Origin: Cyanobacteria bacterium P01_A01_bin.123
GTDB lineage: Bacteria > Cyanobacteriota > Cyanobacteriia > Phormidesmidales > Phormidesmidaceae
Reading direction: 5' to 3'
Assembly: GCA_039815185.1 (NCBI GenBank)
Contig: JBCBZT010000007.1
Coordinates: 1 to 64,000, forward strand
DNA length: 64,000 nucleotides
How positions within the stretch are numbered: position 1 is the stretch's first letter; every line of letters begins with the position of its first letter. This document shows positions 1 through 64,000 of this stretch, piece after piece. Position numbers and translations under genes: made by a program. Under the pieces are notes generated by a model. The model searched no databases and was not told the DNA's origin. It saw only the letters and a program-made list of their open reading frames with translations.

Positions 1-468
1 CTACCTCGCACCTTTCACCCGAGATGGCTTCACTGGTGAGTCATTAGAACGAGGCGACGTAGATTCCACCTGTACGAGATGGGGGGAAAGTGGAGAGATT
101 GCTGTCCGGGTCATTGTCCACCAGCCACCAGAACGTCACGTTCCGATTGCGTTCCAAAATTCAAAGGGAAGACGTCAGAACCGTAGCAGCTGGGATTTGC
201 CGCCCATAAGTATGCCTCTTGTACGGTTACCTGGTGCTGACTTTCTTGTGTGGCGAGGTGTGTCAGCGGCGGTGCTCTTGGTGCGTCAGGTCGCTGGAAT
301 CTCCGGCGCAGTCGTTGCTCGCCATTGGATCAGTCTTCGCTGACTCTCTTCTCGTTTCGATCCTTCCCCGTTTTTTCCTCGGTTCCGCCGACAAAACACG
401 ACGTCTCCCTGTCCGTGAATCAGGCGCAGAAGATGGACGGCCTGAAGATGACCGACACGTTCTACGTG
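1..468. other. Non-psbA segment fused to psbA codon 247; origin unknown
   Basis: No D1 C-terminal sequence and no HIP1. On the + strand a pyrimidine tract and CAG (421-423) are followed by 15 codons that all end in G or C. Confidence 0.6.
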
Positions 469-1209
469 GTTGTAGGTTTCTTCTTCTTGACCGAACTTGT
501 AACCGTAGTTCTGAGACTCAGTCTCGGTGGTCTCACGCACCAACGAGGAGGTCACCAAGGAACCGTGCATCGCACTGAACAAAGAACCACCGAACACAGC
601 TGCCACACCCAACATGTGGAAGGGGTGCATCAAGATGTTGTGCTCAGCTTGGAACACGAACATGAAGTTGAAGGTACCCGAGATTCCCAAGGGCATGCCG
701 TCGGAGAAGGAACCTTGACCCAAGGGGTAGATCAAGAACACAGCGGTCGCAGCAGACAGCGGTGCAGAATAGGCAACACAGATCCAAGGACGCATTCCCA
801 AACGGTAGGACAGCTCCCACTGACGACCCATGTAAGCAAAAATGCCGATGAGGAAATGGAAGATGACGAACTGGTAAGGACCACCGTTGTACAACCACTC
901 ATCGAGGGAAGCCGCTTCCCAGATGGGGTAGAAGTGCAGACCGATGGCGTTGGAGGAAGGTACGACTGCACCGGAGATGATGTTGTTGCCGTACATCAAG
1001 GAACCGGCAACGGGCTCACGGATACCGTCAATGTCAACGGGAGGAGCAGCGATGAAGGCGATCACGAAGCAAGTGGTCGCAGTTAGCAGCGTGGGGATCA
1101 TCAGTACGCCGAACCAGCCTACATAAAGGCGGTTGTCAGTGGAGGTAATCCAGCGGCAGAACTGCTCCCATGCGCCGACACTTTCGCGTCTTTCTAGCGT
1201 AGAAGTCAT
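469..1209 (-). CDS. psbA: Photosystem II D1 protein, residues 1-247 only; 3' end missing and replaced by unrelated sequence
   Basis: [10 protein letters not shown]...[20 protein letters not shown]...[12 protein letters not shown]...QEEETYN, then diverges from the canonical IVAAHGYFGRL. Gln130 (GRQWELS) indicates the D1:1-like form. Confidence 0.97.
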
Positions 1210-1373
1210 AGTGATGATTGCCAATTTATAAATGGACAACAAAAATCCGTAGGCATATTACTCACTGAGTACAATTGCCCACGTAAATCTAGACTAAAGA
1301 GTCCGCTTGAGAATTTGAATACATCGCACAAGAATCTTCGAATTGCGCAACATTTCGTATTAATCTGGTGTGT

Positions 1374-1757
<384 letters not shown>

Positions 1758-1885
1758 TTATTCTAAATCACGATCTGAGACAGGCTTTGAATTGTCCAAG
1801 AACACAGTGGACACGTTGTCCCAAATCGTTCCCCCCGATTGACAACACCCAAACCTAAAACCCTATGGCACAATGATCGGGTTAG

Positions 1886-3553
<1,668 letters not shown>

Positions 3554-3564
3554 GTGAAAATAGT

Positions 3565-3594
3565 GAGTGCAGACCGCGATCGCAGTCTGCACTC
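3565..3594. terminator. HIP1-centred hairpin between convergent genes; possible bidirectional terminator
   Basis: GAGTGCAGAC-c-GCGATCGC-a-GTCTGCACTC, 11 nt after the pyrG stop. Confidence 0.5.
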
Positions 3595-3635
3595 GTACCA
3601 AAGTTCCACACCTCTGGAAGTTCAAATGGGCCTTT

Positions 3636-4232
3636 TCAGACTGCAAACTCCATAGCACGTTGATGAATTGCCATCAAATTTTCAGTCAGATTGGCGCGTA
3701 TGTGTTGTTCAATTAACCCGACTGGCATCGCTAGCGGAGGTTTGACGATTAGTTCATAGGAGAGCTGGGTGTTGAGATTTTCGCCTTCCCCAACAGGCGC
3801 TAAACGCCAGCAGCCTTCAAACAGCTTGAAATCGCCCTCTACCATGGCAAAGCCCAACTCATGGGGAAAACGCTCATACATATCAAGCACAACCCGAGCA
3901 CAAAACTGAATATTCAGAAAACACTGTGCTCCGATCTGCTCTAGCCGGATGCCGCCCTCGGGGTGATGAATCCGTTCACTTTTGGTCAAATTTGGGATAA
4001 AGCTAGCGAGCGCCTCATAATCGGTCAAAATTTGCCAAACCGCTTCTAACCGCTGGGGAATCTGAATCATGGCAACAATACGCCGTTGTCGCCCCCCTAG
4101 CTTTTCACTGCTCAGGGCAACCAAACCTTTATCCTTGTCAGCCGCGTCAACCGCAGAAAAGCCTGGAGACTCTACGGACATCGGTAGCTCAAGGTTGGGA
4201 GACGAATTCAGTTGAAAATGATCCTGAGTCAT
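3636..4232 (-). CDS. SRPBCC / polyketide cyclase-dehydrase family protein
   Basis: VWQILTDYEALASFIPNL, RLEQIG, FAMVEGDFKLFEGCW. Confidence 0.9.
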   Translation of the reverse strand: MTQDHFQLNSSPNLELPMSVESPGFSAVDAADKDKGLVALSSEKLGGRQRRIVAMIQIPQRLEAVWQILTDYEALASFIPNLTKSERIHHPEGGIRLEQIGAQCFLNIQFCARVVLDMYERFPHELGFAMVEGDFKLFEGCWRLAPVGEGENLNTQLSYELIVKPPLAMPVGLIEQHIRANLTENLMAIHQRAMEFAV

Positions 4233-4415
4233 GGGTTTGCGTTTTCTTAGGCGCTAGGGAAATGGAGAGATGCCTTTTTTTCCAACCTCAACAATAAGTA
4301 TATCGACTTACGTCCGGCTTTTAGGTGCATCTAAAATCAAGCTTCAATAAAAGTGCTTCAAGTGGGTTTGATATTGACTTCAATGCATTTGTCAGTCTTT
4401 ACTGACAGACTGGTG

Positions 4416-5933
4416 CTAACCCTCTGCTAACGGTAGGATGCCCTGCTGACGCAGGGGTATCAACAAAACAAATTGGGTTAGCCAAGTCCCGGATTGATCC
4501 ACAGGCTGGCTGTTAACCGTAATCGTACTGTTGAGACTGGTCACAAGAGCTTTGACTAACGCTAACCCCAATCCTGTTCCTTGAATTGCCTGCTGCGTAG
4601 CATCGCGGCCCCGACGGAACTTATCAAAAATAAAGGGAATTTCTTCAGGCAAAATGCCTGTCCCCCAATTACTCACCATAATCTTCAAAGCAGACGACAT
4701 TGGCTTATCGACCTCGACAGTCAAATCAACTGTGGAACCCGATTGAGCATATTTCCGGGCATTGATCAGCAACTCATTCAAAATTTGCCATAGGCTATCC
4801 GGATCGGTTTGAAGCGGTGGGATCTGTTGAGGAAGCGTCAGCTGCAAGGATAAGCTAGCTTTTTGAAAATAGGGCTGATGATCCGCCAACAAACCTTCTA
4901 ACACCGCTTTGGGCTGTACCCAATCCACCTGGGTGGATAACTCATTGGCTTCTAACTGTCTCAATTTGAGCAGATCATTAATCAAAGCAATTTCTCGATT
5001 ACACTGCTGCTCCAAAATATCGAGATAGGCGAGGTGACGCTCTGGCGTAATATCTGTTCTACGCAGCATCCGAATTGCCAGGGTCATACTCGTCAATGGC
5101 GTTCGCAATTCGTGGCTGGTGGTGTTGAGGAAGTCGTCCTTAAGCTGATTGACATAGCGCAACTGGGCCACTTGTTTTTGAGTCTGGGCCTGTAGCCGTC
5201 GCTGCTGCCCTAGACTGTGCTGCAATTGCTGATCGCGCTGTTCTAAAGCTGTTTGCAGGTTATCCAGTTGAATACCCTGATAGTATTGCCGCAGTGCAAT
5301 CGCTAAAGTCGGTAAAGCACTACCGAGCTGATCGATCAAATCACCGTTACAAGGACAAGCCACATCCCAAGTTAATACCAACCAACCGCCAAGCTGACTG
5401 GATAGAGCTAGGGGCAAGATTAAGCATGTCTCAACAGTTGCAACTGATACCGGGCCTATTAGTTCATTCAAAAAATTTTGCTGAAGCGTATCCAAATGGT
5501 CACTGACAGCTTGAGACTGGGTTCGAGTCAGCCAAAGCGCGACAGTTGACGCTAAGCCTTTCAAACAATTATCTAATTGACCATAAAGAGACGGAGAGGT
5601 GATTTGGACACCCCACTTATTGTCATTAACCGTGCTGACGGTAACCGCTTTATAGTTGGCACTGCAATTGATTAAGCCCGTAAAGTCGGCACCGCTATAG
5701 TGCCTCAAATATTCAACCAGCTTGCCAAGGGCAACTTGAGCGTCATTATTCTGCGCCAAAATAGCCGATAGAGCCTGAGGCAGTTGAGTAGACATCGGAC
5801 TATGCTCTTGTAGACTTGTGACTTGATGTTGTAAACCAGCAAGAGCTAGACAATCTGGCGCGACTTGCCAAACCGATCGTTTGTGGTGCAACCCTTGAAC
5901 ATCCATACTGGAATCCGTAAGCAATACGACCAA
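4416..5933 (-). CDS. GAF-like sensor histidine kinase (start may be ATG 5906)
   Basis: H-box SHELRTPLTS, N-box ELLINARKY, F-box IFDKFRRG, G2 GTGLGLAL. Confidence 0.92.
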   Translation of the reverse strand: MVVLLTDSSMDVQGLHHKRSVWQVAPDCLALAGLQHQVTSLQEHSPMSTQLPQALSAILAQNNDAQVALGKLVEYLRHYSGADFTGLINCSANYKAVTVSTVNDNKWGVQITSPSLYGQLDNCLKGLASTVALWLTRTQSQAVSDHLDTLQQNFLNELIGPVSVATVETCLILPLALSSQLGGWLVLTWDVACPCNGDLIDQLGSALPTLAIALRQYYQGIQLDNLQTALEQRDQQLQHSLGQQRRLQAQTQKQVAQLRYVNQLKDDFLNTTSHELRTPLTSMTLAIRMLRRTDITPERHLAYLDILEQQCNREIALINDLLKLRQLEANELSTQVDWVQPKAVLEGLLADHQPYFQKASLSLQLTLPQQIPPLQTDPDSLWQILNELLINARKYAQSGSTVDLTVEVDKPMSSALKIMVSNWGTGILPEEIPFIFDKFRRGRDATQQAIQGTGLGLALVKALVTSLNSTITVNSQPVDQSGTWLTQFVLLIPLRQQGILPLAEG

Positions 5934-5976
5934 TTTGCCGAGTTAGTTACAGATTAACTCGGTGAAATCAGGAGCT

Positions 5977-5990
5977 GTATCCGTGAATAC
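5977..5990. promoter_or_regulatory. Candidate NtcA-type site (GTA-N8-TAC) in the divergent kinase/HerA promoter region
   Basis: GTA-TCCGTGAA-TAC, with TAATCT about 20 nt downstream on the minus strand. Confidence 0.3.
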
Positions 5991-6159
5991 GCCAGACTTT
6001 CATCGATTGAGCTTCGATAGTTCAAAAGAACTGCTATAACCATTACAGAGAGGATGAACTAGGCTCAGATCAAAACACCTCTCACCGTCACTCGGTAGGG
6101 GTCAGTATCTAATTTTGAGCAGGGAAAGCTCGGTGGGGCAAGAATTCACAACAAACACC

Positions 6160-7842
6160 ATGGAAATAAAAGCACTGTCTACGGTCATTGGCACCGTCAA
6201 AGGCCCTGGCGAAGACGGCAATCAGTATGTATTCATTACAGCGAACAATCGCCAGGTGAAAATTGGGGAGTTTGTTTACTACGATGCGATCGCCCCTGAT
6301 ACCCCCACCCAAACGCTTCAAATTTTGGGCAAAATTTCAGCTCGACGCCTGATTGACCATTTGCCCGACCGCATTTTCGCCGATACTCAGATTAGCCCAG
6401 ACACCATCGCCGCCCTAGTGGGGTTTGCCTACCCAAACCCTGAAATTTACGAAGTCACCGTTGATGTCATTGGCTATTTCCATCAGGCCTTGGGCTTTAT
6501 TAATCCTCGTATCACGCCAGATCCCGGTGCCAAGGTGTTTCTAGCCGATGACGCCACCCTGCGCCAGGTCATCAACAAAAAATCCCCAGGGTCAGTCGGT
6601 GCCGCCCATGTTGGATCTTTGCTGCTACGTCCTGGAGATGCAGTACCGATAGCCCTCGATGTCAAAGCCCTGGTGAGTACCCATATGGCTATTTTGGCCG
6701 GTACCGGTTCAGGCAAGTCTTACACTGCGGGGGTATTGATTGAGGAGTTATTGAGCCCCTACAACCGAGCAGCAGTTCTGATTTTTGATCCCCATGGGGA
6801 ATACGGCACGTTGTCCGACATGCGAGGCCATTCAGCCTTTACCCACAAAGATGGATACAGTCCTGAAATCAAGGTGATGACGCCTGGTGATATTCGCATC
6901 CGGATGTCGTCATTAGACTATTACGATGTGCTGACGCTGCTGCCAGATATGAGCGATCGTCAACAGGCCATTCTCAACAAAGCCTTTGGTATCTTACGCA
7001 AACACCGCAAGGGCGATTATCGCTGGGACGCCCAAGACCTGATTTCAGCAGTTTACGAAGCCGATCAAAGCGAAGACGATGAAGGCAACTTAAAAACCGG
7101 ATCGTCAGCGCCAGCGATTGAGTGGAAGCTAGAAAAGCTCAGCCGCTCTGATTATTTTCACCGAGTCGATCACCTTGCGCCCAAAGATTTGTTTGAGCCG
7201 GGGCAGGCAACGGTGCTGCAAATGAATGAAATTAGTCAAGAAGAACAGCAGGTGATCTGTGCAGCTGTCTTGAGGCAGTGCTATCAAGCCCGGATTAATA
7301 CAGAACGCGATCGCATCTCTAGCGACGATGAAAACTATTTACCCTACCCCGTATTTATTTTGGTGGAAGAAGCCCACCGCTTTGCCCCTGCCAATGAACC
7401 TTCTCGCTGTAAACAAATTTTGCGCACCATTTTGAGCGAAGGTCGTAAGTTCGGCATGGGGGTCGGGCTGATTACCCAGCGTCCAGGCAAGCTCGATTCC
7501 GACGTACTGTCTCAGTGCATGAGCCAGTTTTTGATGCGAATTGTCAATCCAGTAGATCAAGAAAGCTTGAAATACGGCGTCGAAGCTGCGGGACGAGATT
7601 TACTGAAGGAGCTGCCTGCCTTAACCAAGGGCCAAGTGATTATTTCCGGTGCCTGCGTCAATACCCCAGTGCTGTGCCAGGTTCGGCAACGGCTAACCCA
7701 GCACGGCGGTGAAACCATGGACGCACCCCTGGCTTGGCAAGAACATTTTCAAAGCCATCGCCAGCGATCGCGGCAAATCACCAACGCCTCAGTGGCCCGC
7801 CCCAGCCTTGCAGAAACCTTTGACGGCATCAGTATCGAATAG
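6160..7842 (+). CDS. HerA/FtsK-family ATPase (HAS barrel plus DUF87)
   Basis: Walker A AGTGSGKS, IFDPHGEY, Walker B ILVEEAH, EGRKFG, TQRP; N-terminal beta-rich HAS-like region. Confidence 0.92.
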   Translation: MEIKALSTVIGTVKGPGEDGNQYVFITANNRQVKIGEFVYYDAIAPDTPTQTLQILGKISARRLIDHLPDRIFADTQISPDTIAALVGFAYPNPEIYEVTVDVIGYFHQALGFINPRITPDPGAKVFLADDATLRQVINKKSPGSVGAAHVGSLLLRPGDAVPIALDVKALVSTHMAILAGTGSGKSYTAGVLIEELLSPYNRAAVLIFDPHGEYGTLSDMRGHSAFTHKDGYSPEIKVMTPGDIRIRMSSLDYYDVLTLLPDMSDRQQAILNKAFGILRKHRKGDYRWDAQDLISAVYEADQSEDDEGNLKTGSSAPAIEWKLEKLSRSDYFHRVDHLAPKDLFEPGQATVLQMNEISQEEQQVICAAVLRQCYQARINTERDRISSDDENYLPYPVFILVEEAHRFAPANEPSRCKQILRTILSEGRKFGMGVGLITQRPGKLDSDVLSQCMSQFLMRIVNPVDQESLKYGVEAAGRDLLKELPALTKGQVIISGACVNTPVLCQVRQRLTQHGGETMDAPLAWQEHFQSHRQRSRQITNASVARPSLAETFDGISIE

Positions 7843-7848
7843 GGCACT

Positions 7849-8808
7849 ATGGCTCAAACGTCTAAACTTTTGACCAAGCTCAGCCGCCGTTTGTTTGAAC
7901 ATCCTGAGCAGCAAACGACTTTCATCAACGCATTAACCACACCACCGCCGTTTGCCCCCACAATTCTTTGGACTAAATCCCGTCCTGATCCCTACCCCTT
8001 CGAGCGCCTTGAACGTCTGCCTTGGCAACCCACCCCAGTTGATCGGTTAGCCCCCACAACTCAACTCGGCAAACATCCACTCCACAACACTGGATATTTT
8101 TACTGTCTCGATTTTTCCTCAGTATTTGCGGCTTCAGTTGTTCAAGCAATCGCTCAACCGATCTCAACGGTATTGGATCTATGTGCCGCGCCAGGGGGCA
8201 AAAGTTTGCTGGTCTGGCAGTTGCTCCAACCCCAACTGCTGTTGAGTAATGAGGTGATTCGCAAACGACTACGGATTTTAATCGCCAACTTGAAACGATG
8301 TGGGGCAACGGATGCGATCGCTCTCAATCTCGATCCAAAGCTGATTGCAGCTGCGATCCCTGAAACGGCAGATCTCGTCTTAGTCGATGCCCCATGCAGT
8401 GGTCAATCCCTACTGGCTAAAGGCGATAAAGCCCCTGGCTGTTTTCACCCGGTCAGCATCAATCAAAACGCCAATCGGCAAAAGCGGATTCTGGCAGAAG
8501 CGACTCACACTGTCGCCCCTGGCGGCTACCTGGCCTATATGACCTGTACCTATGCCCCGGAGGAAAATGAAAAGGTTTGCCGTTGGCTGCGCGATCGCTT
8601 TCCGCAGCTTCAACCCATTTCGGTTCCTCACCTGAGCGCATTTCAGTCACCATTGACAGAAATGCCCTGCTATCGGCTTTGGCCGCAGTCGGGGTTAGGC
8701 GCAGGGGCATTTACCTGTCTATTTCAGGATCAGTCTCCCCCCGTTACAGTCACACCAATGAGTCCTGACTTTATTGAACGCTATGGCTTCAGGATTTATC
8801 CCGCGTAA
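7849..8808 (+). CDS. RsmB/NOP-family RNA m5C methyltransferase (short, catalytic core)
   Basis: DLCAAPGGKS, DAPCSG, YMTCT...EENE. Confidence 0.92.
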   Translation: MAQTSKLLTKLSRRLFEHPEQQTTFINALTTPPPFAPTILWTKSRPDPYPFERLERLPWQPTPVDRLAPTTQLGKHPLHNTGYFYCLDFSSVFAASVVQAIAQPISTVLDLCAAPGGKSLLVWQLLQPQLLLSNEVIRKRLRILIANLKRCGATDAIALNLDPKLIAAAIPETADLVLVDAPCSGQSLLAKGDKAPGCFHPVSINQNANRQKRILAEATHTVAPGGYLAYMTCTYAPEENEKVCRWLRDRFPQLQPISVPHLSAFQSPLTEMPCYRLWPQSGLGAGAFTCLFQDQSPPVTVTPMSPDFIERYGFRIYPA

Positions 8809-8819
8809 ATTGAGGGGAC

Positions 8820-9635
8820 ATGACACCTGAATGGACCCTCCAACAAGTCGAAAGCATAAGCCATCTGAGGGTAGTTGGATCTTTGGGCCAAGGCGGCATG
8901 GGTAACGTGTTTAAGGCAATAGACCAGAATGGTTACCATCTCGCAGTCAAGATCTTTCATCCTGACGTGGTTGCCGCGATCGCTGACAACGAAGATATCT
9001 TTGCTGACTTTCAAACAGCCGCTCAAGTCCAACATCCTCGTCTCTGCCAGTTGAAAGACTTTTACCGCGACGACCCAATCACTTTCGTCACGATGGAATA
9101 TGTCCACGGCAAGTCTCTGCGAGCGATCCTCAAACAAAAACGGCAGACTCCGGTCAAGGGGGGATTACAGATAGCGCTAGACACCATCAGGGGGATTGCT
9201 GCACTTCACAACGTCGGACTGACCCATGGCGATATACGTCCGGTCAATATCCTCGTCTTAGCGAAGCGGAGCATAAAGCTAATTGACTATGGCATACGAT
9301 ATCCAGCAGCGCTGTGCACTTCCAAGGCCCCCAAGACCAAAACATATACGGGCTATATGGCCCCTGAGGTCTGGTTTGGTTCAGCCCCGACTCAATCTAG
9401 TGATGTCTACGACCTAGGCATACTCGTTTATCACCTGCTGACAGGTCATAAACCGAGAAAAGACCCAAACCAAAGCAACATTGCACCAATGAGGGGCTTT
9501 TCAAAGACAGTCCCGCTAAAACTTGAAGCATTAGTCCTTAAGGCACTGGCATTGAAGCCACAAGGTCGACCCGCTTCGGCACTTGAAATGCTGCTGTGTT
9601 TGGAAAGCACATCAGATTTGAGTGGCTTCGATTGA
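8820..9635 (+). CDS. Hanks-type Ser/Thr protein kinase, catalytic domain only
   Basis: GQGGMG, LAVK, HGDIRPVNIL, DYG, YMAPE, SDVYDLG. Confidence 0.9.
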   Translation: MTPEWTLQQVESISHLRVVGSLGQGGMGNVFKAIDQNGYHLAVKIFHPDVVAAIADNEDIFADFQTAAQVQHPRLCQLKDFYRDDPITFVTMEYVHGKSLRAILKQKRQTPVKGGLQIALDTIRGIAALHNVGLTHGDIRPVNILVLAKRSIKLIDYGIRYPAALCTSKAPKTKTYTGYMAPEVWFGSAPTQSSDVYDLGILVYHLLTGHKPRKDPNQSNIAPMRGFSKTVPLKLEALVLKALALKPQGRPASALEMLLCLESTSDLSGFD

Positions 9636-9748
9636 TCTGTTCTTCAGACACACCCAAATAAAAAGCCACCGCAATGCGATGACCTTGAATGCGTAAATTG
9701 AAAATCGAACATCGACAGCTAAACAGGTCGTCGCGATCGCGCCGTAAA

Positions 9749-10138
9749 CTAAGCCAAAGTCTCGGGACAGTATCCCAAACCAGTGACAAACTGATCGCGA
9801 AAGGCTTCAATTTCGTCGCGGTCTGGGCAACCGTGGGAAACCACAGCTACTTGATAGCGACGCATCACATCAACCGGGGCTTGGCCCGTTTCTAATCCCC
9901 AAAGTGCCATGCGAACGCGAATTCCCGGTTCATAGGGAATGCCTAATTCATCGCAAAAGGCGCGAAAGTCTTCACCATCTTCTTCACGAACAAAATCGCT
10001 AAGCCTAACTTTGACGACCCATCCATCAATCTGATGAATCACCGTCATGAAATCCAAGGGTAACTTTAAGGCTGAGTGCAAACGCTCGACCACACGGATG
10101 GTGAGGCTGGCATTGGCGAGGTAATAAAGATATTCCAT
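9749..10138 (-). CDS. Cyanobacterial hypothetical protein
   Basis: 129-aa ORF MEYLYYLANASLT...GLGYCPETLA, recalled as a conserved cyanobacterial family. Confidence 0.8.
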   Translation of the reverse strand: MEYLYYLANASLTIRVVERLHSALKLPLDFMTVIHQIDGWVVKVRLSDFVREEDGEDFRAFCDELGIPYEPGIRVRMALWGLETGQAPVDVMRRYQVAVVSHGCPDRDEIEAFRDQFVTGLGYCPETLA

Positions 10139-10299
10139 CGTCCGTTAGTTATCCGGTGGGTGCTACATTTCCAATTGTCCTTGGAACACCCAATTCCCAA
10201 CAGGGGAAAAGCACCCGGTGTTTCTAAGGGGTTCCCCCCAATCATGAGCCACAATAGGGCGATCCCCCATCATGTTTTCCTCTTTTGACTCTATCTCCC

Positions 10300-11412
10300 A
10301 TGGCCCACGACCACACCTTGCCGGATTCACCACCAACCTCAGGCAGCGTAGACTTTCAGCGCACAGCCTACAACTATGAACTCCCCCCTAATCAAATTGC
10401 TCAAAATCCAATCGTCCCTAGGGATAGGGCTCGACTCATGGTGGTCAATCCTGGACAAGGCTGCCAACACCATATTTTTCGAGATCTACCCAACTTACTC
10501 AAACCTGGAGATTTACTCGTCCTTAACAACACACGCGTTTTGCCAGCTCGGCTCTATGGCCGCAAACCCGAGGGTGCACAAGTCGAGATTTTGCTGCTAG
10601 AAGAACAGCGATCGCAGGTGTGGTCAGCTCTCGTCAAACCCGGTCGTCGCCTCAAACCCGGTACCAGAATTCACTTCGGTGGCAGCGCTGAAGCCCCGGC
10701 CCTGATTGCCCAAGTCCTAGAAACGGATGACATCACCAACGGTCGGATTTTGCACTTTGAGATTCCCAGTGGAGAACCCTTTGACCAAATACTCGAGCAG
10801 TTAGGAACCGTTCCGCTACCGCCCTACATTCACCAAACTCAGGCTGAAGCCGACCAATATCAAACCATCTACGCCACTCAACCCGGCGCAGTAGCAGCCC
10901 CCACGGCGGGGCTCCACTTCACCCCAGGGTTATTCGAAAAACTCGACGCGGCCCAGATCAATCGCGCCTTTATCACCTTGCATGTCGGGGTAGGCACCTT
11001 TCGACCCGTGGAAGCCCAAACAATTACTGAGCATAAAATGCACGGTGAATGGCTAGTCGTCCCCCAGGCAACTGTTGACCAAATCAACCAGACGAAAGCC
11101 CAAGGCGGACGAGTCATCGCAGTCGGTACGACCGTGACGCGAGCCTTAGAAGGCGCAGCACAATCAGGTCAGCTGAAGCCCATGCGGGGCAAAACAGACT
11201 TATTTATCTATCCCGGTTATCAATGGCAGGTCGTTGACGGCTTAATCACCAATTTTCACTTACCCGAATCGAGCTTACTCATGTTGGTGAGTGCCCTGAT
11301 CGGACGACAGCGGCTGATGGATTTATATCAAAGCGCGATCGCAGCAGATTATCGCTTCTATTCTTTCGGCGACGCCATGTTGATTCCCCCTGAAGCCCAT
11401 CTGCCGACCTAA
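10300..11412 (+). CDS. queA: S-adenosylmethionine:tRNA ribosyltransferase-isomerase
   Basis: GAVAAPTAGLHF, TLHVGVGTF, AVGTT, TNFHLPES, YRFYSFGDAM. Confidence 0.98.
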   Translation: MAHDHTLPDSPPTSGSVDFQRTAYNYELPPNQIAQNPIVPRDRARLMVVNPGQGCQHHIFRDLPNLLKPGDLLVLNNTRVLPARLYGRKPEGAQVEILLLEEQRSQVWSALVKPGRRLKPGTRIHFGGSAEAPALIAQVLETDDITNGRILHFEIPSGEPFDQILEQLGTVPLPPYIHQTQAEADQYQTIYATQPGAVAAPTAGLHFTPGLFEKLDAAQINRAFITLHVGVGTFRPVEAQTITEHKMHGEWLVVPQATVDQINQTKAQGGRVIAVGTTVTRALEGAAQSGQLKPMRGKTDLFIYPGYQWQVVDGLITNFHLPESSLLMLVSALIGRQRLMDLYQSAIAADYRFYSFGDAMLIPPEAHLPT

Positions 11413-11421
11413 ATCGTTGTC

Positions 11422-13209
11422 TTAAACCGTTAATGCCACCTCAGTTGAATTGGCTCCGATTGACCCAGAGTAAACCAGCCCGCGACGGGTATCGAGGGTC
11501 AAAATCGTCCCGTCCCGAATCATTTCTGTTGCATTCTTGACCCCGACAATCACAGGCACCCCAAGGCGCAACCCAATCACCGCAGCGTGCCCCGTTAGAC
11601 TGTCATCTTCGGTAACAATACCGCTAGCTCGTCGAATCGCATCAACAAAATCGGCATTGGTACGAGGAACGACCAAAATCTCTCCAGCGTTAAAATTAGC
11701 AATCTCTAAACCACTTTGGGCCACCCGTGCCCGTCCACTCACGGTACCCTCGCCAATCCCAATCCCATGACCCAAAACAGCAGTCACTAACTCCACTTTG
11801 ATTAAATCTGTTGATCCAGACACGCCTTGCAGTGTCCCCGCGGTCATCACAACTAGATCACCTTCCCGCAACAGTTTTTTTTCTTGGGCAACATTCATGG
11901 CTGCTATAAACGTTTGTCCTGTAGAAGACAAATCGAGCACCAACAGAGGGCGTACTCCCCAAACCATCTGCAACCGACGGGCTACATTCACGTGGGGCGT
12001 AACCGCCAAAATCGGTGATTGGGGTCTAAATTTCGAGACATTGCGGGCAGTTGCCCCAGTTTTGGTAAGCGTCATGATAGCCGCAGCATGGAGTTGCTGA
12101 GCAATTCGCCCAACCGCTTGGCTAATCGCATTTGGAATAGAGCGAGAATGGCTATTGATGTCATGGCGGAGGGCCATATTTTCTTGCTCAGTTCGGAGGG
12201 CAATCCGCGCCATTGTTGCCACGGCCTCTACAGGATAATCACCAACCGCTGTCTCATTCGAGAGCATGACTGCATCTGTGCCATCCAAAATCGCATTAGC
12301 CACATCTGACACCTCTGCTCGAGTAGGACGAGGGTTGCTCGCCATACTGTCCAGCATTTGAGTTGCCGTAATCACAGGAATGCCGAAACGATTAGACGTA
12401 GAAATCAGACGTTTTTGTAAAATTGGGACTTCTTCTGCCGGTAATTCAACCCCTAAATCCCCACGGGCAACCATCACCCCATCAGAAAGAGACAAAATCG
12501 CCTCCATTTGCTCAATCGCTTCATGCTTTTCAATTTTCACCACCACAGGCACTTGCTTACCTGCATTAGAGATAATTTCTTTGATTTCAAGCACATCTTG
12601 AGGATTACGAACAAAGCTCAAGGCAATCCAATCGACCCCTTGATTTAAGCCAAACATCAAGTCACGGCGATCTTTTTCCGTCAGGGCCTTAATCGAGAGA
12701 TAAACCCCAGGGAAGTTTACACCCTTGCTATTTGAAAGCTTGCCACCCACAACAACCCGACAATGGAGTTCACCGGTTTCGCGGTCAACAGTCTCAACCA
12801 ACATTTCAACTCGTCCATCGTCTAGCAAAATCGTTGATCCTGCGGGCACTTCATCCGCTAAAAGATTGTAGGTGACAGAACTCACCGTCTGCGTACCCAC
12901 CACAGCGCGACTTGTCAACGTAAACGGATCCCCTGAATTGAGCTGAATCGAGCCATGCTCAAATTTCCCCAAGCGAATTTTAGGACCTTGCAAATCCTGC
13001 AAGATACCTACAGGTTGATTCAACTCAAAGGAAACCTGACGAATCAAACGAATACTCCGCTGGTGATCTTCATGAGTCCCGTGGGAGAAATTCAAACGCA
13101 GCGTAGTGGCTCCTGCCTCAATCAAAGCCCTCAAAGTATCAAGATCTTGAGTTGCTGGCCCAATAGTGGCAACAATCTTGGTGCGACGCAAAGCGTTTCG
13201 TAATTGCAT
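11422..13209 (-). CDS. pyk: Pyruvate kinase with C-terminal PEP-utilizer mobile domain
   Basis: RRTKIVATIGPA, MVARGDLGVE, ATQMLDSM; C-terminal GHAAVIGLRLGVP. Confidence 0.98.
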   Translation of the reverse strand: MQLRNALRRTKIVATIGPATQDLDTLRALIEAGATTLRLNFSHGTHEDHQRSIRLIRQVSFELNQPVGILQDLQGPKIRLGKFEHGSIQLNSGDPFTLTSRAVVGTQTVSSVTYNLLADEVPAGSTILLDDGRVEMLVETVDRETGELHCRVVVGGKLSNSKGVNFPGVYLSIKALTEKDRRDLMFGLNQGVDWIALSFVRNPQDVLEIKEIISNAGKQVPVVVKIEKHEAIEQMEAILSLSDGVMVARGDLGVELPAEEVPILQKRLISTSNRFGIPVITATQMLDSMASNPRPTRAEVSDVANAILDGTDAVMLSNETAVGDYPVEAVATMARIALRTEQENMALRHDINSHSRSIPNAISQAVGRIAQQLHAAAIMTLTKTGATARNVSKFRPQSPILAVTPHVNVARRLQMVWGVRPLLVLDLSSTGQTFIAAMNVAQEKKLLREGDLVVMTAGTLQGVSGSTDLIKVELVTAVLGHGIGIGEGTVSGRARVAQSGLEIANFNAGEILVVPRTNADFVDAIRRASGIVTEDDSLTGHAAVIGLRLGVPVIVGVKNATEMIRDGTILTLDTRRGLVYSGSIGANSTEVALTV

Positions 13210-13613
13210 AAGCTAGGCTCTTGGATAAACATAAACCTCTCCACATCCAGATCCATAGATTTTCCCTGAGCTCAAGCTCAAGGTTCTAAATCGGATGCGG
13301 TTTAGAACGCAGACGCTAGAGAGTAATCTTTATAGCGCACCACAGACAATCTAATAGAGCAACAGGACAATGGCATCTCCGCTGCTTATCATCCCATGTC
13401 CAGCAGATACTTCTGTCTATCATTCGTTCAGGGCACTGTGTTATCTGAGTAAAAACTAAGGGCTGAAGCGCTGACTTAAGGGTAAATCTGTAATCTACGA
13501 CTCGGGCTATCTGTCAAGGAAAGAACCATCAGATGAGTTAATGTCACAAAACTTTATTATTCACTCTCCGTAGCGTATACTACCGGAAACAGTTCTGAAG
13601 GAGTAAGACGCCG

Positions 13614-14546
13614 ATGTCGGCGGCAATGCAGCCCCTGACAATTCGTAAAACCGTTCCCCCTGAGCTCTTGAAGGCAGATGGTGGCTTGAGCCTCAATATG
13701 GCTATGTTCCTGACAGCGTTAGGTTTGGTAATAGGTTCAACCACTGGATACTTTCAGTGGGGACTGCCTGCTTGGTGCTGTTTTACGCTGAACACCTTGG
13801 CTTTGCATCTAGTTGGTACGGTTATTCATGATGCATCACACCACGCAGCCCATCGCAATCGAGCAGTCAATGCACTGCTGGGTCACGGTAGCGCACTAAT
13901 GCTAGGATTCGCATTTCCCGTGTTTACGCGGGTTCACATGCAACATCATGCTCATGTTAATGATCCAGACAACGACCCCGACCATTTTGTTTCCACGGGT
14001 GGGCCACTTTGGTTAATTGCAGCCCGCTTTTTTTACCACGAGATCTACTTTTTTAAGCGTCGCCTTTGGCGCAACTGGGAGCTCCTGGAGTGGTTTATAA
14101 GCCGCGCAATTGTGGCGGCTATTGTGATCACCGCTCTTCACTTCGGGTTTCTGTCGTATATCTTCAATTTCTGGTTTTCTCCAGCCTTGGTCGTAGGCAT
14201 CGCGCTGGGTTTATTTTTTGACTATTTACCCCATCGACCCTTTGAAGAGCGCGATCGCTGGAAGAATGCCCGCGTTTACCCAGGTGCTTTTCTCAACCTA
14301 CTGATTATGGGTCAGAACTACCATTTAGTTCATCACCTATGGCCCTCTATCCCCTGGTACAAGTACAAACCCGCCTATGAAACCATGAAACCCTTGCTTG
14401 ATCAAAAAGGCTCGCCTCAATCTTTGGGGCTCCTACAAGGCAAAGACTTTTTTGAGTTTCTCTACGATTTGTTCTTAGGTATTCGAGTACATCACAAACA
14501 GCCTTTTAGCTTTCTATTCAAAAATTCTGAAGATCCTAAAGTTTAG
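13614..14546 (+). CDS. crtR: Beta-carotene hydroxylase
   Basis: His boxes HDASH, HMQHH, HLVHH; DPDNDPDHFVSTGGPLWLIAARFFYHE. Confidence 0.93.
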   Translation: MSAAMQPLTIRKTVPPELLKADGGLSLNMAMFLTALGLVIGSTTGYFQWGLPAWCCFTLNTLALHLVGTVIHDASHHAAHRNRAVNALLGHGSALMLGFAFPVFTRVHMQHHAHVNDPDNDPDHFVSTGGPLWLIAARFFYHEIYFFKRRLWRNWELLEWFISRAIVAAIVITALHFGFLSYIFNFWFSPALVVGIALGLFFDYLPHRPFEERDRWKNARVYPGAFLNLLIMGQNYHLVHHLWPSIPWYKYKPAYETMKPLLDQKGSPQSLGLLQGKDFFEFLYDLFLGIRVHHKQPFSFLFKNSEDPKV

Positions 14547-14643
14547 TCAATACGCTCAAACCGATTTGAAATCAGAGTTTTTTTGTTTAGAAGAAAATTG
14601 TGAATCTGGATAAACTTAACGTTAATTTCCACCCAGTTTGACG

Positions 14644-15060
14644 TCATTCATGGTGGGTTGATAACCCCATCGGTGATACACCCCAATCTGGTCGCAAGCT
14701 TTTGGCACCCCTCAGATAGGGGTGCTGAATTTCACAGTGAGCAACTGGTAGATAAGCGTGAATCAAAAATCGAATGCAGCGGCAGAGACTACCTTCGACA
14801 TGCATCTGCTGAACGTCTAGCAGCGCGACATTGTCCCAATTTGGCCGTTGACGAGCAATTTTAGCGGGAAATACCGCATCTATGTCTTGGGTTGCAGAAA
14901 AAGTGGCGCTAATAATGTTGTTTGGATCTAATTGGTTGCGCCATTCCAATTCATCTAGCAGTTCCTGAACGGCTTCGGTAATCGCTTCAACCGTATTCTC
15001 TCTTACGGTAGTTGCACCGCGTATTGCTCGAACTCGCCAGTCTGCGTCAGGCTTCTCCAT
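14644..15060 (-). CDS. aroH: AroH-type chorismate mutase
   Basis: VRAIRGATT, FPAKIAR, RCIRFLIH, YLRGAKSLRPDW. Confidence 0.96.
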   Translation of the reverse strand: MEKPDADWRVRAIRGATTVRENTVEAITEAVQELLDELEWRNQLDPNNIISATFSATQDIDAVFPAKIARQRPNWDNVALLDVQQMHVEGSLCRCIRFLIHAYLPVAHCEIQHPYLRGAKSLRPDWGVSPMGLSTHHE

Positions 15061-15159
15061 GTAGTCCCGTATCCCTGTTGTCCGTGTTTGAACGTCACCG
15101 ATTAGGATTCCATCCTACCAATGGATTGATGCCCCTCCATATTTTGCGGCATAAGTTGT

Positions 15160-16005
15160 TTAAGGGCGATAAAGCCATAGAGGCAAGCCGTTGGTGGCGA
15201 GCTCAAACTCCAGGTGGTGAGTTAGAGTGGCGATATCGGTGGGGTTAATTAAGCTTAAGGACAATTCTTGGCTTTGCCCCCCTGGCAAGAAACGATTCCA
15301 AAAGGGTTTACGTTCTTCTAAGCTGTAATACTCGGTTTTTTGGGGGTCGAGTCCAGCTAACTCCGCAGCCCATAGACGAGCATCTTCTTCACTCCCCAGA
15401 CGATCGACAACGCCTAGCGTTAAAGCTTGTTGACCTGTAAAGATACGGCCATCGGCAAAGCTTTTAACAGTTTCAACAGTGAGCTTGCGCGCATCTGCAA
15501 CGGTTTGTACGAATTGCTGATAACTAACGTCAATCAATTCTTGCAGAATAGTTTGCTCAGGCTCAGTCAGCTCCCGATCAAAGGACAGAATATCCTTGTA
15601 GGGCCCTGATTTAATGACCTTGAAGGACACCCCCACCTTGTCTAACAAGCGCTCTAAATTATTGCCGCGCAGAATTACACCAATACTGCCGGTGATCGTG
15701 CCTGGGTTAGACACAATATGTTCAGCCCCCATGCCAATGTAAACGCCTCCTGAGGCTGAAATGTTGCCAAAACTAGCCACAATCTTGACTTTTTCGCGTA
15801 GCCGCAGCAGCGCGTTATAAATTTCCTGAGAATCACCGACGGTACCGCCAGGGCTATCAATGCGCAGCAAGAGTGCCGGAAATTTTTTTTCTTCAACTTC
15901 TTTGAGCGCTTCGAGAACGCGTTTACGAGTCGCGCCTGCGATCGCACCCGTAATTTCAATGCGGGCGATTTGTTTACGAAAGCGGGGCTTGAAGGGCCAA
16001 ATCAT
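15160..16005 (-). CDS. sppA: Signal peptide peptidase SppA (S49, short form)
   Basis: IDSPGG, ASGGVY, TGSIGV, KSGPYKD, ADGRIFTG. Confidence 0.95.
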   Translation of the reverse strand: MIWPFKPRFRKQIARIEITGAIAGATRKRVLEALKEVEEKKFPALLLRIDSPGGTVGDSQEIYNALLRLREKVKIVASFGNISASGGVYIGMGAEHIVSNPGTITGSIGVILRGNNLERLLDKVGVSFKVIKSGPYKDILSFDRELTEPEQTILQELIDVSYQQFVQTVADARKLTVETVKSFADGRIFTGQQALTLGVVDRLGSEEDARLWAAELAGLDPQKTEYYSLEERKPFWNRFLPGGQSQELSLSLINPTDIATLTHHLEFELATNGLPLWLYRP

Positions 16006-16301
16006 AACTCTTGTCCGTGGTGTCTGTCGGTCTTAAACTTTACTCAAAGAAATCAGCCGTATGCATTTAGAGGGCTGATACTGCTAAGCCAGCCATATTA
16101 GCTAACTTCATCATGATCTCAGGCGTATAAGCTTAACATTATTTAAGATAAGACTAAGATAAACCATATCCGATCTGAAACCTTGAGCAGGCACGTGAGA
16201 TTCTACACCTCCCGAGCGAAAAAACGTTTGAGCTTTTAGCTCAGGAAAGTGAGATTTGGATGTGGACGAGATTTAATTTCCGAATAAAGCATCGATCACC
16301 C

Positions 16302-17336
16302 ATGGACACCAAGGCTATTCAGTCTCGACTCTCGAGTTTCCCCCTAATTTTGATCGCGCCATTTTTCCTCTGGGGAACTGCAATGGTCGCCATGAAAGGC
16401 ATCATCGATGAAACCACACCTTTGTTTTTAGCCGGGATACGGTTATTACCCGCCGGTGGATTAGTCTTAGTTGCTGCCTTCTGGATGAACCGCCCCCAAC
16501 CCAAAAGCTGGAAAGCCTGGCTTTGGATTGGGCTATTTGCGCTTGTGGATGGCACTCTGTTTCAGGGCTTTTTGGCTGAGGGCCTCCAGCGGACTGGCGC
16601 AGGTTTGGGTTCAGTGATGATTGACTCCCAACCGCTAGCTGTCGCGGTGATGGCCCGTTTTTTGTTTAGGGAATTTGTGGGTGTCATTGGCTGGATTGGT
16701 TTAATTATAGGAATTTTGGGCATTAGTCTATTGGGTTTACCCGATGATTGGGTACTAGCGTTATTTCGTGGAAAAATTGCAATCGGCAGCACCGAGCTGG
16801 GTAAAGCTGCCCTTGAAGGACTGTTTCAACAAGGTGAATGGTTAATGCTAATGGCCGCGCTTTCCATGGCGGTTGGAACCATTTTGATCCGCTATGTCTG
16901 TCATCATGCCGATCCGATTGTGGCAACTGGGTGGCACATGATTTTAGGGAGTATCCCATTATTCATCAGCTCTAGCTTGGTCGAAACGAACCAGTGGCAA
17001 CAGCTAGGGGGAGCAGATTGGGGTGCGATCGCCTATGCCACAATCTTTGGCAGCGCGATCGCTTATGGCATCTTTTTCCATTTAGCCTCCAAAGGTAGCT
17101 TGACCAGCTTAAGTGCTTTGACATTTTTAACCCCTGTTTTCGCACTGCTGTTTGGCAATCTCTTCTTGGGTGAAGTGCTGACTCAGATCCAATGGATCGG
17201 CGTTGGATTCACACTCATCAGCATCTATCTCATTAATCAACGCCAGCAACTCACAGCATTCTTCAATAGTCAAAAGCCCCAGGCTTGCCAAGAAAAACGC
17301 CCCCTGGAACCAAGCACCCTCAAATCAGACTCTTAA
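16302..17336 (+). CDS. DMT/EamA family transporter
   Basis: About 10 hydrophobic helices; PFFLWGTAMVAMK, FLTPVFALLFG. Confidence 0.92.
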   Translation: MDTKAIQSRLSSFPLILIAPFFLWGTAMVAMKGIIDETTPLFLAGIRLLPAGGLVLVAAFWMNRPQPKSWKAWLWIGLFALVDGTLFQGFLAEGLQRTGAGLGSVMIDSQPLAVAVMARFLFREFVGVIGWIGLIIGILGISLLGLPDDWVLALFRGKIAIGSTELGKAALEGLFQQGEWLMLMAALSMAVGTILIRYVCHHADPIVATGWHMILGSIPLFISSSLVETNQWQQLGGADWGAIAYATIFGSAIAYGIFFHLASKGSLTSLSALTFLTPVFALLFGNLFLGEVLTQIQWIGVGFTLISIYLINQRQQLTAFFNSQKPQACQEKRPLEPSTLKSDS

Positions 17337-17731
17337 ATCTCAAGACAGAGCCCCCGAATGCCACCAGGGAAAATGGTGGATCATAGATATGGCCAGAGGT
17401 GAGTTGGTAACGGGCTCTCGAGATTGGCCACTTTTAAATTGTTTTAAACTTATAAACAAAGTAGGTTAAAGTTTGTGTAGGGTTTGCATGCTGCGGATGT
17501 TGCAATCGAACTGAGTAAAATAAATTAAGACTGTTAGTCTTTGCTGACCTTGGCGCTGGGTTTGAGTTCTGTAAGACAGCTACGGGTAACGGATCGACCC
17601 AAGTCGCATCTATACCAAATAGATTGGGTTGCAAGAAACTTAGTTAAGCTTAATTAAGTCAGGGGTTTATAGGGGTGTGGGTGTGGGCAAAGACGCCATT
17701 AAGGTGCAGAGGAGATAAAGCGCTAATTGTG

Positions 17732-19207
17732 ATGATCCATCGTTCTACTCTGCTGGTACTGGCGCATCTTATTGTTTTGGGGAGCGCTCTCCCTGGAGCA
17801 GCAAAAAATTTCAGTGCCGTGGCATCAGCGGTAACAACCATAGCTCAAGCACAAACAAACTCAGATTCATCTCCTCAAGCTGAAACCTTAGACAAGCGAG
17901 ATGTGCTTGACTTACAGGTTCGCCTCCAATCTTTGGGATACTACAACCAAGCCGTTGACGGAATCTACGGACAAGATACTGTAGAAGCCCTTAAACGATT
18001 TCAAGCAGATGCAGGTCTCCCAGTCACAGGGGTTGTCGATGCTACCACCCTTGATCAGTTACAAAATCCACAGCTTCTATCTTCAATCGAAGCGCCTAGC
18101 GATGCTCAAACGACTGATGGATCTGTAGATCCGACTTCCGAGACTCCCGAAACAACAGCAACCGAAGAGCCCGATGCCACAATTGCTGAAATTATTGGCG
18201 AAGGCGCAGATGGCGAATCAGAGAATCCGCCCAATGAAGCCTCAAATTCAACTGATGGCGACCCGTCGACCGCAGATCCTGATAACCAGTCGGCATCATC
18301 AGAAGGAGAAGTTTCAACGAATTCTGGCAACACGCCAGAGCAAGCTGGTGACAATGGCGTCAGATGGCTACTGTGGTTGGTTTTAGCTGCAGCCGCGATC
18401 GCTAGTCTCGGCGGTGGGTTAATTGTTGCGACTCGGTCTGGACAGGCACAAGCAGAAGACGATGACGCCCAAGACGATGAGGATGATATTGATGCTCGCA
18501 CCGCAAGCATCAATGTTAAGGTCAATTCGTCTCAGACTGGCGTTTTCCCGACTAACCTGTTTGGAAAAACCCCAAAAGTTTCACCGCCCCCGACTCAATC
18601 ATCCCCCTTGCCTTCTACGAATGGCCATAAACCCTCAGAAACAAAACCGGAGGTGAAAACGCCGATTAGCTCTAACTCCCTTTCTAACCAAACGGGTCAA
18701 ACTACCCGAATAATGCCGAGGTTAGATGTCGTCGAAGCGCTGGTTGAAGATTTACAAAGTACGACACCGGCCAAACGGAAACGGGCGATTTGGGAGCTCG
18801 GACAGCGAGGCAGCTCTGTGGCACTGCAACCCTTAGTAAATCTGCTGTTAGATGCAGACTCCAAGGAGCGTAGCTTAATTTTGGCGGCTGTGTCTGAGAT
18901 CAGCACGCGCAGCTTGAAGCCCATGAATCAGGCCCTCGCAATCGCCTTACAGGATCCCAATCCTGAAGTGCGCAAAAATGCTATTCGCGATATTACACGG
19001 GTTTATGACTTAACCGCCCAAGCAGCTCAAATGCTGGCTCATGTCCAAACCGACAGTGACCCGGAAGTACAGGCAACGGCCAGGTGGGCGTTAGGGCAAC
19101 TTGGCCGTCTGCGTACAATTGCAATGCAAGAAGGCCAGCCAGCACTTCCGGATGTTTCTATACCTGCCTCTGATTTTCTTCCAGAAGAATCCCACAAGCA
19201 GTCATAG
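17732..19207 (+). CDS. Membrane protein with periplasmic peptidoglycan-binding domain and cytoplasmic HEAT repeats
   Basis: Signal peptide; LQVRLQSLGYY...DGIYG..T..ALKRFQ; TM helix; HEAT-like repeats (AIWELGQRG, DPNPEVRKNA). Confidence 0.85.
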   Translation: MIHRSTLLVLAHLIVLGSALPGAAKNFSAVASAVTTIAQAQTNSDSSPQAETLDKRDVLDLQVRLQSLGYYNQAVDGIYGQDTVEALKRFQADAGLPVTGVVDATTLDQLQNPQLLSSIEAPSDAQTTDGSVDPTSETPETTATEEPDATIAEIIGEGADGESENPPNEASNSTDGDPSTADPDNQSASSEGEVSTNSGNTPEQAGDNGVRWLLWLVLAAAAIASLGGGLIVATRSGQAQAEDDDAQDDEDDIDARTASINVKVNSSQTGVFPTNLFGKTPKVSPPPTQSSPLPSTNGHKPSETKPEVKTPISSNSLSNQTGQTTRIMPRLDVVEALVEDLQSTTPAKRKRAIWELGQRGSSVALQPLVNLLLDADSKERSLILAAVSEISTRSLKPMNQALAIALQDPNPEVRKNAIRDITRVYDLTAQAAQMLAHVQTDSDPEVQATARWALGQLGRLRTIAMQEGQPALPDVSIPASDFLPEESHKQS

Positions 19208-19257
19208 GCCAAAGACCCTGCTGTTAATTTGGGCGGTCTATCCGTTGCGTACGTGCT

Positions 19258-20382
19258 ATGGTTGCGTCTCTGCGTAATTCTGAACAACACGCCTTGAAAT
19301 TGTTGTTGCTATCTACCCCAGTAGGGCCCTTGGGCTCTGGCTGTGGGGGTGGCGTTGAATTAACCCTGGTCAATCTGACCCAAGCGCTTTATCGTCGCGG
19401 CCATCAAGTGCAGGTGGTCGCCCCGGCAGGCTCAGTACTCAAAACCGCAGAAATAGTTCATATTGAGGGACAATCGCCACCTACGGCTCATACTCACGGG
19501 CGTCAAACCCCTACAGTCATGCCTCCTGATTCAGTGTTGGCCCATATGTGGCACTATGCCCAATCTCATCAACATGACTTTGATTTGATTGTGAATTTTG
19601 CCTACGACTGGCTGCCTTTCTATTTGACCCCTTTTTTTGAAACACCCGTTGCCCATTTTGTCAGTATGGGTTCTTTATCGGTGGCTATGGATGAAGCTAT
19701 ACATCAGGTGGCGGCAGCCTTTCCAAAGTGCGTTGGCGTCTACACTCAGGCCCAAGCCAGCACCTTTGTCGATAGTCAGCCTTATCACATATTAGGAAGC
19801 GCTATAGATCTTGATAGCTATCAATTTTGTCTCAAGCCTGGCCAATCTCTAGCTTGGCTAGGTCGGATTTCACCCGAGAAGGGGCTAGAAGATGCGATCG
19901 CAGCAGTACAAGCTGCCAATACCCCCCTCAAAATATTGGGCAAGCTCGAAGACACAGACTATTGGCAACAGATTCAAACTGACTATCCCAATGCCCCTGT
20001 TGATTATTTAGGGTTTCTACCCACGGGCGATCTCCAGGCTGTGTTAGGTCAATGCCGCGCCCTGCTAATGACCCCCCGTTGGATCGAAGCCTTTGGCAAT
20101 GTCGCCATTGAAGCCTTAGCCTGCGGCGTCCCTGTGATTGCCTATAAACGGGGTGGCCCAGCGGAAATTATTCGGCATGGACAGACAGGATGGCTCGTGG
20201 AACCCGACAATGTGGCTGGGCTAGTTGACGCGATCGCCCACATTGATCAACTCGATCGCCATGCCTGCCGGGCCCAAGCAGAACAAGAATATTCATTATC
20301 TGCGCTAGGCGATCGCTTTGAACAATGGTTCTATGACATCCTAGCCACTGACTCATGCCATGTCCGAAAGCAGGATCCATAG
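19258..20382 (+). CDS. Glycosyltransferase family 4
   Basis: GGGVE, GRISPEKG, EAFGNVAIEALACGVPV. Confidence 0.93.
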   Translation: MVASLRNSEQHALKLLLLSTPVGPLGSGCGGGVELTLVNLTQALYRRGHQVQVVAPAGSVLKTAEIVHIEGQSPPTAHTHGRQTPTVMPPDSVLAHMWHYAQSHQHDFDLIVNFAYDWLPFYLTPFFETPVAHFVSMGSLSVAMDEAIHQVAAAFPKCVGVYTQAQASTFVDSQPYHILGSAIDLDSYQFCLKPGQSLAWLGRISPEKGLEDAIAAVQAANTPLKILGKLEDTDYWQQIQTDYPNAPVDYLGFLPTGDLQAVLGQCRALLMTPRWIEAFGNVAIEALACGVPVIAYKRGGPAEIIRHGQTGWLVEPDNVAGLVDAIAHIDQLDRHACRAQAEQEYSLSALGDRFEQWFYDILATDSCHVRKQDP

Positions 20383-20400
20383 CTCAGCGATTAGGTGCGC

Positions 20401-21057
20401 CTACGCCTGATCACTTTTCTCCATAGCAGCAGCCTGGAAAGCAGCAATCGTTTGGTCTAGTTGGACCAAGTCTCGATTAATCTCGTGCCACAGAGATTTA
20501 TTGTGGGGATCGGTGGCCAGCGCCTTTTTCAGATAAATATGCGCCTTAGAAAATTGATACTGGGAAATCAAATAGCGTCCCCAACGTTGATAGGTGATCG
20601 CCTGCCACTGGCGCACTTCAGGATCCCGGGGAATCCGCTGGGCTAAGCCCTCAACCAACGCGATCGCACGGGGCAATCGTTGCTGTCGAAAGAGAGTTTG
20701 TAGCTGTTCATAGAAAACTTGTTTCAGTCGCTGATCTTCGGTAGATAAATCAGGATTGACTCGCACCTTGGGTAACGGTTCTACTGATTCGGACTGATCG
20801 GCTTGGGATCGCCCCGCTTCAGCCCCATCGCTTTTAGTTACCGCCCCAGTAGACGTTGACAGTTCACTGGGGTGCACGACCTGAACAATTTCTCGGTAGG
20901 CTTCGGTAATGCGAATGAAGCGTTCTTTCGCATGCTCATCACCTGGATTGATGTCCGGGTGATACTGGCGAGCAAGTCGACGATAGGCTCCTTTAACAGA
21001 TTCAAAATCGGCACTTTCCCGCAACCCTAGGGCTCGGTAATAGTCAGCGAGGTTCAT
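20401..21057 (-). CDS. J-domain protein with C-terminal TPR
   Basis: DYYRALGL...[16 protein letters not shown] (HPD motif) and a TPR-like C-terminus. Confidence 0.92.
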
Positions 21058-21112
21058 TGCAATTGCACTGGCAGAAGGCTTTGAATTCACAAAATCTAAC
21101 CTAGAAACTGAG

Positions 21113-21709
21113 TTACCGATTCATTTGGCGCTTTAAATCTTCCAATTCTTCTTCCGTTTCCCACTGCTGAAAGGTCTCTTCAAGCGGATCGAGGGGGCGA
21201 TTAAAGCTGGAATAGGAAGATTGGGCCCAATCTTTTTTACCCCATTGGGACGCCGATTTATAACTGGCCTCAGATGAGTTAGCCGCCCTGCTAGCCTCAG
21301 CCTGGGCAATTTTAATTTTGAGTTCTTTGCGCTTGGTATGAATCTTTTGCTGCAAATCGCGGGTGTGTTGAACCCGTTCCTTTACCCCCTTCATTTGACC
21401 CCAAAGATGATTACCCTGGCGCAATAACGTGGATTCTCGTTCTTGAGCAGCTTGCAGCAAGTCGATCCGATTTGCCGCTCGGGCCTTTTCAATCCGACCA
21501 TGCCACCGCTTAATTTCTTGGGCGGTGGATAAAATGCTATCTTCTAGCTGCTTTTCACGCCGCTTCAGATCACCCAGCAGACTAATTGCATCTTCTTCTT
21601 GGCCCCGCAGTTGATCTTCGAGGGCCAAAAGTTCCAGGTGGGGATTGGCCTGTAAAAACTCGTCCAGCCGAGTTTCTAAAAACCGACTGAAATCCTCGAA
21701 CAAGCCCAT
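21113..21709 (-). CDS. Cyanobacterial PspA-like coiled-coil protein (TIGR04376-like)
   Basis: [25 protein letters not shown]; ends [17 protein letters not shown]. Confidence 0.85.
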
Positions 21710-21753
21710 AGTATTGACTCCTATCTTTGGCCAGACGCCTTTAGCCAGAAACT

Positions 21754-22779
21754 TTAGAACTGTTGCCCAACAAACACTGATCGTACATCGCCGTTACGAC
21801 GAATCACAGCTTCTTGATTTGCCACAGATACCAAAGTCCAACCGCTTGCAGCAATATTTTGCCCTACATAAATGCGTTGAGGTACCCCATTGACCTCAAA
21901 TAACGCTGCTGAGCGATCGCCTAATTCCAAAATTCCCACCAACAAGTGGGTGAGTGTGGGCGCAACATTGGGAGGATTGGCCGCAGCCGCAGTCGGTGCA
22001 GGCGTCGGTGCACCAGTTCCCAGATTGGGGGCAGTCGCAGTGGCTTGCGGCGGTTGATACACCGGGATATAGATTCGCTCAATCACATTGGGCGACCCAC
22101 TGGATGCGGCAGCCGTTCCTGGCAATGGCGGGAGAGCACCCGCTCCAGCAGGAGCAGAATTTACGCTGACAGCAGGCAACGGTGCCGCTAGCCCATTACT
22201 GGCAACTGCGGCATTCGTCTGAGACTGAGACTCGATCACATCAAGTGATCGCCGTAAATATTCTAAAAATTGCCCATCGGCTTGAGCCTGTAATTCTGCC
22301 GGGGAGGCCACGGGTTGGGCAATGGGTTGAGCCGTTTGAGGCTTTTGCTGACTGTTGAGCCACCAAAGCCCAGCGGTGAAGAACATTGACATGCAAGTAG
22401 CCCCCAACAAAAGCCGCCGATTCGATAGCCGCTTTAGCCAGCGCTGCTTAAAGGTTAATCCAGCCTGCTCAGATTCGGCATCAGGGAGAGAGCCCTCAAA
22501 CTGCGGCAAATCCAAAGCGCCAGACAGTGACATCAAGGTTGATGTTCCCCCTTCGCCCTCCCGCCAACCATCTTCCCTGGCTGGGTTCAGACTACTCGGA
22601 TCAACTAACGCGATCGCACCCGGTTCGTCACTTAACAACCGATCGACATCGTCGAACAACTCTGTCATCAGGTTGTCAGCATAGGCATCAGCCATGTTGC
22701 AAGCATCTGGATCAAAGCGATCGACATCTGCTTCTGGGATGGGTCTAGTCAGAGGTTCAGGAAAGTTGAGCTCGGTCAT
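21754..22779 (-). CDS. Single-TM hypothetical protein with PilP/GspC-like C-terminal beta domain
   Basis: TM segment, Pro/Ala-rich linker, LVGILELGDRSAALFEVNG...GWTLVSV...VFVGQQF. Confidence 0.75.
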   Translation of the reverse strand: MTELNFPEPLTRPIPEADVDRFDPDACNMADAYADNLMTELFDDVDRLLSDEPGAIALVDPSSLNPAREDGWREGEGGTSTLMSLSGALDLPQFEGSLPDAESEQAGLTFKQRWLKRLSNRRLLLGATCMSMFFTAGLWWLNSQQKPQTAQPIAQPVASPAELQAQADGQFLEYLRRSLDVIESQSQTNAAVASNGLAAPLPAVSVNSAPAGAGALPPLPGTAAASSGSPNVIERIYIPVYQPPQATATAPNLGTGAPTPAPTAAAANPPNVAPTLTHLLVGILELGDRSAALFEVNGVPQRIYVGQNIAASGWTLVSVANQEAVIRRNGDVRSVFVGQQF

Positions 22780-23049
22780 ACGACAGGTCTATGGATTGCA
22801 ACTGGACGATTCACCCTGATGGTTTGAAGTCACTGCCTGAAAACTAATAGGGTACATCGCAAACACCAGAATGGTGCAACAAATGTTCAAGTACTCCTCG
22901 ACAGTGGATGCAGCTTGGATCTTCAGCAAAAAATTGCCTTAACTATAGAAGATTTCATCCTCAGTGACGTATTAACTTACGCAAAATTTGAGCTTCAGGT
23001 CGCCAATCAGATTTGATTTATAAAGATTGTTGACAGATCTGTTTTATCA

Positions 23050-23280
23050 AAGCTGTGGAAAAGTTGGGATTTTCTGTGGACAAGTGCTCAAATCCTTGGG
23101 GACAAATCGGCGATCGCCCGGGGAAAAATCATCCCCCCTCAAAACAAATGTGGAATAATCGCGATCTTTCTCACAAATTATCCACACCCCCCAATCAGGC
23201 CTCAATCCTTTTGAATCAAGGCATTTAGATCGTTCTCCCAATTTTCCACAGCCCCTACTACTCCTAATCTTTAAATATTC
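23050..23280. other. oriC: Probable chromosomal replication origin oriC
   Basis: DnaA boxes TGTGGAAAA (23054), TGTGGACAA (23075), TGGGGACAA (23097), TGTGGAATA (23149), TTATCCACA (23178), TTTTCCACA (23242). The last is followed by GCCC, CTA-CTA-CTC-CTA trios and an AT-rich run. Directly upstream of dnaN. Confidence 0.88.
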
Positions 23281-23523
23281 CTCTAAAGACGGAAGTCTAT
23301 AGACCGACCCAGTAAATCTTTTGATTGAATCGTCAAAACAAGGGTGTTAGGATTTGCTCTCATGGAAGGTACTGCACCTGAGCAGTTCCTTTGATTCAAT
23401 CGCTTCTCAATCAGAGCCGTTGCACAACCCGGTGTTATGCCTAGATGAAACCACAGGGTTAGTAATGCTTCTAAGTTTCCTTCCCCCAGTAACCATCAAC
23501 TAACCGTTGTCCGTGCCTCAGTT

Positions 23524-24669
23524 ATGAAATTTGTTTGCCCTCAGAGTGAACTCAACACCCACTTATCCCTCGTTAGCCGTGCTGTGCCATCGCGTCCTAG
23601 TAAGCCTGTACTAGCTAACGTACTTATCAATGTGGATGATAATGCCCAACAAGTCAGTTTGGTTGGCTTTGATGAAAGTCTGGGCATTACCACCCGATTT
23701 GCAGCAGCGGTTGAAATGGGCGGTACTTTGACTCTGCCAGCAAAATTGTTAGGAGATATTGTTGCCCGTTTACCCAATGAAGACATTGTGGTTGAAGCCA
23801 CCGAAGACGACACAACGGTTTCGCTCACCTGCTCTTCCGGGCATTATCAAGTCAGGGGATTAAGCGCAGAAGATTATCCAACCTTGCCGACGATTGACAA
23901 CGGCACGGTGGCTAATCTATCGGCAAATGCCTTGATTGAAGGTTTGCGGGGGTCGCTTTTTGCAGCTAGCTCAGATGAAACCAAGCAAGTTTTGACGGGC
24001 ATCCATCTCTTGGCAGCAGCAGATGCGTTAGAGTTTGCAGCCACAGATGGTCATCGGTTGGCGATGGTGCAAACCCAGGATAATGAGACAGAGGCTCCAG
24101 CAGAACCGACTGCGGAAGATATGAATGTCACTATCCCGGGCAAGGCGATGCGTGAACTGGAGCGGATTTTGCAAACCTATCCGGGAACTGAGGCGATCGC
24201 ATTGCAGTTTGATCAAACTCAAGTGGTATTCGAACTCGGCAATCAGCGAATCACGACCCGGTTATTGGAAGGTCAATACCCTAACTATCGCCAGTTGATT
24301 CCCCATAAATTTGAACGGCAAACCACTCTTGATCGCAAGCAGTTAACGGCTGCCCTAGAACGGATTGCGGTATTGGCAGATCAGAAGAACAATATTGTTA
24401 AATTGACGCTGGATAGCAGTGCCCAAACGCTGGCTGTATCTGTAGAAGCACAGGAAGTGGGCAGCGGTCGAGAAGAAGTTCCGGCTCAAATTACGGGGGA
24501 AGATTTAGAGATTGCCTTCAACGTGCGCTATTTACTCGATGGCCTCAAAGTTCTTCCTAGCTCTGAAGTGCAGTTGCAGTGTAATGCTGCGACTAGTCCA
24601 GCAATTTTGACGCCGCTAGGGGGATTTAAGATGACCTACCTGGTGATGCCCGTGCAAATCAGATCCTGA
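23524..24669 (+). CDS. dnaN: DNA polymerase III beta sliding clamp
   Basis: AATDGHRLA, RLLEGQYPNYRQLIP, IAFNVRYLLDGL, YLVMPVQIR. Confidence 0.98.
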   Translation: MKFVCPQSELNTHLSLVSRAVPSRPSKPVLANVLINVDDNAQQVSLVGFDESLGITTRFAAAVEMGGTLTLPAKLLGDIVARLPNEDIVVEATEDDTTVSLTCSSGHYQVRGLSAEDYPTLPTIDNGTVANLSANALIEGLRGSLFAASSDETKQVLTGIHLLAAADALEFAATDGHRLAMVQTQDNETEAPAEPTAEDMNVTIPGKAMRELERILQTYPGTEAIALQFDQTQVVFELGNQRITTRLLEGQYPNYRQLIPHKFERQTTLDRKQLTAALERIAVLADQKNNIVKLTLDSSAQTLAVSVEAQEVGSGREEVPAQITGEDLEIAFNVRYLLDGLKVLPSSEVQLQCNAATSPAILTPLGGFKMTYLVMPVQIRS

Positions 24670-24771
24670 TCAAATTGAATCCCAACTTAAACTTTATGAA
24701 AAGAAAAAAGGCCGGGATCTTGCCGTCAGAGATTTTTAGGGTTGGGCCAGCTAAACTGTAACTATATTTAC

Positions 24772-25194
24772 ATGTCTAAGACCATGAACGACCTTGGCAT
24801 GAGCGACCAAGTTGCCCATCCTTTAGTCTTATTTCGCAATCATCTAGAATTTTTAGGCTATAACGTCGAAGAAGCAACAGAAAACCTGGTGTGTCGCCAT
24901 ACCCGCAGACCTAATTTGATTCTAAAACCCATTTCTGATCGAGGGGTGCTAGTGAGTGCGTTATATACCTTGCATGAAGACCTAGATCGTCTAGAAGTCT
25001 TGGAATATACCAATGCGCTCAATCGCGCCCTAGTCTTTATGAAGGCACTGGTCGAAGAGGAAGAAGATTTAGTTTTAGAAACGTTTTTTGAAGGCCATTA
25101 CGATCGCACTAATTTTGCAATCTTGCTCGACAATGTCGATTATGATATGCGGACATTTTTGGACTCGGAGTCAACTCAAAAGTACGTGAGCTAA
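24772..25194 (+). CDS. YbjN-like / T3SS-chaperone-fold hypothetical protein (start uncertain)
   Basis: HLEFLGY, LEYTNALN..LVFMKA, FFEGHYDRTNF pattern. Confidence 0.6.
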   Translation: MSKTMNDLGMSDQVAHPLVLFRNHLEFLGYNVEEATENLVCRHTRRPNLILKPISDRGVLVSALYTLHEDLDRLEVLEYTNALNRALVFMKALVEEEEDLVLETFFEGHYDRTNFAILLDNVDYDMRTFLDSESTQKYVS

Positions 25195-25643
25195 TCAGTT
25201 GCTGCTTCAATCCGGAGGGTATAAAGAAAAGCAACCGTTAGCAGGGTATACGTCAACAGTACCCAAGGAAATAGGTTAACAATGAACCAGTGATGGGGAT
25301 GAGATGAAACCTCCATCAAAGTAGCTTGTAAGAACGAGTAGCAAATCTCCCCATCTTTGCTTTGGCAGGTTGCCGGACTAGTCAGAATGGTGAAGAGCTG
25401 AAAGATAAGCATAAAGTACAAAATAGGTTTTCGATATCGCACAAATCTAATCTGCTTCCGTTGAATTGTGAGAATGAAAAAGTAAAGTAATCCTAAGAGG
25501 TAAGCAGGCGCTACGCTGAACGCATAAAAAATGAAGGCAGTAATTGTATTTCCGACTATCCCATAAACAATGATGCTGGCTAGGCAATAAAAGATGAAGG
25601 CCAGTGAAAATTTCCAAAAATGAATTGAGTTTGAAAGTGCCAT
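25191..25643 (-). CDS. Hypothetical membrane protein (about 4 TM)
   Basis: 150-aa hydrophobic, AT-rich ORF. Confidence 0.65.
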   Translation of the reverse strand: MALSNSIHFWKFSLAFIFYCLASIIVYGIVGNTITAFIFYAFSVAPAYLLGLLYFFILTIQRKQIRFVRYRKPILYFMLIFQLFTILTSPATCQSKDGEICYSFLQATLMEVSSHPHHWFIVNLFPWVLLTYTLLTVAFLYTLRIEAATD

Positions 25644-25858
25644 TATTCCTTAAGCCACATCTGTATCCCAGGCGATAGCTTTCCCGTAGCTAGATACCAA
25701 GCTCTCTAAAGATGGGATTGAGTAATCTACAAATACGGCTTCAACGGATTGAGCAACAATTGCGGAATCTAGTTTGAGCGATTCAAGCAGGGCATTAATT
25801 GTGTGCGGCTGCTGATCTAAGTGATGCAAGATTTGGGTAGAGCATCAGTATTGATACT

Positions 25859-25931
25859 TGTCCTCAGGACTGTCCGATGTCGGACAAACTAAGGCATACT
25901 GTAAGTATGTCCTTAGGATTGTCCAGAGGAT
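25859..25931. repeat. Repeat array A: 12-bp units TGTCCnnAGGA(C/T) plus palindromes, ending 6 nt before the ATG of ORF 25938
   Basis: TGTCCTCAGGAC (25859), TGTCCGA-TG-TCGGACA (25871), CATACT-GTA-AGTATG (25895), TGTCCTTAGGAT (25908), TGTCCAGAGGAT (25920). Confidence 0.85.
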
Positions 25932-25937
25932 ACTCTC

Positions 25938-26498
25938 ATGAGTAGTGGAGACATCGATCGCATACCTGTTGCCCAGCTGCCGCAGCGATACAGCCTGGCA
26001 CGCAGTGCTGTGTATACGCGCATGGATGCACTCAAGATTAAGCCAGAGAGAGTGGGTAATCGCGCCTATGTCAATGCGGCTCAGGTGAAGCTACTTGATG
26101 AGCTGCACTATTTCATTCAGCGTGGGGGTAATACGGCAGAGTTCTTGGCGATGCGGGGTAAGCCGCCAGCCGCTAAACCACCAGTGGATGAATCTTCAGA
26201 CTTAACGATTACACCCGATAATCTGATGGGGCTGATTCGCGCGATCGCGTCTGAGTTGGCGAATCAATTCCAACCTGTATTGCCAGAAGCGGATCCGGTC
26301 TCTCATTTTGAAAAACTGGAACAGGCTGTTAAAAATGGCTGGTTGCTAAGCACGGCGGAGATTGCCAATTTACTAGATCTGTCGCCCTCTCAGTTTCAGC
26401 ATTACGATCATTTTCAAGATGCGGGCTTTGTCTTTACCCGTGCAGGCTATCGGATGGGGGGAGATTTGGCTTGGCGAGTATCTAAGATGCGGCGTTAG
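25938..26498 (+). CDS. Putative DNA-binding protein (N-terminal MerR/Xis-like winged HTH, second HTH-like C-terminal region)
   Basis: VAQLPQRYSLARSAVYTRMDALKIKPERVGNRAYV (helix-turn-helix plus wing); LLSTAEIANLLDLSPS. The fold call is by pattern only. Confidence 0.7.
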   Translation: MSSGDIDRIPVAQLPQRYSLARSAVYTRMDALKIKPERVGNRAYVNAAQVKLLDELHYFIQRGGNTAEFLAMRGKPPAAKPPVDESSDLTITPDNLMGLIRAIASELANQFQPVLPEADPVSHFEKLEQAVKNGWLLSTAEIANLLDLSPSQFQHYDHFQDAGFVFTRAGYRMGGDLAWRVSKMRR

Positions 26499-26587
26499 TG
26501 GGGGATAGTTGTGCTAACGATGTGATTGTGAGGGAAATTCCTGCGTTCCCAATTAATCAGATTTTGCGTTGCTAGGTCTCATCCCTT

Positions 26588-26878
26588 ATGATAGAAAAAA
26601 GCCAGCAGTTGCAGCTGCTGGCAGATCATTGGATCGAATTTAGCTTCTTTTTTAGCGTCGAGGGTGATGTTGGTGTTAGCACTGGCATCACCTTTGGTTT
26701 GGTGACGGACTGTCAGCCGCTCTGGCTTTTGTACGCCAGCAGGAACTCTACCCACCAGTGGAGGCGTTTTCCTTGGACCCTCCAGTCTTGTTGTTCTGAT
26801 TCTAACATGTCCGCAGGACAATCCGCAGGACAATCCTATGAAAGTTCCTCAGGATTATCCTTAGGACTGCTTGGATGA
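26588..26878 (+). CDS. Small hypothetical protein whose C-terminus runs through repeat array B
   Basis: 96-aa ATG ORF; tail SAGQ-SAGQ-SYES-SSGL-SLGL is encoded by the 12-bp repeats. Confidence 0.45.
   Translation: MIEKSQQLQLLADHWIEFSFFFSVEGDVGVSTGITFGLVTDCQPLWLLYASRNSTHQWRRFPWTLQSCCSDSNMSAGQSAGQSYESSSGLSLGLLG
26808..26867. repeat. Repeat array B: five tandem 12-bp units nnTCCnnAGGA(C/T)
   Basis: TGTCCGCAGGAC AATCCGCAGGAC AATCCTATGAAA GTTCCTCAGGAT TATCCTTAGGAC; overlaps the dinB stop codon. Confidence 0.88.
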
Positions 26879-27975
26879 GAAAAATCTTGGGGTACCATCT
26901 CGGGCATAAAAGGTAGTTCAAGTTGAATATAGGGCATGTCAGGTGGGTTGAGGTTGGCGATCGCGATACCCAGCAGCCGTACCTGTTGGGCTTGATTGAG
27001 ATGGGTCAGCAACAGCGATCGCGCCATGTCAAAGATTGCGGGGTTTTCGTAGATCGGTGTGGTGACTGTACGGCTGCGGGTGATTTGCTGATAATTGGCA
27101 TATTTGACCTTTAGGGTCAGAGTATACCCCCAGCGCTTCTGTCGTTCGAGTCGGGAGGCGACCTGTTGAGCAATGGTCTCCAGGGCATTAACCATGTCCT
27201 CCAGAGAGGACAGATCGGTGGAAAAGCTTTGCTCTGCACCGATAGATTTGCGAATCCGGTTAGGGTTCACGGGTCTGTTGTCCTGTCCTCTAGACATGCG
27301 GTAATAGTAGTGGCCGACTTTACCAAAGCGGGCAACCAAATCCCCTTCCTGCCAGTGCTTTAAATCTGCCCCGGTATGGATGCCTAAGGCTTTCAATTTA
27401 CGGGCGGTGACTTCGCCGACGCCATAGAATTTATCAATCGGTAATGCGGCAACAAAGGATTCAACTTGATCGGGGGCAATCAAATAGAGACCGTCGGGTT
27501 TGTCCATTGCTGAGGCAATTTTGGCCAGAAACTTATTCACTGAAACGCCGGCAGAGGCAGTGAGTTGGATTTCAGTGTGGATGGTTTGTTTGATCTCACG
27601 GGCGATCGCCATAGCAGATCCGATTCCCGGTTTGTTTTCAGTCACGTCTAGATAAGCTTCGTCTAGCGCCAACGGTTCGACTAAATCGGTGTATTGGAAG
27701 AAGATTTGCTGAATCTGTTGAGAGACGGTCTTGTACACATCAAACCGGGGTCTGGCAAAAATCAGTGTGGGGCACAGTTGAGCTGCGATGCGGGAGGGCA
27801 TTGCCGAATGGATGCCGTATTGGCGGGCTTCATAGCTTGCAGCTGCCACAGCCCCCCGTTTTTCGGGTCTACCTCCCACGACAATCGGTTTACCGCGATA
27901 ATCGGGGTGATCTCGCTGTTCTACTGAGGCATAGAACGCATCCATGTCGATGTGGATGATTTTGCGAACAGCCAT
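26836..27975 (-). CDS. dinB: DNA polymerase IV
   Basis: RKIIHIDMDAFYASVEQRD, ASYEAR, LALDEAYLD, NKFLAKIAS, RKSIGAE. Confidence 0.98.
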   Translation of the reverse strand: MAVRKIIHIDMDAFYASVEQRDHPDYRGKPIVVGGRPEKRGAVAAASYEARQYGIHSAMPSRIAAQLCPTLIFARPRFDVYKTVSQQIQQIFFQYTDLVEPLALDEAYLDVTENKPGIGSAMAIAREIKQTIHTEIQLTASAGVSVNKFLAKIASAMDKPDGLYLIAPDQVESFVAALPIDKFYGVGEVTARKLKALGIHTGADLKHWQEGDLVARFGKVGHYYYRMSRGQDNRPVNPNRIRKSIGAEQSFSTDLSSLEDMVNALETIAQQVASRLERQKRWGYTLTLKVKYANYQQITRSRTVTTPIYENPAIFDMARSLLLTHLNQAQQVRLLGIAIANLNPPDMPYIQLELPFMPEMVPQDFSHPSSPKDNPEELS

Positions 27976-28046
27976 AGGCCCAGATCAGGACAAACGTATC
28001 AAGCACATACTGATCCTAAACAAGGGAAATCAAGGGGAGTCTGCGA

Positions 28047-28709
28047 ATGGAAAAATTTATTGAATTTATCTTCGGCAGTTTGCTGGCGCTGTTTCCGATC
28101 GTGGATCCCATTGGCAGCGTTCCCATTTTTTTGATGTTGACAGCGACGGCCTCGGAGCGGGTCAGGCGTCAGTTTGCATGGCGTACAACCTTCAATGTCT
28201 TGGTCGTGCTGATTGTGTTTTTACTGGTGGGCGGCTGGATTCTCCGCTTTTTTGGTATTTCCCTAGAAGTCGTGAGAATTGCGGGCGGTATTGTGGTGTT
28301 CCATGCTGCGTGGCAAACCATGAATGCAAAGCCCAAGCTTTCGAATCAAGACAATCAGGTGGCAATTCACAGTATTGAGCAGCATGAAGATATTGCTTTT
28401 ATGCCCATGACGATTCCGATGTTGGCTGGGCCGGGGTCTATTGCGGTGACTTTAGGGATTTCGGCTCAGGCAGGGCGAGAGCTGTCTTTAGACACCACGA
28501 TGAATTTGGTTGCAGCCGCGATCGCGATCGCGATCCTCAGCCTGATCATTTATGTGTGTCTACGCTCGTCGTCGTATCTACTCAAGATTTTGAGCGAACG
28601 CGGCATTAGCGCTATGAGTCGCATTTTAGGATTGTTTATCTTAGCCATTGGGGTGCAGTTGATTCTCAATGGCATCGCCGATTGGTTATCGCTGATTGGT
28701 TTGATCTGA
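28047..28709 (+). CDS. MarC family membrane protein
   Basis: LFPIVDPIG, IAFMPMTIPMLAGPGSI, RILGLFILAIGVQ. Confidence 0.94.
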   Translation: MEKFIEFIFGSLLALFPIVDPIGSVPIFLMLTATASERVRRQFAWRTTFNVLVVLIVFLLVGGWILRFFGISLEVVRIAGGIVVFHAAWQTMNAKPKLSNQDNQVAIHSIEQHEDIAFMPMTIPMLAGPGSIAVTLGISAQAGRELSLDTTMNLVAAAIAIAILSLIIYVCLRSSSYLLKILSERGISAMSRILGLFILAIGVQLILNGIADWLSLIGLI

Positions 28710-28735
28710 TTGTTCTGGTCTGGGGGAGGTGATAG

Positions 28736-29104
28736 ATGACGTTGGGCTGTCGGGATGGCTTTGTAACGATTGCTGCGGATGATTTTGAGCATCTGGTGAT
28801 GTTTTACCAGCGCTTACTGGCGCGATCGCCGGAGGTTCTCATCCCCCAGGTTTATGCCGAATTTAAACTGCCTGGGGTGCGTCTGGGAATTTTTAAGCCC
28901 AAAGATAGTGAAGAATTTTCGGCCTCTGACAGAAGTGGGATGAGTTTGTGTTTGGAGGTGGCGGATTTAGAGGCTGCGATCGCCCACGCATCCCAAGTCA
29001 GTGGTGCGGTGTTGTCTAAAATGACGAGTGCGTCCCACGGTCGGGAACTTTACCTTTATGATCCGGTTGGGAATCGACTGATTTTACATCAATCGGTTCC
29101 ATAA
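28736..29104 (+). CDS. VOC / glyoxalase family protein
   Basis: FYQRLL, LCLEVADLEAAI, SHGRELYLYDPVGNRLILH. Confidence 0.88.
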   Translation: MTLGCRDGFVTIAADDFEHLVMFYQRLLARSPEVLIPQVYAEFKLPGVRLGIFKPKDSEEFSASDRSGMSLCLEVADLEAAIAHASQVSGAVLSKMTSASHGRELYLYDPVGNRLILHQSVP

Positions 29105-29113
29105 TTTTAGGGT

Positions 29114-29584
29114 TTAATCTGCTTCAAGTTTGCTCAGAAATGTGGTGATGTCTTGCTCTAGCTGAGGCAGTATAGCCTCCGCCAGCTTCAGGTTGATGAT
29201 GAGCTGCTCGTAATTGATGGGCACTTCATAGGCATGACGGAAAAAGTGACGGAATCCTCTGAGTCCATTTAGATGGGTGAACGTTTCCAATGAGATAACG
29301 GCAGGGCGGATACCGGGCACATCTTGCATCATGCGTTGTAAGAGAGCTGAGGGCCAACGAGCTGAATCTGAAATGTGGTTTTCAAAATGGGAGGCAATCA
29401 GTTTAAGTAAATCTTCAGCGGCGTTGTAAAAGTTGTGGAGTTGATAGGCAACGCTCTCTAATTGCACGATATCTTCGGCGGTTAATCCGTTCGCGCGATT
29501 TTCCAGGCGCTCTGAAATGCGTTGCAGGGTTGCGAACTGGGCTTTGAGATCGGTGACGAAGATTAACCGGGCGTTGCTGTCCAT
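29114..29584 (-). CDS. HEPN-domain RNase toxin (HepT-like)
   Basis: LHNFYNAAE and RGFRHFFRHAY (Rx4H motif); overlaps the MNT gene. Confidence 0.85.
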   Translation of the reverse strand: MDSNARLIFVTDLKAQFATLQRISERLENRANGLTAEDIVQLESVAYQLHNFYNAAEDLLKLIASHFENHISDSARWPSALLQRMMQDVPGIRPAVISLETFTHLNGLRGFRHFFRHAYEVPINYEQLIINLKLAEAILPQLEQDITTFLSKLEAD

Positions 29585-29928
29585 GCGATACCAGTCTCAT
29601 GAATGCGTTGCTGAAACGGGCACTTTGCAAGTTCGATCAAATCAACATCCCGTTCTAACCAAGTCGATAATACGCTGATAGCGACAAAATAGTGTTCGGG
29701 CTTGATCGAGTTGATAGCAATATCTACGTCAGAGCGTTCGTGAAAGTGACCGGGACGAGTCAGCGAGCCAAAAATCCAAGCATGGATGATGCCGTAGTCA
29801 ACGCCTTTTTCGTTGAGCCACTGCTGTACTTTTTGCAACACTAGCAGGCGCGCGTTTTCGTTGCGATCGCGTCGTTGTTGAATCAATCGATCAAGCAGGT
29901 CAGTTTTCATGTCAGGGATTGACTCCAT
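29563..29928 (-). CDS. Minimal nucleotidyltransferase (MNT) antitoxin
   Basis: IFGSLTRPGHFHERSDVDIAI (GS..DxD), RDVDLI. Confidence 0.9.
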   Translation of the reverse strand: MESIPDMKTDLLDRLIQQRRDRNENARLLVLQKVQQWLNEKGVDYGIIHAWIFGSLTRPGHFHERSDVDIAINSIKPEHYFVAISVLSTWLERDVDLIELAKCPFQQRIHETGIAWTATPG

Positions 29929-29939
29929 CTACTGCCATC

Positions 29940-30149
29940 CTAAACCTGATCTGGGTCAATCCCGAGTTCCCGTCATTTTGCCGCTAGCTTTTCAGCCTTT
30001 TGGTATGCGTGCTCTTGGGCTTGCCGTTCTTGCTCTGTATCGGTAAGGAACCAGTTACCGGCGCGATCGCACCATCGCAGCCAATCTCCAGGAATACCCT
30101 CAAAGTTCCCTGGTCAAAGTCCTAGCCCGAGTTCCAGTTCATCAAGCCA
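29940..30149 (-). pseudogene. C-terminal fragment of a Uma2-family protein with two in-frame stops
   Basis: WLDELELGLGL*PGNFEGIPGDWLRWCDRAGNWFLTDTEQERQAQEHAYQKAEKLAAK*RELGIDPDQV*. Confidence 0.82.
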
Positions 30150-30151
30150 GA

Positions 30152-30544
30152 TCAGTTGTTCGTTTGTCCCCATCTCCACTTTTTTGGGAGCTTACGGTCA
30201 ACGACCTTCACACCCGTAACTGCGATAATCCCATCAGCTAATTCCTGCGCCATGACGGGAATGAACCGTTCCATGTTGTTACGGTAGTTGGCTTTCCAAA
30301 ACTCAATCAATTTGGCTTTGGCGTCTTCATTCACAAGCACAGTTTTATCAGGCAAAATCAGCACCATAGCGACATGACCTGTGTTTTCTGTGACGGCAAA
30401 TACACAGTCTTCGCGATCAGCAATCAGCCCTTTGTGCCAGTAGTCGATGTGTTCCTGTAGTTCGTATTCATAGAGAGAATATTCCATCTTCTCTCCGTGG
30501 AGTAAGGCTGTACGGAGGCGGCTTTCAATTTGTTGCTTTTTCAT
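30152..30544 (-). CDS. Hypothetical protein
   Basis: ATG ORF MKKQQIESRL...; abuts the Uma2 remnant. Confidence 0.6.
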   Translation of the reverse strand: MKKQQIESRLRTALLHGEKMEYSLYEYELQEHIDYWHKGLIADREDCVFAVTENTGHVAMVLILPDKTVLVNEDAKAKLIEFWKANYRNNMERFIPVMAQELADGIIAVTGVKVVDRKLPKKWRWGQTNN

Positions 30545-30657
30545 CAGCACTTTTAACCGGGGGAGTTTGCTGCGTTTGTTATTGACAATGGTATCAATGT
30601 GGATGAAAAAAGCTAAGTGAGCGATCGCCCACCTAGCTTCATTAAACACACGAACGC

Positions 30658-33276
30658 TTAAGTCGTCACTAACTCAGGCGGCAAGCGCTTAAACGATAGG
30701 CGCTCATTCTCTACATCAACAAAAATCATGTCACCTTCAGTGAACTCACCGCGCAGAATGTGCTTAGCAATCGCAGTTTCTAATTCCCGCTGAATCGCGC
30801 GCTTCAATGGCCGTGCCCCATAAACTGGGTCGTAACCCACCTCAGCAATGAAGTCCACTGCCGCATCGGAAAGCCGTAGGGACATCTTGCGATCGTCTAA
30901 TCGCTGTTCTAGACGCTTTACCTGGAGCTTCACAATTTCACCCAGTTGATCTTTCCGCAGCGCATGGAAGATGATCATCTCATCGACTCGGTTGAGAAAC
31001 TCGGGGCGGAAATTAGACCGCATGGCGTCTAACACACGCGATCGCATTTCGTCGTATTGTGAGTCATCTCCGGCCACATCCAAGATGTACTGGGAGCCGA
31101 TGTTGCTGGTCATAATGATGATGGAATTTTTGAAGTCCACTGTATGCCCTTGGGCATCAGTGACGCGGCCATCATCGAGCACCTGCAGCAACACATTAAA
31201 CACGTCCGGGTGGGCCTTTTCGATTTCGTCGAATAAGATCACCGCAAACGGGCGGCGACGGATGGCCTCCGTCAGTTGGCCCCCCTCGTCGTAACCCACA
31301 TATCCAGGGGGAGCACCAATCAGGCGAGATACGGAATGTTTTTCCATGTATTCCGACATATCGATGCGCACCATGGCATCTGAGGTGTCAAATAGATAAG
31401 CAGCAAGGGCTTTAGCCAGTTCTGTCTTACCCACACCCGTGGGACCTAAAAAGATAAAGCTGGCAGTGGGCCGATTAGGATCGGCAAGTCCGGCCCGCGA
31501 TCGCTGAATAGAATCAGCCACCGCTGTCACCGCTTCATCTTGGCCGATGACCCGACGATGGAGTTCATCTTCAAGCTGCAGCAGCTTTTGCATTTCCGAC
31601 TGCACCAGCTTGCTAACCGGAATTCCGGTCCACTTAGAAATAATTTCAGCGATGTCTTCTTCCATAACCTCTTCCCGCAGCAGGGTTTTGCCGCTGGTTT
31701 GGGTTTCTAGCAGTTGGGCTTCTGATTTTTCTAGGGATCGTTGTAGGTCAGTCAGCTTGCCATATTTCAATTCGGCTGCGCGGTTGAGGTCATAGTCTCG
31801 CTCGGCCTGCTGAATTTCGATATTGACCCGGTCGATTTCTTCTTTAGTGGACTGAATGTGGTCGATGATGTCTTTCTCAGACTGCCACTGGGCATTGAGT
31901 CCCCGCTGGTCTTCTTTAAGATCCGCTAATTCTTTTTCCAGGCGTCCCAGCCGATCTAGAGAACCCGTATCGGTTTCCTTTTGCAGTGAGAGTTTTTCCA
32001 TTTCCAACTGCAAGATCTTGCGATCGACTTCGTCTAATTCTTCCGGTTTGGAAGTGATTTCCATCTTTAACTTGGCGGCGGATTCATCCACCAAGTCGAT
32101 GGCTTTGTCAGGCAAAAAGCGATCGCTAATGTAGCGCGTTGACAGCGTTGCTGCTGCTACCAGGGCACTGTCGGAGATTTTTACCCCGTGATGCACTTCG
32201 TAACGCTCTTTGAGCCCCCGTAAGATGGAAATGGTGTCTTCGACTGTCGGCTGATCCACATACACCTGCTGGAAGCGCCGTTCTAATGCAGCATCTTTTT
32301 CGATGTACTTACGGTACTCGTCTAAGGTGGTGGCCCCAATGCAGCGCAGTTCACCCCTTGCCAGCATGGGTTTGAGCAGGTTACCCGCGTCCATTGCGCC
32401 CTGGGTTGCCCCTGCACCGACAACGGTGTGAATTTCGTCGATAAACAGAATGATTTGGCCTTTAGAGTCGGTGACTTCCTTCAGCACGGCTTTGAGGCGT
32501 TCTTCAAATTCACCGCGATACTTCGCACCGGCGATCAGGGCTCCCATGTCGAGGGCAATCAGCTTGCGGTCTTTGAGTGATTGGGGCACATCGCCGCTGA
32601 CGATACGTTGGGCTAACCCTTCTGCGATCGCGGTTTTACCCACCCCCGGTTCCCCAATCAGCACAGGGTTATTTTTGGTCCGGCGAGACAAAATTTGGAT
32701 GGTCCGGCGGATTTCGTCATCGCGCCCAATCACGGGATCAAGCTTGCCTTCTTTGGCAAACTGGGTCAAATCCCGTCCATACTTTTCTAAAGACTCGTAT
32801 TTGCCTTCGGGGTTTTTATCCGTCACCTTTTGATTGCCTCGAATCTCTTGAATAGCGTCCCTTAATTTAGTTTCGGTGAGATTGAACGCCTGAAACAAGG
32901 TTTTGCCAAAGCGATCATCGTTGACATAGGCCAAAATCAGATGCTCGATGGAAATATAATCGTCTTCGTATTCCTTGCGAAGCGCGTCCGCCCGATCGAG
33001 CAAGGTATCAAGGGAACGACCTAAATAAACTGAGGTACCGCTACCTGAGACCTGGGGCTTTGACTGGATAAATGCCTCGGTTTTTTCTCGAAGCTGACTG
33101 ATGTTAATTTCTAGCTTATTAAAAATACTGACTGCCAAGCCTTCTTGTTCGAGTAGCGCCGTCATCAGGTGCTCACTTTCGATTTGTTGCTGCTGGGCTT
33201 GCTTGGCAATTTCAGGAGTACGCGCGACCGCACTCCAGGCTTTGTCTGTAAATTGGTTGGGATTAGTGGGTTGCAT
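30658..33276 (-). CDS. clpB: ATP-dependent chaperone ClpB
   Basis: [10 protein letters not shown]; two AAA modules ([16 protein letters not shown]), middle coiled coil, YGARPLKR. Confidence 0.99.
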
Positions 33277-33412
33277 CGATTAAGCTGCCCCTCATGACTA
33301 GCTCATTTTTTCGTTATGACTGCATTGTAAGGAGCTAGAAGCTTAGAGTGAGATCGGTGTTTACGATTATTCGAGGCGGTTTGCCGCCGCAGTCCGGTTG
33401 TATGCGAATGCG

Positions 33413-34837
33413 CTAATTGAACTCTTCATCGTCGCCAAAGATATCGTCAAAGTCATCTTCGATGAGTTCTGCTGTGGCGATCGCATCTTTTTTACCCGCC
33501 TGATTCTCAGAGGATTGAGCTACTGCTTCTGGTCTGGGAATAGACGGCGAACGGGGTGGAATTTTGATCACGGGCTTAGACGGTTTGGGCTTGCGCGTTG
33601 AGGTTGCCCACTCTTGCACCCAGTCTTTGAGAATGACCGCGCTTTGCCACAGGGAGGGTTTGGGCCGGGTCGGTTTGTCAGGCTGATCTGATCCTGAAGC
33701 GGGACTAGGAGGATTCTGGTAAGTTCTTCGGGAAAGTCTCTGAGCGGTTTCTGATTTGGGTGGGACGGCCTGAGAGTGCGGCGGTGATTGGGGAGGTTCA
33801 GATTCAAGCGTTATTTCAGAGAGATTGTCTGTAGTTTGAACCGCTGCATTAGGAGCGATCGCGTTTTTGGATGCGGTGTCGAGATCATCCTCAGGCCAGT
33901 TGGATTCCTCCGGTTCTAGGGGGGACGGTTGGGGCCGCACCTCTTCTTTTGCCGTGATCGCAGCCTGCTCTAAATTGGGTTCATCGCTTAAGTTCGCTGT
34001 AGAACTAGTGTCATCCTGATCATGGGTAGGCGTCCCGTTGTGCCCTAGTTCTGTTAGATTTTCAGGGGCGGGTACTGCTATCGTGGCTGGTGTCGGCTCG
34101 TTTTTGGGCTGTTCCGCTATCTCAACGGGTTCACCGTCAGCAGTTTTGATCACAGATGCTATATCGACGGTGTTTGCAGCCGCTTGAATCGCTTTTTCTT
34201 GCCCATTGCCAGGGGGCATATCTGCATTGCTCGGCGATAGTTCAGGTTGGGGGATAGGAACTTCTATGGCAATCTCAATGGTTTCTGCGGGTAGGACAGC
34301 TTCACCCGGAAGGTCTTCTAGATACTCATACTGGTAGCGAAAGCGCAGTTTAGCCGTAGTGGGGCGCGGCTTATGCCGATCAATTTTGACGGTGGGCGCA
34401 ACCTTGGGTGTCATTGACACTGGCTTGGTCACCTCAGTGGCCAGCTTGCGACTGCGATTGCCCAATGCTTTCACCTGAGCTAGTCCCGGCAAATCGGTGA
34501 CTGCGTCTACGGTGCTACTGGCAAGTTCGCCCATGGCGGGCAAAATATCATCATCGGCAATGGGGGTACGCAGATTTTCTGGGGTGCGCGATCGTCGCAG
34601 CGACAGCATTTGCCACTCCAAAGATAGCAGCAGGGCCACACTCGCCGTTTGCCCCAGTAGCACCGCTCCAGTCATGCGCCCAGCACAAAACCACAACACC
34701 AGAGCATAGAACATACCAACTCCGCTCCAGGCAAAGTCCTGTCTGCGGTGTACCTCCGGAAAAAAAAACGCTGCCATGTACAGCCCAAAGCTGCCAAACC
34801 CCACAGCTAATGCCAATAGATTGGCCAACATGCTCAA
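33413..34837 (-). CDS. Ycf66 family protein with long acidic/Pro-rich tail
   Basis: LYMAAFFFPEVHRRQDFAWSGVGMFYALVLW...GAVLLGQ. Confidence 0.85.
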   Translation of the reverse strand: MSMLANLLALAVGFGSFGLYMAAFFFPEVHRRQDFAWSGVGMFYALVLWFCAGRMTGAVLLGQTASVALLLSLEWQMLSLRRSRTPENLRTPIADDDILPAMGELASSTVDAVTDLPGLAQVKALGNRSRKLATEVTKPVSMTPKVAPTVKIDRHKPRPTTAKLRFRYQYEYLEDLPGEAVLPAETIEIAIEVPIPQPELSPSNADMPPGNGQEKAIQAAANTVDIASVIKTADGEPVEIAEQPKNEPTPATIAVPAPENLTELGHNGTPTHDQDDTSSTANLSDEPNLEQAAITAKEEVRPQPSPLEPEESNWPEDDLDTASKNAIAPNAAVQTTDNLSEITLESEPPQSPPHSQAVPPKSETAQRLSRRTYQNPPSPASGSDQPDKPTRPKPSLWQSAVILKDWVQEWATSTRKPKPSKPVIKIPPRSPSIPRPEAVAQSSENQAGKKDAIATAELIEDDFDDIFGDDEEFN

Positions 34838-34898
34838 ATGATTTGCCCTATTCAGTCGCTCTTCCTAGGGTATAACGGTTGGCAATGGATTAGAGAGA

Positions 34899-35903
34899 TT
34901 AAGATGCGCCTGATCGTTTACTAAAGAGCACGAGCACCGTTTTGACAATCAATTTGATGTCGTATAGCAGGCTCCAGTTTTCCTGATATCGTAAATCGAG
35001 GCGAATGACGTCTTCAAATTTTTTGATTGTGGAGCGGCCATGGACTTGCCATTCTCCTGTCATACCGGGTTTGACATTTAGGCGCTGCCACTCTGGGACT
35101 TCATATTGTTCAATTTCGTCAGGGGTAGGGGGCCGGGTGCCGACTAAGCTCATCTCGCCCTTGAGCACGTTCCAGAACTGGGGAAACTCATCAAGGCTAG
35201 TTTTGCGGAGCAATCGGCCAATGGGCGTAATCCGAGGATCATTCTCGTTTTTAAATAGCGGGCCATCCACCTGGTTTTGCACTTGTTGCTTCAAGGCTTC
35301 GGCATTCACGACCATGGAGCGAAATTTCCAAATCTTAAAGCGGCGTCCCATCCAAGAGCAGCGGGTTTGACCAAACAATACCGGGCCGCCGTCGTGCAGC
35401 TTAATCGCGATCGCGATGGGAATAGCGATAACTGCCGTAATCACTAATCCAACTAGTGCGCCGATTATATCCAGTAAGCGTTTCAATTTTGAGTCAACAG
35501 ATGGGTGAGTGGCCTGAGGTAAGGTTGGTTTGGGCTGCTTGGTTGATTCAGGTTCAGCTTGATCTGGGGCAGATACTTCGAGGGTGAAGATCTGGTCTAG
35601 ATCCGTCATCTTCAGCGCCATCATGACCTGGGGTGGCACATCTCTCAAAATGAGCTGACTACCGTGGGAGTCACAAAGCTTGCGGCAGATGACCAAAGCA
35701 CCAATGCCGCTGCTGTCAATAAAAGCTGTGTGAGAAAAGTCTAAAACGATCCGGGCAATCTCCGGAAAGTCTTGGTGTAACGTCTGACAGGTCTGCTTAA
35801 ACTCAACTGCTTCAAGTACCGTAAATGAAGCTGGGAGCGTTATCTGACAGACCTGATCGCAGACTAGAGGGCTGTAATCTACAGAACCAGAAGTATCAAC
35901 CAT
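34899..35903 (-). CDS. STAS (anti-sigma antagonist) fused to a priming sugar transferase
   Basis: FIDSSGIGAL; KRLLDIIGA, KFRSM, DPRITPIG, LDEFPQFWNVLKGEMSLVGTRP. Confidence 0.93.
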   Translation of the reverse strand: MVDTSGSVDYSPLVCDQVCQITLPASFTVLEAVEFKQTCQTLHQDFPEIARIVLDFSHTAFIDSSGIGALVICRKLCDSHGSQLILRDVPPQVMMALKMTDLDQIFTLEVSAPDQAEPESTKQPKPTLPQATHPSVDSKLKRLLDIIGALVGLVITAVIAIPIAIAIKLHDGGPVLFGQTRCSWMGRRFKIWKFRSMVVNAEALKQQVQNQVDGPLFKNENDPRITPIGRLLRKTSLDEFPQFWNVLKGEMSLVGTRPPTPDEIEQYEVPEWQRLNVKPGMTGEWQVHGRSTIKKFEDVIRLDLRYQENWSLLYDIKLIVKTVLVLFSKRSGAS

Positions 35904-36233
35904 AACTTTATTACTGCAACTGCCACCAAAGAACGCTGGGAAAGCCCATGTCTCTATAATTCCCTACTACACCCGAAGTTGGCCATAACAGACTGCTTTA
36001 TGCAATCAATAAGGTTATTGTCAATGGGTTACGGCTGTTTAAGCATTGACTGCCAAACCTTAGGCATGTTTTCGGGTCTAAACCCTATCCGACTTGAAAC
36101 CTTGAGTTTGAGTTTAGGGCAAACTGTGAATTTGCCTACAGCCAAGGTTTGTATCAAGTTTAAAGAAAGCCTAGCTCACAACTTTGCGAACTAGGCTTTT
36201 GATCTGAGTATGGCAGCACGAGCGCTGTCCCAA

Positions 36234-37847
36234 TTATTCGAGAATTGTGTCAACTGAGGTTGAACTGGTTGCTGTGAGTTGAGGCGCAGATAAGATGCGG
36301 GAGTAAAGCGGTCCAGTTTCTCGAGCCATCAGCGGCAGTGTTCCTTGCACTTGATCGGCCACTTGAACCGTTTTCACGTCATAGGTTTCCGTGGCTAGAC
36401 GAGGATAAACACCAATGGCAATGATGGGAACCAGTAAACACATGGCAATGAAACTTTCCCGAGGCTTAATGTCTGAGAAACTCGCCATTGCGTCAGACAG
36501 CTTCTCGCTGGGATTGCCGTAGAAAATGCGACGCAGCATCGACAGCAAGTAAATGGGTGAAAGAATCACACCAATGGCTGCCAGCACAATGATTGCAACC
36601 TTGAAAAACTCGCTGTAAGCATCACTCGTAGCAAAGCCTAAGAAGATAGACAGCTCACCTACGAAACCGCTCATACCGGGTAAAGCAAGGGATGCCATTG
36701 AGCCAGCTGTAAAGAGCGCAAACTCTACAGGCATCGCTTTAGCCATTCCCCCCATCTGATCCATGGCTAAGGTATGAGTCCGCTCATAAGTCACCCCAGA
36801 TAAGAAGAAGAGGACAGCGGCGATCAACCCATGGGAGATCATTTGCAGCAATGCACCGCTGATACCTAAAGTGGTGAATGCAGATAGCCCAAGTAGGACA
36901 AAGCCCATGTGTGCTACAGAAGAGTAGGCCATGCGGCGCTTGAGATTATCCTGGCCAAAGGCAGTCAGCGAAGCGTAAATAATGTTGATAATGCCCAGCA
37001 CTGCCAAAACAGGTGCAAAGTAGACGTGAGCATCGGGCAGCATTTCCAAATTCATTCGGATCAAACCATACCCGGCCATTTTCAGCAGAACTCCAGCCAA
37101 AATCATCGACACGGGAGCAGGCGCTTCGCTGTGAGCGTCAGGTAGCCAAGTATGGAAGGGGAAAATCGGTAGCTTTACGCCAAAGGCAATTAAGAAACCG
37201 ATATAAGCCAGCACCTGGAACGTTAAAGAGTAATCCTTCATGCCCAGTTCGGCCATGCTGAAGGTGATGTTATCGCCGTAGAAAGCCATGGCTAAGCCAG
37301 CGATCAAAATGAAGACTGACCCAACAGCGGTATAGAGGATGAACTTAGTTGCGGCGTAGAGACGCTTCTGACCGCCCCAGATTGAAATTAATAAATAGAC
37401 CGGTACAAGCTCAAGCTCCCACATGAGGAAGAACATCAGCAGGTCTTGGGCTAGGAAAACACCCACTTGGGCGCTGTACATCAGCAACAGCAGCGCGAAG
37501 TAGAGCTTAGACTTTTCGGTGACGTTCCACGAGGCTAAAATTGCCAGCGTCGTGACCAGCCCTGAGAGGACGACTAAAGGCATGGAGAGGCCATCAGCAG
37601 CGACTGACCAGTTGAAGCCAATCTGTGGAACCCAGCTGTAACTTTCAATAAGCTGTAACCCTGAAATTTGGGGATCGTAATGCTTCCCAAAAGTAAAGAG
37701 AATCAGCGCAAACTCTAATAAGCCCACACCAAGGGCGTACCAACGAACTGTCTTACCCTGCGAGTTAGGCAATGCCGGGATCAATAGGGCAGCCAAGGCG
37801 GGGAAGAAAATTAAAGCAGTCAACCACGGAAGTTGTTCACTAACCAT
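36234..37847 (-). CDS. ndhD: NDH-1 subunit 4 (NdhD, probably D2-type)
   Basis: [46 protein letters not shown]; adjacent to thrB. Confidence 0.95.
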
Positions 37848-37854
37848 CACAATT

Positions 37855-38045
37855 TACGTGAATTCAACAGAACAGCAGCGCATCTCGAATACGGCCCGCT
37901 TGGAGCAGGACTCTAGCTTTAGGCGACTTGAGTGCTAAGAAATCGTTATCCATCGTGCGGTGGATATTACCTGGTTTCGCAGCGGCCTCACGTATGGATA
38001 AGGTCGGAGGAATCCAGCACTCAGCGCTTAAGCCCCGTAGAGCAT
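37855..38045. ncRNA. Candidate structured RNA in the ndhD upstream region
   Basis: Nested complementarities CTCTA/TAGAG, TGAGTGCT/AGCACTCA, TTATCCAT/ATGGATAA, CGTG/CACG; alternative hairpin TATCCATC/GGTGGATA; TACGTGA/TCACGTA. Confidence 0.45.
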
Positions 38046-38248
38046 TTGACTAGGTAAGCCAACCGTTGGAGACATCAATGAGGATTTATACCTACTAATT
38101 TGATGCGCCCGTTTTAGTATATAAAACTTAATCAACATTTGATAAGGTAAAAACGCCTAAAATCCGTCTGATTTTCAAGAAAATCAAGACATAGTAAAGT
38201 TTTCAGGATTTTTCTGTTTAAGAATCAATAAAAATAATCACTTTTATT

Positions 38249-38266
38249 GATGTAAATCTATGTAAA
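38249..38266 (-). promoter_or_regulatory. HLR1-like (RpaB) direct repeat upstream of ndhD
   Basis: Minus strand TTTACATA-GA-TTTACATC versus consensus (G/T)TTACA(T/A)(T/A)-N2-(G/T)TTACA(T/A)(T/A). Confidence 0.6.
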
Positions 38267-38268
38267 GT

Positions 38269-39252
38269 TTAATTGGGTTCAATTAACGCGCCGTCAAAGT
38301 CTAGGGAAAGGATCTGGGTATCAACTTTAAATTTTGGGTTTTGCCATGCCTGTAACATTTCGTTACAGATCGATGTAGCGATTGCTTCCTTGGTGATGGC
38401 TAACAAAGTGGGGCCGGCACCGCTGATCACCAGTCCGCATGCGCCTGCTGCTTGGCTTGCTTGCTGCACTGTTTCAAACCCTGGAATTAAAGTCTGACGG
38501 TAGGGCTGATGGATGCGATCGCGGAGAGCGGCTTTTAACCACTGTTCGTTTCCCGTCTCTAGTCCCCGGAGTAGCATTCCCAGATGAGCCATGTTAAAGA
38601 TGGCATCGGCTTTGGTGTAGTGAGTGGGTAAGACTTTTCGGGCTGCGACAGTCGACAGTTCAAAATCAGGAACAGCAACGATCGCTTTGATGGAGTCATG
38701 CCAGGGGACATCACAGATTACCCAGCGATTATCTGCGTCTTGAGCCGCCAGGTGACAACCGCCGAGTATTGCCGGAACAACGTTATCGGGATGGCCTTCA
38801 ATCGCGATCGCGAGGTTGGTAATTTCTTCTGAAGTTAGAGGATAATCTGCGATCGCGTTTGCGCCCAATAATCCCCCCACAATTGCAGTGGATGAACTGC
38901 CAAGACCTCGCGCTAGCGGCACATCGAGTTCTATCTCTATGCAAACGGCAGGGGGCGCCTGTTGTTGCTTCTGGTAAAAGATGTCAAAAGCCTGATATGC
39001 CAGGTTATCGGGTTCGGTACTGACCCGATCGGCATCTTTGCCAGAAATGAGAATCTCAAGGGTGCCGGGTGCTGCGTCTAGAGCGGTGAAGCGGAAGCGA
39101 TTGTAAAGGGTGAGCGCAGCCCCGAGGCAGTCAAAGCCGGGGCCGATGTTTGCGGTGGTAGCGGGTACCGTAACCAAAAAAGAGTCGGGCACAGCGGTCT
39201 CAACCAATGCGTCAAAATGGACAAAGGACAGCACTGATATGATTGCTGTCAA
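38269..39252 (-). CDS. thrB: Homoserine kinase (true start probably a little downstream)
   Basis: VPATTANIGPGFDCLG, PLARGLGSSS, EGHPDN, ISGAGPT. Confidence 0.97.
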   Translation of the reverse strand: MTAIISVLSFVHFDALVETAVPDSFLVTVPATTANIGPGFDCLGAALTLYNRFRFTALDAAPGTLEILISGKDADRVSTEPDNLAYQAFDIFYQKQQQAPPAVCIEIELDVPLARGLGSSSTAIVGGLLGANAIADYPLTSEEITNLAIAIEGHPDNVVPAILGGCHLAAQDADNRWVICDVPWHDSIKAIVAVPDFELSTVAARKVLPTHYTKADAIFNMAHLGMLLRGLETGNEQWLKAALRDRIHQPYRQTLIPGFETVQQASQAAGACGLVISGAGPTLLAITKEAIATSICNEMLQAWQNPKFKVDTQILSLDFDGALIEPN

Positions 39253-39301
39253 GGGATTATGCTATCAGGTTGCTGACTACGCATAGTGGAGAGAGAAGGA
39301 A

Positions 39302-39817
39302 ATGTCGCGATCGCTTAATGGTTTTAAGACGCTGGGTATATCAGTACTGTATGCGGGGAGTGCAGTCGGGGGAATAGCGTTCTCGACGTTGACGACCACA
39401 GCTGCAACGGCGATCATGACCGGACCTGCCAATCCAGTGACTGGACTTCATGCCTCCAATAGCACAGCTTTGGGGCAGGTCAATACCGACCCGACCCCAC
39501 CTTTCCCCGATGTGCCCCTTGATCAATGGGGATATACCGCTGTGGAGCGACTTGCGGAAAACTATGGTTGCATCGTCGGCTATCCGGACGGCACCTTTCG
39601 CGGTGATGAACCATTGACGCGTTATGAATTTGCTGCCGCAATGGCTGCCTGCTTGGACGCGTCTCTTGAGAATACAAGACCCCCAGTTTCAGAAGTGCAG
39701 GAAATTCAACAAGATTTGCAGCGTCAATTGGACTGTCTCACAGGGGATGTCGATCGCTTGGAGGGTAATCCGACCGATGCCTCAACTCCCAATGCTGAAA
39801 GCTGTGCTGAGTTTTGA
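39302..39817 (+). CDS. Small exported SLH-domain protein (porin-type SLH, no beta-barrel)
   Basis: FPDVPLDQWGYTAVERLAENYGCIVGYPDGTFRGDEPLTRYEFAA followed by a short coiled coil. Confidence 0.8.
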   Translation: MSRSLNGFKTLGISVLYAGSAVGGIAFSTLTTTAATAIMTGPANPVTGLHASNSTALGQVNTDPTPPFPDVPLDQWGYTAVERLAENYGCIVGYPDGTFRGDEPLTRYEFAAAMAACLDASLENTRPPVSEVQEIQQDLQRQLDCLTGDVDRLEGNPTDASTPNAESCAEF

Positions 39818-39856
39818 GATGATTTCTTAGATAGTGCTTGCTTGGCCGACGGTGGT

Positions 39857-41662
39857 TTAAAAATGGCTGCGATCGCGGATTGCAGCCACCATGCGATCGC
39901 AGACTTCATCCACCGATAAACTACCCAGGTCGCCTTCGGCGCGGGTGCGAATGCTCAGGGTGTTAGCCTCTAGTTCTTTTGCCCCCACTACTGCCATCAC
40001 GGGGATTTTGGCTTTTTCGGCATTGCGGATCATTTTGCCCAAGCGATCGCCGCTGGTATCGAACTCGGCTCGTACCCCGTGATTATGTAGCCGATCAATC
40101 ACTTGTTGGACAAAGCCCACTTGTTCCTCGGTGACAGGGAGCAATCTCGCCTGCACGGGAGCCATCCAAAACGGAAAATCTCCAGCGTATTCTTCGATCA
40201 AAATGCCGATTAATCTCTCTAGAGAACCAAAGGGAGCCCGGTGGATCATCACCGGACGTTGACGGGATCCATCTTCAGAGACATACTCCAATTCAAACCG
40301 CTCGGGCAGATTGTAATCAACCTGTACTGTACCCAGCTGCCATTCGCGACCCAGAGCATCGGTAAAAATGAAGTCGAGCTTTGGTCCATAGAAAGCCGCT
40401 TCACCGACCCCTTCAAAGTGATTCATGCCCAGAGTTTCAACGGCGCGGCGAATGGCATTTTGAGATTTTTCCCAGACATCGTCAGAGCCAATATATTTGT
40501 CAGAGGCCGGATCGCGGAAACTTAAGCGAGCTTTAAAGTCTTTGAGCTGGAGGCTCTTAAACACGGCCAAAGTCAGATCGACCACTTTGAGAAATTCATC
40601 ATCCAGTTGGTTCGGGGTGACAAACAGGTGGGCATCATCCACGGTAAAGCCGCGAACGCGGGTCAGACCGCCCAGTTCACCCGATTGTTCATAGCGGTAT
40701 ACGGTACCAAATTCTGCGAGTCGCATTGGCAACTCTTTATAGGAGCGCAGCTCGTTTTTATAAATCTGAATGTGGAAGGGGCAGTTCATCGGCTTCATCA
40801 CAAAGCCTTGCTCATTGGTACGATCGGCGTCATCTTCCGCCATCATCGGGAACATATCTTCTTGATATTTTTGCCAGTGCCCAGACGTCTTGAACAAATC
40901 GATCCGACCAATATGGGGCGTAATCACAGGCAAATAGCCCCGCTTGACTTGTTCTTGTTCGAGAAAGTCTTGGAGGGTAGAGCGCAAAACAGTGCCCTTT
41001 GGTGTCCACAAAGGCAGGCCCGGCCCGACATCGTCAGCAAACAAAAATAGCCCCAGTTCTTTACCCAACTTGCGGTGGTCTCGGCGTTTTGCCTCTTCCT
41101 GCCGCCGTTTGTATTCCTGGAGCTGTTCAGGGGTTTCCCAAGCGGTGCCGTAGATCCGCTGGAGTTGGGCTTGAGTTGCGTCACCCCGCCAGTAGGCTCC
41201 GGCTACGCTTTCGAGATCAAAAGCTTTTGGGTTGAGATCTTTAGTGGTTTCTACGTGGGGGCCAGCACACAGATCCCACCACTGATCGCCCAAGTGATAT
41301 AGGGTAATGGGATCTTCTAGGCCTGCCAAAATCTCAAGTTTGTAAGGCTCTCCTAAGGCTTCGATACGTTTTTGAGCTTCCTCACGGGTCACTTCTTCTT
41401 GAACGACAGGCAAACCCTTTTTGACGATTTTGATCATTTCTTTTTTGATCGCCTTCAAATCCGCCTCAGTAAAGGGATCGGGACTGTCGAAATCGTAATA
41501 AAAGCCATAATCGATCCAGGGGCCAATCGTCACCTGAGCCTTCGGAAATAAATTTTGCACCGCCATCGCCATGACGTGAGAAAAGGTGTGGCGAATTCGT
41601 TTGAGATGCTCTGATTCGTCGGTACGGGGGAGATAAATTTTCTCTGACTCAGGGTGCGACAT
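39857..41662 (-). CDS. thrS: Threonine--tRNA ligase
   Basis: DLCAGPHV, RDHRKLG, KPMNCPFH, GLTRVRGFT, AAFYGPKLD, HRAPFGSLER. Confidence 0.99.
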   Translation of the reverse strand: MSHPESEKIYLPRTDESEHLKRIRHTFSHVMAMAVQNLFPKAQVTIGPWIDYGFYYDFDSPDPFTEADLKAIKKEMIKIVKKGLPVVQEEVTREEAQKRIEALGEPYKLEILAGLEDPITLYHLGDQWWDLCAGPHVETTKDLNPKAFDLESVAGAYWRGDATQAQLQRIYGTAWETPEQLQEYKRRQEEAKRRDHRKLGKELGLFLFADDVGPGLPLWTPKGTVLRSTLQDFLEQEQVKRGYLPVITPHIGRIDLFKTSGHWQKYQEDMFPMMAEDDADRTNEQGFVMKPMNCPFHIQIYKNELRSYKELPMRLAEFGTVYRYEQSGELGGLTRVRGFTVDDAHLFVTPNQLDDEFLKVVDLTLAVFKSLQLKDFKARLSFRDPASDKYIGSDDVWEKSQNAIRRAVETLGMNHFEGVGEAAFYGPKLDFIFTDALGREWQLGTVQVDYNLPERFELEYVSEDGSRQRPVMIHRAPFGSLERLIGILIEEYAGDFPFWMAPVQARLLPVTEEQVGFVQQVIDRLHNHGVRAEFDTSGDRLGKMIRNAEKAKIPVMAVVGAKELEANTLSIRTRAEGDLGSLSVDEVCDRMVAAIRDRSHF

Positions 41663-42012
41663 TGTGTTGTCCAGCTATGCTTAGCAGTCTTTGTTAAGTC
41701 TAAAACTTTAAGCTGAAAACGAGTGAGTTGATTGGAATGAGGTCGCAAAAGAGTCCATAGCGTGAGCCAGGAAAGGAGATCAGAATGCGATCGAGGGGAT
41801 CCGCATAGGAGATTAATCCTACTGCTGCTCAACGGTAGACGCTACTCTCCATCCCTTTATTTCCCATCTCCGTGTCAAAGCATGAACTCCTCCTACTGCT
41901 CTTCTCCCTCGCATCCATGAGCCTTTGAGCCTATTTAGCGCTAAGCTAAGTATATATCGCTAGGCAGATATACGCAGTTCCCGTTTCACCCTGTTATTGA
42001 CTGAGAAATTCT

Positions 42013-42303
42013 ATGGCAATCCATGAGCCTACCCAGACTAATGCTCAAAGTTCCCTATCTGAGAGGGAATTGCAAATCGTAGAGTTGGTGGCTGCGGGGC
42101 TAACTAATCAAGAGATTTCTGAAAAGCTGGAAATTAGTAAGCGCACCGTCGATAATCACGTCAGCAACATTTTGACCAAAACGGCCACGGGTAATCGGGT
42201 AGCGCTGGTGCGTTGGGCATTGCAGTGGGGTAAGGTTTGCATTGACGATGTCAACTGCTGTACGTTGCCTAATGTTGGACATGAAGCCGAAAAATCTGTG
42301 TAA
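42013..42303 (+). CDS. pedR: Small LuxR-type redox-responsive regulator PedR
   Basis: LSERELQIVELVAAGLTNQEIS...SKRTVDNHVSNIL...WGKVCIDDVNCC. Confidence 0.85.
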   Translation: MAIHEPTQTNAQSSLSERELQIVELVAAGLTNQEISEKLEISKRTVDNHVSNILTKTATGNRVALVRWALQWGKVCIDDVNCCTLPNVGHEAEKSV

Positions 42304-42308
42304 GCGCT

Positions 42309-42725
42309 GTGACTAACGAAGCTCAAGCTGATAAGACTCTAGCTAGCAATACTCAAAGTCCTGAGCTCCTTGATGATGCTCAACCGAATCGTTCAGATGA
42401 CGGAACTGTGGCTGATGATGCTCAATCTGACCTGCAAGATGCAACAGCATCTGAAGAGTTACGACAGCTTCAGTATCAATTGCGATGTCCTCAACTGCCG
42501 CTTGCGGTTTATCGAGAGGTGGCGGCTCATCTCCGTCAGCTAGATGGGGTTGAAACTGGGCTCTTACCCCAGACTTCTCAAGAATTTGATTATTTACAAA
42601 GTCAGGTAGGTGGGTTGTGGGTTCGCTATCCGGAGGTTGGGGCAGAGGCGTATCAACAACAGGTAGAAGCAATTCTTAAGTATTATGGGGAACGCTATCG
42701 TCCCTGGGAAACTATTATCCGTTAG
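42309..42725 (+). CDS. Hypothetical protein, probably co-transcribed with pedR
   Basis: LPLAVYREVAAHLRQ...FDYLQSQVGGLW; starts 5 nt after pedR. Confidence 0.8.
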   Translation: MTNEAQADKTLASNTQSPELLDDAQPNRSDDGTVADDAQSDLQDATASEELRQLQYQLRCPQLPLAVYREVAAHLRQLDGVETGLLPQTSQEFDYLQSQVGGLWVRYPEVGAEAYQQQVEAILKYYGERYRPWETIIR

Positions 42726-42787
42726 TTAGGGCATCGCTGAGACGATGTGCTAATGTGCAGCGTTTAGTTTGGGTTTAATTGCGATTC

Positions 42788-44104
42788 ATGGGTAGCTTGC
42801 AATCACTTCCAGGGACAGAAGATATTCTGCCAATTTCTCAATTTGTGGGCCAAGAGGTGAAGGTGGCAGAAATTGCTATTTGGCAACGGGTTGAGGCGAC
42901 AGCGCGGGAAATTTTGCGGCGAGCTGTTTATCGCGAGATTCGCACACCGATTTTTGAGCAGACGCCCTTGTTTGAGCGGGGTATTGGTGAGGCCACAGAT
43001 GTGGTGGGTAAGGAAATGTATACCTTTCGCGATCGCGGCGATCGCTCTTTGACCCTGCGCCCAGAAAATACCGCAGGCGTGGCTCGGGCCTATACTCAAC
43101 ACAACCTGCATGCCCAGGGTGGGGTACAACGGCTTTGGTATACCGGGCCGATGTTTCGCTATGAACGGCCCCAAAAAGGTCGCCAGCGACAGTTTCACCA
43201 GCTTGGGGTTGAGGTTTTGGGTAGCCGCGATCCGCGCGCTGATGTGGAAGTGATCGCGATCGCAACGGATATTCTCAACGCCGTAGGGTTGAAAAATCTG
43301 GTCTTTTATCTGAATTCGGTGGGTAATCCCAGCGATCGCCAACAGTATCGTGAGGCCCTGGTAGCTTACCTCACGCCTTATAAAGCCGACCTTGATAAAG
43401 ACTCCCAAGATCGCCTCACTCGAAACCCCCTACGCATCCTCGACAGCAAGGATGAAAAAACCCAAGCGATTGCTCAAGCCGCCCCCAGCATTCTCGACTA
43501 CCTATGTGACGACTCTAAGCAGCACTTTGAAGCCGTTCAGCAGCAGCTGACTGACCTAGGGATTGTTTATCAGCTCAATCCTCGATTGGTGCGCGGCCTC
43601 GATTACTACACCCACACGGCCTTTGAAATCCAATCGGAAGATCTCGGTGCCCAAGCTACGGTTTGTGGTGGTGGGCGCTATGACGGGTTGGTGAGTGAAC
43701 TGGGCGGCCCAGAGACTCCAGCAGTAGGCTGGGCGATGGGGTTGGAAAGATTGACGCTGCTATTACAACAGCTCAACCCGCCGAGCGTGGCAACGCTCGA
43801 TTTTTACGTGGTGTCGCGGGGCGTTCGAGCTGAAGCCCAATCGATCAAACTTGCTCAAATGCTTCGACAACTAGGCTTTTCTGTAGAAATTGATCTCAGC
43901 AGTTCTGCTTTTGGGAAACAGTTCAAACGGGCCGACCGGAGTGGTGCTGCTGCCTGCCTGATTTTAGGCGATGCCGAAGCTGAGAATGAAACTGTCCAGC
44001 TCAAGTGGCTCAAAACGGGGGATCAAGCGGCCTGGACGCAAGCTGATTTAGTCGCAAAACCGGAGGAACTCCGTCAGCAAATTGCTCAAAGTTTAGAAGC
44101 TTGA
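42788..44104 (+). CDS. hisS: Histidine--tRNA ligase
   Basis: LRPENTA, FRYERPQKGRQRQFHQ, LVRGLDYY, GGGRYDGL, GLERL. Confidence 0.99.
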   Translation: MGSLQSLPGTEDILPISQFVGQEVKVAEIAIWQRVEATAREILRRAVYREIRTPIFEQTPLFERGIGEATDVVGKEMYTFRDRGDRSLTLRPENTAGVARAYTQHNLHAQGGVQRLWYTGPMFRYERPQKGRQRQFHQLGVEVLGSRDPRADVEVIAIATDILNAVGLKNLVFYLNSVGNPSDRQQYREALVAYLTPYKADLDKDSQDRLTRNPLRILDSKDEKTQAIAQAAPSILDYLCDDSKQHFEAVQQQLTDLGIVYQLNPRLVRGLDYYTHTAFEIQSEDLGAQATVCGGGRYDGLVSELGGPETPAVGWAMGLERLTLLLQQLNPPSVATLDFYVVSRGVRAEAQSIKLAQMLRQLGFSVEIDLSSSAFGKQFKRADRSGAAACLILGDAEAENETVQLKWLKTGDQAAWTQADLVAKPEELRQQIAQSLEA

Positions 44105-44120
44105 CAGACTTGACCAGTTG

Positions 44121-44483
44121 CTAGGGGAGTTCAATCTCGAACAGGTTAGGAAGCTTGCTGTGGCGTTGAGTAGGCCAGGGTAAAAACGTGATCAGCAAAA
44201 TGCCAATACTGATACAAACCCCCGACCAAATGGCCAAGATCGTGCTGACGATTTCGTCATGGCCTAAGATCCCGTCAGCGATAGGATAGAGCATCACTGG
44301 TGCAACGATGAAGCCAAATAACCGCCAAAATGCTGCGCCCCTGAAGCCAGCTTTTTGAATCACCATTGTCCACCATAGACCCCAGACGATGGGCAATATA
44401 GCCACATGAGAGAGCATCGACAGAACAATGTTTAGGGGTTCTCCCGTCCAGCTTGCGAGCCAACCAAAGAATACTGCGAACAT
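44121..44483 (-). CDS. Hypothetical membrane protein
   Basis: 120-aa ORF with 3 hydrophobic segments; KAGF...WP. Confidence 0.55.
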   Translation of the reverse strand: MFAVFFGWLASWTGEPLNIVLSMLSHVAILPIVWGLWWTMVIQKAGFRGAAFWRLFGFIVAPVMLYPIADGILGHDEIVSTILAIWSGVCISIGILLITFLPWPTQRHSKLPNLFEIELP

Positions 44484-44666
44484 CTGATCTATATCCGTGC
44501 TTCAGGTCAATTTTATGGTGCCCAAAACTACCGATGATGTATTGCTCAATGCGGCTATTTCTAACTTATCTGTGGCTGAAAAGCCTTTGAGAGTTAGCTT
44601 TAGAAGCCCTAATCAACCTGGAGATTATACGTATATTTACTGATTCGAGTTGTGGATGTTACTGAG

Positions 44667-45296
44667 TTAATGTTCAAAAATATTGGTATATTGCAGCAAA
44701 TCTAAATCAACAAAAGTGTGGATCATGGCGAAACACTGCTGCGCAAGTTCCCAGCGGCCTTCTCGCTTGAGCATAGCCACGAGCTTTGTGTGAATCTCAT
44801 GGAGATAACGCACATCGTTGGCGGCATAGCTGAGTTGTTCCGCTGTTAGATTGACGGGGTTGCCCCAGTCTGAGCTTTGGGCTGATTTATCCAGTTCAAT
44901 TCCGGTGAGTTCTTTCACCAATTCTTTTAAGCCGTGGCGGGGGCTGTAGGTGCGGCTGAGTTTGCTCGCGATTTTGCTGCAAAATACTGGAGCGACGTGG
45001 ATGCCCAAATGATGTTTAAGCGTGGCTAGGTCAAATCGAGCAAAGTGGAACAGTTTTAAGCTGTTGGGGGATTCCATTAAGGTTTTGAGATTGGGTGCTT
45101 CGGTTTGACCGAGTTCGATGCGAATGGCGCTGACATAGCCGGTTGGGTCACAAAGCTGGACTAAACAGAGGCGATCGCGTTGGGGCAGCAATCCCATGGT
45201 TTCCGTATCTCCTGCGATCACGCTGGCTTTTAGATAGCGATCTAGCAGATCAGCCGGCAAATCGCGATCGCAAACCTGAAAATTTTCTGCGCCCAT
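44667..45296 (-). CDS. RNase D-like 3'-5' exonuclease
   Basis: DTETMGL..RDRLCLVQL, FHFARFD, QSSDW, YAANDV (DEDDy). Confidence 0.93.
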   Translation of the reverse strand: MGAENFQVCDRDLPADLLDRYLKASVIAGDTETMGLLPQRDRLCLVQLCDPTGYVSAIRIELGQTEAPNLKTLMESPNSLKLFHFARFDLATLKHHLGIHVAPVFCSKIASKLSRTYSPRHGLKELVKELTGIELDKSAQSSDWGNPVNLTAEQLSYAANDVRYLHEIHTKLVAMLKREGRWELAQQCFAMIHTFVDLDLLQYTNIFEH

Positions 45297-45427
45297 AGTC
45301 TTGTCCTGTGGTGAATATTGGAGAGATGACCCCTGAGATTGTTCCGATTGTGCCCATCAAGTACTAGGGGCGGGCATTTGCCCACCCGCTATCCTACCGT
45401 CATTGACTCAATCTGTGAGGCAAGACT

Positions 45428-46690
45428 CTACTGCAAATTGCCCAAAGCCTTAGCAACGGTTTGAACGTCTTTGTCTCCTCGGCCAGAGCAGTTGATCACC
45501 AGATAAGGACTGCCCTCCAGCGTGGGGCAAAGTTTGTCTAAGTAGGCAAACGCGTGGGCTGTTTCAAGGGCAGGAATAATGCCTTCCAGTCGTGACACCT
45601 GCTGTAAGGCTTCTAGGGCTTCTTGATCAGTGACGCTGTAATATTCGGCCCGGCCAATTTCTTTTAAATAACTATGCTCTGGACCAACCCCTGGATAATC
45701 AAGACCAGCGCTAATGGAATGAGCTTCTGTGACTTGGCCGTCTTCGTCTTGTAGTAGATAGCTCATCGCCCCATGCAGAACACCGACGCGTCCTGCCGTT
45801 AGGGTGGCTGCATGCTTTTCTGTTGCGACCCCTTCTCCAGCGGCTTCGACGCCGATTAACCGCACAGATTCATCGGGGACGAATTCATGGAATAGGCCCA
45901 TGGCATTGGAACCGCCGCCGACGCAGGCCAACAAAATATCGGGTAGGCCGCCCCATTTTTCTTGGCACTGGATTCGGGTTTCTTGACCAATCACGGTGTG
46001 GAAATCGCGTACGATTTTGGGATAGGGGTGGGGGCCAGCAACAGAACCCAAGATGTAGTGGGTGTTTTCCACATTGGTGACCCAGTCGCGGATAGCTTCA
46101 GAGGTGGCGTCTTTTAAGGTACCTGTCCCGGCTTCCACTGGGCTGACGGTGGCTCCCATCAGGCGCATGCGAAACACGTTGAGCGATTGTCGCTCCATAT
46201 CTTGCACACCCATGTAAATTACGCACTCAATGCCAAACCGGGCACACACCGTTGCGGTCGCCACCCCATGCTGTCCGGCACCCGTTTCAGCGATCACCCG
46301 CTGTTTGCCCATGCGCTTTGCCAGCAAGACCTGACCCAGGGCATTATTGATTTTGTGAGCACCCGTATGGTTGAGATCTTCGCGCTTGAGGTAAATTTGA
46401 GGGCCGCTACCGTCCGGGCGAGCGTAGTGTTGTGTGAGCCGTTCGGCAAAGTAAAACGAACTGGGGCGACCCACGTAGTCTTTGAGCAACCCTTGAAGTT
46501 CTGCCTGAAATTCAGGATCGGTAAAATATTGGTCAAAGGCGGCTTCCAATTCAGCCAGGGCAGGCATTAGCGTTTCGGGGACATATTTGCCGCCAAATTG
46601 GCCAAAGCGGCCTAGCAGGTCGGGACGCACGGCGATATCCGTCAGTTTCTGGGTGCTGGGTGTTTGAGGAGGATGGGAAATGGGGGCCAC
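45428..46690 (-). CDS. trpB: Tryptophan synthase beta chain
   Basis: [52 protein letters not shown]. Confidence 0.99.
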
Positions 46691-46771
46691 AAGCTTTTAC
46701 CAGGAATGCGATGAGTAGCCCTCATTATAGAAAGGGGACAAGGTATTTGGAAATGCTAGCTTGCTAGGGAG

Positions 46772-46818
46772 TTTGCCAGATGCCTACTGAACCTTAGGTT
46801 CAGTAGGCATCTGGCAAA
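46772..46818. repeat. Perfect inverted repeat (23-bp arms, 1-nt centre)
   Basis: TTTGCCAGATGCCTACTGAACCT-T-AGGTTCAGTAGGCATCTGGCAAA. Confidence 0.95.
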
Positions 46819-46950
46819 AATGTTCCTGTTAAGTCATAGATTTACTCAGGTCGAGACTCACTTACGAAAGTTCATTAAGTCAAGATAAATCCTATCCGCA
46901 ACTTGAAACTTGTGGTGAGACTCCCCGTCCCGATCTTTCAATAGCGCTAG

Positions 46951-49014
46951 ATGTTTTTAACAAAATTGAGAAACTTTATGACGCATTCAACATTGTTGGC
47001 AGGTAAGCTGTTGGCTGGAAAACTGGCGATCGCGATCGCGGGCCTCACTGCACTCACGGCCCTACCCATGCCTGTCCTTGCCTTTGACTATGAAACTCAA
47101 GCTGGAGAAACCGCAGGTAACCCAGAAGGTCAGCCCCTCTACACCGTTGGCATTGATGCTAGCGATATTGGCGACAGCTTTACCGTTGACTGGCTGCTGC
47201 CTGCCCAAGGCGATATTCCTGACCTGTCTGCGACGGCAGCAATCACGGTGGCAGAATTTACGGATAGTCGGATTATTCTCGATGTTCAAATTACTAACCA
47301 GACCACGGCATCGTTTCAGGCTGCCTTGATGAGTCTGGGCTTTGGGCTAGCGGGGGTGAGTAGTATCGATATCGTTGCGATCGACGGCAGCACCCGCACG
47401 TTTGACAGTGTGATTATCAATGGTAATCAGAACTTCCCGGGTGGATTTAAGGACATTAATGTCTGTCTATTCTCTTCCAATAACTGTAGCGGTGGTGCTG
47501 TTGATAACGGTCTACAGGCAGGCGAAGTGGACTCAGTTCGATTAGTGCTGACGGGTAGCTTTAGCTTGGAAACAGGAATTGTGCTTCAGTCTTTCCCTAT
47601 GAAGTTCCAAACCGAAGCGGGTAGTTTTGAACTGGCAGGTAGCTTTGAGGCGTCTGCAGAAACTGAAGAAACCGAAGAAAATGAGCTGTCTGCTGAAGTC
47701 ACAGAATCGATTTATCAAGCCATCGTTTCAGAAACCACGGTGTCTCAATCGGAACTACGCGTGGTGGAATATAATCGCGCCACTTGGCCCAATGGCTGTT
47801 TGGGTCTGGGAGAGCCAGATGTAGCCTGTACAGAAGCCTTGGTGTCTGGCTACCGGGTGGTCGTCGCCAGCGAAGACTATGCCTGGGTATATCGCACCAA
47901 TGCCACTGGTTCTGTATTGGTGCTAGACCAAGCCGCAACGCAGGCATATGCCTCATCTTCAACCTATTCTTACTATCGGTATTCAGAAACAACAGTCTCT
48001 CAAAGTAGTCAAGTCTCTCAAACTACCCAGGTAAGCACGACCCAGTCTGTCTTTTCTGAGTCGGTGCAAAGTGCAGTATTCCAAAAAATTGTTGAGCGGA
48101 CTCAAGTCAGCGCCTCTAGTTTGCGTATCGTCGAGGTGCGGCGTAAGACCTGGGCTGATAGCTGTCTCGGCTTGGAGGGCGATGGGGCTTGTGCGCAAGC
48201 GCTCACAGCAGGTTATTTGGTGACTGCGACGGACGGTGAACAGATTTGGGTATATCGCACTGATACAGAAGGTACAGTCGTCGCCTACGATGCCACCTGC
48301 ACCCGCACTCGCACTGCACAAATCGTTGCTCGACAGCGTACGACGCGGGTGAACTATACCGATTTATCTAGCAACTACTGGGCTTACCAATACATTCAGG
48401 AGCTAACGGCACTCAATATTATTGAAGGTTACCCTGACGGCAGCTTTCAGCCAGACCGCAACATTACCCGGGCCGAACTGGCGTCGATTATCGCTAGGGC
48501 GTTTGAGTTTGCAGAGTATCGCACCGAAATCGATTTTACCGATGTCACCAGCGACTTTTGGGCCGACCAAGCAATTACAACAGCCTATCGGATGGGCTTT
48601 ATGGATACGGTTGGCGATCGCCTGTTTTCGCCCCTATCCAACCTCCTCCGGACAGATGTGATGACCATTTTGGCCCAAGGCTTAAACTTGACCACTACCA
48701 GTTCTTCGGAAGCAGTGCTGGCCCGCTATAAAGATGTCAACGTCAGCTCCCGCGAGGTATTGCAAATCCTGACGGCCCTGACGGAAGAGGGGATTATGGT
48801 TAACTATCCTGATGTTGAAGAGCTGGATCTCGACAGCGTGGCAACTCGGGCTGAAATTGCCGTGTTTATCTATCAATCCCTTGTCAGTATGGGATGCCTA
48901 GAGGTAATCGAGTCTGAGTACGTGATGGAAAGTTCTACCCTCGTAGTCAGCGAAACGACCACGACCACGACTACTACGGAAACTTCCGACGATGGTGATG
49001 ATGACGATGGATAA
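46951..49014 (+). CDS. Exported multidomain SLH protein; C-terminal tail appears frameshifted (would extend to 49140)
   Basis: Signal peptide, beta-rich N-domain, two W-x-x-x-CLGL..C..AL..GY...WVYRT repeats, SLH repeats (IIEGYPDGSFQPDRNITRAELA), Thr/Asp-rich tail. Confidence 0.85.
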   Translation: MFLTKLRNFMTHSTLLAGKLLAGKLAIAIAGLTALTALPMPVLAFDYETQAGETAGNPEGQPLYTVGIDASDIGDSFTVDWLLPAQGDIPDLSATAAITVAEFTDSRIILDVQITNQTTASFQAALMSLGFGLAGVSSIDIVAIDGSTRTFDSVIINGNQNFPGGFKDINVCLFSSNNCSGGAVDNGLQAGEVDSVRLVLTGSFSLETGIVLQSFPMKFQTEAGSFELAGSFEASAETEETEENELSAEVTESIYQAIVSETTVSQSELRVVEYNRATWPNGCLGLGEPDVACTEALVSGYRVVVASEDYAWVYRTNATGSVLVLDQAATQAYASSSTYSYYRYSETTVSQSSQVSQTTQVSTTQSVFSESVQSAVFQKIVERTQVSASSLRIVEVRRKTWADSCLGLEGDGACAQALTAGYLVTATDGEQIWVYRTDTEGTVVAYDATCTRTRTAQIVARQRTTRVNYTDLSSNYWAYQYIQELTALNIIEGYPDGSFQPDRNITRAELASIIARAFEFAEYRTEIDFTDVTSDFWADQAITTAYRMGFMDTVGDRLFSPLSNLLRTDVMTILAQGLNLTTTSSSEAVLARYKDVNVSSREVLQILTALTEEGIMVNYPDVEELDLDSVATRAEIAVFIYQSLVSMGCLEVIESEYVMESSTLVVSETTTTTTTTETSDDGDDDDG

Positions 49015-49218
49015 TGGTTGCCGTCAAAACTGCAACCAGGGTATCGGTAACAGTGCTGAGGGCTGTGATCCAGGAAACTCTAGCCCCATGGTGGTAGCAG
49101 TGATGAAGGCGGACGCGCACCGGGAAATCCTAATCGATAAAGCGTTTGAGCGATATTGATTGAAGCGCAACGGTTGTTGTTGAAAATAAAGTGTAAAGGT
49201 GCATAGAAAGTTATCTCT

Positions 49219-49410
49219 GTGCACCTCTTTATTAAATGGAATGTTTACGTTATTCAGGGACAGCCTCCCCAGCCTGCGTTTGAAGTCTTCCAGCAGGTCT
49301 GGGGGAATCGCCCCAATCCGCCCATACTGACGCTGTTGTTTGTTGCAGGCTTAGCCCATCCTGATTTTTTGATGGAGATGGATGCGGTTGCAGTTATCCC
49401 AAACCCATAA
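49219..49410 (+). pseudogene. C-terminal fragment of a RidA/YjgF family protein
   Basis: IKWNVYV...PPILTLLFVAGLAHPDFLMEMDAVAVIP; N-terminal half absent. Confidence 0.7.
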
Positions 49411-49413
49411 GTC

Positions 49414-50289
49414 CTAAGCAGCAGCTTCCATCCAGGCAATGCATCGTTGCATTTGGATTTTCATCTCGTCTACAGAGGCGTGGAAGCGACGACCGTGACC
49501 CGGCAGTACCCAGTCAAAGGTATAGTTTGCCAATGTTTTCATCGACTCAATCTGCTGGGGCCAAGAGTACCAACAGGCACGGCGAAAGGCATAGAGGTGA
49601 TTCAAAGTGGTTGACATTGCTAAATGATCGCCAGTGAACAAAATGCGATCGCGGTAGAGCAGCACGGTATGGCCCCGCGTATGTCCCGGCATCGGAATAA
49701 TCAGTAAATCGTCTTCAAGGGCAAAAGGTTCAGCCCCTGTGATCTGAATTTCAACCCCGCGAGTATCGGTGCTGATATCGGCCTGATGCAAAATGCGATC
49801 GCAGCCGAAATGCTTGTGAAATTTAGCATGGTCAGCGACATCATCGCGGTGTGTCAGATAGAGGTAGCGAATCCCGCCCAGGGCTTCGATTTGTTTGATT
49901 AAAGGGGGTGCAAATCGGGGTGAATCTACTAACACATTGCCGCCTGGCCGCTGAATCAGATAGCTGGCAGCACCAAAGGATTTTTCTGAATGATAGCCGC
50001 AGTGGTAGACGTTATCAGTAATAGGGATGGGTAGGCTTTGCTGCGATCGCACCATGTCTGTCGGCTTATCCACTGTACCGATGGAGGCAGTCGGACAAGA
50101 CAGGAGAGCTTGCATTGCGAGTAAGCGTTCTTTCTCGTCCTGCGGCTGATGATAAACAGCGGACTGCCCCTCTTCACGTTTAAAGACAGTAGGAGCCATC
50201 CAACGACAGGTATCACAGTCAATGCAGCTACTATCGACATACAGATCGCCTTCAATATTTTCGGGACGACGGTGTTTGAGATGAGCCAT
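49414..50289 (-). CDS. Ferredoxin-like domain fused to an MBL-fold metallo-hydrolase
   Basis: CIDCDTC...CP; THRDDVADH, PGHTRGH, FTGDH, PGHG. Confidence 0.9.
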   Translation of the reverse strand: MAHLKHRRPENIEGDLYVDSSCIDCDTCRWMAPTVFKREEGQSAVYHQPQDEKERLLAMQALLSCPTASIGTVDKPTDMVRSQQSLPIPITDNVYHCGYHSEKSFGAASYLIQRPGGNVLVDSPRFAPPLIKQIEALGGIRYLYLTHRDDVADHAKFHKHFGCDRILHQADISTDTRGVEIQITGAEPFALEDDLLIIPMPGHTRGHTVLLYRDRILFTGDHLAMSTTLNHLYAFRRACWYSWPQQIESMKTLANYTFDWVLPGHGRRFHASVDEMKIQMQRCIAWMEAAA

Positions 50290-50793
50290 GATCAGATTTG
50301 AAGCGGTAACTCTAGGCTAGCGAATTGCTTGAAAGATTAGCTGACCTCATATCGGAGGATTGCTCAATGACCTAGCTCATTGTCTAATCGATAGCGTAAT
50401 GTATCAACATCTCTAAAAGGTTCAAATCGGATAATAGCCAAGGCGTTTATCCTCCTGTCGTTCTACAAGTTGCGGATTCACAAATCGATTAGATGCATTC
50501 CCAGTAACCTGGAAACGATGAATCTCACAACGCTAAAACTGGAGTTAGTGAACGCTTAGCAATGACTAAGCGCTCAAGCTTGAGTTATTCCCAACTTAAA
50601 GCATCTGACACGCTGCAACATCTATCAAAAGGCAGAAACCGCCTTAGACTTTGCTGAATGCAAGCATCAAGACTCGCTTTGATGAGCAGTGAGGGCAACC
50701 CATGGATGATCAATACGGTCAGGTTGGAAGCGTGTGACCAGCCTATCAGAAGGAGGAGAATCCATAGGTTTGGGTGACTCACATCTGATAGTT

Positions 50794-52296
50794 TTACGAA
50801 GCAGGCTCCTGTTCCAAAATGACTTTTGCTTTTGCCTCTCGGAACATGTGATTTGCCCACTGTTGCACATCATAACGACAGATCGCCTGGTACAGCTTTT
50901 GCATCCGCTGCTGTTGTTCGTCTAAGGGCATCTCCAAAGCCTGCTCAAGCGCTTCATCCATACGGTGAGAGGAGTATGGATTGGTCAGGACTGCATCCGG
51001 CAACTCGACAGCTGATCCTGCAAACTCAGATAGGATAAGCACCCCATCTTTCCCACCATGGGCAACCACGTATTCTTTCGCAACTAGGTTAAGGCCATCC
51101 CGCAACGGTGGAATCCAGGCAATATCTGCCGCACGAAAGACAGCAATTAACTCCTCATAAGGTAAAGGCTGCATCAGCATTAGAATTGGAGACCAATTAA
51201 GCTGGGCAAACCGACTATTGATCTTGCCCACCGATTGTTCGATTTCACTCTGAGCTTCCTCATAAATGCGCATTCCTGGGGCAGGCTTTGCCGCCGCGAC
51301 GATTAGCTTCAACTGTCCATGTAAGTCAGACCGTCGCTCTAGTAACCGTTCATAACAAGCCAGCATTTCTTTAGTGCCTTTGACATAATCCACCCGACCA
51401 GCAGACACAATGAGCTTGCTCACGCCCAACTCTGCTCGGATTTCTTGCACCCTCGTTTGGGTTTCCGGCTTTTCTACCAGGCTACGAATGTAAGCTGGGC
51501 TAGTTCCCACCGGGAACGCATCTAGATTCACGACACGATCCTGGTAGCGGATTTGGGTCGTCATTTCGGGTTCTGCTAGAGCCGTGCCTGTCGCAGTGAA
51601 TGCACTATCAACGGCGACCCGCCGAGTCACTTCAACGCCACGCAATCCCTTCGCCACTGATACGAAGTTCTCCACATAGCGAGGAATATGGAACCCACAG
51701 AGATCGCAGCATAAAAGACTATCCACAATGGCCTCGCGCCAGGGCAAGATATTGAAAACATCAGTCCCAGGAAACGGCGTATGGTGAAAGAATGCGATGT
51801 TCACATGGGGCATTTGCTGACGGATATAGTAAGGGGTCAGCCATAAGTTGTAGTCATGAATCCAGATCAGGGCATCTTCTGCTGCATCTTCACAGGCAGC
51901 GGTTGCAAAACGTTGATTAATGTCCTGAAAATTATCCCAATCGGAAGAGTCGTAAGTAAATTGCCAGGGAAATGAATGAAGAATTGGCCAGAAGGCTTCT
52001 TTAGAGGTGATGTAATAAAAGTTTTTGACTTGCTCAGGCGTTAAAGGAATCCGACGAACTACGCTAGTGTCGTCACTGCCTTCAATCGTCATACGTTCCT
52101 GAAACTGAGCTTCCTCATGGCTACTATCTAGCTGCTTCCAAGCAATCCAGGTGCTTTGCTCAGATTCTACAAAAAAGCTTTTTAACGTGGGTATAATGCC
52201 GTTTGGACTTTTCTTATCCCGATAGTAAATCTTTCCATTCTCTTTGACTTCATCATAGGGTTCTCGATGGTAGAGAATGACCAGGGAAGACTTCAT
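50794..52296 (-). CDS. ggpS: Glucosylglycerol-phosphate synthase
   Basis: MKSSLVILYHREPYDEV, KSPNGIIPTL, WIHDYNLW, FFHHTPFP, RDGLNLVAKE (GT20). Confidence 0.95.
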   Translation of the reverse strand: MKSSLVILYHREPYDEVKENGKIYYRDKKSPNGIIPTLKSFFVESEQSTWIAWKQLDSSHEEAQFQERMTIEGSDDTSVVRRIPLTPEQVKNFYYITSKEAFWPILHSFPWQFTYDSSDWDNFQDINQRFATAACEDAAEDALIWIHDYNLWLTPYYIRQQMPHVNIAFFHHTPFPGTDVFNILPWREAIVDSLLCCDLCGFHIPRYVENFVSVAKGLRGVEVTRRVAVDSAFTATGTALAEPEMTTQIRYQDRVVNLDAFPVGTSPAYIRSLVEKPETQTRVQEIRAELGVSKLIVSAGRVDYVKGTKEMLACYERLLERRSDLHGQLKLIVAAAKPAPGMRIYEEAQSEIEQSVGKINSRFAQLNWSPILMLMQPLPYEELIAVFRAADIAWIPPLRDGLNLVAKEYVVAHGGKDGVLILSEFAGSAVELPDAVLTNPYSSHRMDEALEQALEMPLDEQQQRMQKLYQAICRYDVQQWANHMFREAKAKVILEQEPAS

Positions 52297-52369
52297 ACGG
52301 GTACCTCTAGGGAGTGACTCAGCAAATCTCAACTATGCACTTTCACAACTACTTGGAGAATACACTACG

Positions 52370-53486
52370 AGTGATGGTTGCATAAAAGGATTATCATGCC
52401 CGATGGTCAGACGCGGATCTTGGCGGAGTACGACAACATGCCAGTGGACAAGGCCCATCTCTATCTCGATGCTGAGGGGTTGTGCAAGACGGGGCCGGAT
52501 GCGATTGAGGTTCGATTATCTATACCACTCAAGTACCCGAGCAGGCGGTCGCCCAGGCGACGGCAGTACCCTCTGAATCTGGAGCAGTCACGGGGACTGA
52601 GACTGGGGTAGGTGCTGGGACAGCATGGCGGAATCGGCATGATGCTGGTCGGGGCAGTGGCGCTGGCGGTGATCGGGGGTGGCTTCGTTTGGTTGACCCA
52701 GCGCAAATCGGTTCGCAAGGAGCCGTCGCAGTCGGCAAAGGCGAATGATTCCTCGGCAACGGATGCATCTCCAGCGGCTGCATCGAATAACCGGGTTAAT
52801 GACCTGAAGCAGTGGTAGGAGAGTCAGTCATGAAGTTTCAACCCTGGATGCTAGCGGGATTGCTGTTAGTGCTCTTTGGTTTGGGGGCGGTTTCAACCCT
52901 GACTAATCCTGAGATTCAAGAGGGTCGGGCGCTACAGCTACGGCGCAGAACCGAGCACAAGTTCGCGTGGAAGCACGGCAGGGCGAGGCTAACAGTCAGT
53001 TGACCATGACTCGCTATCAGTCGGGCAACTGCTTGTTGAGTGAGGTGCCTATTCAACCCAGCATTGTCTATGATGCGGTGCAGTGTGCTTGCTATTGGTC
53101 GGTCTTAGCAGACGGGATTGCACCCATGGATTTGATTGTCTCTTGGGATTTCTCGTTGATTAATTGAGGCAATTTGGTGCAAACCATGTTGATGCTCTTT
53201 GGCGTGGCGGGGTTTGTGGTTTTGAAGCGCTATGTGGTGCGCAAGGCTTAAGGAGGGCAGTGGGATGGCACAGCAGTCTCAGGTTTCAGATGAGCTGAAG
53301 GCAGCCTTTGAGTTGGCCCTGAAGAATCGCGGCATTAGTCGGGCGATGAGCAAGTGGAATCTCCCGGCCCAGGTGGTGGGAGCGTCTTTAGTGGTGTCTT
53401 GGCCGTTGGGGGCGGCGTTGGGCCAACTATTCAGCCCTTATATCGGTAGACTAGAGGTACTATACCTTTTGTCACCGCCTAGCTGA
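52370..53486 (+). pseudogene. Cluster of short, broken ORFs with TM segments; possible decayed mobile-element remnant
   Basis: Several co-oriented 63-84-aa ORFs (52378, 52612, 52812, 52967, 53232) with frame changes; no family recognised. Confidence 0.4.
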
Positions 53487-53500
53487 GACCGTTAGTCACT

Positions 53501-54112
53501 ATGACTCAAGCGCTCGCACCACCACTCAGCTTTCTAGAATTTCTGGAGACTCTGCCAGAAGATGGTAACCGCTATGAATTGGTTAACGGTCAACGAGTTC
53601 AGCTGATGGCAACCCGTGCCCATGATGATGTGGCTGACTTTATCTACGATGCTTTTCGCGACGAAGTCAGACGCGACCATCTCCATTACAAAATCTCACG
53701 GTTTGCTTCCGTCAAAACTCGTCGTGATGACGGCCTCGTGCAAGGGCGAACCCCTGACATTAGTGTTATTGACAAAGCCATTTGGACCGTTGATCCAAAA
53801 GCGTATGCCGCTATAGAGGAACCCATTCAGCTAGCGGTAGAGGTCAGCTCAACTAACTGGCGGGACGACTATCTGTATAAGCTGGCTGAATATGAAGCAC
53901 TCGGCATTCTGGAGTATTGGATTGTAGATTATCTAGCTATCGGCGCTACCCGCTATATTGGTTCTCCTAAGACGCCTACTATTTCGATATACACCTTGGA
54001 AAACGGCGAATATCAACTTCAGCAGTTTCGCGGCAATGATCGCGTCGCCTCGATAACCTTTCCAAAATTAACGCTCACCGCTGAGGCGATCTTTCAAGCT
54101 TCTGGTCTCTAA
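53501..54112 (+). CDS. Uma2 family (DUF820) endonuclease-like protein
   Basis: RYELVNG, PDISV, LAVEVSSTNWRDDY..KLAEYEALGILEYWIVD. Confidence 0.93.
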   Translation: MTQALAPPLSFLEFLETLPEDGNRYELVNGQRVQLMATRAHDDVADFIYDAFRDEVRRDHLHYKISRFASVKTRRDDGLVQGRTPDISVIDKAIWTVDPKAYAAIEEPIQLAVEVSSTNWRDDYLYKLAEYEALGILEYWIVDYLAIGATRYIGSPKTPTISIYTLENGEYQLQQFRGNDRVASITFPKLTLTAEAIFQASGL

Positions 54113-54752
54113 CCACTGCCTCTCCATTGATAGATTAGCTGCTCTCAACTGCAAATACTCTTCAACAGGCAAAGGGCGGGAGGCGCGATCGCACCTTGGT
54201 TTTCAGCCTTTTGAGGAGAGCCCGCTCGATCTGATGAGTCTCACCGGTTTGGGGGCTAGAGGGATGTGACAGTTGATGATTTTAGTCACCAGGTAGTCCA
54301 GGGGATTGTTGAGGGTTTGGGTCTTGATGTGAGACTGATCAGAGGGATATGGGAGCGATCGCTTCTCCATATGCAGATCTAAACGATTGCATCGCAGTCC
54401 ATACACTGTTCAATTCTGACCGGATTGAGAATTCAGTGGTTTGATTGGCTCTGGCGATCGCGCCACTCTCAGAGCAGTTCCAAGGGGGCGATGTCAGACG
54501 TGGCAGTCATGATGCTCTGCCCTTGGCCAACAGCGATTGAAGATATAACCTGCAAGGTACCCTAGTGGGGAATATCCAAGACTGGAAAAGATGTCTAATA
54601 CTTGTTAAAAGAAAACATGGTTGTTTTGCAATGATGGCCGCTGACAGGTGCGATCGCCTCCGTTCTAGTTAGGGAAAAGGGGATGTCCTTGCCGTTGCTG
54701 GGCGCAGCATTGATGCTCAGGGGAGAGGCTCAATAGATGGAGCATAGTTGCC

Positions 54753-57700
54753 ATGCACAGTAAGCAGCGATGGTTAGGGCTAATGCCTTTGGCCTTATTG
54801 GTGTGTGGCCTACCTGTGATGGCCAGGGGAGCATTGCAACCCGCAGTTTTGCAGGATAGGAATACCGAACTAAAAGCAGTGCCCCTGACAAAGGAAGTGC
54901 TACAGGGTCGCTCTCAAAATTCAGGGTCTAGTGGGTCGAAGCAATCTGTCATTGGGCAAGATAGCTTATTGCGAGTTGAAGGGAGCCTATCCGAGGGAGA
55001 CGCCACTCTCAATGACGGCAGCCTATATGAAGAACACACGTTCCAGGGACAGGCAGGGCAGATTGTCAGAATCACGCTGGAAAGTGGTGTATTCGACACC
55101 TATTTGCTACTAGTAGCGCCATCGGGAGCACTCATTGCTGAAGATAACGATGGTGGTAGCGACAGCAATTCTGAAATCGTTGTGCAGTTACCTGAGGATG
55201 GGCCATACCGAGTATTGGCGAATGCCTATGACCAGACTGGACGGGGAGCGTATCAGCTTGTAGCTGTCATGGCTAACGTTGAGGATTTCTCTCAAGTAGA
55301 GGCCGATCGTCTTTTTCAGCTTGGTATTGACCAGTTTCGTGTCAGCCAGTTTCGAGCGGCACTAGCATCATGGCAAGCAGCTTTGGAGCTTTATCGAGTG
55401 CTTGAAAATCGCCAGGGGGAAGCAAACTCACTGGGGAATTTAGGTCTGGCTTACGACAGCCTGGGCAACTATCAGCAGGCCATCGACCACCATCAACAAT
55501 CCTTGGCCATCAAGCGTAACCTCGGCGATCGCCGAGGGGAGGCAAACTCATTGAGCAATCTAGGCCTAGCCTACGACAGCCTAGGCAACTACCCGCAAGC
55601 CATCGACTATTATCAGCAAGCTTTAGACATTGCTCGCGATATCGGCGATCGCCCAGGGGAAGCTGCCTCATTGGGCAATCTGGGCAATGCTCACTATAGT
55701 TTGGGAGATTATCGGCAGGCCATCAACTATCTTACGCAAACCTTAGCGATCGCCCGTGATATCGGTAACCGTCAAAGGGAGGCAGGTTCATTAGGAAATT
55801 TGGGTCTTGCTCACTATAGTTTGGGAGATTACCCGCAAGCCATCGACTATTATCAGCAAGCCTTAGCCATTGCTGGCGATATCGGTAACCGCCAGGGGGA
55901 AGCGAATGCATTGGGCAATCTGGGCAACACCTACCGCAATTTGGGGAATTACCAGCAGGCGATTGACTACCATCAACAATCCTTAGCCATTGCCCGCGAT
56001 ATCGGCGATCGGCAGGGGGAGGTGAACTCATTGGGCAATCTGGGCAACGCCTACCGCAGCCTGAGAGACCATGAACAGGCCATTAGTCATCATGAGCAAT
56101 CTTTAGACATTGCTCATGATATTGGCTATCGCCAGGGGGAGGCGAATGCTTTAGGGAGTTTGGGCAACACCTATCACCGTCTAGGGGACTACCAGCAGGC
56201 CATCGACTACCATCAGCGACACCTAGCCATTGCCCGCGATATTAGCGATCGGCAGGGGGAAACGAACTCATTAGGAAACTTGGGTAGTGCTTACGGTAAT
56301 CTTGGAAACTACTCGCAAGCCATCGATTACTTTGAGCAAACTTTAACTATTGCCCGCGACATCGGCAACCAAGCTGGTGAGGCCAATGCTCTGAACAATC
56401 TTGGCTTTGCTTATCTGTGGTTGAACCGTCTTGCAGAAGCAGAAGATGTTTTCTTGAACGCGATCGCTGTTTTAGAAAACTTACGCAACACTGGCTTAAG
56501 CGATGCTGACAAAATTCGTTTTTTTGATACCCAGACTAATGCTTACAAAGGGCTTGAACAGGCACTGATTCTGCAAGATAAGCCAGTCCAAGCTTTAGAA
56601 GTGGCCGAGCGGGGACGTTCCCGCGCATTCATAGAGTTGTTAGCCGAACGTCTATCTCTGCAGCAGGCAGAACAACTCTCCTCAGAACCACCAGACTTTA
56701 CCAAAATTCAGCAGATTGCGGCTGCTCAACAGGGTGTTTTGGTGGAATATTCACTGATTAACGGTGGACCTGACAGTCCTTCTCTCTATATATGGGTTGT
56801 ACAACCCGATGGTGAACTAGACTTTCGCAAGGTGTCCCTAGACGATAACGCCCTTGACTTAGCCGAGTTGGTTAGCCAGAGCCGACAGTCCATCGGTGTG
56901 CGTGGCAGGGGCGGTGGATTTGAGCTGGTGGAGGCCCCCACTGGAAATGAGCAACTGCGCCAACTGTATCAACTCCTGATTGAGCCGATTGCTGACCTAT
57001 TACCCCCCCATCCAGAACAACGGGTCATCTTCATGCCCCAGGGTGAGTTATTCCTGGTGCCATTTCCCGCCCTGATTGATGAATCAGGCGATTACCTAAT
57101 TGAGAAGCACACCATATTAACTGCGCCGTCTATTCAAACTTTAGATCTCACTCGACGACAGCGCATGGTTCTTGAAATTTCCGATTCACTGGAGGCTGAA
57201 TCTATCCTCACTGTGGGTAATCCCACCATGCCGGAGGTATGGAACCCAGATGCATCTGCCTATCAGCAACTGTCTAACTTGCCGGGGGCAGAGCGAGAAG
57301 CCTTAGAGATTGCTAACTTCTTCAATATCCAACCCTTGCTCAATGCTGATGCGACGGAGCAGATGATCAAACAGCGGATTGAAGCTGCTCGTATTGTTCA
57401 CTTGGCAACTCACGGTTTATTGGAATATGGCACTCCTGAGGACTCTGGCGTGAGAGATTTACCCGGGGCCATTGCCTTAGCGCCAGGGCAGGGTGAAGAC
57501 GGTTTACTCACCTCTGCTGAAATTAGAACCTTTAACTTGCAAGCAGAGTTGGTCGTGCTTAGTGCCTGTGATACTGGCCGGGGCCGCATTACTGGGGATG
57601 GGGTGATTGGGCTGTCTCGATCTTTTATCGAAGCCGGAACACCCAGCGTGATTGTGTCTCTGTGGTCGGTACCAGATGCGCCGACGGCAGAGTTGATGAC

Positions 57701-57833
57701 GGAGTTTTATCGACAGTTGCAGCAGGGGCAGGATAAGGCTCAGGCGTTGCGACAGGCAATGTTGACAACGTTAGAGAATCATTCTGAACCAAAGGACTGG
57801 GCGGCGTTTACGTTGATTGGGGAAGCGGATTGA
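54753..57833 (+). CDS. Signal peptide-PPC-TPR-CHAT protease (copy 1)
   Basis: PPC-like domain (FDTYLLL...DNDGG), about 9 40-aa TPRs, catalytic HLATHG and LSACDTG, WAAFTLIG. Confidence 0.93.
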   Translation: MHSKQRWLGLMPLALLVCGLPVMARGALQPAVLQDRNTELKAVPLTKEVLQGRSQNSGSSGSKQSVIGQDSLLRVEGSLSEGDATLNDGSLYEEHTFQGQAGQIVRITLESGVFDTYLLLVAPSGALIAEDNDGGSDSNSEIVVQLPEDGPYRVLANAYDQTGRGAYQLVAVMANVEDFSQVEADRLFQLGIDQFRVSQFRAALASWQAALELYRVLENRQGEANSLGNLGLAYDSLGNYQQAIDHHQQSLAIKRNLGDRRGEANSLSNLGLAYDSLGNYPQAIDYYQQALDIARDIGDRPGEAASLGNLGNAHYSLGDYRQAINYLTQTLAIARDIGNRQREAGSLGNLGLAHYSLGDYPQAIDYYQQALAIAGDIGNRQGEANALGNLGNTYRNLGNYQQAIDYHQQSLAIARDIGDRQGEVNSLGNLGNAYRSLRDHEQAISHHEQSLDIAHDIGYRQGEANALGSLGNTYHRLGDYQQAIDYHQRHLAIARDISDRQGETNSLGNLGSAYGNLGNYSQAIDYFEQTLTIARDIGNQAGEANALNNLGFAYLWLNRLAEAEDVFLNAIAVLENLRNTGLSDADKIRFFDTQTNAYKGLEQALILQDKPVQALEVAERGRSRAFIELLAERLSLQQAEQLSSEPPDFTKIQQIAAAQQGVLVEYSLINGGPDSPSLYIWVVQPDGELDFRKVSLDDNALDLAELVSQSRQSIGVRGRGGGFELVEAPTGNEQLRQLYQLLIEPIADLLPPHPEQRVIFMPQGELFLVPFPALIDESGDYLIEKHTILTAPSIQTLDLTRRQRMVLEISDSLEAESILTVGNPTMPEVWNPDASAYQQLSNLPGAEREALEIANFFNIQPLLNADATEQMIKQRIEAARIVHLATHGLLEYGTPEDSGVRDLPGAIALAPGQGEDGLLTSAEIRTFNLQAELVVLSACDTGRGRITGDGVIGLSRSFIEAGTPSVIVSLWSVPDAPTAELMTEFYRQLQQGQDKAQALRQAMLTTLENHSEPKDWAAFTLIGEAD

Positions 57834-57896
57834 GGGCAAAGAAACTAGTACCCTCATGGAGCATATCCAAAAGCCGTATTTAATTATTTAATTAAA

Positions 57897-59095
57897 CAGG
57901 ACTTACGCATTGACAAATGAGTAAATTCGTGGGTTGGAGATAAAAGGTGTTTTCAGGACTTACGCATTGACAAATGAGTAAATTCGTGGGTTGGAGATAA
58001 AAGGTGTTTTATCGAGCAACCCTTGCGCATCGCCACTAAACCCTCAACCGCTCACTGCACGATCGATCTCTACGTCCGCTATCTGCTCGCCCAACCGCAA
58101 GGGTCAGGCTGTTGTGAACTTGCTGAGATCCTTAAGACGGTGTCCCATGACAGCATCAATCGATTCCTGTGCCGAGAACGCTATGAGCCGAAGGATCTCT
58201 TTGATGAACTGGTCAATCAAGGCTGGCTAGATTTAGTCGGTGGCGTGTTGAGCGTAGACGATACGGTGCTGGAGAAACCCTACTCACAGCGAGAAGCCAC
58301 GGCTCTTTTAGGCTATTTCTGGAGTAGTAAAGCTGCCAAGCCAGTGCTGGGACTCTCATTAGTCACGCTCTTCTACACCAGTGCCACTGGCTTCCAAGTG
58401 CCCGTCAACTATCGTCTCTATGACAAAGCGGAGGGCAAAACCAAAAATCAGTACTTTCAAGAGATGTGGCAAGAAGTCAGGCAGTGGGGGCTACGGCCTC
58501 AAGCTGTCACCAGCGATACTTGGTACGCCGCTAAAGCTAATCTCAACTTGCTCAAAAACGACCAGATGGGGTTTTTGGTCGGCGTTGCCAAGAATCGGCA
58601 GGTCCGTTTAACATCCCAGCAGCCCTATCAGCGGGTGGAGACCCTGACGATTCCCGACGCCGGGCTTCTGGTTTATCTTAAGGGAGTCGGGCCAGTCAAG
58701 GTCTTTTGCCAGTGCTTCAAAAACGAATCGTGTCGGTATTATGCCTTGTACTTGCCTGACCCTAAGGCTTTGGCGAGCGCGGGAGCGGCTGACTTCGAGC
58801 GGTTGCACACTCTCCATTGGGGCATTGAATGTTTTCACCGCGCCGGAAAACAACTGTGTGCCCTACGGCGCTTTCGAGTGCGCCTGAAGGAAGCCATCCA
58901 CACTCATATCTTTTGTGCTCTGCGAGCCTTTGTCGAGTTGGAATTGCAAGTTTGGCAGCAGCAGCTAGGCAATTGGGATGAACTCCAACGTCACCTCTAT
59001 CAAGAGGTCGCTCGGCAGTTCATCCTCCAAGCGCCTTTGACGAGGAAGACGCCTTGAACCCTGATGTTGTTGAATTTGTCAATGCGTAAGTCCTG
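57897..59095 (+). mobile_element. IS701-family insertion sequence with a duplicated 57-bp left end and 5-bp TTAAA target duplication
   Basis: 22-bp IRs CAGGACTTACGCATTGACAAAT (57897 and 57954) and ATTTGTCAATGCGTAAGTCCTG (59074-59095); TTAAA at 57892-57896 and 59096-59100. Confidence 0.93.
58023..59057 (+). CDS. IS701-family DDE transposase
   Basis: SHDSINRFL, SVDDTVLEKPY, TSDTWY, HWGIECFHRAGKQ. Confidence 0.92.
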   Translation: MRIATKPSTAHCTIDLYVRYLLAQPQGSGCCELAEILKTVSHDSINRFLCRERYEPKDLFDELVNQGWLDLVGGVLSVDDTVLEKPYSQREATALLGYFWSSKAAKPVLGLSLVTLFYTSATGFQVPVNYRLYDKAEGKTKNQYFQEMWQEVRQWGLRPQAVTSDTWYAAKANLNLLKNDQMGFLVGVAKNRQVRLTSQQPYQRVETLTIPDAGLLVYLKGVGPVKVFCQCFKNESCRYYALYLPDPKALASAGAADFERLHTLHWGIECFHRAGKQLCALRRFRVRLKEAIHTHIFCALRAFVELELQVWQQQLGNWDELQRHLYQEVARQFILQAPLTRKTP

Positions 59096-59211
59096 TTAAA
59101 TACGGCTTTGGCTTGGAGGTTCTGCGCCAAATAGTGAGTTGACCTCCGGGATTGCTCAGAGCGGCATTAATGCTTTAAGTCGTGGTGACTTGTTTGATAA
59201 GGGAATGGCAT

Positions 59212-62106
59212 ATGCATAAGTGGCATCAATGGTCAGGGTTAATCGCGTTGATGCTTCTGGCATGGCGGATGCCTGTCGCTGCAAGGGAACCACTGAGGCT
59301 TAACGCGCTAGAGTATCCACCTTTAAGGGCAGAGCCTGCCATTCTGCCGCAGGAGAAATTGCAGGCTCTGCCACAAACTGAGGTTGCCAATGACTTAAAA
59401 CAAGCAAACACATCGCAACAGATACTGCTCCAAGTTGAGGGAAATTTAGCTGATGGGGATGCCAGCTTCGATAATGGCAGTCTCTATGATGTGCATACGT
59501 TTCAAGGACAGGCGGGGCAAATCGTCAGGATCACACTGGAAAGCCAAGACTTTGATACCTACCTGCTGCTCAATGCGCCCTCGGGTGAGCAGATTGCCGC
59601 AAACGATGACGGCGGAAGCGGTACTAATGCAAAGATTGTCGTGCAGTTGCCTGAAGACGGGGTATACCGAGTGCTGGCTATCGCCTATTACCAGACGGGG
59701 CGGGGAAACTATCAACTAATGGTTAGGACTGCTGGTGAGTCAGATCTCCCTGGTGAGTCAGATCTCCAGCGAGCAAACCAAGAAGCTGAAGCCGATCGCT
59801 TGTTGCAGCAGGGCATTGAACAATATGGCGCTAGCCAGTCTCCGGAAGCCCTCGCCTCCTGGCAGGCCGCATTAGCGCTTTATCGCCAGTTGGGAAATCG
59901 CAAAGGGGAAGCCAATGCCCTGGGTAGTTTGGGCGTCGCTTACGACCGTCTGGGGGACGACCGCCGCGCTATTGACTTCTATGAGCAATCCTTAGCCATT
60001 GACCGTGAAATCGGCGATCGCCAGGGAGAAGCCACTACTCTGAATAATTTAGGTCTCGCTTACGGCGGTCTAAGAGACTACCGCCGCGCTATTGACCTCC
60101 ATGAGCAATCCTTAGCCATCGCTCGTGAACTCGGCGATCGTCAGGGGGAAGCCAATGCCCTGGGTAGTTTGGGTATCGCTTATTACCGTCTAGGAGACTA
60201 CCGCCGCGCCATTGACTTCCATGAGCAATCTTTAGCCATTGACCGTGAAATCGGCGATCGCCGGGGGGAAGCCTATGCGCTGGGAAATTTGGGCTTCGCT
60301 TACGAAGCTCTAGGAGACGACCGCCGCGCCATTGACTTCCAAGAGCAAGCTTTAGCCATTGCCCGTGAAATCGGCGATCGCCAGGCAGAAGCCAATGCCT
60401 TAACAAACCTAGCCTACGCTTTGGAAGCGGAAGCCCAACCCGAACTCGCTATCGTCTTTTTCAAGCAAGCGGTCAATACCTTCGAAGCCATCCGCGACAG
60501 CAACCGAGGTCTAGAAGCTGACCTGCAAAGCTCCTACACAGCCACCGTCGAAGACACCTATCGCCATCTGGCCGATCTACTGCTCCAGCAAGACCGCATC
60601 CTGGAAGCTCAGCGAGTGCTAGACTTGCTCAAAGTGCAAGAGCTCGACAACTACCTGCGCGGCGTTCGTCGCAACGCCGACACCGAAGCTGGTGTTACCT
60701 TCCGCCCCGCCGAGCAGGAGCTCTTGCAGCGCTATACCGCCAACCAAGATCAGCTGATTGCCCTGGGACAGGAACGGGCCGAACTGGCTAAAATTCCCCG
60801 TGACCAGCGCACCGCCGCTCAAGCCGAGCGGATTGTGGAACTGCGCCAGCTAGAGCAAGCGATCCGGCAGCAGTTCCGAGGCTTCTTTGAGCAGAGCGAA
60901 ATTGTGGAACTGGTAAATCGCCTGCGTCGCACCGTAGGAGCCGCCAACATTGAACTCGCCGAACTCAACGCCCTGCGGGACAACCTGCAAAACCTGGATC
61001 AAGACGCTGTTGTGCTCTATCCCCTCATCCTTGAGGATCGACTAGAACTGGTGCTGGTCACCCCCGATACGGCCCCCATCCGCCGCACCGTCAGCGTCCG
61101 CCGGGAAGACCTCAACCGCACCATCGGCGAACTGCGCCACGCCCTGGAGTCCCCCAGTCGCGATGCGGTTACCCCCGCTCAGCAGCTCTACGATTGGTTG
61201 ATTCGCCCGATTGAGGCCGACTTGGCCCAGGCGGAAGCCAAAACCATCATCTACGCCCCCGACTTGCAACTGCGCTACGTCCCGCTAGCGGCGCTGCACG
61301 ACGGTGACCAGTGGCTAATCGAAACCTACCGGGTCAATAACATCACCGCCGCCAGCCTGGACGATTTGGACAATGCCCCATCTCCGGGCGGGTTGAACAT
61401 TTTGGCTACCGCCTTTACCGAAGGTCGCCATGAGGTACCCGTGGGTGAGCAAACCCTACGCTTCTCGGGATTGCCCTTTGCCGGGGTAGAAGTGGAAAAC
61501 CTAGCCACGCTGGTTCCCGGCACGGAGCAGCGCTTAAACGAAAACTTCAGCGCCGACATCGTCTATGAAATGGATGATTACCGGATTGTGCATTTGGCAA
61601 CCCACGCCATTTTCAATCCGGGGCCGCCAGAGAATTCGTTTATTCTCTTTGGCAACGGCGATCGCGCCACCCTGGCCGACGTGAAAAACTGGAGCTTTCC
61701 CAATGTGGAGCTAATTGTGCTAAGCGCCTGTGAAACCGCCGTGGGAGATGTGCCCTTGGGTAATGGGGAAGAGATTTTGGGCTTTGGCTATTTGATGCAG
61801 TTGGCGGGAGCGGATGCTGCGATCGCCTCCCTCTGGGCAGTGGACGATGGCGGCACTCAGATTTTGATGAATGGATTTTACGATGTGCTCAACCAGGGCG
61901 GACTAGCTAAGGCAGAAGCGCTGCGGCAGGCGCAGATATCGCTGATTCGCGCCGGGGAAGAGGGGCGAGCGACAGGCAGTGGTGGCGACGATAATCGCGG
62001 TGGGTTTGAGCTGGTGCCGACTGACAATGGCTCGAATCTCGACCCATCGGATCTGAGCCATCCCCACTATTGGGCACCGTTTATTTTAATTGGCAATGGG
62101 CTGTAG
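59212..62106 (+). CDS. Signal peptide-PPC-TPR-CHAT protease (copy 2)
   Basis: PPC domain, near-identical 120-bp TPR repeats, HLATHA, LSACETA, HPHYWAPFILIGNGL. Confidence 0.93.
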   Translation: MHKWHQWSGLIALMLLAWRMPVAAREPLRLNALEYPPLRAEPAILPQEKLQALPQTEVANDLKQANTSQQILLQVEGNLADGDASFDNGSLYDVHTFQGQAGQIVRITLESQDFDTYLLLNAPSGEQIAANDDGGSGTNAKIVVQLPEDGVYRVLAIAYYQTGRGNYQLMVRTAGESDLPGESDLQRANQEAEADRLLQQGIEQYGASQSPEALASWQAALALYRQLGNRKGEANALGSLGVAYDRLGDDRRAIDFYEQSLAIDREIGDRQGEATTLNNLGLAYGGLRDYRRAIDLHEQSLAIARELGDRQGEANALGSLGIAYYRLGDYRRAIDFHEQSLAIDREIGDRRGEAYALGNLGFAYEALGDDRRAIDFQEQALAIAREIGDRQAEANALTNLAYALEAEAQPELAIVFFKQAVNTFEAIRDSNRGLEADLQSSYTATVEDTYRHLADLLLQQDRILEAQRVLDLLKVQELDNYLRGVRRNADTEAGVTFRPAEQELLQRYTANQDQLIALGQERAELAKIPRDQRTAAQAERIVELRQLEQAIRQQFRGFFEQSEIVELVNRLRRTVGAANIELAELNALRDNLQNLDQDAVVLYPLILEDRLELVLVTPDTAPIRRTVSVRREDLNRTIGELRHALESPSRDAVTPAQQLYDWLIRPIEADLAQAEAKTIIYAPDLQLRYVPLAALHDGDQWLIETYRVNNITAASLDDLDNAPSPGGLNILATAFTEGRHEVPVGEQTLRFSGLPFAGVEVENLATLVPGTEQRLNENFSADIVYEMDDYRIVHLATHAIFNPGPPENSFILFGNGDRATLADVKNWSFPNVELIVLSACETAVGDVPLGNGEEILGFGYLMQLAGADAAIASLWAVDDGGTQILMNGFYDVLNQGGLAKAEALRQAQISLIRAGEEGRATGSGGDDNRGGFELVPTDNGSNLDPSDLSHPHYWAPFILIGNGL

Positions 62107-62251
62107 ATAATCAGTACCCGTGGGGGGAATATCCAAAAACTGAACTAGTATCGATACTGAATAAAGTTTGGCTGTGGGGAGGCTGCACCGAATAGGCGTG
62201 TCGTTCCCGTCACCACAACAGCGGTATCACTTTTCAGTAAGGGGTTGGCGA

Positions 62252-64000
62252 ATGGATAAGCGGCAGCGATGGCTAGGGCTAATGCCATTGGCTCTCTTGG
62301 TATGGGGTGCTGCTGCGGAAGCAGAGGCGTCTTTGAGGCTTGAAGGGCTGCTGCACCCACACACTAGGGCAAAGGCTACTCCGCTGACAAAGGAGATGCC
62401 TAAAGATTGGCCTGAAGCTGTTATCTCTGATTCGTTGAAGCAATCTGGGGCACCGTCAGGAAATTTGCTGCAAGTTGAAGGCAGCTTATCCGATGGCGAT
62501 GACAGGCTGCCTGACCTGAGTCTCTACGATGTGCATTCCTTTCAGGGACAGGCAGGCCAAAGCGTCAGAATTAGCCTGGAAAGCCAGGACTTTGACACCT
62601 ATTTACTGCTGTACGCACCGTCAAACGAGTTAATTGCACAGAATGACGATGACGGCGAGGGCACCAACTCAGAGATCGTTTTGCAGCTTCCAGAAGACGG
62701 CGTATACCAGATTGTCGCCAATGCCTATGACCGCACGGAACGGGGCACTTATCAATTAACAGTGGAGAGCCTCAGTGCCTCACAGATTGAGCAGGCCGAT
62801 CAACAAGCTGAAGCCGATCGTTCACTTGAACAAGGCATTGACCAATATCGCGATCGCCAATACGAACAAGCTTTGGCCTCTTGGCAAGCCGCATTATCGC
62901 TCTATCGTCAGCTCAGCGATCGCGAGGGTGAGGCGGCCTCCCTCGGCAATTTGGGGCTTGTATACGAGCGGTTAGGGAATGAACGCAGCGCTATTGACTC
63001 TTATGAGCAGGCTTTAGTCATTGCTCGCGAAACGGGATACCGTCAGAGCGAAGCCAACACCCTCGGGAATCTAAGCAGGATTTACAATCTCCTGGGTAAC
63101 TATCGCCAAGGCATTGATTATCATCAGCAATTCTTGACCATTGCCAGAGAAATGGGCGATCGCCAAAGTGAAGCTGACGCGCTCAATAACTTAGGACTTG
63201 CCTACTATAACCTTGGCGACTATGGTCGGGCGATCGGGCTATATGAGCAATCGTTGGCGATTGGCCGCGAACTCCGCGATCGCCCCTTAGATACACTTGC
63301 CCCTGGCAGTTTTGTGTCCCGCAGGTCTGACAACAGCGTTGAAGAAGCGCGTGCACTCGGGAATTTAGGTCTTGTTTATCAACGCTTAGGGAACTATCGC
63401 CGCGCCATTGATTATTTTGAACAATCCCTGGCGATTTTCCCTAACCTTGGCGATCGCCAGAGTGAAGTTCTCGCGCTCAATAACTTGGGTAGTGCTCACC
63501 GTTTTCTGGATGAGTACGAGCGCGCCATTGACTATTACAGCCAAGCCCTAACCCTTGCCCGTGAAATTGGAGATCGTCGCAGTGAAGCACTCCCCTTGAG
63601 CAATCTCGGTGATGTATATGCCAGTTTCGGCGATTATGATCGCGCCATCGAGTCTTACGAACAGGCTTTAAGCATCTACCGTGAAGTCGGCAATCGCTTG
63701 GGTGAAGCGAACACTCTGGGTAACATCGGTACTATCTACGACGGTTTGGGTGACTTTCGCCAAGGCATTGAGCTGCATCAGCAAGCGCTAGGAATGATTC
63801 GAGAAATCGGCGATCGCCCCGGCGAAGCAGTCTTTCTGGCTAACTTGGGATCTTCCTACTTGGCCTTAAATCGTCTCAATGAGGCTGAGAGTAGCTTTTA
63901 TACTGCGATCGAAATTTTAGAGACCTTGCGGGCAAGCGACTTGAGCGACACCGATCGGGTGAGCCTCTTCGATACCCAAGCCAGGGCTTACAAAGCTTTG
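62252..64000 (+). CDS. Signal peptide-PPC-TPR protein (copy 3, runs off the window; probably CHAT)
   Basis: Hand translation MDKRQRWLGLMPLALLVWG...FDTYLLL...TPRs...SLFDTQARAYKAL, collinear with copy 1; absent from the ORF track because no stop falls in the window. Confidence 0.9.
   Translation, partial: MDKRQRWLGLMPLALLVWGAAAEAEASLRLEGLLHPHTRAKATPLTKEMPKDWPEAVISDSLKQSGAPSGNLLQVEGSLSDGDDRLPDLSLYDVHSFQGQAGQSVRISLESQDFDTYLLLYAPSNELIAQNDDDGEGTNSEIVLQLPEDGVYQIVANAYDRTERGTYQLTVESLSASQIEQADQQAEADRSLEQGIDQYRDRQYEQALASWQAALSLYRQLSDREGEAASLGNLGLVYERLGNERSAIDSYEQALVIARETGYRQSEANTLGNLSRIYNLLGNYRQGIDYHQQFLTIAREMGDRQSEADALNNLGLAYYNLGDYGRAIGLYEQSLAIGRELRDRPLDTLAPGSFVSRRSDNSVEEARALGNLGLVYQRLGNYRRAIDYFEQSLAIFPNLGDRQSEVLALNNLGSAHRFLDEYERAIDYYSQALTLAREIGDRRSEALPLSNLGDVYASFGDYDRAIESYEQALSIYREVGNRLGEANTLGNIGTIYDGLGDFRQGIELHQQALGMIREIGDRPGEAVFLANLGSSYLALNRLNEAESSFYTAIEILETLRASDLSDTDRVSLFDTQARAYKAL

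Follow-up and report, generated by a model that had tools for sequence, protein, structure and literature searches.

StbA is a single DNA-binding partition protein that binds short tandem repeats beside its own gene. Among small repressors of cyanobacteria, CvkR represses the tracrRNA unit of CAST, and TrcR represses a tRNA operon. Pseudoknot I of the CrPV IGR IRES is a pairing of five base pairs. As outlined in PMC3517527, a CCU triplet and the GCU codon of this IRES take the P and A sites, and pseudoknot I of dicistrovirus IGR IRESs sets GCU as the first codon (outlined in PMC3517527 and PMC4709265). The outline of their domain plan in PMC11500499 and PMC4914108 describes pSK1 Par, RacA, and Streptococcus RocS as segregation proteins with a MerR-type winged helix-turn-helix (HTH) domain.

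We analyzed a stretch of 64,000 nucleotides (here termed the window), in which an earlier note had proposed a single-protein centromere system that organizes or segregates the oriC region. Our analysis favors a different reading. The 12-bp repeats at this locus are most likely the operators of one small DNA-binding protein and not a segregation centromere. The architecture is quite likely that of a two-gene cassette, in which a winged-HTH repressor and a structured RNA lie under convergent promoters. Overall, the locus is probably best explained by an autorepressor whose only visible other target is the structured RNA. The features on the side of the protein gene are the following.

25938 to 26498, plus strand: gene of the 186-aa protein (AlphaFold2, fold searches, 175 homologues).
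25859 to 25886, no strand assigned: putative operator doublet 1 upstream of the gene, covering the -35 region of the HTH promoter, with one good and one degenerate unit (the TGTCCGA palindrome).
25895 to 25900, plus strand: putative -10 hexamer CATACT of the HTH gene, placed by its position between the two doublets.
25908 to 25931, no strand assigned: putative operator doublet 2, covering both the predicted transcription start and the ribosome-binding site AGAGGA (25925 to 25930).
26193 to 26201, no strand assigned: in-frame operator position in the linker-coding region, degenerate in the window (3 mismatches).
26808 to 26867, no strand assigned: putative downstream operator array of two units, one degenerate unit, and two units, at about -16 to -75 of the RNA promoter.

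The window is cyanobacterial and contains dnaN (23524 to 24669) and dinB (26836 to 27975). A cluster of three exact and two one-mismatch DnaA boxes is found at 23054 to 23250, upstream of dnaN, which agrees with the distance of ~2.6 kb from oriC given previously for the locus. The dnaA gene of the host genome is on another contig (C95:198013-199458), and two further three-box clusters are present in this genome (C26:66452 and C61:10866). The window also contains TPR-like coding sequence that repeats with a period of 120 bp (55408 to 56370 and 59897 to 60399), and at 57897 to 58010 a stretch of 57 bp is duplicated exactly in tandem.

The product of the ORF at 25938 is composed of a winged HTH (residues 7 to 75), a low-confidence linker (76 to 119), and an alpha/beta C-terminal domain (112 to 186). 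The AlphaFold2 model, built on 41 homologues, gives a confident N-terminal domain, so that the HTH fold proposed for this 186-aa ORF was borne out. The proposed likeness to RacA and pSK1 Par was also recovered: the DNA-binding domain of RacA was matched with Z 8.4 (rmsd 2.3 over 66) and that of pSK1 Par (8csh) with Z 7.8 (rmsd 1.2 over 53/53 residues), scores that are tied with those of ordinary MerR regulators. The N-terminal fold search also matched the CvkR structure 7xn2 (Z 6.9). AlphaFold2 places only a 17-residue helix (94 to 110) in the linker, in a region of pLDDT ~41. Folded alone, the C-terminal domain is alpha/beta with a pLDDT of 84; it has invariant surface-type aromatic and basic residues, and fold searches with this domain alone gave no clear structural match (best Z 3.6). 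A tandem-HTH origin of the protein is not supported, as the C-terminal and N-terminal domains have no profile similarity. The same C-terminal domain ends cyanobacterial proteins of 370 to 440 aa that have a different N-terminal repeat region (L031:559-1719, L032:655-1767, and L034:1321-2637), and the Atlas holds stand-alone look-alikes of 77 to 80 aa with scores under 0.9.

Scans of Pfam, NCBIfam, and PHROGs provided no family name for the protein, with a weak match to HTH_AsnC (E 0.04); an excisionase family was matched in 2/41 members, and the Pfam scan gave no match to DUF536. The family spans 1002 representatives at E<=0.001, and a homologue at E<=1e-30 was present in 75 of the 401 sampled genomes; named homologues come from Leptolyngbyaceae, Nodosilinea, Phormidesmis, and similar taxa. 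No match to the protein was found in viral contigs and phage records. A look-alike cluster of the full protein in the Atlas (222 members, score 0.94) is 77% viral by its records.

With pSK1 Par, RacA, and RocS, the locus shares the N-terminal MerR-type winged HTH, repeats beside the protein's own gene, and relatives on plasmids. It differs from them in that no long central coiled coil is seen in the model of the protein and no DUF536 was matched, in its chromosomal location that is not origin-linked, and in sites that lie on two promoters, one of them for an RNA. The pSK1 Par type has a disordered C terminus with DUF536 or an amphipathic helix, whereas the C-terminal domain of this protein is folded as alpha/beta. 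Unlike RacA and its ram sites, there is neither a spread of many sites over the origin-proximal chromosome nor a conserved link to the origin.

The three upstream TCC-nn-AGGA units (25861, 25910, and 25922) and the TGTCCGA palindrome (25871 to 25886) are present as previously reported. Five tandem units had been reported downstream; four of these are exact (26810, 26822, 26846, and 26858), and the fifth (26834) is degenerate and keeps the 12-bp register. The window contains 8 doublet matches compared with a shuffled mean of 0.05, and 0/100 shuffles reached 8. A search of the 8.09-Mb genome with a matrix derived from homologous sites gave 8 doublet matches scoring 12 bits or more, and 8/8 were at this locus; the spread of TCCnnAGGA arrays near oriC, for which the earlier note had suggested a scan, was not seen. 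Clusters of doublets were likewise confined to the cassette in 10 additional genomes, and the scattered single matches elsewhere are close to the level of a reversed-pattern control. An extra doublet in genome G001 lies inside a ribokinase-like ORF and was treated as chance.

Positional conservation was assessed in 91 gene copies (61 close and 30 distant), which are chosen loci with best matches first. A doublet just 5' of the start codon was present in 50/61 close-clade copies versus 1/30 distant copies. A doublet is also often found in homologues at about -77/-65 from the ATG, and TATAAT-like hexamers occur at the place corresponding to CATACT. The in-frame linker unit is present in 30 of the 61 close-clade copies; in homologues, the repeat lies in frame at +220 to +310 relative to the start codon and encodes runs of Ser-Ser-Gly-X, and expansions occur. 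Distant and plasmid members have different repeats of their own at the corresponding places, which indicates that site and protein change together. The autoregulation proposed previously is thus consistent with the positions of the repeats over the promoter and ribosome-binding site of the gene. The protein would bind pairs of the 12-bp palindromic units, probably cooperatively.

Downstream of the protein gene, the earlier note had placed a 96-aa ORF (26588 to 26878). This ORF does not appear to be a gene: it gave no Pfam match, frame-breaking indels occur across the aligned region, and no conserved start or stop was found in homologous regions among the matches listed. It lies antisense to a conserved gene for a structured RNA. 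An 84-aa minus-strand ORF was also discarded, as it had no notable family match and was not conserved. The neighboring RNA is conserved in many filamentous cyanobacteria and is predicted to be tightly folded, to stand alone, and to measure ~200 nt. The features on its side are the following.

26595 to 26792, minus strand: predicted ~200-nt RNA, delimited by conservation, convergent with the HTH gene, its 5' end placed from the -10 element.
26799 to 26807, minus strand: extended -10 element TG-n-TAGAAT of the predicted RNA promoter, directly beside the last operator unit.
26681 to 26787, minus strand: structured core (RNAalifold and pair counts).
26623 to 26680, minus strand: A/C-rich triplet-phased tail, which starts with GCN (Ala) at 26680.
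26595 to 26622, minus strand: intrinsic terminator of the RNA, with an 8-bp stem and a U-tract (terminator scan).

The element between the HTH stop codon and the array has ~70-85% nucleotide identity across families in which protein identity is ~50-60%. The order on the minus strand is array, extended -10, structured core, A/C-rich tail, and terminator, and beyond the terminator nearly all copies have the 3' end of the HTH gene, which is convergent with the RNA. In 69 distinct RNA copies, the motif of operator end plus TG-n-TA was found in 64, and at least one operator unit within ~100 nt upstream in 66. A consensus promoter scan listed neither the HTH promoter nor the RNA promoter. The array shares its last 32 nt with the 3' end of dinB, a convergent gene whose last ten codons (26836 to 26867) encode part of the array; the order dinB, array, RNA is common to the window and G001. 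The downstream array had been taken for a partition site and is better explained as the operator of this convergent RNA gene, which was missed earlier, because in G001 the array stayed with the RNA while the HTH gene is on another contig.

In the core, P1a and P1b close a three-way junction with P2-P3 and P4. P3 carries an invariant 8-nt loop (26761 to 26754), which is complementary to 26685 to 26680 (putative pseudoknot), and P5 is a variable hairpin (26707 to 26686) that accommodates insertions of up to ~200 nt. RNAalifold predicts the helices that had been read by eye. On 38 sequences, 98.1% of 1593 cells were paired in this fold, compared with 26-50% in slid controls, and both-sided changes were found in 22/42 pairs versus 10.1 +/- 1.8 in shuffles (0/500). 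In 29 further copies, aligned without structure, 1031/1044 cells were paired. The terminator helix is 93.8% paired, with compensatory changes in 4/6 pairs. These counts are to be read with two points in mind: the retrieval patterns partly fixed the loop, P4, and the pseudoknot strand and left the pairing of P1 and P2 free, and related genomes in the RNA comparisons are not independent.

When the region in the window was searched with the Rfam 15 covariance models, nothing was matched at E<=10; in four loci, apart from a neighboring tRNA, these models gave only sub-threshold matches (E 0.015-1, one locus). The RNA pattern had 0 matches in viral contigs and no match in plasmids, and by eye the host CRISPR repeats showed no evident match. 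Antitermination between terminator and P4 was rejected, since this pairing is not kept, by eye, in two copies with altered P4. The role of a riboswitch or cis-leader for a following gene was also rejected, because in nearly all copies the RNA is followed by the convergent HTH gene and not by a gene on the same strand. A literature search that covered ground other than the supplements of motif surveys, where a listing is possible, returned no account of the RNA or the protein.

The RNA is inherited together with one clade of the protein. A BLAST match to the RNA was obtained in 47/401 genomes, and the close gene was present in 47/47. The covariance model detected the RNA in 11 of 70 chosen genomes, 11/11 with the close gene, and in none of the chosen genomes with only a distant homologue or no homologue. 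At the level of loci, the RNA accompanied 55/61 close versus 0/30 distant gene copies. In a tree built with a quick method, 55/55 RNA-linked copies fell into one clade of 62 (SH-aLRT 99), with the plasmid members outside. The gene lay alongside the RNA in 21/23 metagenome loci; one of the others was cut, and one was unlinked. In G001, the RNA and the array are behind dinB, and an RNA away from the HTH gene keeps its terminator-like hairpin. Four genomes (G126, G346, G353, and G404) have a close-clade gene and no detectable RNA, indicating that the protein persists without the RNA; the locus of G332 is truncated by the end of its contig.

Tandem duplication of the gene or of the whole cassette is frequent (G012, L050; G010, L049; G018, L045; G006, L040; G395, L118 and L119). 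In G006, the usual place is occupied by a 3' half copy of the RNA, and a full copy lies upstream; in G395, additional copies of the RNA, accompanied by arrays, are found on other contigs. In loci of genus g18 (L045, L078-L080, L084, L085, L092, L095, and L120-L129), the cassette adjoins tRNA-Pro(GGG); where the RNA is lost in this genus, degenerate operator units persist before the tRNA, and L120 has a partial duplication of the tRNA. An integrase and a VapE-like gene adjoin the cassette in G018.

From the operators at both promoters, the confinement of genomic doublet clusters to the cassette, the RNA fold, and the co-inheritance, all of which come from sequence comparison, we infer binding, repression, and transcription. 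The protein would repress its own promoter and the convergent promoter of the ~200-nt RNA, and a signal, perhaps sensed by the C-terminal domain, would lift this repression. The RNA, ending at its own terminator, would be the output of the cassette. Like CvkR and TrcR, the protein is thus predicted to be a small cyanobacterial repressor that silences a neighboring RNA promoter; it differs from them in its operator, in the lack of Cas, transposase, or tRNA array, and in an RNA without an Rfam family.

As to what the RNA does, engagement of the ribosome without a start codon, at an Ala codon, is a tentative proposal that rests on the arrangement of loop and tail. GCN directly follows the five loop-complementary bases in 67/69 copies, with all four third bases represented. 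The pseudoknot helix is complementary in 98.7% of cells; three of its pairs are invariant, one changes on one side, and two have breaks, and no compensatory change was seen in 38 sequences, in which those bases had been fixed by the retrieval patterns. Where the loop length is non-standard, it is a multiple of 3 (8/8 cases, two of the eight being near-identical). Purines peak at codon position 1 of the GCN frame in 47/68 tails (12 ties and 9 other), and this frame has 30 stops compared with 55.6 +/- 6.5 in shuffles. Codon adaptation is 0.72 in the GCN frame, 0.60 in the AUG frame, and 0.75 in the third frame, the best frame being GCN in 29 copies versus the third frame in 40. Synonymous and non-synonymous counts are alike in the three frames (24/76, 28/70, and 24/85), and no selection on amino acids was seen in any of the three frames of the tail. 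A stop precedes the terminator in 24/50 copies in the GCN frame, and an in-frame start codon lies inside the core in 25/69 copies.

In the proposed mechanism, the invariant P3 loop would pair with the five bases directly before GCN as a mimic of the tRNA anticodon and codon, and the ribosome would read the A/C-rich tail from the Ala codon. The peptide would probably be unimportant, with ribosome occupancy as the effect. The tail includes CAUCACC (26669 to 26663), an alternative partner of the P5 3' strand, and this alternative helix would mask the first codons as an off state. In its fullest form, the proposal is of a chromosomal bacterial RNA that mimics a codon-paired tRNA, loads 70S ribosomes at Ala without AUG or Shine-Dalgarno as a native counterpart of the dicistrovirus IGR IRES, is silenced by a repressor derived from a plasmid stability module, and is released under stress to occupy or reroute ribosomes; taken as a whole, we consider this speculative and rather doubtful.

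The RNA resembles the dicistrovirus IGR IRES in a loop whose complement immediately precedes an Ala codon (GCN) and in a linker of variable length. It differs in being a bacterial, chromosomal, stand-alone RNA, in a linker that is a hairpin, in the lack of a long conserved ORF thereafter, in having one putative pseudoknot in a core of ~105 nt and not three, and in giving no match to an Rfam IRES. With tmRNA, it shares a start-codon-free Ala-Asn opening (ANNIV in the host tag, ANTNI in the RNA tail). Unlike tmRNA, it has no tRNA-like domain (none found by ARAGORN in the window), degron, or fixed stop, its tails differ among copies in length and in how they end, and it has CC where host tmRNAs have a conserved UA at -5/-4; the role of this UA before the resume codon is outlined in PMC2481249. 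A canonical tmRNA is present in the host genome on contig C83, and tmRNA ancestry was rejected since the alignment to the host tmRNA was not significant (44/300 shuffles as good). Judged by sequence, the cassette belongs to none of the known systems compared here, with expression of the RNA as a prediction.

Three other functions of the RNA were considered. The triplet phase and the triplet indels, together with the lack of amino-acid selection or a stop codon, are also accounted for if the RNA is a protein-binding decoy or scaffold, whose tail would be occupied by an oligomeric RNA-binding protein at three bases for each subunit. The binder could possibly be the C-terminal domain of the repressor itself, which would give feedback; co-inheritance with one protein clade and the aromatic and basic residues of this domain fit such a role. 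However, the domain is also present where no RNA lies close by, both in distant members of the family and in long proteins that are unrelated, and the avoidance of stops in one frame and the invariant loop complementary to the pre-GCN bases are left unexplained, so that we regard a decoy as possible and rather doubtful. A short mRNA switch, in which translation of a leader peptide rich in Pro, Thr, and Ser (MPVLTPTSP...) begins at an AUG or GUG in the P5 3' strand and is gated by a riboswitch-like core, would agree with the presence of AUG or GUG at this strand in 67/69 copies and with its use by two mutually exclusive helices. We nevertheless find it unlikely: a spaced Shine-Dalgarno site is lacking, pairing within P5 accounts for the start, the AUG frame relies on rare codons ending in A, has low adaptation, and reaches a stop before the terminator in only 27/50 copies, and no gene follows the terminator on the strand of the RNA. 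Regulation by base pairing, with mRNAs as targets in trans or with the repressor mRNA as the target of a read-through antisense transcript, is suggested by the convergent layout and a conserved single-stranded C/A-rich segment, but it is distinctly improbable given that no significant complement was found in the own genome (best E 0.07), that in G001 the RNA is not linked to the gene and in G006 it is directed away from it, and that the complex fold exceeds the needs of a seed.

Returning to the autorepressor with its RNA target, the proposed role of the locus in organizing or segregating the origin found no support in its position. The gene was less than 5 kb from dnaN in only 3 of the 16 genomes with both on one contig (the host genome, G006, and G018); the distance was 88-236 kb in three more and at least 369 kb in 10. 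It amounted to 0.37-2.86 Mb in 9 complete or near-complete chromosomes. Closeness of homologues to dnaN, which the earlier note had wished to see checked, is therefore not conserved in these 16 scorable genomes, and 98 ORFs from 16 loci revealed no shared neighbors, with unrelated housekeeping genes around the cassette. A single-protein centromere for the oriC region, for which the fold in common with RacA and pSK1 Par, the arrays that flank the gene and occur inside it, the few loci near dnaN, and relatives on small plasmids without ParA could be cited, is very improbable in view of these distances and unshared neighbors, sites not spread around the origin, an array that goes with the RNA promoter when unlinked from the gene, and a protein whose model shows no long central coiled coil and has a C terminus that is folded rather than disordered.

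The suspected kinship with plasmid proteins was found in the wider family, with members in 36 of 72,556 plasmid records; the plasmid members are outside the RNA-linked clade. The plasmid-borne relatives are distant (23-42% identity over most of the length), and the close clade resides among housekeeping genes. Distant members occur on plasmids of 13-146 kb (L002-L006 and L191-L197), and one such gene is on Synechocystis pSYSM. Each of six small plasmids examined over their full length (13-23 kb) has a distant member, most have a tyrosine recombinase, and several have an annotated replication protein. No ParA was detected on these six by tblastn or by Walker-A motif; one other member-bearing plasmid does have ParA. 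The plasmid members examined have their own repeat upstream and mostly again in the linker-coding region or just after the stop, and the covariance model found no RNA in five plasmid loci. These distant relatives may be single-gene plasmid stability modules, from which the close protein clade likely descends; the partition idea may thus hold for the plasmid relatives and the ancestry, not for the locus in the window.

The RNA matches no catalogued Rfam family, and orphan RNA motifs are otherwise found often. Here, a covarying bacterial RNA outside Rfam comes with its own regulator and operator, and one knockout should switch the RNA on. If the arrangement of pseudoknot and Ala codon loads ribosomes, it would be a native bacterial element for start-codon-free initiation outside tmRNA. 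Members of the wider family, each with a repeat of its own both before the gene and within it, are candidate factors in the maintenance of small cyanobacterial plasmids that lack ParA, a point that bears on vector design.
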